Shown here: positions 1-32,000 of the stretch, in pieces
Layout of the letters: each line of letters opens with the position of its first letter
Numbering within the stretch: the stretch's first letter is position 1
DNA from: an uncultured Chloroflexia bacterium
Lineage (GTDB): Bacteria > Chloroflexota > Anaerolineae > Anaerolineales > Anaerolineaceae
Length of the DNA: 32,000 nt
Reading direction: 5' to 3'
NCBI GenBank assembly: GCA_963704755.1
Contig: OY969938.1
Location: 420,001 to 452,000 of the forward strand
Made by a program: the position numbers and the translations under genes
The notes under the pieces: generated by a model
Told to the model about the DNA's origin: nothing
Databases searched by the model: none
What the model saw: only the letters and a program-made list of their open reading frames with translations

Positions 1-1400
1 GGATAGTCGGCGCTGGGATGAGACAATCCATTTGCTTGATCCTTCAAATTCGGAAGAATGTAACAGCACGTTAAAATCTCTTTTTGATTCGATAGACGTG
101 CAAATCGAATATCAAGGGGATTTAATATCCGTTAGCTTAAGCTTTGATGAAATTTCTCGATTTTATCCACAAGGTTACGAAGCTGTTTTGCATTACGCTA
201 GTCAAAAAGTTCCTGATTTTGATAGACGGCAGGAATTGGTAAGTACTCTTTTTGATAGGGTCTACTGGAAATTTGAAATTTTAGCTGGTATTGAAAGTTT
301 TCTATTAGCTCATTTTGAAGATGCTAACATAGAGATAGATGATGTACACATGGTAGAGCTTGCAAGAGGTACATTCGCTTATTTCCTGGCAGACCAAAAC
401 CAACGCACCGAAATCGAATCACTATTTTTAATGCTGGCTCATAATATTGAACAGAAAATTCCAGAACCCAGATTGAAAGTTTTATTTGGAAGGACATTAT
501 TAGGTGTTCATGATGCTCTTATCATTCAAAGCTGGCTTTTTGATAAAACAAATAATCTTCTGTCTGCTGATGGGGACCTTGAATTATTAAATACCTTGTG
601 GCCAATTTTATTGAATAATATTAAAACTGGTTCATTTCAAAAATGCAGCCAACGAGAATCTCTCTTGCTTATTGCAACTGAATGGATAAATGGAGATCCA
701 TTTGTTGAATTATTGAACACACTCCATTCTAATAACATCCAAATGGCATGGGGAAGGTTTTTTCGCAATTACGATATTGACCACGTGGTGGATATTTGCG
801 AGAATGGCCTTTCTTATGAGGGGGGGTTGATCGTTAGTGCCATAATAGATTTCTTATCGGACAATCAAGATGACCTCGGGATTGCAGTCCTCATAAATAA
901 CCTCCAAAACTTATTGAAACGATTGAAATATGGTTTGGAATCCCCACAAGCGATTGTGTTATATGAAATGGGCTTTTCTGATAGAGTTGTTTCCGGCCAA
1001 CTTGCCGGCATCCTTGAGGACCTCCCTGCTGATAAAGAAACAATTAGACTTGCCCTTCGTAGCCGACGAGAACAGGTTTTTCGAGTTTTGGATACATTCC
1101 CGCAATATTTTTCCGAAGTATATAGAGGAATTATTTAGAAATTCATGTCAAGACGATCAATCAATTAATTTTTTATAGCAAGAATGCTGTGATCCATTTT
1201 TGATTGCAAAATTCTTTTCTTATTATCCAATGTCTGAAATTCCCAATAATCTAATCGCCAAATTACAGAAATAAAATTTTTAATAATCATTGTCTCTGAT
1301 TGGAAAACTTATTCACACAATAAACCTTCAACAAGCTTGCGAATGCAAATTTAGGTGAGTTTTCCCCTCTTCCTGCGTTATTAATATAAACATCTCAACA
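1..1400. other. AT-rich segment 1: right-hand end of a foreign-looking island
   Basis: Base composition switches abruptly from AT-rich to GC-rich at about 1390-1420. There is about 280 nt of AT-rich non-coding DNA after the CDS. Confidence 0.55.
2..1138 (+). CDS. C-terminal ~379 aa of a larger protein that starts upstream of the window. Function unknown; possibly the accessory (ratchet-like) region of a Ski2/Hel308-type helicase.
   Basis: The frame is open from nt 2, with no stop before the TTG at 32 used by the ORF track, and ends at TAG 1136-1138. Codon usage is AT-rich, unlike the backbone. The segment SLLLIATEWINGDPFVELL resembles the L-x-x-W-I-x-E segment found after the helicase core in Hel308/Ski2 proteins. 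This is a weak by-eye match only. Confidence 0.5.
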   Translation, partial: DSRRWDETIHLLDPSNSEECNSTLKSLFDSIDVQIEYQGDLISVSLSFDEISRFYPQGYEAVLHYASQKVPDFDRRQELVSTLFDRVYWKFEILAGIESFLLAHFEDANIEIDDVHMVELARGTFAYFLADQNQRTEIESLFLMLAHNIEQKIPEPRLKVLFGRTLLGVHDALIIQSWLFDKTNNLLSADGDLELLNTLWPILLNNIKTGSFQKCSQRESLLLIATEWINGDPFVELLNTLHSNNIQMAWGRFFRNYDIDHVVDICENGLSYEGGLIVSAIIDFLSDNQDDLGIAVLINNLQNLLKRLKYGLESPQAIVLYEMGFSDRVVSGQLAGILEDLPADKETIRLALRSRREQVFRVLDTFPQYFSEVYRGII

Positions 1401-1414
1401 CATCGGAGAACCGC

Positions 1415-1613
1415 ATGGACAATGGCCGACCATGGGACCTGGCCAATGCTGAAACCTTCAGCCTGGTCTTTCAATGCCCCACCTACAGGTGTTCCGCTAC
1501 CTCTACGGGCTGGTAGCCTGTTTATCGATATCACCGTGGCCCAATTCCCCGGCGAAAACAAACCATACTTCACTCAAGCCGATCTGCTCGAGTTCGCCCA
1601 ATCTTTCCGGTAA
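1415..1613 (+). pseudogene. Possible small gene or gene remnant with an internal frameshift, sitting exactly at the island/backbone junction
   Basis: ATG 1415 gives MDNGRPWDLANAETFSLVF..., which stops after 33 codons. A second frame continues as ...PLPLRAGSLFIDITVAQFPGENKPYFTQADLLEFAQSFR* ending at 1613. Both pieces look protein-like and a strong terminator follows. No family recognised. Confidence 0.25.
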
Positions 1614-1665
1614 GTAAACAAGAACACGATGCCCGGCTTTTGCCGGGCATCGTGTTCTTGTTTAC
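1614..1665. terminator. Bidirectional intrinsic terminator: perfect 24-bp stem with TTTT loop
   Basis: gtaaacaagaacacgatgcccggc-tttt-gccgggcatcgtgttcttgtttac. It lies between convergent genes, the small + ORF ending at 1613 and the - strand lipoprotein ending at 1691. Confidence 0.75.
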
Positions 1666-1690
1666 GCAACTTCATCGCCAATGATAACCT

Positions 1691-2536
1691 TTATTTCCCC
1701 GTACCAATCCATTGAGCCGAATGGGTCACCTGGTCGATCAGGTCGGGCAGGTCGCACAGCGCCTGGGGCGCTGGATCCGGCGAACCGCTCAGGCAGCCGC
1801 CGTAGTTGCTGACGGTCTTGGTCTGCCCGTCCTGGGTGAAGGATGTGATCTGGGTGGGCAGGTCGGTCACCGGGGCTTTGTATTCGTCTTTCAGGTTGAA
1901 ATAATCCGCGGCCGTGAAGGCATCCACGAGCTGCTGCACCTGGGCGGTCGTGATGCTCCCGGTTTGCTCGCCGGTCACTTGCACGTTGGCGCTGCCGTTA
2001 TAAACCACCCGCCCGTCGGAATATACCGCCAGGGTATAAACCGGGCAAAAGCCAAAGCAGGCGGTCCGTTCCAGGGTAACCACGGGTTGATCGTCGTTCA
2101 TGGTAGTACCGGCTTTCAAATCAAAAGTGGTGCTTAACCCGTTGACGTTCACCGTATAGGTTCCATCTGCGAGGTGGGCAATGTTCAGGGGCAGTTCGAG
2201 GTGGAAGGCAATGGCTTCCTCGGTGCAGATTTGGCCGGCGGGGATGTTCGCGCCCAGGCTGACGGTGAAGGTCGTCCCCTCCAGGCCGGTGTCGATCCGG
2301 TCGAGCTGTGCGCAGGCCGAGGGGTAAGTCCCATCGATGATCAAATTGGCGCTGGCCGGATTGCTCACCTCCACGCTCACCTGGTCGATGGCTGCGGGCT
2401 GAAAGGTCGTCTGGGCGGCAGCCGGCTGGCCGGTTGACGTGGGCTGCTGGCCTTCTGCGTTCACATTCGTCATCGCCGAACAGGCGCTCAAGATCAACGC
2501 TGCGCAAAGGAACACCGGCGCAATGATTTTCTTCAT
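1691..2536 (-). CDS. Putative lipoprotein with a C-terminal CFGFCPVY-motif domain (I tentatively recall this as DUF6438-like)
   Basis: Signal peptide plus lipobox MKKIIAPVFLCAALILSAC. GGAG RBS about 8 nt upstream. GC-rich codon usage. Motif LERTACFGFCPVYTL. Confidence 0.8.
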   Translation of the reverse strand: MKKIIAPVFLCAALILSACSAMTNVNAEGQQPTSTGQPAAAQTTFQPAAIDQVSVEVSNPASANLIIDGTYPSACAQLDRIDTGLEGTTFTVSLGANIPAGQICTEEAIAFHLELPLNIAHLADGTYTVNVNGLSTTFDLKAGTTMNDDQPVVTLERTACFGFCPVYTLAVYSDGRVVYNGSANVQVTGEQTGSITTAQVQQLVDAFTAADYFNLKDEYKAPVTDLPTQITSFTQDGQTKTVSNYGGCLSGSPDPAPQALCDLPDLIDQVTHSAQWIGTGK

Positions 2537-2676
2537 TAAAACACTCCAAGGGATAAAATTTCTCTACGAGATCCAACGAGTAAGGTTGATATCGTTGATT
2601 TCTTTGCGAAGAGGTATCCCCAAGACGCCATTACTCTGAAAAAAGTTCCGGATCGCTGTTTGCAGGGGCCCGCCAT

Positions 2677-3387
2677 TCACCACAGGTAAGGCACAAGCCG
2701 GTAATGGACCTTGCGGGTGTACGCTTCGTACCCCGCCAGGCCCTTCTTTAAAATAGCTTCCTCGTCGAAAATCATCCAGACCATGGCCGGTATCACGAGC
2801 GCGGAAATGATCAGCGCCCACCAGGAGCCCAGCGCCAGGGGTATCCCCAGGATCAGGGCCAGGTCGCCCACGTAGTTGGGATGCCGCACCAGCGCATACG
2901 GCCCGGTCGTGACGACCTTTTGGCCCTCGTAGATGCGGATGGCTGCGCCGGCATAACTGTTTTCCTTTTTGCTGACCAGCCAGATGAGGGTAGCCAGGGC
3001 CACCAAGCCATCGCCGAGGATCGAAACGGACGCCGGCATGCGCGACCAGCCCCAGCGATGATCGAGCGCGGGCAGCACCAGCAGGCCAAGCTCGGCGATG
3101 TAGATATAGGTCATGTAGATTTTTTGCTGGTTGGAAAGCCGCCGCCCGCCCAGTTTGCGCCGTTCGATCAGCGCCGGGTCTTTGATCGAAAAATACACGC
3201 CGCTCGATGTCACCAGGACCATAAAGACCGCGATGAAAACCCAGGCCTGCCAGTAGTCGAGCGTCCAGGCCGGCAGAAAGAGCACGGCTCCCAGCGCGAT
3301 CACGCCCAGAATGAAATTCTTTAAAGTTGGAAGAATGAGACTCTTCGAGGCTTCGTTTTTATCCGAGATTGTGGTTTGTTTATTCAT
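2677..3387 (-). CDS. Isoprenylcysteine carboxyl methyltransferase (ICMT)/phospholipid methyltransferase family membrane protein
   Basis: Multi-pass membrane protein with VRHPNYVGDLALILGIPLALGSWWAL (RHPNY motif). I place the start at ATG 3387 (MNKQTT...), which has an AGGAAG RBS, rather than the longer ORF start at 3462. Confidence 0.8.
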   Translation of the reverse strand: MNKQTTISDKNEASKSLILPTLKNFILGVIALGAVLFLPAWTLDYWQAWVFIAVFMVLVTSSGVYFSIKDPALIERRKLGGRRLSNQQKIYMTYIYIAELGLLVLPALDHRWGWSRMPASVSILGDGLVALATLIWLVSKKENSYAGAAIRIYEGQKVVTTGPYALVRHPNYVGDLALILGIPLALGSWWALIISALVIPAMVWMIFDEEAILKKGLAGYEAYTRKVHYRLVPYLW

Positions 3388-3502
3388 GGAATGACTTCCT
3401 AATTGCTCGAACCGGTGCAAGACAGCCTGAAGAGAGGGCGTTTGCCGGGAGTTCCCCGCCAAACGCCTTACACTCAGGACTATCCCGTACCCGTTTGATC
3501 GC

Positions 3503-6154
3503 TTACAAAATTTCGACGAAGCCTTTGGTCCCGTTGACGCGGATCATTTGCCCGTCTTTGATCAAGCGGGTAGCGTTCTCGACGCTCACCACGGCCGGCA
3601 GGCCGTACTCCCGCGCCACCACCGCGCCGTGGGTCATCATCCCGCCCACTTCCGTGACCAGGCCTTTGATCGAGACGAAGACCGAGGTCCAACTGGGGTC
3701 GGTAAAGGTGGTCACCAGGATGTCGCCTTCCTCGAAGCTGGCCTGCTCCAGGCTCAAAACGACCCGCGCCCGCCCTTCGACCGTACCGGTTGAAGCCGCC
3801 ACGCCGCTCAAAGCGCCCTGGGGGATGTTGGCGGTATCGTATTCAGCGCTGATGATCTCACCGTCCGAGGTCATCACCCGCGGTGGTGTTAATTTCGCAA
3901 ATACTTCGAAATCCGCCTTGCGCTGCTCGATGAGGCCGGCATCGAACCGGCCGGTTTTTATCGCCTGGCGCAGCTCCTCAAAGCTGAGGTAATCGATATC
4001 CTCCGCCGCGCGGATCACCCCGCTTTGCACCAGGCGGGCAGCCTCTTTCTTCAGAGCCTGTTTGTACACGAAATAGCGCTGCATCATGGCGTACTTGGGG
4101 TATTCGCGGAAGCCGATGTAATGGCGAAAAACGCTGATCATCTTGCGGGCCGTTTTGGCCTTCTTTTTTCCGCCGGGCAACTGCTCCAACCTGCCGATCA
4201 GTTCCTGGGCCTTCTTCTCCAATTCGGCCCGTTTCTGGGCAACGATGGCTTGGTGCGCACCCGGCTCGAAATTCTTGATGTTGTTCAAAATCATGGGCGT
4301 GAGCAGGGTCGGCTTTTCAGCCCAACGCGTGCGGGTGATGTCGATCTCGCCCGGGCCGCGCACGCCGTATTTTTTAAGGTATTGCTGCAACGAGTCACTG
4401 ACGGCTGCCCCGCCCTCCAGCCCGGCCAGGCCGGTAAAGAAGGCATCGTCGCTGGCCTGGCCGAAATAATCGATCACCGCCGGGTACTGCCGGACCACGT
4501 CCGCCACGTCCAGCAGCGCCAGACCCATTTCGGTGGTCACGTTGTCGGTGGCCGCCTGGGCCAGGGTGTCGGTTACGTCCTCTTCAGCCAGCCATTTCTT
4601 CATATTATTTTTGAGCCAGGTATAAACGTAGTACTGAACCGTGCCGATCCCGTAGTTGCCCAAAACCAGCACCTTGAACATCTCATCCATATCGGCGAGG
4701 ATAAAATCGACCAGGTCCGCCCCGGTCACGCCGGCGATGCTTTGCTCCAGGTCCTGCACCCGGGCGTCGTTTTGGGTGATAATTCTTTTCATCAGGTCGG
4801 GATCGTCTTTGCGATAGATTTTAAACGCCTGGTACAACCCGGAAATCAAGTCACCCAGCGAACCGCCGTTGAGCCCGCCCGTGGACGCCTTGCCACGGTA
4901 TAGGGTTTTAAGATAATCTTTGCGGTTGAGCACGTTGTAAAGCGCTTTCTGGATGAGCGGATCGACTGAACCCAGGCCGCGGTCCAGAAATACCTTGCGA
5001 CCGGTCGGTGACGTCAGCTCCGCCGAAACGTCCATATAAGGCCGGCCGCCTGCCTCGATCAAAGGGTCTTTGCTGAGTTTGTTCAGCCAGATCGGGAATA
5101 AGGACAGGCCCAACGGTTTCCAGGCATCCGTCATCATCTGCTGGTGAGCAATCGACATATAGACGTGATTTTTATCATCGCTCACCTGCGTCAGCGGATA
5201 CAAAGTGGTAATGGGACGGCTTTGAACGATGTAGAACCGGCCGTTATCATTGCACCATTCGATATCTTGCGGGCGGCCAAAATAGGCCTCGATCGCCCGT
5301 CCGGTGCGCTCGAGCTGCAAAATCTGCTCATCCGTCAGGGTTTGGGCCTGCTGCCGATCCGGTTCGAGCGCCTGCTCGCGCGTGCCGCCTTCTTTGAGGG
5401 CGTAGATCGCCAGTTTCTTGGTCGAAACCTTCTTTTCAACAATCTGGCCGGCTTCCACTTTGTAGATATCCGCGTCCACCAGGCCGGAGACCAGCGCCTC
5501 ACCCAGTCCAAAGCTGGCATCGATGGAGACAACTCTCCGGTTGGAGGTGATCGGGTCGGCGGTAAACAGGATCCCGGCCGCCTGCGGGAAGACCATTCTC
5601 TGGATGACCACCGACAGGTGTACTTTGCGGTGGTCGAAGCCATTCTGCATACGGTAAATCACTGCCCGCTCGGTAAACAGCGAGGCCCAGCACTTGCGGA
5701 TATGCTGCAAAATAGCCGGCTTCCCGATCACATTCAAATAGGTATCCTGCTGGCCGGCGAAAGATGCCGTCGGCAGGTCCTCGGCGGTGGCGCTGGAGCG
5801 AACCGCGTAGGGCACATCCTCACCCAGCCCGGCCAGGTGGGCGGCGATCTCCGTTTCGATATCGCTCGAAACGGGCGCGTCCTCAATGGCTATGCGAATA
5901 TTCTTGCTAAGGGTGGCGATTCTTTCCCTATCCTCCAGCTTGAGCTGCGCCAGCTCATCCAGCAAGGCGTTCAGCTCCGCGTTTTGGCCGGTCACCTTTT
6001 TGTAAGCCCCGGTGGTGACACAAAAACCCGCCGGCACCTGGATGCCTTCGATCCGGGAAAGCTCTCCCAGGTTAGCGCCCTTACCCCCTACCAGCATCAA
6101 TTTTGTCCGATCGATTTCTTCAAAACCAAGCACAAACGTGCCCATTTTCATCAC
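3503..6154 (-). CDS. PEP-utilising enzyme of the PpsA family with rifampicin-phosphotransferase-like architecture
   Basis: 883 aa. N-terminal ATP-grasp region LVGGKGANLGELSRIEGIQVPAGFCVTT. C-terminal swivel phosphohistidine domain TDPSWTSVF...GGMMTHGAVVAREYGLPAVV. Length and domain order match Rph-type enzymes, but the substrate cannot be inferred from sequence alone. Confidence 0.85.
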   Translation of the reverse strand: MMKMGTFVLGFEEIDRTKLMLVGGKGANLGELSRIEGIQVPAGFCVTTGAYKKVTGQNAELNALLDELAQLKLEDRERIATLSKNIRIAIEDAPVSSDIETEIAAHLAGLGEDVPYAVRSSATAEDLPTASFAGQQDTYLNVIGKPAILQHIRKCWASLFTERAVIYRMQNGFDHRKVHLSVVIQRMVFPQAAGILFTADPITSNRRVVSIDASFGLGEALVSGLVDADIYKVEAGQIVEKKVSTKKLAIYALKEGGTREQALEPDRQQAQTLTDEQILQLERTGRAIEAYFGRPQDIEWCNDNGRFYIVQSRPITTLYPLTQVSDDKNHVYMSIAHQQMMTDAWKPLGLSLFPIWLNKLSKDPLIEAGGRPYMDVSAELTSPTGRKVFLDRGLGSVDPLIQKALYNVLNRKDYLKTLYRGKASTGGLNGGSLGDLISGLYQAFKIYRKDDPDLMKRIITQNDARVQDLEQSIAGVTGADLVDFILADMDEMFKVLVLGNYGIGTVQYYVYTWLKNNMKKWLAEEDVTDTLAQAATDNVTTEMGLALLDVADVVRQYPAVIDYFGQASDDAFFTGLAGLEGGAAVSDSLQQYLKKYGVRGPGEIDITRTRWAEKPTLLTPMILNNIKNFEPGAHQAIVAQKRAELEKKAQELIGRLEQLPGGKKKAKTARKMISVFRHYIGFREYPKYAMMQRYFVYKQALKKEAARLVQSGVIRAAEDIDYLSFEELRQAIKTGRFDAGLIEQRKADFEVFAKLTPPRVMTSDGEIISAEYDTANIPQGALSGVAASTGTVEGRARVVLSLEQASFEEGDILVTTFTDPSWTSVFVSIKGLVTEVGGMMTHGAVVAREYGLPAVVSVENATRLIKDGQMIRVNGTKGFVEIL

Positions 6155-6235
6155 TCCATTTACCTAATTCAATATTGTCTTACGAAACCGTCACATGCGA
6201 GGACAAGATCAAATTCCTCGGAAAAACTCGCCAAA

Positions 6236-6847
6236 CTAGCGATATAAAAGCCGGCGCAGCAATCGCAAATACGCCTCTTCCTCTTCCGCAATCTCGGCCG
6301 CATGCGCATTGTACATTTCGATATCATCGCCGTAGCGCAGTAAGCTTTCACTGTAACCATTCATCGTCCAGATGATCATGTTTTGCGCCTTTTCACTGTC
6401 GATGCCTTCCTTGAACAGCGCTGGGTCATTGTTCGATCGCTGGCAGATCAGCTCCATCAGCATGTGCGGCGAATCCGGCGAGACTCCCGGCAGTCCTTCC
6501 GGAAAAACGGCTTTTATAGCGGACTGCGCCCTGGCCAAAAACGCGAATTCGAGCGGATATTGCCGGGCCAGATCGGCCTCCACCCTGGATACAAAGCGGA
6601 TGTTCTCGAGGAAGTCACTCTCTCTCGAAATGACCTTCTCGATTTCGGTAATCAATGTTTCCAGAATGTATTTCAGCAGGAAGAAGAACAATCCGCGCTT
6701 GGATCCGAAGTAATGAAATAGCAGCCCCTTGGATATGCCGGCTTCCTTGACAATCAGGTCGGTATTGGCTTCAGCGTAGCCCTTGGAAAACTCGCCTAGT
6801 GCTGCACGAATGACTCGCGCCTGCTTATCTGCATCCATGCTGATCAC
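6236..6847 (-). CDS. TetR/AcrR family transcriptional regulator
   Basis: N-terminal HTH NTDLIVKEAGISKGLLFHYFGSKRGLF. Lies 81 nt upstream of the Rph-like gene on the same strand. The start is either GTG 6847 or ATG 6838. Confidence 0.85.
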   Translation of the reverse strand: MISMDADKQARVIRAALGEFSKGYAEANTDLIVKEAGISKGLLFHYFGSKRGLFFFLLKYILETLITEIEKVISRESDFLENIRFVSRVEADLARQYPLEFAFLARAQSAIKAVFPEGLPGVSPDSPHMLMELICQRSNNDPALFKEGIDSEKAQNMIIWTMNGYSESLLRYGDDIEMYNAHAAEIAEEEEAYLRLLRRLLYR

Positions 6848-6936
6848 AAATTTATGCTCATGGATGTCGTAATCTTTGACAAATTCGGTATCATCAAATT
6901 TTCTGGCCAGTTGCGCACCTCTTCACTCAGAACTTC

Positions 6937-6992
6937 ATTGACTACAAGTCAATCACGATCTATAGTATAACTCGTGTTGACTAAAAGTCAAT
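6937..6992. promoter_or_regulatory. Two 17-bp TetR-type operator palindromes embedded in overlapping divergent sigma70-like promoters
   Basis: ATTGACTacaAGTCAAT (6937-6953) and gTTGACTaaaAGTCAAT (6976-6992). Plus strand: -35 TTGACT 6938-6943, 17-bp spacer, -10 TATAGT 6961-6966. Minus strand: -35 TTGACT (6991-6986), 16-bp spacer, -10 TATACT (6969-6964). Confidence 0.65.
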
Positions 6993-7233
6993 AGGTTTTT
7001 GCTAAAATTTAATCCTCACGAACTCATTGCCGGAATACGGTAACCATCTTTCTTGACTTCGATAATAATTTAATTTATGATGATTTTCAGGGTGATGCAT
7101 TAAATTTTCCACATTGTTTTAGCGCTGTGACTCAGGGGATATTTGTTCTGAAAATGAGTTTGTTCTTCCCTGCTTCGGTAATTCTGCAAAATTCCTGAAA
7201 ACCAAATAATCTTCAAAGTTGAGGAGGGCAATT

Positions 7234-8247
7234 ATGAACAAGCAAGGTGGGTTTAGACCGGTTATTCATATTTTTCTGGTGGTTGCACTATTCCTCCTAT
7301 CTCTTTTCTATTTCGCTTTTCATGATAATCCGGCACCGGGCCTGGCAATGGCCGGCACGCAATCCAATACCCCCCCTTTCCAATCTCAATTCAGCCAGGT
7401 TATCCAGCCTCAGCAAAATACGACCGGTCCAAGGCCCTCACTTGAAGTCATCCAACACAACTCACTTAAAACTCCCGACAGCAGCGAAAATGTTCTAAGT
7501 GAGAGCGTTTTATCCGTTCCAGCTTATCTATGGCGGCACGGATGCGGACCGACGGCCGTGGGTATGGTGGTGGGCTATTACGACCTCAACGGTTTCCCCG
7601 ACCTGATCCCGGGTTCGGCCCAAACCCAGACCGATGAGGTAAACCAGGCCATTGCTTCTGGGGGCGATTATGGCGATCTGCGCCCCTCTGGCCAGGAGGG
7701 TAACTTTGAGGATTACGCAATGCCGATCGATAGCGATACCTCACAACCCATCCTTCAGGATAGTTACCTGACCGGTGGCCGCAGCGCTCATGAAGATAAC
7801 AGTATTGCAGACTTTATGAATACCTCTCGAAGTACGATATACAACCGGTATGGATGGAGTTGGTCGAGCGATATCGCTCCCGCATTTACAGATTTTGCCA
7901 GGCTGAGAAATCCAAGTTATCAAACTGCGACGAACATCTATCCCTGGCCCGCGTTAACCTGGTCCATTTTGACCTCCGAGATTGATAACGGGCGCCCCAT
8001 GGTGTTTTTGGTCGATTCCGATGGCGATGGGCAGACCGATCATTTTGTGACGGTGGTTGGCTACCGTACTTCGCCAACCTTACAATATGCTTCCTGGGAT
8101 ACCTGGGACGATACTTCGGTACGCTGGGAAAATTTTGCCGGGATGTCGTCAGGAACCTATTGGGGCATTTGGGGTGGCTGGACGTTCAGTATCGCTGATA
8201 CGAGCGACTATATATATTCCTATCTACCCCTCGTGATTAAATATTGA
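7234..8247 (+). CDS. Secreted or membrane-anchored papain-fold cysteine peptidase, C39-like family
   Basis: ATG 7234 preceded by GAGGAGGG. N-terminal hydrophobic anchor. Catalytic-Cys context WRHGCGPTAVGMVVGYYD and His context DHFVTVVGYR. Ends with the tail YLPLVIKY. Confidence 0.65.
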   Translation: MNKQGGFRPVIHIFLVVALFLLSLFYFAFHDNPAPGLAMAGTQSNTPPFQSQFSQVIQPQQNTTGPRPSLEVIQHNSLKTPDSSENVLSESVLSVPAYLWRHGCGPTAVGMVVGYYDLNGFPDLIPGSAQTQTDEVNQAIASGGDYGDLRPSGQEGNFEDYAMPIDSDTSQPILQDSYLTGGRSAHEDNSIADFMNTSRSTIYNRYGWSWSSDIAPAFTDFARLRNPSYQTATNIYPWPALTWSILTSEIDNGRPMVFLVDSDGDGQTDHFVTVVGYRTSPTLQYASWDTWDDTSVRWENFAGMSSGTYWGIWGGWTFSIADTSDYIYSYLPLVIKY

Positions 8248-8280
8248 TTTTTGGTTACTGCCAACCGGACCAGGAAGAAA

Positions 8281-8316
8281 CTCGAATTTGAGGTGTCACG
8301 ACACCTCAAATTCGAG
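8281..8316 (+). terminator. Hairpin terminator: perfect 16-bp stem with 4-nt loop
   Basis: ctcgaatttgaggtgt-cacg-acacctcaaattcgag, 34 nt after the peptidase stop codon. Its arm sequence is related to the hairpin at 23266-23312. Confidence 0.6.
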
Positions 8317-8437
8317 ACTTCTTAACTGGAGCCTGAGCCGTTTCGATTTTTGTACTTTATAATTTACTTATGCTCGCAAATAAAAACGGGGGTGCAACTT
8401 TGGCCAGTATGTCTATTTTCTAACAGGCTCATCTACC

Positions 8438-9253
8438 ATGAATACAAAAGATCCCTTGTTGACCAGCGATAGCAAACCTTCTAGACATTTCTTTTCCAAA
8501 AAACAAAAGCAAATAGCCGGGGGGTTGATATTTGTTATCGGCGTGCTGATCAGCTTTACATTCAACAGCCTGGCCATCCTGGCCGATTTGAATGGAGTTG
8601 GTTTTTGGGGGGATTTTCAGGATGCGCTGGAATTTAATCACGAACAGGCCACCCAGGCGAACCTGGTCAATATTCGCTGTCCCATCTTTCTGGCGCCTGG
8701 AGAAGACGGGACTCTATCGGCCACTTTCCGGAATCCCCATGCAAATAAGGCCGACATATCGGTAAAAGCGGTGGTCAGCGAAAGCGACTATGTGAACTAC
8801 CGGGCTGTGAAAGGCGGTCTGACGATCGATCCGGGAGATAAACAAGATTTCCGCTGGCAGGTGACCGGGAAAGATGTCATAGCGAATAATTTCATTCTCT
8901 CCAGGATTTTCTTGATGAACCAGTACAATTCCCCCTATCCTGCCCGCACCGCTTCGTGTGGAATTTTCGTCTTGAGTCTCTTCGGATTAAAGGGCAACAC
9001 GCTGGTCGCCTTGATGGTCGCAGCCAGCTTTATTGGCATGGTTGTGGGCAGCTTCCTCCTTTTTCGAAAGCATACACCCGCTCGGGAATCCTTCCCCCGG
9101 ATCGAGTATGGCCGGTATGGGGTTGCCGGTACCTTGATAATCAGTATGGCATCCAACCTGCTCGGCTGGTGGATCGTGGCCGGCCTGGTCCTGTTATTGG
9201 CGGCGCTGCTTACCATCATATTAATCCTTAATCTGCCGTTTATAAAAGGATAG
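8438..9253 (+). CDS. Hypothetical membrane protein: one N-terminal TM, an extracytoplasmic domain, and C-terminal TMs
   Basis: Intact 271-aa ORF with backbone codon usage and hydrophobic segments at both ends. No family recognised. Confidence 0.6.
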   Translation: MNTKDPLLTSDSKPSRHFFSKKQKQIAGGLIFVIGVLISFTFNSLAILADLNGVGFWGDFQDALEFNHEQATQANLVNIRCPIFLAPGEDGTLSATFRNPHANKADISVKAVVSESDYVNYRAVKGGLTIDPGDKQDFRWQVTGKDVIANNFILSRIFLMNQYNSPYPARTASCGIFVLSLFGLKGNTLVALMVAASFIGMVVGSFLLFRKHTPARESFPRIEYGRYGVAGTLIISMASNLLGWWIVAGLVLLLAALLTIILILNLPFIKG

Positions 9254-9316
9254 CCGGCGGGGATTTGACAGATGCCCATTCCGGTAAAGTCTGGCCACAT
9301 TCGGTGATATGGATGA

Positions 9317-9677
9317 TTGCGGCGTGCCATATCTAAGTTTGGCGTCAGCAGCACGGCGGAAGGCGCGGCTTTTTGTCGGGCAGCAGAACAATATCTGCCC
9401 GAAAAGGAGCGTTTATTCGACGATCCAATGGCTTATCCATTGTTGGGCGCCCTTTATCTATTAATGCTTCGTCCTGCCCGGTTGCGGCAGTATGTCATCA
9501 CCCAAACTGAAGCGGCCACGAAGGGGCTGTACGGCGAGAGGTTTGCCGCACCCGCTCCATCGACGAGGCTGTGACGGCCGCGCTGGCCAAGGGTATTCAG
9601 CAGGTGGTGCTCCTATGGGCCGGAAATTGGACGTGACGATTGGGGAGCGGATCTGCCTGGCAGAAGTAGCAGGATGA
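9317..9677 (+). pseudogene. Truncated, frameshifted SAM-dependent (leucine carboxyl / O-) methyltransferase remnant
   Basis: The N-terminus SSTAEGAAFCRAAEQYLPEKERLFDDPMAYPLL is typical of this family. At about 9544 the homology continues in another frame (CRTRSIDEAVTAALAKGIQQVVLL...). It then degenerates where the GAGLDTR SAM motif should be and stops at 9634-9636. Only about a third of a normal-length gene remains. Confidence 0.6.
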
Positions 9678-9845
9678 ATTACCGGGGGATGGAGACCATA
9701 AAATGGATTAGCAATATGAACCAGATCCAAAATTAAGTATTGAATATTCGTATATTTAATGTATTATTAATCTTATTCATAATCAATTGTAGTTTTTTCT
9801 GACAATCGAATATTTCGATACAGGTGCTAAGTCAACGAGGGTGCC

Positions 9846-10536
9846 ATGAAAAAAGTCGGATTGATCTTCCTTGGCATGATTGCAGGAATCGTTTTAGCGG
9901 TTTACCTACTGAAGATAGGTGCGGACGGCTCGGTGATGGCCGCCTCCAGGCAAAGTTTCCAGCAAGATGCGGCAACGCTGACTGCCACGCTGCCCCTGGC
10001 GGATGAAGGTTTGAGCGACCAAACACCAGAGCCCACCCGCGGAGCAGACGAGCTGGACCAACCCGGCATCGAAGGCCAATCGGCCCCAGAGACGCTCGCC
10101 ACGCCGGTCCCCGGTGAGACCCAGTTATATTTTGTGCCCACCGACAACGACGCCACGGCCACCATCATCTATCTCTACAATACCGACGCGGCCAATCACG
10201 TCGTCGCTTTGCGCGGATATAGCTACAACGGCGTGCTGGTGTATTCGCTCAACATCAACGTGCCGGCCGGCAACTTTGTGCGCCTGGCCAGCGATTTCGA
10301 TCGCATCCGCCCCGCCGCCCAGTTGGGCCACCCCAGCGCCCATCATCACCAACTTTACCGATTTCACCTATTTCGCCAGCCTGTCCCTGCCCAAGGGGGT
10401 CAAAGCCGAAGGGTACACCCTGTTCAATCCGGGCACCGGCGTGGTCGATCCGCGCAGCGATCAGGGCGAAATCCCGCTTAAATTCAGCACCGATCCGGCG
10501 TCCATATTTTTGCCGACTGTGCTGGATTCGCCGTAA
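9846..10536 (+). pseudogene. Secreted hypothetical protein split by a frameshift near 10295-10320
   Basis: MKKVGLIFLGMIAGIVLAVYLL signal/anchor with a GAGGGTG RBS. Frame 0 becomes Arg/His-rich nonsense after ...NFVRLASDF. Frame +1 continues plausibly (...PAPIITNFTDFTYFASLSLPKGVKAEGYTLFNPGTGVVDP...IFLPTVLDSP*) to 10536. Confidence 0.55.
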
Positions 10537-11034
10537 AAATATATGCTATTAACCCGCGCAATTAACACTACAAAGTCCTGGATACACATGTAGTGACCAA
10601 TTTTTGTCCTCATTTAGTAATCTAACAAGGCAGAGCTGGTCTTATCAGGTTAAACAAACTTCGCCAATGCCTGAATACTTGCACTTAAAATTTGCCAGCC
10701 AAATTTCTCATTATGAACAGGCGCCAATCCCAATATGATATGTCGCTCATTCTCATTAGTAGAAATAAAACTACCAAGGTTCACCAGCTCATCCAAAATG
10801 AAAAATTTTTTCGAAAACATTAGGTGCTTTTTTGATTATATTAATCACCTAATTTACATGGCTCTTACTTCGCAGCATTCAAATGAATAGTGTATTTGGG
10901 GCGTGAACTCTTAAACACAAAGAATTTATAAACAAAAATTAAAAGATCGGGAAAAGCAAAGGAACTAACCGGGGCAAGATTAGTCATTTAGGAAGAACGA
11001 ATTATATAGAAATTCTACATGTTGATAAATATTA

Positions 11035-11994
11035 TTAAGTATTAACTAAATTCAACATTCTTAACACTTCATACGGAAATATATCATCATTTCCTAAAGC
11101 TCTTTCAATCCACTTCGCCCCACATACGTTAAATCTAATCTCATCTCTCACGTTAATTGAATGCGATACTTCTCTTCGAGGGTTGGTATTTCCATTTGAT
11201 TTGCTTACTTCAAATACCATCCGGTAATACGAAGCCCAAATTAAGGACAATCCAATATGGCCGTGGCACATCCAACGTACAATATCAAAGTCAGCTCTGC
11301 TCACAATAGAAATCCAATACGTCAATCGATCGATTATATATTTGCTTTCTTTTCTTTGTATTCCTCCTTGCTCCAATGCACTCTGCAATAATGCAAATTC
11401 AAAATTAAGCTCATCATTATTAAGCCTGAACACTTCCCAAGTAATTGCATTCCTAATGATTTGGAAATTTCCTATTTCTAAGCCCACTAGACTTGCTGCA
11501 CAAGCTAATCGAACTATGATCTCAAAATTTTTTTTAAATAATGCCAAAGCTTCTCGATAATAAGAAGTAGTAGACAAAGTTGCAATTGGAATTTCGAGAG
11601 TTTTTGTATCTAAGTAGTAATTTTCAATCGAATGCCCTCGAGTCCATATTAATCTTCCATCAACTCTATGATACCGATATTCATCTTCCATTTTCGAATT
11701 CCATTGAAAACCCCTAAATTCTCGGTCAACAAATCCCACCAATTTGTCTTCAAATCGAGTACCCCTTATTTGCGAACAAACCATTTCAACTTTTTCTCTA
11801 TTTCCGATCGGTGGTGAAAAGCCTATTAAACAACTAGCATCATCAACATCAACCTTGATACGTTCTTTGTCAAAATTATCAAAAAGCCGATTAAACAATC
11901 GGTTTTCATCAGCCCCTTCAACCAACAACCTCCTTTTTAAACTCATTAATGTATATGCAATATAATCATCCATTGAAAGTTGTAAATTCGGCAT
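11035..11994 (-). CDS. DUF4435/Toprim-like putative nuclease, AriB-like effector
   Basis: 319 aa. N-terminal LLVEGADENRLFNRLF (VEGxxD motif) and downstream LVGFVDREF acidic motif, as in DUF4435/OLD-type Toprim domains. The start ATG lies 14 nt after the ATPase stop, preceded by a GGGGGG RBS. Confidence 0.6.
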   Translation of the reverse strand: MPNLQLSMDDYIAYTLMSLKRRLLVEGADENRLFNRLFDNFDKERIKVDVDDASCLIGFSPPIGNREKVEMVCSQIRGTRFEDKLVGFVDREFRGFQWNSKMEDEYRYHRVDGRLIWTRGHSIENYYLDTKTLEIPIATLSTTSYYREALALFKKNFEIIVRLACAASLVGLEIGNFQIIRNAITWEVFRLNNDELNFEFALLQSALEQGGIQRKESKYIIDRLTYWISIVSRADFDIVRWMCHGHIGLSLIWASYYRMVFEVSKSNGNTNPRREVSHSINVRDEIRFNVCGAKWIERALGNDDIFPYEVLRMLNLVNT

Positions 11995-12008
11995 TTCAAA
12001 GGCCCCCC

Positions 12009-13418
12009 TTAATCGTCAATATTATCAGAGTTATCCTCTATTTTTATTTTAGTGGGCGCTAATGCTAATTCGCTCATTTTATCTAGATGGTTTGCGCCAA
12101 TTATAGGCGAATGAGTACAAGCAATTATCTGACGGTCTCCCAATTGTTCAGCCATTCTGCTAATAAGCTTCCTTTGCCAATCCACATGTAACGAAATCTC
12201 AGGCTCGTCAATTAAAACTATTTCCTGTTGGCTCATATGAGTGGCAGCATAAACAAGTGTCATTATTTGGCGTTCCCCAGATGAAAGCGAACGCAATCCC
12301 TTTGATGATGAATTATCTTCATACTGAATTTGAACTGATTCTCCACGATATTGGGAGACATCTGGTTTATAAATTAACGATTTACCATCAAGAAATTCAT
12401 TAACGGAAGACAAATACCTATCAATACCTACAAATGATTCAGCCTGTACATCTACCATGTTCTGAAGAATATCTCGATATATTCGCAACACTCTAAATGC
12501 AGTCAGCTCAAGATTTGTTCCTATTAATAATTGATCAATTGATTGCCGTAATTGATAAATATCAATTCTGGATTCCGACCGTAAAGGGGATTGCTCCAAT
12601 TTTCTCGATAATCCTTGCATGGTCTTAAATATGTTTTCTACATCCTCACCAACATCATCAGATTTAGAAATTGAAGCAAATATTTTTAAAAAAGCATCTG
12701 AAAGTAATTTCTGATCCGATCTCCAAACATTACTTCTAGCTTCTTCAGTTTCGATTGCTAGTTGATGTTCAATTTCCACCAAAGAGGGAAAATTCACCAT
12801 CGGAGTAAAACCACCAAACCAATCTCTAGCGCGTTCAGTCGCCAAATCTTTCCATCTTGTATCAATTCCATAGCGTCTTTTCGGCTCGGAGTTTGTTGCA
12901 GCAGCTACCCAAGCTTCAATCATTGTCCGGAAAGCGGGAAAATAAGCAATATTAGCAACAGGCTCTATTTCCTTAATTCGTTTTCGACGGAAATTAATTT
13001 CAGCAAGCAAATCAAGTTTCTCACGTTCAGATAAATGCTTTAAGTCATCAATCACTAATTTATAATATTTGTTATCCTCTTCCTCATTCATAAAAAGAGA
13101 AGCTTGTTCGTTATGTTGCGCTATTGGAAAAATAACTTTATTATCAAGTTTTACTTCTATGGAGTTTTTACCTTTTTTTACTTTCGAAATGATAGATAAC
13201 TTACTTCCATTACTTAAATTTATTACGATTGTTCTAAATTTCAAAAAATCAAATCGATCAAAATCTCCACTCAAAGCATTAGCTAGAATATGCAATAAAG
13301 TGGTTTTTCCAGCTCCATTTTTCCCGAAAATGATATTAATACCTTCATGAAATTCTTGATCAATATCAAAACGCCCATACAAACCAATTGCTTTTATGCT
13401 CTTTATGTAAGTTGTCAT
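12009..13418 (-). CDS. ABC/SMC-like (AAA_15/21-type) ATPase, AriA-like sensor
   Basis: Walker A FGKNGAGKTT (13299-13325). Long helical insertion. Signature LSSGERQ, Walker B IVLIDEPEISLH, H-loop ACTHSP. I prefer ATG 13418 (MTTYIKS..., AGGAGAA RBS 7 nt upstream) over the TTG at 13445. Confidence 0.75.
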   Translation of the reverse strand: MTTYIKSIKAIGLYGRFDIDQEFHEGINIIFGKNGAGKTTLLHILANALSGDFDRFDFLKFRTIVINLSNGSKLSIISKVKKGKNSIEVKLDNKVIFPIAQHNEQASLFMNEEEDNKYYKLVIDDLKHLSEREKLDLLAEINFRRKRIKEIEPVANIAYFPAFRTMIEAWVAAATNSEPKRRYGIDTRWKDLATERARDWFGGFTPMVNFPSLVEIEHQLAIETEEARSNVWRSDQKLLSDAFLKIFASISKSDDVGEDVENIFKTMQGLSRKLEQSPLRSESRIDIYQLRQSIDQLLIGTNLELTAFRVLRIYRDILQNMVDVQAESFVGIDRYLSSVNEFLDGKSLIYKPDVSQYRGESVQIQYEDNSSSKGLRSLSSGERQIMTLVYAATHMSQQEIVLIDEPEISLHVDWQRKLISRMAEQLGDRQIIACTHSPIIGANHLDKMSELALAPTKIKIEDNSDNIDD

Positions 13419-13800
13419 CAAATTCTTCTCCTTAACAATTGTCAAAGAAATGAAAGCAATTCTTCGCTTTACCTAATAGCATTATGATTTTGCATTGCAT
13501 ACATTAAGTAATGTAATCCCCCCAATTCAGCACTAAAGTGGTTTAGTCTTAATTAATAACGGTTTCCACAATTCAATATATTGTTATTTTATTGTACGCT
13601 TCTTTCGTAATTGAAACAACTTATATTTTTTCACCTATGTCATGGAAAGAAATCACGTTTATCCACGAAAACTTTCTCGATTCACATTCTGCAATAATTT
13701 CTATATTCTGTTATTTCCTGTCATTTTCCCCCTTTCCTGTTCGACGTATTTATAGAAGACAAAAAATGTCTATAATCTATTCTACAAGGAGAACAGGATC

Positions 13801-14151
13801 ATGAAATACATGTGTTTGATGTACAACCCCGAGGCAGCCGCCCAGGAATTCACCCAGGAGCAGGGCCAGGAACTGGCCCAGGAATGGATGAAGCTGCTGC
13901 AGGATATTCAGGCTGCCGGCGTGTTGGTTTCCAACAACGGCATGGCTCCGACGGCGAACGCCACCACCGTGCGCGTACGCGATGGCAAGGTCCTCACCAT
14001 CGACGGGCCTTTTGCCGAAACCCACGAGCAGTTAGCCGGTTTCATGCTGCTCGAATGCAAAGACCTGGACGAAGCGCTCGGTTGGGCCGCCAGAATTCCC
14101 ACCGCCCGTTACGGCTCGGTCGAGGTGCGGCCGATGTGGAATAACGCCTAG
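13801..14151 (+). CDS. YciI-like / DGPF-domain protein
   Basis: 116 aa. DGPFAETHEQLAGFMLLECKDLDEALGWAARIP is typical of YCII-related DGPF proteins. AAGGAGAA RBS. A perfect TATAAT lies at 13771-13776. Confidence 0.8.
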   Translation: MKYMCLMYNPEAAAQEFTQEQGQELAQEWMKLLQDIQAAGVLVSNNGMAPTANATTVRVRDGKVLTIDGPFAETHEQLAGFMLLECKDLDEALGWAARIPTARYGSVEVRPMWNNA

Positions 14152-14169
14152 GGGTCGCCCAGACACAGG

Positions 14170-15399
14170 ATGACCGCCGCAGCCCGGATCGAAGACACTT
14201 TCCGTGAGGAACACGGGCGAGTCCTGGCGGCGCTGATCGGCCGCCTGGGCGATTTCGAGCTGGCCGAAGACGCGCTGCAAGACGCCCTGGTCAATGCGCT
14301 GGAACGCTGGCCTCTGGATGGCGTTCCGCGCAACCCGGGCGCCTGGCTGACCACGGTCGCCTACCGGCGAGGCGTCGACCGCCTGCGCCGTTCGGTCAAC
14401 GCGGAGCGTAAGGCGGTCCTCCTGGATGTCCCCGACCCGGAGGACGAACCCGAGATGGACGAATCAATCCCTGACGAACGCCTGAAGCTGATGTTCACCT
14501 GCTGCCACCCGGCCCTGGCGCTGGAAGCCCAGGTAGCCCTGACCCTGCATACCCTGGGCGGCCTGTCCACACCGGAGGTGGCCCGCGCATTCCTGGTCCA
14601 GGAAGCGACCATGGCCCAGCGGTTGGCCCGCGCGCGGCGCAAGATCCGCGAGGCGGGTATCCCCTATCGCGTCCCACCGGCCGACTTGCTGCCCCAGCGT
14701 CTGGACGCGCTCCTGGCGGTCATCTACCTGATCTTCAATGAAGGCTACGCCGCTACTGCCGGGGACACACCCATCCGGCGCGAGCTGTGCGACGAGGCCA
14801 TCCGCCTGGGCCGGGTGTTGGTCGATCTGCTGCCCGGTACCGGCAGCGCCGAAGCACGCGGTTTGCTGGGATTGATGCTGCTGCACGATTCCCGCCGTGA
14901 GACCCGCCTGGATGCAGCCGGAGAACTGGTCCTGCTCGATGACCAGGATCGCGCCCGTTGGGATGGGGGCAAAATCGATGAAGGGATCGCCATTCTGGAT
15001 GAGGCGCTGGTGCTCAACGATCCGGGTCCTTACCAGGTGCAGGCTGCCATCAGCGCACTGCACGCCCAGGCGCCAACCGCCGGCGAGACCGACTGGCCCC
15101 AGATCGCCCTGCTCTACGAAACGCTGGCCCGCATGATTCCCTCGCCGGTGGTAGCGGTCAACCGCGCGGTGGCCATAGCCATGGGGTATGGCCCTACCAA
15201 AGGCCTGGCGCTGCTCGACCAGATCCAGGGGGTGGAAGATTATTACCCCCTCCACGCCGTCCGCGCCGACTTGCTGCGCCGGACGGGGCAATACGGAGCC
15301 GCCGCGGATGCCTACGCGCAAGCCATTGCCCTGTGCGGTAACCGCGCCGAGCGCTCCTACTTCCAGCACCGCCTGGAAGAGATGCTGGAATCGATGTAA
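14170..15399 (+). CDS. ECF sigma factor with a long C-terminal (TPR-like) extension, ECF42-type
   Basis: 409 aa. The sigma-2/sigma-4 regions in the N-terminal half are followed by an extension of about 200 aa. It lies immediately downstream of a DGPF gene, which is the hallmark genomic context of group ECF42. Confidence 0.8.
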
Positions 15400-15505
15400 C
15401 GCCGCCGTTCCGGCTGAATTTTCTCCAAACTTGGGAACCACCCAGCTATAGCAGAACTGGCCTGAGTAGTAACCAGGGTTCTTCGCCGCGATCTTAAACT
15501 GGCCC

Positions 15506-15536
15506 TTGACTTAGAGTTGACTCCAGGTGTTAAACT
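15506..15536 (+). promoter_or_regulatory. MerR-type promoter with an over-long 19-bp spacer
   Basis: -35 TTGACT (15506-15511), 19-nt spacer tagagttgactccaggtgt, -10 TAAACT (15531-15536), 20 nt upstream of the merR-family start codon. Confidence 0.5.
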
Positions 15537-15555
15537 ATTTGCTAGAGGTGAGCAT

Positions 15556-15954
15556 ATGAAAATTGCGGAAGTTAGTGAACGATACGGCCTTTCTACGGAT
15601 ACGCTGCGCTACTACGAGCGCATCGGCCTCCTGCAGCCCGTCAATCGCAGCGAAAGCGGTATCCGAGATTATAACGAGATCGATATCAAAAGGGTTGAAT
15701 TTGTTAAGTGCATGCGCAGTGCAGGGCTTCCCGTCGAAGTGTTGATCGAATACGTTGGCCTGGTCCAGCAGGGTGACTCGACCATCGAAGCCAGAAAAAT
15801 AATCCTGATCGAACAGCGTAAACAGCTTGCGGCCAGAATGGCCGAGATGCAAAAAACGATGGATCTGCTGGACTATAAAATTAAGGCGTACGAAAAAGCA
15901 GTTCTAAGTAAAGAAAAAGAATTGACTCAAACAGGTGAACCGGAAATCATCTGA
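15556..15954 (+). CDS. MerR family transcriptional regulator
   Basis: MKIAEVSERYGLSTDTLRYYERIGLL HTH followed by a coiled-coil dimerisation helix. Start ATG 15556 has an AGAGGTGAG RBS. The longer TTG start at 15517 is unlikely. Confidence 0.85.
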   Translation: MKIAEVSERYGLSTDTLRYYERIGLLQPVNRSESGIRDYNEIDIKRVEFVKCMRSAGLPVEVLIEYVGLVQQGDSTIEARKIILIEQRKQLAARMAEMQKTMDLLDYKIKAYEKAVLSKEKELTQTGEPEII

Positions 15955-15960
15955 TCGTAA

Positions 15961-16945
<985 letters not shown>

Positions 16946-17093
16946 AACCGTGCAAAGGTATAGGGAGATATTACTAATCAAGGCTCCAATTAAAAAATAC
17001 CAAAAATCGAAGTATTTTCGGTCGAAGATGCCGCAAATACTTCGATTTCGGGGTCCTTACCCATTGAGTAAAGCTGCTACAAGGAGATAATTC

Positions 17094-18116
17094 ATGAAAG
17101 GAACCATGCTTTACGGTTCTCACGACGTGCGCTTCGAGGACCGCCCCGACCCAACGATCATCGAACCGACCGACGCAATTATAAAACTGTCGGCGACTTG
17201 CGTGTGCGGCTCGGACCTCTGGCGCTACCGCGGTATCGACCCGGTGAGCCAACCGGTGCCGATGGGCCATGAGTACGTAGGCATCGTGGAGGAGGTCGGC
17301 AGCGAAGTCAGGCACATTCGACCTGGCTAGTTCGTCGTCGGCTCATTCTTTGCATCGGACAATACTTGCGAGATTTGCCGGTCTGGCTACCAATCCTCAT
17401 GCGTCCAGCGACAGCCTGGCGCCCCTACCGGCGCGCAAGCGGAGTATGCCCGCATCCCGCTCGCAGACGGTACACTGGTTGCTACGCCGGACCTCCCGCC
17501 GGATGACCTGATCCCCAGCCTGTTGTCGGCCTCGGATGTGTTCGGTACCGGCTGGTTCGCCGCGGATGCAGCCGCGGTAAGCCCTGGTAAGACAGTGGTC
17601 GTGGTCGGCGACGGCGCGGTGGGTCTGTGCGCGGTGATTGCTGCCCGGCAGTTAGGCGCCGAACGCATCATCATGATGAGCCGCAACCCGGCCCGGCAGA
17701 AGCTCGCGCTGGAGTTCGGCGCCACCGATATCGTCACCGAACGCGGCGACGACGGTGTAGCGAAGATCAAAGAACTCACCTCTGGGTTAGGCGCGCACTC
17801 GGTTGTCGAAGCGGTGGGCACGCAAGAGTCGATGATGCAGGCCATCCATGCTACCCGGCCCGGCGGGTACGTGGGGTTCGTGGGTGTGCTTCACGATGTG
17901 GAGATCTCAGGCAGCGAATTCTTCTCTTCGCATGTGCACCTGCACGGCGGCCCGGCCCCGGTGCGGCGATACCTGCCCGAGTTGATCGACCTGATCTGGA
18001 ACCGGAGAATCAACCCCGGCAAGGTCTTCGATCTGACCCTACCCCTTGCCCGCGTAGCGGAAGGTTACCAGGCAATGGATGAACGCCGCGCGATCAAAGC
18101 GCTGCTGCGACCGTAA
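17094..18116 (+). pseudogene. Zinc-dependent alcohol dehydrogenase family gene with an in-frame TAG at 17328-17330
   Basis: The two ORF-track pieces (17094-17330 and 17523-18116) are in the same frame. The stretch between them translates without stops into family-typical sequence (FVVGSFFASDNTCEICRSGYQSSC...AEYARIPLADGTLVATP). The only defect is IRPG-TAG-FVVGSF, where homologues carry a sense codon. Confidence 0.8.
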
Positions 18117-18126
18117 GGAGGAAAGT

Positions 18127-18504
18127 ATGATCACCTGGACAAGTAATGAGCTGGACAAGCTCGGTACGGCAGAAGAACTGAACCTGGAATCACTCCGGCA
18201 GGATGGCACCCTGCGCAACCCGGTGTCGATGTGGGTCGTCCGCGTCGGTGACGATGTTTTTGTCCGGGCCTACAAAGGCCGTGACGGCGCATGGTTCCGA
18301 GGAACGCAAACACGCCATCAAGGCCGCATCCAAGCTAACGGGGTCGAGAAAGAGGTCACTTTTGTGGACGAGACGGCCCCCGCCATCATCGATCAAGTCG
18401 ATGCCGCCTACCGCACTAAGTACCGCAAATATAGCGCAGAATACGTCGACCCCATGTTGACCGATCAGGCCCGCGAGGCCACCGTCAAGCTCGTTCCGCG
18501 CTAA
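18127..18504 (+). CDS. DUF2255 family protein
   Basis: MITWTSNELDKLGTAEELNLESLRQDGTLRNPVSMWVVRVGDDVFVRAY... matches my recollection of DUF2255 proteins. AAGGAGGA RBS before ATG 18127. Confidence 0.7.
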   Translation: MITWTSNELDKLGTAEELNLESLRQDGTLRNPVSMWVVRVGDDVFVRAYKGRDGAWFRGTQTRHQGRIQANGVEKEVTFVDETAPAIIDQVDAAYRTKYRKYSAEYVDPMLTDQAREATVKLVPR

Positions 18505-18680
18505 TTATGCCCATAAGCCCTCGTTGTTAAAATGGCTATACGCAAAATAATGGTGGCCTTTGATCAACTTCTGCCCTGGTGAGGGCATGTATCAAAAAGG
18601 TCCCTGAAATTGCGGGGGTTGCAGAGGCGAAGCCCTTACAGCACCTCAATTTCTGGTTTCTTTTATGCTGAGTCAAGCAG

Positions 18681-19346
18681 TTACTCGCCCAGATGATTCT
18701 GGATCGCGATGATGGCGGCCTGGACCCGGTCGCGGGTGCCCAGGCAGGCAAAGACATTGGATACGATGTTTTTTACCGTGCCCTCACTGAGAAACAGCTT
18801 CTGGGCGATTTCTTTGTTGGTCGCCCCCACCGCGATCAGCTTGAGCACGTCCCGTTCACGGGGGGTCAATTTTTCGATCAATTCGCTGGTCTCATTTTTG
18901 GCAGCCGGCTGGCCTGGGCCGCTGCGCAAATTTACCAGGCGGCCGGCCACAGATGGGGTCAACTGGAAGATACCCCGGTTGGCCGAGTGGATCGCCTGGG
19001 CCAGGTCGCCTGCCAAAATATCTTTGAGTAAATACCCGCGCGCGCCGGACTGGAGCGACTTGACGATATACTCATCGTCCTCCAGGGTGGTCAGCATAAG
19101 CACAATCCGCTCGGGTGTGTCTTGCAAGATGGCCTGGACAGCAGCGATTCCATCCATCACCGGCATGCGGATGTCCATCAGGATCACGTCTGGGCGCAGC
19201 TCCTGGTTCAGGCGAACGGCGTCCTGGCCATTTTCAGCCGTTCCGGCCACCTGAATGCCCGGCTGAATGGCCAGCAGCGAAGCGATCCCCTCACGGACCA
19301 GAGCCTGGTCGTCCACTACTATCACCTTGACCGGTTCAGCACTCAT
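18681..19346 (-). CDS. NarL/FixJ (LuxR-type HTH) response regulator
   Basis: Receiver domain with DD...VILMDIRMP. C-terminal LTPRERDVLKLIAVGATNKEIAQKLFLSEGTVKNIVSNV. Confidence 0.9.
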   Translation of the reverse strand: MSAEPVKVIVVDDQALVREGIASLLAIQPGIQVAGTAENGQDAVRLNQELRPDVILMDIRMPVMDGIAAVQAILQDTPERIVLMLTTLEDDEYIVKSLQSGARGYLLKDILAGDLAQAIHSANRGIFQLTPSVAGRLVNLRSGPGQPAAKNETSELIEKLTPRERDVLKLIAVGATNKEIAQKLFLSEGTVKNIVSNVFACLGTRDRVQAAIIAIQNHLGE

Positions 19347-19357
19347 CCAATTTCCCT

Positions 19358-20566
19358 CTAGCCATAAATGTCCTTTGGCAGTTGTATCGCAATTTTGGTT
19401 CCCTTTCCGGGCTGGCTGATAATTTTCATTTTACCACCGGCAATTTGAACCCGTTCCTGCATGCCTTGCAGCCCAAAATGGCCCTCCTGTGTAGCCTTCT
19501 TGGGGTTAAAACCGGCCCCGTTGTCCTCAATCAGGACCTGGATCCATTTCTTTTGAAAATCTACCGCCAAAACCGCCTGCCCGGCCGCGGCGTGTTTTTG
19601 AATATTGGTCAGTCCTTCCTGGACGACCTGCTTCAAAGTCAATAAAGTCAGTTCGGGGAAGCCGGCATAGCTGCCGCTAAAGCTGTACTCCAGGTTGAGG
19701 CCGTTTTCGCGCACCTTTTGAACGATACTTTCCAGTTCCTCGCCCAAAGGAGTGCCCTCTTCGACCTCGCGCAAATCCTTGATCGTCTGGCGCAGTTCGC
19801 GGATCGAATCGTTGGTGGCCTCCTGGGCTTTCTCGATGGCTCCCTGGCTCTCGGCCGCGTCGATCTCGCGGTAGGCGACCGCCTTTTGGAGCTGGATATT
19901 GATCGCCACCAGGTGATGGCCCAGGCTGTCGTGCAAGTCGCGCGAGATACGGTTACGCTCTTCCTGCTTGCCCAGCGAAATGGAATTGGCGGCGTACGCC
20001 TCGAGCTGGGTGACCAAGGCCTGGTTGCGCCGCCGGACACGGTCGTCCCAGCGAACCACGACCGCCAGTAGATACAGCACCACATAACTGGAGATTTCGT
20101 ACATATCTCCGATGGTCAACTGTCCGGTCAGAAATACTGCCCCTAGCTTCAGGTAAAAGATGTACAGGTAGCCCAGCAAAAAGGGCAGCACCCCCAACGG
20201 GGTGAAATAGAAGCACATCGTAAAGAAAAGGTAGGCGATCAACCCCGAGCTGATCCCGATCGGTTCGCCGATTCTGATGGCGTAAATGGCGAGGATCCGC
20301 AGCCCGGTCAGCAATACCCCCAACAAGAAATAAGGCGTTTTGGGATAAGCCAGGGCTTCGATGATCTCGATCAGTAAAAGCATGGCAAACCCGCTGCCGG
20401 TCAAAATCCATTGCATCGGTGTCAGAGTCGTAAAGTCGTAGCCGGTAAATATTTTCTGGGCCAGCACGGCCATAAAAGTCAGCAAATAGACCAGCGCGAC
20501 CGGAAATCGCAGCGAGCGCTCGAAGTAACGCGGATTGAGTTTGCGAGGGGCATTTTTTCGAAACAT
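19358..20566 (-). CDS. Membrane sensor histidine kinase, HisKA_3 (NarX/DesK/LiaS-like)
   Basis: About 5 N-terminal TM helices. H-box ERNRISRDLHDSLGHHL, N-box EGLTNIQKHA, G-box EDNGAGF. The stop lies 11 nt before the response regulator start. Confidence 0.9.
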   Translation of the reverse strand: MFRKNAPRKLNPRYFERSLRFPVALVYLLTFMAVLAQKIFTGYDFTTLTPMQWILTGSGFAMLLLIEIIEALAYPKTPYFLLGVLLTGLRILAIYAIRIGEPIGISSGLIAYLFFTMCFYFTPLGVLPFLLGYLYIFYLKLGAVFLTGQLTIGDMYEISSYVVLYLLAVVVRWDDRVRRRNQALVTQLEAYAANSISLGKQEERNRISRDLHDSLGHHLVAINIQLQKAVAYREIDAAESQGAIEKAQEATNDSIRELRQTIKDLREVEEGTPLGEELESIVQKVRENGLNLEYSFSGSYAGFPELTLLTLKQVVQEGLTNIQKHAAAGQAVLAVDFQKKWIQVLIEDNGAGFNPKKATQEGHFGLQGMQERVQIAGGKMKIISQPGKGTKIAIQLPKDIYG

Positions 20567-20774
20567 CGGGCTTCCTGTTCTTGATGCATACGCTCGACCT
20601 GGCCGGTAAGAACACCGTCAAGGCCTGAGTAATTTCGTTTTGATGGAACTCCTCAAACTTGTGTAAAAAAGCCTCTAGATTTGAGGAATTTGCAGGGGCT
20701 TTTTACCTGTAAGGTCGAGCAGTTACGTTCTGATTATACAAAGTCTGCCAGGCTACGCGGAGTGCCAAATGGAC

Positions 20775-20818
20775 AAAAAAGGCGGCCATTTTTCACGTGA
20801 AAGATGGCCGCCTTTTTT
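20775..20818. terminator. Strong palindromic, terminator-like hairpin with U-tracts on both strands, in a divergent intergenic region
   Basis: aaaaaaggcggccat-ttttcacgtgaaag-atggccgcctttttt. The loop is itself palindromic (tttcacgtgaaa). It sits between the HK start (20566, leftward) and the plsC-like start (20921, rightward). Confidence 0.5.
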
Positions 20819-20920
20819 GTCCGCCCGGTTAGGGTCCGGATGGCTCGCTTCACTGTTAGGGCCGGCCTCGATTTTTTACACTGGGTACATGAAAACAAAT
20901 CCACGGAGGGAAATACTCCC

Positions 20921-21655
20921 ATGAATGGCGAACAGGCCATATTTGGCATTCAAAAAGTTTTGATGAAAGTTTACAGCGCTGCCTTGATGAACCGCAATGT
21001 CGTTTTCGAAGAAGACCTCCCCCCAGGGCCGCGTATTTTAGTCGCGAACCACCCCACCACGAGCGATCCTTTCCTGCTGGCGCTGCTGGTCAACCGGCCG
21101 CTGAATATCCCCATCACGGGAATGGCCTTCGAAGTGCCGCTTTTTGGGCAGATCTTACGCGCCGCCGGGCATATCCCGGTGGACATGAGCGGCTCAGGCA
21201 ACCAGGACGTGGTCGCCCAGGCGGTGAACCGGCTGGGGGGCGGCAAGACGATCGGGATTTTCCCGGAAGGCGCCTTGAGCCCGGCAGTCGGTTCGTTCGG
21301 CGCCCCCAGGACCGGCGCGGCTCGCATGGCCCTGCTCAGCCAGGCGCCTGTGATCCCGGTGGGGATTTACCTGAGCGAGAACGCCTTCCTCGAAAAGCAG
21401 CTCCAGACCGCCACCTGCACGGATACGGCCCGCTTCGTGGTTCGCGGCGACTATTTTGTCAGCGTCGGCAGGGCCAAAACCTATCGCGGCGACGTCAACG
21501 ATCGCGATTACGTCCGGCTGGTTTCCCGCCAGATCATGGCGGACATTGCCGAGCAGACCCGCAAAAGCCGCGAGCGGATGGTTTGCCAGCCGGCCAAACC
21601 GCTCCTGCGCGACTTGCACGTGGGGGTTTCCAGGAATTTCCCGGCCAACCCGTGA
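20921..21655 (+). CDS. 1-acyl-sn-glycerol-3-phosphate acyltransferase family (PlsC-like)
   Basis: HX4D motif VANHPTTSDPFLL and FPEGALS motif. I chose ATG 20921 (GGAGGG RBS 10 nt upstream) over the ORF-track start at 20804, which lies inside the hairpin. Confidence 0.8.
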   Translation: MNGEQAIFGIQKVLMKVYSAALMNRNVVFEEDLPPGPRILVANHPTTSDPFLLALLVNRPLNIPITGMAFEVPLFGQILRAAGHIPVDMSGSGNQDVVAQAVNRLGGGKTIGIFPEGALSPAVGSFGAPRTGAARMALLSQAPVIPVGIYLSENAFLEKQLQTATCTDTARFVVRGDYFVSVGRAKTYRGDVNDRDYVRLVSRQIMADIAEQTRKSRERMVCQPAKPLLRDLHVGVSRNFPANP

Positions 21656-21709
21656 CCTGGTGGATGGTTCTTCTAATCGCTACCGCAAGGAAATCATAAG
21701 GAAATCTAC

Positions 21710-22432
21710 ATGAACAACGAACCGCTTCAACTTCAAGAACCCAAAATCTCCGCCATCGTATGTGCCTACAACGAAGAGCAGACCATCCCCGGGGTGATGG
21801 ATACGCTATTGCGCAGCCCGTCCATCCACGAAGTCTTCGCCGTGGACGATGGATCGAGCGACCGCACCGCCCGCCTGCTCTCCCGCTACCGCGACCACCC
21901 GCGGGCGCACATTATCCTCCTGCCGGAGAATCAGGGCAAAGGCTGCGCCATGACCACGGCCGCCGGCCAGGCCGGCGGTGAGATCTTTTTGCTGGTAGAC
22001 GCCGATCTGAAAAACCTGACCACCGAGCACGTTGACCTGCTGCTCGCACCAATCCTGGCCGGCCAGGCGGATATGGTCATCGGTTTCCCCATCCGCGATA
22101 AGGCCATCCGCCCGGCCGAATGGCTGGACCCCTGCCGCCCGCTTTCGGGCCAGCGGGCGCTCTATCGCCGGGATTTTATGCCGTTGGTGGACACCATCCG
22201 CTGTTCGGGTTATGGCGTGGAAACGATCTTAAATCTGCACTTCCGCCAACAGAACAAGGTGGTCCAAACCATCTTTTTGCCTTACCTGGTCCATCCCATC
22301 AAAGTCGAGAAAGGCGACCTGGCCACCGCCCTGGCAGGCTACTCCCGCGAAGGCCGCGAGATTCTGGAAACCGCGGCAAAAAATCCGCGCCTGGTTTGGG
22401 GAGCCTTACGCAGCGCGCTGGTGGGTCGTTAA
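21710..22432 (+). CDS. Family 2 glycosyltransferase
   Basis: ISAIVCAYNEEQTIPGV..., VDDGSSDRT, and the LLVDADL DxD motif. Confidence 0.85.
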   Translation: MNNEPLQLQEPKISAIVCAYNEEQTIPGVMDTLLRSPSIHEVFAVDDGSSDRTARLLSRYRDHPRAHIILLPENQGKGCAMTTAAGQAGGEIFLLVDADLKNLTTEHVDLLLAPILAGQADMVIGFPIRDKAIRPAEWLDPCRPLSGQRALYRRDFMPLVDTIRCSGYGVETILNLHFRQQNKVVQTIFLPYLVHPIKVEKGDLATALAGYSREGREILETAAKNPRLVWGALRSALVGR

Positions 22433-22464
22433 CTCCTGCTATCTACAGAAAGTTGCTTTCAATC

Positions 22465-23208
22465 ATGAAAAAACAAATCGAATTCCTGGCAAAAATGGCC
22501 TTTCCCAGGCCATCGATTGCCTTTACCGACCCTGTGCCAGTAAACGAGCCGATTGTGTTCGTGGCCAATCACGAAAAGAATTACGGACCGGCCGTGATGC
22601 AGCTCTATTTTCCCCGGCCAACCCGCCCCTGGGTGATTTACCGCATGCTCGAAGCCGGTATCTGCAAGGTCTATGTGCAGACAACCTTCTTCGAAGAGCG
22701 CCTGGGCTGGCCGGCCGGATTGAGCGCCTTGACCGCCCGGCTGATCGAGCCCTTGCTGATCCGCATCATGGCGTATACCCACCCGGTGCCGGTCTATCTC
22801 GAAGATCCCCGGCGCATCACCAAGACTTTCCAGGACAGCCTGGCGGCCCTACGCGCCGGTGAAAACCTGCTGATCTTCCCCGAAAATCAGGCTGCGCCGG
22901 CTTTCTCCCCCGATCTCCAGGAGTTTTTCCCCGGTTTTCTGTACCTGGCCAAACTCTACCGGCGCGCAACCGGAAAAGGGCTGGTTTTCTGCCCGGTTTC
23001 GATCAACCCGGCCCAAGAGACGGTCACGGCCGGCAAACCGATCCGCTTCAACCCCAACGCCGATTACACCGGCGAAGCCGAGCGCATCCGCCAGCACCTG
23101 ATGCAGCAGATCGCCGGGCTGTATCGCCGGCCGGCAGCCCTCCCGACCGGCCAGCCTTCGCCCGAGACGGCCCCGATCGCTTTCCAGTCTTCTGCAAAAA
23201 TGAGCTAA
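22465..23208 (+). CDS. Lysophospholipid acyltransferase-like protein with a divergent PlsC-family fold
   Basis: MKKQIEFLAK...IVFVANHEKNYGPAVM, where the Asp of HX4D is replaced by Gly, and LLIFPENQ. The ORF-track extension back to 22120 overlaps the GT2 gene and is rejected. Confidence 0.6.
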   Translation: MKKQIEFLAKMAFPRPSIAFTDPVPVNEPIVFVANHEKNYGPAVMQLYFPRPTRPWVIYRMLEAGICKVYVQTTFFEERLGWPAGLSALTARLIEPLLIRIMAYTHPVPVYLEDPRRITKTFQDSLAALRAGENLLIFPENQAAPAFSPDLQEFFPGFLYLAKLYRRATGKGLVFCPVSINPAQETVTAGKPIRFNPNADYTGEAERIRQHLMQQIAGLYRRPAALPTGQPSPETAPIAFQSSAKMS

Positions 23209-23265
23209 ATATATTCACTAAGATGAAGTGTTCGTGTGGGCATTGCTCAACAGAAAAGAGTCCTG

Positions 23266-23312
23266 AATTCGAGGTGTATGTGGGGGTTTCGCCCCCACAT
23301 ACACCTCGAATT
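23266..23312 (+). terminator. Intrinsic terminator: 21-bp stem followed by a T-rich run
   Basis: aattcgaggtgtatgtggggg-tttcg-cccccacatacacctcgaatt, then ttgtgatctttttt, 58 nt after the operon's last stop. Confidence 0.75.
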
Positions 23313-23418
23313 TTGTGATCTTTTTTGTTGTTACCAATTCCTTATGCCGCCGATCCAGCGGGAAGCGCACATTTAGAGGCCCGGCCTTAGCCATCCCCTG
23401 CCAAAGGACAGATAAAAA

Positions 23419-23889
23419 TCAGCGAATCACCGCGGGCAGGTAGACGAAACCCTGGTAAAACGGGCAGGTCACGTTGGCCGTATCGCTGATCGGCGAACTC
23501 GAAGTGGAGTACCCAATCAGGCCAACCGAATATACCTGCCCAAAACCCGCTGCGCCGCCGGAGCCCGGGCCGCCGCAGGGCACTTTCAAACCTTCTCCCA
23601 GCATCGGCTCGCTCAGGTAGGCCGAATTTTCGAAAAATGTCTGCATACGTACCCGTACCTTGCCATCGATAGAAATTTCGAGGCGGGTAAGGGAAGAATC
23701 CGTGCTGGAGGCCGAGACGGAGCGCACGTTGATCGTACAAACTCCGTTCTGGGTCGAAGATTGGACACAATAGGGATTGCTGACCGCCAGAGTCACGGCC
23801 TGGGTCGAATCCGCGGTGACCTGCCCGCCGGAAAGTCCCAGCAGCAGGCCAAGGCCGATCAAGGAAACCACGATGCGGAGAATACGCAT
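23419..23889 (-). CDS. Small secreted 4-Cys protein, uncharacterised family, copy 1
   Basis: Signal peptide MRILRIVVSLIGLGLLLGLSGG. Shared motifs with its upstream neighbour: VSNPYC, C-x-IN, KVPCG-P, DTANvTCP-Y. Ends with the tail YLPAVIR. Confidence 0.75.
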   Translation of the reverse strand: MRILRIVVSLIGLGLLLGLSGGQVTADSTQAVTLAVSNPYCVQSSTQNGVCTINVRSVSASSTDSSLTRLEISIDGKVRVRMQTFFENSAYLSEPMLGEGLKVPCGGPGSGGAAGFGQVYSVGLIGYSTSSSPISDTANVTCPFYQGFVYLPAVIR

Positions 23890-23904
23890 GATGTCCTGCC
23901 TTGA

Positions 23905-24435
23905 TCAGGGATTGTAGGCCGGGCAGGTGAGATTCGCGGTGTCGGTGAGCAAAGTATTGCGATTGGAATCCAGCGGCGTGATAGACACCGAATAAACCGC
24001 GCCGTATAAATCCCCCGCGTTGCCGGCGTTGGGGGCGCCGCAAGGTACTTTAAATCCGTCGGGCACCATATCGTAAGAATAGTAAATCGTGCCTTCGAAG
24101 AAAGCAGTGGCGTTGAACCGGTTTTTGTTGAGAATTGTTATCGACAGCCAGGTCATATAAGGCGGGGTCGATTGATTATCGGTGGCCTGCATGTAACGGA
24201 AATTAATCTGGCATTGGTCGAGCGAAGGATCCGGTTGGTAACAATAGGGATTGGAGACTGTAAAGGGAGTAACTGAATTGGGAGATGGGACGTCCATGGT
24301 CCCGGCATCGCTGCTGCCGCTGACCGGAGGGGACACCGTGGGGTCAGGGGTTTGAGCCGAAACCGGCCGGTTGGCATAAGCCAGGCCGGCTCCCAAAACA
24401 ACCATCAAAAGAACGATCCAAAGGCGTTTACGCAT
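23905..24435 (-). CDS. Small secreted 4-Cys protein, copy 2 (tandem paralogue)
   Basis: Start ATG 24435 (MRKRLWIVLLMVVLGAGLAYA) with a GGGAGGG RBS. Has the same four Cys-containing motifs as copy 1 but lacks the C-terminal tail. Confidence 0.75.
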   Translation of the reverse strand: MRKRLWIVLLMVVLGAGLAYANRPVSAQTPDPTVSPPVSGSSDAGTMDVPSPNSVTPFTVSNPYCYQPDPSLDQCQINFRYMQATDNQSTPPYMTWLSITILNKNRFNATAFFEGTIYYSYDMVPDGFKVPCGAPNAGNAGDLYGAVYSVSITPLDSNRNTLLTDTANLTCPAYNP

Positions 24436-24893
24436 AATTACCCTCCCAAGTAAATGGAAAGACAATGGACTGCTGGTCAGACCATGGCATCGAATCGGCT
24501 ATGCGCAGCCCCCGGCCTGGATTCGCATCACGCGAAACCAGGATCGAGATCAATTCTCCGCCCCTCCTCCCCTTTCCACACTCACCTGTAAATTCAGGAA
24601 GAACGGCGGAATTCAATCAATATCGATCATTATAGTCGTGTTTACAAAAGAATAAAGAGGCAATTTTGCGAGGTTTTGGAAGAATGGGAAAGGCGATGAT
24701 CTGGCCGGGCGTGTGGATCGGCATGGGGCCTGGGTTGCGCCGGAGAGGGTTGGGTGGGAGTTGGGGTAGGAAAGCGATGGTTACGTTCCTTTTTACAACT
24801 GGTGGGAGTGGAACGACTACATTCAACTATGTAGTCCAAAAGTATAATCTTATATTACATCCCAAAATATAAGTGATTTGTTTTTCACTTTTT

Positions 24894-25850
24894 TTATGAT
24901 GTATTACTGACTTGCGTAGCTTTCGGCAAAGGTGTACTAGTAATTGGGAGTGTAAATGTAGGAGTAATCGTAGAAGTAGAATTTGGTTTAGTCGATGAAA
25001 TTCCTTCCAACGATAGATGGCCTAAATTTTGGTTTGAAAATTTTAGGTTATTAGTGCTTGTGCTATTTAAGATAATAAACTCTTGCTTCACCGTATTGCT
25101 ATGTCTATCAAAATAGTAGCAATACTGAGCATCTCCTGAGGATGACAATATTACACATTCAGGAATTGTTGAGGCAACTATATAGTTAGTTTTTCTTAAT
25201 GAAACAGAACGTCCTAGGTTAAAGACGATAAATAATAAAATTGCATAAAAAAATAAAATTTTAAAAAGTCTTAAACCCAGTTTTTCAGAAATACTGCCTA
25301 TAATGTTTTTTTCGGAAATAGATCTATTTGCATTCTCTTGTTTAATCAGTTTTTCTACATACTTCCCTTCCCCCCTTGAAAAAAATGGGCGAATATAACG
25401 AATTGAATATACGAGAAATCCTATTAAATACACTGTAAATTCGTTTTTCAATCCGATATAAATGAAAAGCATAATTAAGAAAAAACTATAAATATAAAAG
25501 GAAGGATAAATTACATCATACAAAGGCTCAGGGATTTTTCCAAATAAAAATGGTTTTGCTAGATTGTTGAACCACATTAAAAATGCAATTCCTAACAGTG
25601 TAACAATCAATGCAACAGAAAAAATTGTAACCAGACTAAAATCATAAGTGAATGTAGGAATTTCGAATGTAGTGAATTCACCAAATTGATAGATAAATAC
25701 AAAAGAATAGCTAAATACTGGAATTAATGCAAGTAGAAGAGTATCCGAATTGACAACTCGTGAAAAAAAATCTTCCTTCTTTGGTTCCATAAATACGTTT
25801 TTACGAATATTCTCCAAGGATTTTCTTGTTCGATTGTTTTTCATTTTCAT
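24894..25850 (-). CDS. Polytopic membrane protein (about 5 TM) with a Cys-containing extracytoplasmic C-terminal domain and a Ser/Thr/Pro-rich tail. Function unknown.
   Basis: 318-aa intact ORF in AT-rich DNA. Four clustered TM helices, a charged loop (RGEGKYVEKLIKQENANRS...), a fifth TM, then ...IPECVILSSSGDAQYCYYFD...STKPNSTSTITPTFTLPITSTPLP. It is divergent from the HerA-like gene across a 150-bp spacer. Confidence 0.7.
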   Translation of the reverse strand: MKMKNNRTRKSLENIRKNVFMEPKKEDFFSRVVNSDTLLLALIPVFSYSFVFIYQFGEFTTFEIPTFTYDFSLVTIFSVALIVTLLGIAFLMWFNNLAKPFLFGKIPEPLYDVIYPSFYIYSFFLIMLFIYIGLKNEFTVYLIGFLVYSIRYIRPFFSRGEGKYVEKLIKQENANRSISEKNIIGSISEKLGLRLFKILFFYAILLFIVFNLGRSVSLRKTNYIVASTIPECVILSSSGDAQYCYYFDRHSNTVKQEFIILNSTSTNNLKFSNQNLGHLSLEGISSTKPNSTSTITPTFTLPITSTPLPKATQVSNTS

Positions 25851-26000
25851 TTCACCCCCAATTTAGTTTCACATTTGTAAGGATTTTTTAAATAAAAGTA
25901 TATTATGATAATAAATAGATATGTAATTAAGGGGGGGATTTTTCCGTAAGATTACCTCTCGTAATTTTCGTTCTTTCTATATTTACAATGTGAGATTCAT

Positions 26001-28112
26001 ATGGACAAAAACTATATTGCTCCATGGGTTAGGGTAATAATTCTGATTTCCTCAATAATAATTATTTCTACTATTTCTTACTCATTCACTGGATCGATCA
26101 TACCGAATGATTCAAGAAATTCACTAATTTTCCAAAACGCATTACTACTGATAGTGATTGGAACAGCTCTACTAGAAAAATATTATACAAAACCAGCAGA
26201 TTCAATGGTAAACGCCTTAATGGGCATAATTACACTAATTAGTGTTTATAATGTTACACCTTCATTGATTTGGTGGCTAGTCTTTTCATTTGCATCCTTT
26301 GTGTTTATTCTATCAACCATTTCAACATCAATTTATTCTTTCGAGGCCAAAAATGAAAGACTAATAAAATTAGCAGACATTACATATGAGCCTGCAGTTC
26401 TTTTTGGGCAAGCCCGGATATTTTATTCAATATTGTTCTTATTTGCAGTTTTCACCTTTAAAGGGATTCAATCAAATCAAACTGTGGAGTTGGTGATATT
26501 TTGGGCAATTTTTGTTGTTATTTGGCCACTTAGAGTTCCACAGCTAATAACTAATATTTTTTCTTCCCAAATGAAGCATAAGCCACTAGGCTTTGTTACT
26601 AGAACCGATTGGCCTAACATAATTCGAATTGCTGTTCAACCAAACATGGAATGGAAAAGTACATCGATTAAAATTTTCCAGCAAGCAAATGGAAAACAAA
26701 ACTTAGTTTTGCCTTTATATTACGAACCTCAAGGGGAGCAAATGGTTGGAACTGGTTTAGTGGTTAAGGAAAACGAAAAGAAATTGCCTAATTTAAAAAA
26801 TGGGTTCATTTATGATCCTGATAAAGATTTCATAATTTCAGATTCAGAAATTTCTCAGGCCTTAGGCGGTGGTGCGCAATCCAAACTAATAGGTTTCATA
26901 GTTGAAGAATCAACAACCTCCGAAATAAAATTCGAAATATGGAATCCACATGAATGTCGAGAGGGAATGCTTATTTGGTGTGACATTGAAGGAAACCGCG
27001 TATATTATCAAATAGCGAGTGGTTCAACTAAAGAAGAGACATTCCAAACTAATCGACACGGGTTTCAGCTTGGAATTGCAGCTCAATTAGGTATTCTTGA
27101 CAAAGGAGCGGGCTTCATAAAATATTTGTGGATACCAAAAATGAATTCTCCTGTTTTTTATGAAGGAAATGAATTTGGGGAATCAGAATCAATAATTCAG
27201 CCGGGAGATTTCGTTTATGGGAATATTCCTGGTACAAACCTTAGAATTGGCGGTGCCTTTACCATTAACATGGATCACCATACTGCCATTCTTGGAATAA
27301 CCGGTTCAGGAAAAACAGAATTGGCTTTTGATCTTATTAGGCATTCAATTAATCAAGGGATAAAAGTAATTTGCATTGATTTGACGGCTAGATATGAGTT
27401 TAGATTGAACGATCTACATCTTAACAATTTGACTCTTTCTCCTGAAATCATTCGTGAGCTTAATTTGAGATTATTTGATGTAGAAACGGGAAAATTCGGT
27501 GCTCCAGATGAAAAAAAAGCTCTTCAAGATTTCTCACAAGAAATTAGGCAAAATGTACAAAATGTTCTAAAAGGCTTCTTAGAAAAGTCCGATGAAAATA
27601 ATCAAATTGGGATGATTACGCTAGAAGAAATCTCAAATACAAAAGCCACATTATATATAACAGAAATGTATTTAACTTGTCTTTTGCATCTTAAACGTGA
27701 GAATACAAACTCGACACCTAAGATTCTAATCGTTGTTGAAGAAGCGCATACGGTAATGCCAGAACCAAGTACTATGGGGTTAGGAGATTTTGATTTAAAA
27801 GGTCTAGTTGGAAAAATATCACAAATAGCCCTTCAAGGTAGAAAATATGGTGTTGGCTTATTAGTAATCGCTCAAAGAACTGCAACTGTCAGCAAATCAA
27901 TATTAACTCAGTGTAATACAGTAATAAGCTTTAACTGTTTCGATGATACTAGCCTAGGTTTTTTAAGTAACATTTTTGGATCCAGTTTTGTGCCATTAAT
28001 TCCAAATCTTCCTCCGTTAAATGCAATTGTGTTTGGAAAAGGCGTTCGTAGTCAAAGGCCTGTAATCATCCAAATACCCTTTGATGAAGAGAAAGCTAAA
28101 GCTCTCACATAA
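26001..28112 (+). CDS. Membrane-anchored HerA/DUF87-family (FtsK-HerA superfamily) ATPase
   Basis: 703 aa. About 6 predicted TM helices in residues 1-185 and a beta-rich middle region (possible HAS-barrel). Walker A ILGITGSGKT (27294-27317). Walker B ILIVVEEAHTVMPE (from 27723). GRKYGVGLLVIAQRTATVSKSILTQCNTVISF is typical of HerA/DUF87. Confidence 0.8.
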   Translation: MDKNYIAPWVRVIILISSIIIISTISYSFTGSIIPNDSRNSLIFQNALLLIVIGTALLEKYYTKPADSMVNALMGIITLISVYNVTPSLIWWLVFSFASFVFILSTISTSIYSFEAKNERLIKLADITYEPAVLFGQARIFYSILFLFAVFTFKGIQSNQTVELVIFWAIFVVIWPLRVPQLITNIFSSQMKHKPLGFVTRTDWPNIIRIAVQPNMEWKSTSIKIFQQANGKQNLVLPLYYEPQGEQMVGTGLVVKENEKKLPNLKNGFIYDPDKDFIISDSEISQALGGGAQSKLIGFIVEESTTSEIKFEIWNPHECREGMLIWCDIEGNRVYYQIASGSTKEETFQTNRHGFQLGIAAQLGILDKGAGFIKYLWIPKMNSPVFYEGNEFGESESIIQPGDFVYGNIPGTNLRIGGAFTINMDHHTAILGITGSGKTELAFDLIRHSINQGIKVICIDLTARYEFRLNDLHLNNLTLSPEIIRELNLRLFDVETGKFGAPDEKKALQDFSQEIRQNVQNVLKGFLEKSDENNQIGMITLEEISNTKATLYITEMYLTCLLHLKRENTNSTPKILIVVEEAHTVMPEPSTMGLGDFDLKGLVGKISQIALQGRKYGVGLLVIAQRTATVSKSILTQCNTVISFNCFDDTSLGFLSNIFGSSFVPLIPNLPPLNAIVFGKGVRSQRPVIIQIPFDEEKAKALT

Positions 28113-28207
28113 TGCTTTATTGCAGAAATAAAATAGGTATATTGTATTAAATTAAGATTGCTTTTTGTAATCTAGATCATTTCCCAATGGATTTTCTCAT
28201 TAACCTA

Positions 28208-28227
28208 TTGTTTCCCGCGGGATACAA
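28208..28227. promoter_or_regulatory. Candidate operator of the toxin-antitoxin module
   Basis: 20-bp near-perfect palindrome ttgtTtcccgcgggaTacaa with a perfect 10-bp core tcccgcggga, ending 8 nt before the toxin-remnant ATG. Confidence 0.45.
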
Positions 28228-28234
28228 TGATTGT

Positions 28235-28420
28235 ATGATTGAGATTCGAGAAACCGATGAATATAAGGAATGGTTAATCTCTTTGAAAGATAAAAGGGCA
28301 AAAGTCAGGATCGATATCCGGATTCGAAGAGGCTTCTCAAGAAATTTCAGGGATATAAAGCTAAAAGGATATACAGCGAGCACACGAAATTGCTCAAATG
28401 CTAAAGGAATAGCCAAATGA
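28235..28420 (+). pseudogene. Decayed addiction-module killer protein (RelE/HigB superfamily)
   Basis: The N-terminus MIEIRETDEYKEWLISLKDKRAKVRIDIRIRR matches the killer-protein family. The sequence then loses similarity. A different frame ends ...AHEIAQMLKE*, which looks like the authentic C-terminus. This implies an internal deletion or frameshift of the core. Confidence 0.55.
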
Positions 28421-28737
28421 AAAAAGAACCCATTACCACCAGTCTATGGGATCCATCCGAACATCTGGAAACAGAAGAAGACATGGTAATGTACTTAGAG
28501 GCAGCCTTCGAAGAGGGCGATCCCGCATTAATTTCCGCGGCGCTGGGCGATATTGCCAGAGCCAAAGGAATGGCTCAAATCGCCGAAAAAACCGGGCTTG
28601 GTCGGACCAGCCTCTATAAAGCCTTATCGCCCGAAGGCCATCCGGATTTCGTCACCGTTCTAAAAGTGATCGATGCTCTTGGGATGAAGCTGCAGGCAAT
28701 ACCCAACAAACCCTATACTGGCCGTCAAACGGCCTGA
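28417..28737 (+). CDS. Addiction-module antidote protein (HigA-family HTH antitoxin)
   Basis: 106 aa. LWDPSEHLETEEDMVMYLEAAFEEGDPALISAALGDIARAKGMAQIAEKTGLGRTSLYKALSPEGHPDFVTVLKVIDALGMKL is highly characteristic of this family. It overlaps the upstream ORF by 4 nt (ATGA). Confidence 0.85.
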   Translation: MKKEPITTSLWDPSEHLETEEDMVMYLEAAFEEGDPALISAALGDIARAKGMAQIAEKTGLGRTSLYKALSPEGHPDFVTVLKVIDALGMKLQAIPNKPYTGRQTA

Positions 28738-29307
28738 ACCTTTATTGTTCGCTTTGGTCTGACCACCCCATGCGAAGGACTTCTGTCCCACGCATAGGTT
28801 TTCTTTCTTTTTCGACCGCCTCGCTCATTGCCAAATACCTGGGCTGATCGACGTCCAGTCCCCGCAGCGAGGCAAAGGGCTAGGCTAACAGTTACAGCCT
28901 TTATCCATAAATATCTAGGCGAGGGACTTCCGTCCTGGAGATTTGTAATTAAGTATGGCTTCAAAAAGGTATTAATCACTGGTTTTTCTTGAAAAAACAA
29001 GCGAATGTTTGTCCCAGTTTTAGGATCAGAAGTGGAAGAATCAACTTTTTTTGTAATTAAGATTGTCCTTATCCATGAAGAAACGCCAAAAAGCCTATGT
29101 ATTGTCAATGTCACCCCCCCCGATTATTGAACACATGTGTCTGAGAAAGTGTGGGCAGCAAAAATAGCATGTGGAAACTTGAGTGTAGAGTGAAAATGGT
29201 CGAAATCAAACGTTTATGTGTCTTAAAATGTACCAGGCTGCCTAAATAGTCGACAGGTGACCCGGCTGCTTTTCCAAAGTGACTGTGATACTCTGCCAAA
29301 AAAGCGA

Positions 29308-29592
29308 TTATTGGTTGACAGGCTGATAAATCAGGGCCAAGGTTCCGGAATGGAGTGTCTTGCGTTCGACAAGCCGCATTTTGCGCATGGCCGTCCCTTC
29401 CGCGAAGAACCGTCTTCCTATGCCTATAACGAATGGTTCGATCAGGATGACATCTTCTGCTTTGAACGTTTTTTTACCATATTCCTGCCTCAGTCCTTTT
29501 ATGATATCCGGATTTTGCTCGCAGTTACCAATTTTCTTTGGACCAGCTATTGGGTTCATCAGCAATTTGTCGGATATAATACTTTTACCCAA
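29308..29592 (-). pseudogene. Remnant of a RibD_C / dihydrofolate-reductase-like gene
   Basis: The C-terminal piece ...EDVILIEPFVIGIGRRFFAEGTAMRKMRLVERKTLHSGTLALIYQPV matches the family's DELxLxxxPVxLGxGxxLF...LxLxxxxxFxxGxVxLxY pattern. The central Rossmann segment is missing. Possible N-terminal fragments lie in another frame up to about 29715. Confidence 0.45.
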
Positions 29593-29765
29593 TTAAAGAA
29601 AAAACATTTTCTCTTTCGTTCCAGAGATATGGCCAAGTAGTCATAACGCAGAATTCCATAATAGTTAATTGTATCACTTGATCGCCAGATACATCTCCCA
29701 GAAGGTGGATGGTAATCATGTGGAGGCCTAGTGCACTTGCGGTGTGAAGCTGGAAGGAGTTCCCA

Positions 29766-30722
29766 ATGACGAAGGCCAAGCAATTGTCCGCCTCAAGGAA
29801 GAATTTGCCAACCACGCCCGAAAACCCTTGGAAGGACTTTCGGGGTTGGAACAGGAAGAAACCTTCCTGGCTTGTAATCGCCGTTTGTGTCCTGGCAATA
29901 GCAGGGCTATCTTGGGCCGCATATCTTCGATTTAATACAGGTCTTGATTGGGCAGAGTGGACAGGATTGAGAGGTAGAAGCTTTGCCGAGTGGGTAGGAT
30001 TGGCAGAATTTACACCACCTGGAGCAGATTACCAACGGGGTAAAACATTATGGGATTGGCTGGATTTACTTATTGTTCCCTTCTTTTTGGCAATTGGCGC
30101 ATTATTGTTCAATCGACAAGAGAAGATTAGAGAACTAAGAACAGCTAAGGATCACCAGCAGCAAAGCTTTTTAGTCGATTACTTAGATAAAATGTCTGAA
30201 CTGCTGCTCAAGGAAGACCTATTTGGAAAAAAAGCAAATGTAGGTGATCCCGTGAGAAGGGTAGCCCAGACAAGAACAACCACTGTATTACGAATATTAG
30301 ATAAAAGTCGAAGGAAAATAGTGATACAGTTTTTGCGTGATGCGGGTTTGGTAGACGGTTTACTTATTGGTGCCTGGTTGAGTGGCGCTGATCTGAGCGA
30401 TATAAATTTATATGAAACAAATTTGAGTAAAGCAGATTTCTATGGGACTGATTTACAGGGAGCTTTATTACAAAAAGCCAACCTTCAGGAAGCCAATCTA
30501 AATTGGGCCAACCTGGAAGGAGCCTTTCTGATATCCGCCAACCTAAAAAGTGCTGAACTTATATGGGCTAAACTAGGCTGGGCTAATTTATCTGCCGCCG
30601 ATTTAAGTGGAGCCCACTTCGAACAAGCTGACCTTCTGAGAGCAAGAGTCTCAGATGAACAATTATCCACAGCTGCTTCACTAGCAGGCGCAACCATGCC
30701 TGATGGCTCGGTGCACGAATAA
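29766..30722 (+). CDS. Membrane-anchored pentapeptide-repeat protein
   Basis: GGAAGGAG RBS. Two TM helices (SWLVIAVCVLAIAGLSWAAYL; LLIVPFFLAIGALLF). C-terminal run of A(D/N)LxX repeats: GADLSDINLYETNLSKADFYGTDLQGALLQKANLQEANLNWANLEGAFLISANLKSAEL... Confidence 0.85.
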   Translation: MTKAKQLSASRKNLPTTPENPWKDFRGWNRKKPSWLVIAVCVLAIAGLSWAAYLRFNTGLDWAEWTGLRGRSFAEWVGLAEFTPPGADYQRGKTLWDWLDLLIVPFFLAIGALLFNRQEKIRELRTAKDHQQQSFLVDYLDKMSELLLKEDLFGKKANVGDPVRRVAQTRTTTVLRILDKSRRKIVIQFLRDAGLVDGLLIGAWLSGADLSDINLYETNLSKADFYGTDLQGALLQKANLQEANLNWANLEGAFLISANLKSAELIWAKLGWANLSAADLSGAHFEQADLLRARVSDEQLSTAASLAGATMPDGSVHE

Positions 30723-31272
30723 AAAGTATGGAAGAAGCAAGATGAATGACATTGAATAGAACGCGTGCAGTAACAGAAAGCTCGTGAGATGCTTCGATAA
30801 CTCTTTCTAAAGCAAAGAGTTTTGTATCGCTCTCTATGAACAGCACACAATTTGCAGATGAACCAGTTATTGGGGGCAGGTCAACGGTTGATAGCTTAAA
30901 AAGTATGAATGATGTAACTCATCTGGCCCATCCAGCAAATCGCAACCGAAAATATTTTAAAAGGCAAGTCATACTTCCGCTTTGGGTTTACCGATAGATG
31001 TTAAAAGGCTTGTTACATCCCAAAATACTCCAAGCACTTTCCTGAAACGACCGAGCTTGAAAAGAGGCACTTTGGAATCTTTTCTTGGGAGATACATATT
31101 TCCACTAACGCATTTGATAAAGAGATTTAGCAATTATAAAACGAAAGCCCCGACGAGCATATGTTTATTGCATTTACTACCAGGCAATCTCAATACTAGA
31201 GGGCGAACTTTCGAATATTATAATAAGTGAAAGTTTCCCCACCTTATATGAAACAAGTAAAGCGAAAAAACG

Positions 31273-32000
31273 ATGGATTTGACGAACAGCTTATACAATA
31301 TTGATTGTCTAAAATTAATTGAACGTTTGCCATCAAAAAGCATAGATTTAGTCTATTTAGATCCCCCTTGGACAACTTTTCGGTTGCCATATAAATTTAG
31401 GACGTATGGTGACGAAAAAGAAACCGATTATTTTTTGTTCTTGTCAAGACGCTTACAGCACATTCACAGAATCCTGAAAGAAACTGGAAATTTATTCTTT
31501 CATATAAACACAGAAAACTCACATCAAATCCACCTTCTAATCGACCACTATTTCGGGATTGAAAATTTTCGGTCTCAATATATTCTTCCCTATTTAGATT
31601 ATTCAGTGATCCTTTATCATGGGAAAACATCCGAGTCGATTTATAACCCTCAAATAAGGCCATATAAAAGTGAAGAAATAGAAGCAAGATACCCAAGTGA
31701 GGATGAACGCGGCAGATACCGCTTGATAAGTTTGATCACACCAAACGACTGTCCAAGTCTCCGATTTGAGTGGAATGGGATAACACCCCCCGCTGGACGT
31801 TCATGGAAAGTTAGCCGTGAACGGCTAAACCAACTTCAATTGGAAAATCTGGTTTCCTTCGGAATATCTAGCAATATTCCTTCAAAGAAGGAATATTGCG
31901 ATGAAGAGAAAGGATTACCAATACCGAGCATTTGGGATGACATAAACTACTTTATTCCGCAAGATGAAAGGACAGGCTTTGTCGCCCAACAAAGCATTGA
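31273..32000 (+). CDS. DNA methyltransferase (N6-adenine/N4-cytosine, N6_N4_Mtase family, beta-type motif order), 5' partial
   Basis: Not in the ORF track because it has no stop in the window. ATG 31273 gives MDLTNSLYNIDCLKLIERLPSKSIDLVYLDPPW (motif IV DPPW)...LQHIHRILKETGNLFFHIN...HLLIDHYFGIENFRSQ...RYRLISL...SIWDDINYFIPQDERTGFVAQQSI, open to nt 32000. Confidence 0.75.
   Translation, partial: MDLTNSLYNIDCLKLIERLPSKSIDLVYLDPPWTTFRLPYKFRTYGDEKETDYFLFLSRRLQHIHRILKETGNLFFHINTENSHQIHLLIDHYFGIENFRSQYILPYLDYSVILYHGKTSESIYNPQIRPYKSEEIEARYPSEDERGRYRLISLITPNDCPSLRFEWNGITPPAGRSWKVSRERLNQLQLENLVSFGISSNIPSKKEYCDEEKGLPIPSIWDDINYFIPQDERTGFVAQQSI

Follow-up and report, generated by a model that had tools for sequence, protein, structure and literature searches.

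To our knowledge, every HerA-based defence system described so far consists of two genes and uses a soluble enzymatic effector. In both SIR2-HerA (Nezha) and DUF4297-HerA (Gao 'Her'), the HerA protein consists of an N-terminal beta-barrel and a RecA ATPase, and the effector, encoded upstream of herA, sits on the barrel face. Specifically, the SIR2 effector ring docks on the N-terminal beta-barrel face of HerA, over the DNA channel (PMC11472057). A different arrangement was encountered in a 32,000-nucleotide stretch of DNA from an uncultured Chloroflexia bacterium (hereafter the window), which encodes a protein with the same barrel and ATPase and with a membrane module fused to its N-terminus. 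The original prediction described this protein, here named TM-HerA, as one half of a divergent pair of genes. The analysis indicates that the feature is one gene, not two, and confirms that its 703-aa product is a true HerA joined to a membrane module of six helices.

The TM-HerA gene (26001–28112, plus strand) has more than 100 full-length homologues with 48–72% identity. Its boundaries were predicted exactly, as were those of the divergent 318-aa ORF (24894–25850, minus strand) and of the 150-bp AT-rich spacer between them. The HerA/DUF87 core recognised in the original prediction is likewise real, with GITGSGKT at aa 432–439, VVEEAH at aa 578–583, and GRKYGVGLLVIAQR...LTQCNTVISF at aa 613–644. 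PADLOC, NCBIfam, and Pfam matches, the PDB profile, and Foldseek assigned aa 421–703 (27261–28109, plus strand) to a HerA-clade RecA-like ATPase with a helical insert. Among 60 homologues, conservation of at least 95% was found for G432, T434, G435, G437, K438, and T439 of Walker A (27294–27317, plus strand), for E580, E581, A582, and H583 of Walker B (27732–27749, plus strand), and for the QGRKY...AQR segment (aa 612–626; 27834–27878, plus strand), which includes R614/K615 and Q625/R626. From what is known of FtsK-HerA ATPases, we take R614 to be the candidate arginine finger and Q625/R626 to be sensor positions. At the sequence level, the catalytic motifs GxTGxGKT, EEAH, R614/K615, and Q625/R626 are all intact.

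Pfam DUF87 matched the 703-aa protein with 28.3 bits, above the gathering cut-off of 23.2, and its homologues bear a precomputed PF01935 assignment. Many PADLOC HerA models also matched, with E-values to 2e-22. In the PDB profile search, the ATPase retrieved 9c1m HerA (2.8e-20), 8xau (1e-17), and archaeal 4d2i (1e-9), the core being nearest in sequence to the anti-phage HerAs. The AF2 model, a monomer of moderate confidence (pLDDT 75), is all-beta at aa 197–418, and the Foldseek top 50 for this model are HerA chains throughout (4d2i, E 4e-18). Since the alignments to solved HerA chains span 440–590 columns, both barrel and ATPase are covered, and the beta-rich region at aa 196–420 (26586–27260, plus strand) corresponds to the HerA N-terminal (HAS-type) beta-barrel with extra strands. 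Except for the generic DUF87, no curated cut-off among the Pfam and NCBIfam models was reached, and the predicted misfit to characterised families therefore holds. HerA_antiphage scored 54 bits (cut-off 800) and HerA_antiphage_2 scored 55 (cut-off 850), with the HerA_antiphage match covering only the C-terminal half of the ATPase; CedB scored 22.6 against 700, CedD 44.2 against 600, and TrwB_AAD_bind 17.3 against 20.5, in the P-loop region. The TraC and VirB4 models gave E-values of 0.016 or worse, and Pfam gave no match to the FtsK_SpoIIIE motor and gamma domain. Source annotations of the family read DUF87 or ATP-binding protein and nothing more.

The hydrophobic N-terminus of about 185 residues, noted in the original prediction, was confirmed as a membrane module (aa 1–185; 26001–26555, plus strand) by six hydropathy peaks, by AF2 helices at 8–30, 38–56, 65–80, 88–113, 138–154, and 159–177 with an amphipathic helix at 119–135, and by K+R counts in 60 homologues, which fit a six-TM, N-in/C-in topology according to the positive-inside rule. 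Because its external loops are merely 4–9 aa long, the module would be a compact in-membrane bundle. It carries a conserved cytoplasmic motif, E59-x3-T-K-P65-x-D-S-x2-N71, together with W168...W175-P176, and nine of its residues reach a conservation of at least 95%. Few conserved polar residues in the helices could line a DNA-sized pore. Mean pairwise identity is 42% for the TM module, 38% for the barrel, and 57% for the ATPase; by this measure the module is as well conserved as the barrel. Searched as a profile, the module turned up in at least 412 clusters at 50% identity, without exception at the N-terminus and in HerA proteins only; the sequenced long members among the matches were all HerA proteins, and no sequence similarity to other defence membrane effectors appeared. 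Judged by these profile matches, the module is linked exclusively to HerA.

In the window, GC content drops from ~0.57 to 0.29–0.37 across about 24.5–28.5 kb, in agreement with the AT-rich island described earlier; the islet lies about 25 GC points below its surroundings. The TA module reported beside it is half recognisable. The antitoxin gene (HI1420-downstream family, 28417–28737, plus strand; PF21716, E 2e-30), which serves as island context only, is intact, whereas the preceding 77-aa ORF (28187–28420), without a Pfam, PADLOC, or PDB match, matches no toxin family and is probably a decayed toxin. The methyltransferase said to be next door is present but not adjacent: this type III Mod-like N6/N4 DNA methyltransferase with a DPPW motif is an open frame that starts at 31273 on the plus strand, 3.1 kb downstream, and exits the window end at 32000. 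Its PDB matches are Mod 6k0w (4e-6) and EcoP15I Mod, and methyltransferases beside TM-HerA in L018, L038, L052, and L062 gave weak BLAST matches to it. Two other AT-rich islets of the window contain PARIS and a HamB fragment; among TM-HerA's own window neighbours, PADLOC had zero hits. The reported lack of a NurA, SIR2, or DUF4297 partner nearby was upheld. Neither SIR2 nor DUF4297 occurs beside the gene in the window or among the top neighbour families of 74 loci, and only a faint SIR2_2 match lies 8 kb away in L011.

All-vs-all BLASTP of neighbours, over 12 distinct loci and then 74, identified TM-HerA as the sole gene common to the 74 loci. No conserved partner gene emerged, no neighbour recurred in more than six loci, and neighbour sizes and orientations varied, so that TM-HerA is a conserved, apparently autonomous unit. 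Those neighbours that do recur encode type I or type III restriction-modification, McrBC, or BREX, in many cases within one operon with TM-HerA, and they place the relatives in defence contexts. One copy of TM-HerA is embedded in a BREX operon, between pglX and pglZ; another, located 15 nt upstream of mcrB-mcrC, has a type I restriction-modification system next to it. Four loci show the order hsdR-hsdM-hsdS-TM-HerA with 5-nt spacing, and in one of these identity falls to 30%. In L015, L038, L052, and L062, TM-HerA adjoins or overlaps type III Mod and Res genes, and one locus has HEPN, SLFN, and a kinase among its neighbours. Restriction-modification families ranked top in both Pfam and PADLOC among 266 neighbours, and at least 15 of the 41 loci with at least 6 kb of flank bear restriction-type defence genes by raw neighbour count; many other loci are flanked by housekeeping or ordinary metabolic genes. 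The family is patchily spread over Chloroflexota, Ignavibacteria, Zetaproteobacteria, Actinomycetota, Bacteroidota, and alphaproteobacterial plasmids. It is thus widespread, often beside restriction-type defence genes, and unstudied, as our literature search found no paper describing it.

The 318-aa ORF encodes a membrane protein with four clear hydropathy peaks; of the five helices originally proposed, the fifth is weaker, while the Cys-containing stretch (aa 221–260) and the S/T/P-rich tail are present. It has no family match, and its AF2 pLDDT is 48.8. The chance of 318 open codons at the local base composition is about 1e-11, and a Shine-Dalgarno-like GGGGGTG motif precedes the ATG, indicating that the ORF is real. 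The spacer (25851–26000) contains promoter-like hexamers, yet not above their frequency in shuffled sequence. The idea that this polytopic protein serves the ATPase as membrane partner or effector, much as CedA pairs with CedB in DNA import, was suggested by the divergent arrangement within one AT-rich patch and by the membrane nature of both products. However, the protein was its own sole match among 5.8 billion proteins, neither tblastn nor phmmer found it in 96 related loci, and no homologue stands next to the 703-aa relatives in any of the 73 other distinct loci, including that of the 72%-identical relative, where a soluble, unrelated, co-directional gene lies upstream instead. The hydropathy of neighbours likewise showed that an adjacent polytopic membrane gene is not a family feature. 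The homologue survey proposed with the original prediction thus returned defence-gene neighbours and no conserved adjacency to a membrane partner, and since the two-gene proposal had itself been tied to that conservation, it is unsupported. Nor was the analogy with Ced borne out, considering the far sub-threshold CedB and CedD scores, the missing conservation of a VirB6-like partner, the bacterial nature of the family, and Foldseek, whose best matches over the region between TM helices and ATPase are HerA barrels, with no VirB4 chain in the top 50. A two-gene system is therefore highly improbable. Not being a conserved partner, the 318-aa neighbour is probably unrelated, lineage-specific cargo of the same AT-rich islet, which removes a false lead: this orphan is not to be cloned as a partner.

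The explanation we favour, to which we give an even chance, is that TM-HerA is a stand-alone, mobile, probably defensive protein in which, by analogy with known HerA systems, the membrane module would be the effector and the HerA ring a DNA-engaging sensor and motor. Six copies of TM-HerA presumably assemble in the membrane, giving a hexamer with 36 TM helices. The gene appears to move horizontally between phyla as a single unit and to land preferentially in or beside restriction-type defence loci, and its most likely role would be defence against phages or plasmids. As in SIR2-HerA and DUF4297-HerA, the ring may be ATP-driven, and the module on the N-terminal barrel face may act as effector; the docking of the SIR2 effector on the barrel face, the same face to which the TM-HerA module is fused, supports such a role. 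Because the effector slot here would be filled by a membrane domain, activation would disturb or open the membrane, leading to abortive infection. On the other side, recognisable defence neighbours occur in about a third of well-flanked loci and many others are housekeeping, and the TM module could instead be an anchor or a conduit. Moreover, the C-terminus of a distant member, P0258, is extended by a stretch that weakly matches Cas4-like proteins (E 0.003), which would point to a nuclease effector, with the TM module merely localising the protein.

The possible nuclease fusion of P0258 would suit an entry-stage DNA handler, an alternative that we consider possible although on the unlikely side, in which the TM module would tether a hexameric dsDNA translocase to the inner membrane, or serve as a conduit there, and the motor would take hold of phage or plasmid DNA on entry and push it out, stall it, or pass it to a restriction neighbour without killing the cell. 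HerA is a dsDNA translocase and its catalytic motifs are intact here; N-terminal TM helices followed by a pumping ATPase recall FtsK/SpoIIIE, type IV coupling proteins, and CedB/CedD, and the compact bundle and the repeated sharing of operons with type I, type III, McrBC, and BREX systems fit as well. Nevertheless, few conserved polar TM residues could line the required pore, Pfam detected no DNA-recognition domain such as FtsK-gamma, and restriction partners are found in a minority of loci only. A slightly less likely proposal is a novel form of single-protein immunity at the membrane, where a hexameric dsDNA motor in a 36-helix assembly would capture entering DNA and pump it out or hold it for co-encoded restriction, or where DNA engagement would directly open a membrane pore; if so, the conserved six-TM module would represent a type of membrane domain, DNA-gated or motor-gated, that has so far escaped recognition. 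A TraB- or T4CP-like conjugative translocase of integrative elements or plasmids is improbable. The locus of the closest homologue does contain two integrases and a small FtsK/SpoIIIE protein, nine matches are on plasmids, four of them conjugative, and TrwB_AAD_bind matches weakly; but this match is below cut-off and limited to the P-loop, and relaxase and T4SS families are absent from the top families of the 266 neighbours. The Bradyrhizobium plasmid copy sits outside the transfer region, in a patch of IS, restriction-endonuclease, Abi, Fic, and RelE genes, other copies are embedded in BREX and type I operons, and TM-HerA was not found in phage records. Slightly less probable still is a housekeeping ATPase of the membrane that would serve, for example, natural DNA uptake, chromosome handling, or secretion and be associated with defence islands only incidentally. 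The ordinary metabolic neighbours at many loci and the generic annotation would agree with it, whereas the patchy distribution, the low-GC islet, the lack of conserved synteny over 74 loci, and the prevalence of restriction-modification neighbours would not.

If the favoured stand-alone defensive reading is right, TM-HerA would add a membrane-acting branch to HerA-based defence, one that spans many phyla and numbers at least 412 clusters at 50% identity. It would also offer a simple one-gene system for studying the coupling between an effector and the engagement of DNA by a ring translocase. That the gene has repeatedly inserted into operons of the type I, type III, McrBC, and BREX systems suggests that it is functionally linked to restriction.

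Among membrane-bound DNA motors, the Ced ATPases CedB and CedD resemble TM-HerA in carrying TM helices and an N-terminal domain on the same polypeptide as a HerA-clade ATPase (bioRxiv 10.1101/2024.09.27.615246). The Ced system differs in being archaeal, in the VirB4-NTD-like domains of its ATPases, and in its pilins and conserved polytopic VirB6-like CedA/CedE partners, whereas TM-HerA is bacterial and has a HerA barrel and no conserved membrane partner. The type IV coupling proteins (VirD4/TrwB) and VirB4 are also membrane-anchored ATPases of the same superfamily, with two TM helices as against six in TM-HerA. FtsK/SpoIIIE and Streptomyces TraB join an N-terminal polytopic membrane domain to a hexameric dsDNA pump of the FtsK-HerA superfamily; TM-HerA belongs to a different clade, has no long linker, is not syntenic or universal, and sits in islets. 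In CBASS, Pycsar TM effectors, type II Thoeris, and membrane CARF effectors, an interchangeable effector slot is filled by a membrane-disrupting TM domain. These effectors are triggered by nucleotide signals, while in TM-HerA the TM domain and the DNA motor are permanently joined. Over aa 420–687, the TM-HerA ATPase core aligns with the PADLOC mad8 model (E 7e-16), but mad8 of MADS is a soluble ATPase of ~314 aa from an eight-gene operon whose detection needs mad6, mad7, and mad8; an operon with mad6 and mad7 is absent in the window and related loci, and where neighbours matched mad2 or mad6, the proteins are probably type I methylases and two Ser/Thr kinases. In both sequence and structure, TM-HerA is best matched by the anti-phage HerAs (9c1m, 8xau, 8ziq, and 8wiv), and it resembles SIR2-HerA and DUF4297-HerA in its defence-island context, differing from them in that no SIR2 or DUF4297 gene accompanies it and a six-TM module is carried on the same polypeptide.

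The 703-aa protein TM-HerA, encoded at 26001..28112 (+), belongs to the HerA clade and carries every defining feature of it that was tested. Its sequence contains the motifs GITGSGKT, VVEEAH and GRKYGVGLLVIAQR...LTQCNTVISF, passes the Pfam DUF87 threshold (28.3 bits against 23.2) and is hit by numerous PADLOC HerA models (best E 2e-22). Ranking by sequence profile placed the anti-phage HerAs first (9c1m, 2.8e-20; 8xau, 1e-17), with the archaeal repair HerAs lower (1e-9 to 3e-10). An AF2 model with 22 homologues as input (pLDDT 75) folded residues 197-418 as an all-beta region, followed by a RecA-type alpha/beta domain with a helical insert. The top 50 Foldseek matches of this model in the PDB were HerA chains only, led by S. 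solfataricus HerA (4d2i, E 4e-18) and then by SIR2-HerA, DUF4297-HerA and HerA-NurA, and the alignments, 440-590 columns long, extended over barrel and ATPase alike. Walker A, Walker B (EEAH), R614/K615 and Q625/R626 are kept in at least 95% of homologues.

The N-terminal part of the protein is a membrane module. Hydropathy analysis displayed six peaks within the first 180 residues, and the AF2 model placed helices at 8-30, 38-56, 65-80, 88-113, 138-154 and 159-177 as well as an amphipathic helix at 119-135. Across 60 full-length homologues, the mean number of Lys and Arg residues was 2.1 at the N-terminus, 1.6 in loop 2, 4.7 in loop 4 and 2.5 after TM6, compared with 0.75, 0.37 and 0.33 in loops 1, 3 and 5. 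Based on the positive-inside rule, these counts give a predicted topology of six TM helices with both ends cytoplasmic and outer loops as short as 4-9 residues. Taken together with the fold matches and the conserved catalytic motifs, this topology indicates that the 703-aa protein is a complete, probably active HerA that carries a fused six-TM module at its N-terminus.

A word-indexed search retrieved more than 400 relatives, among them more than 100 full-length proteins of about 700 aa with 48-72% identity from Anaerolineales, Ignavibacteria and Mariprofundus, annotated in the databases only as DUF87 or ATP-binding protein. Conservation runs through the whole family alignment and takes in the membrane part, where the motifs are FTKPADSxVN and FWGxFxxIWPLGxP; the mean pairwise identity is 42% in the TM module, 38% in the barrel region and 57% in the ATPase. 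Nine residues of the TM module (P35, E59, P65, N71, G136, F146, L164, W168 and P176) are present in at least 95% of sequences, a conservation not expected of a simple anchor. When the TM-module profile was searched against 1.84 billion representatives, 412 clusters were recovered at E ≤0.001, always with the module at the N-terminus, and each of the long matches retrieved (680-806 aa) was a HerA. Stand-alone modules and fusions to other enzymes were sought in the same way, and only TM-HerA proteins and fragments were found; the TM module and HerA are therefore a single evolutionary unit. A phage origin was considered and rejected, since tblastn gave no match to TM-HerA in 50,697 phage records and the fold matches in BFVD were only weak.

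The sole deviating architecture is that of P0258, a distant TM-HerA protein of 1273 aa with a C-terminal extension of ~550 aa, in which PD-(D/E)xK-looking motifs were seen by eye. The extension gave a weak Cas4 match (E 0.003), a noise-level match to a selenoprotein family (E 0.088) and nothing in Pfam or PDB, and P0258 may be a nuclease-fused variant. On a 2.5-kb Logan contig (L098, 908-2471), the 203-aa TM module is encoded by one ORF and the 332-aa DUF87 part by another, with a 47-nt overlap in different frames; this looks like a frameshifted copy, with a natural split version as the alternative.

The original prediction had read TM-HerA as the ATPase half of a Ced-like two-gene pair, with the divergent 318-aa membrane protein encoded at 24894..25850 (-) as its partner. 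Both ORFs, the 150-bp AT-rich spacer between them and the quoted ATPase motifs were borne out as described, with small corrections elsewhere. The 318-aa ORF is genuine: given the base composition of the area, an open frame of 318 codons would arise by chance with a probability of about 1e-11, and its ATG is preceded by a GGGGGTG motif. Its product matched no family in Pfam, PADLOC or NCBIfam, retrieved only itself in a word-indexed search of 5.8 billion clustered proteins, and gave nothing by tblastn and phmmer against all related TM-HerA loci; its single-sequence AF2 model (pLDDT 48.8) was too low in confidence for a fold search.

The loci of relatives were drawn from genomes, metagenomes, assemblies and plasmids and comprised 74 distinct loci after removal of near-duplicates. 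The scan of genome contigs, dominated by the generic P-loop pattern, contributed only 6 loci, and the scan of metagenome contigs with a family-specific sub-alignment contributed 80. All-vs-all BLASTP of the ORFs around 12 and then all 74 distinct loci, with up to four genes per side, revealed no conserved partner: the commonest neighbour family occurred in at most 6 of the 74, and the flanking genes varied freely in size, orientation and distance. The gene upstream of the 72%-identical homologue, for instance, is co-directional and encodes an unrelated soluble protein of 286 aa. Conservation of the adjoining membrane gene had been named in advance as a check on the proposed pair, and no polytopic membrane gene recurs beside the relatives of TM-HerA. 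The two genes are therefore neighbours within one islet and not a system, and TM-HerA is an apparently autonomous gene. Separately, two loci that otherwise differ (L001, 12158-13311; L015, 14151-15132) share a small gene pair (~80 aa and ~200-230 aa, 46-53% identity) downstream of TM-HerA.

In the window, both ORFs lie in a patch at ~24.5-28.5 kb where the GC content drops from about 0.57 to 0.29-0.37. A scan for promoters and terminators around the gene pair gave counts not above those of shuffled sequence, and the window contains no tRNA. The toxin-antitoxin module that the original prediction placed next to the pair lies downstream of TM-HerA and is half intact: the antitoxin gene is complete (PF21716, E 2e-30), and its companion, a 77-aa ORF at 28187-28420 (+) with a 4-nt overlap with the antitoxin gene start, is probably a decayed toxin, toxin-like by eye in its N-terminal half and matched by no Pfam, PADLOC or PDB family. 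A pentapeptide-repeat gene is also located downstream of TM-HerA. The DNA methyltransferase of the original prediction is present as a type III Mod-like gene with a DPPW motif (31273 to the window end), 3 kb from TM-HerA and not adjacent to it.

The TM-HerA patch is one of three AT-rich islets in the window, and PADLOC models matched defence genes in the other two. In the second islet (GC ~0.34-0.38), 11035-13445 (-) encodes a PARIS-like pair, composed of a 478-aa ABC/AAA_21-type ATPase resembling AriA (7e-28) and a 319-aa DUF4435 protein resembling AriB (1.5e-18). In the third, a 368-aa ORF at 32-1138 (+) matches the Hachiman helicase HamB (E 7e-78) over the C-terminal third only (profile positions 678-1035 of 1037); this gene near the window edge is either truncated or interrupted upstream. 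An aldo/keto reductase at 15979-16945 (+) is divided between two overlapping ORFs (profile positions 2-100 and 101-289), which suggests a frameshift or a pseudogene. The products of two tandem paralogous genes at 23419-24465 (-), just upstream of the TM-HerA islet, are small, contain Cys and have a hydrophobic segment at the N-terminus; they share 38% identity (E 2e-16) and are matched by no family.

The recurrent neighbours of TM-HerA are restriction-type genes. In Mariprofundus ferrooxydans (L002, 1-16660), TM-HerA is embedded in a BREX operon between pglX and pglZ, in the order brxC, pglX, SLFN/AlbA-like, a 178-aa ORF, Shedu-like SduA_C, a 574-aa gene, TM-HerA, pglZ and brxL; the five genes between pglX and pglZ, counting TM-HerA, form a nested defence cassette. 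In L013/L014, mcrB-mcrC begins 15 nt after TM-HerA and a type I system comes next; the same island also encodes a protein of 400 aa with SNIPE, T5orf172 and MUG113 domains, 3 kb upstream of TM-HerA at 5700-6902 (-). The order hsdR-hsdM-hsdS-TM-HerA was observed in four loci with a gap of 5 nt between hsdS and the ATPase, which in one of them is only 30% identical to that of the window. Type III Mod and Res genes adjoin or overlap TM-HerA in L015, L038, L052 and L062; HEPN, SLFN-like and Ser/Thr kinase genes occur in L011, and on a Bradyrhizobium plasmid TM-HerA lies amid IS elements and restriction endonuclease, RelE, Abi and Fic genes. Among 266 neighbour proteins, the top Pfam families were N6_Mtase, N6_N4_Mtase, ResIII, HsdM_N, Methylase_S, HSDR_N and Mrr, and the top PADLOC models were type I/II/III methyltransferases and type I specificity subunits. 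Restriction-type genes were assigned to at least 15 of the 41 loci with ≥6 kb of flank, a lower bound, as the Pfam and PADLOC matches were counted overall and not all assigned per locus. This context supports the earlier proposal of an uncharacterised membrane HerA associated with defence.

The solved structure of SIR2-HerA shows the effector ring bound to the HerA hexamer at its N-terminal beta-barrel face, above the DNA channel (PMC11472057). The membrane module of TM-HerA is fused immediately N-terminal to the beta-barrel and therefore takes the effector position of Her systems, and the conserved loops on its cytoplasmic side (E59...N71 and loop 4, rich in K/R) would face the barrel ring. 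Beyond the observed architecture, topology, conservation, autonomy and context, the most likely reading is that TM-HerA is a relative of the Her defence systems encoded by one gene and with a membrane output. The presumably hexameric HerA ring would engage foreign DNA in an ATP-driven manner, and the membrane module would act as effector, probably perturbing the membrane and leading to abortive infection.

In the main rival reading, the membrane module serves to hold the motor where DNA enters, or to provide a conduit there, and DNA itself is what the motor works on, possibly jointly with co-encoded restriction enzymes. Such a role would fit better with the repeated operon linkage to DNA-targeting systems and with the possible nuclease fusion in P0258. 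Conjugative (T4CP/TraB-like), Ced-like and housekeeping roles are poorly supported. TM-HerA falls outside the CedB/CedD, VirB4/T4CP, FtsK and MADS mad8 families, because its scores are far below the cut-offs or the required partners are absent.

Nor is it a member of the curated anti-phage HerA families, for which its score is likewise far below the cut-off. A full-text literature search, beyond whose reach lay the 2004 FtsK-HerA classification (Iyer et al.), turned up no account of a HerA fused to TM helices that acts in defence. By genomic association so far, TM-HerA is a candidate for HerA-based defence in which a membrane module is fused to the ATPase. It is widespread, cleanly defined and experimentally tractable as a single gene, and it joins a ring translocase to a membrane domain in an unusual way.
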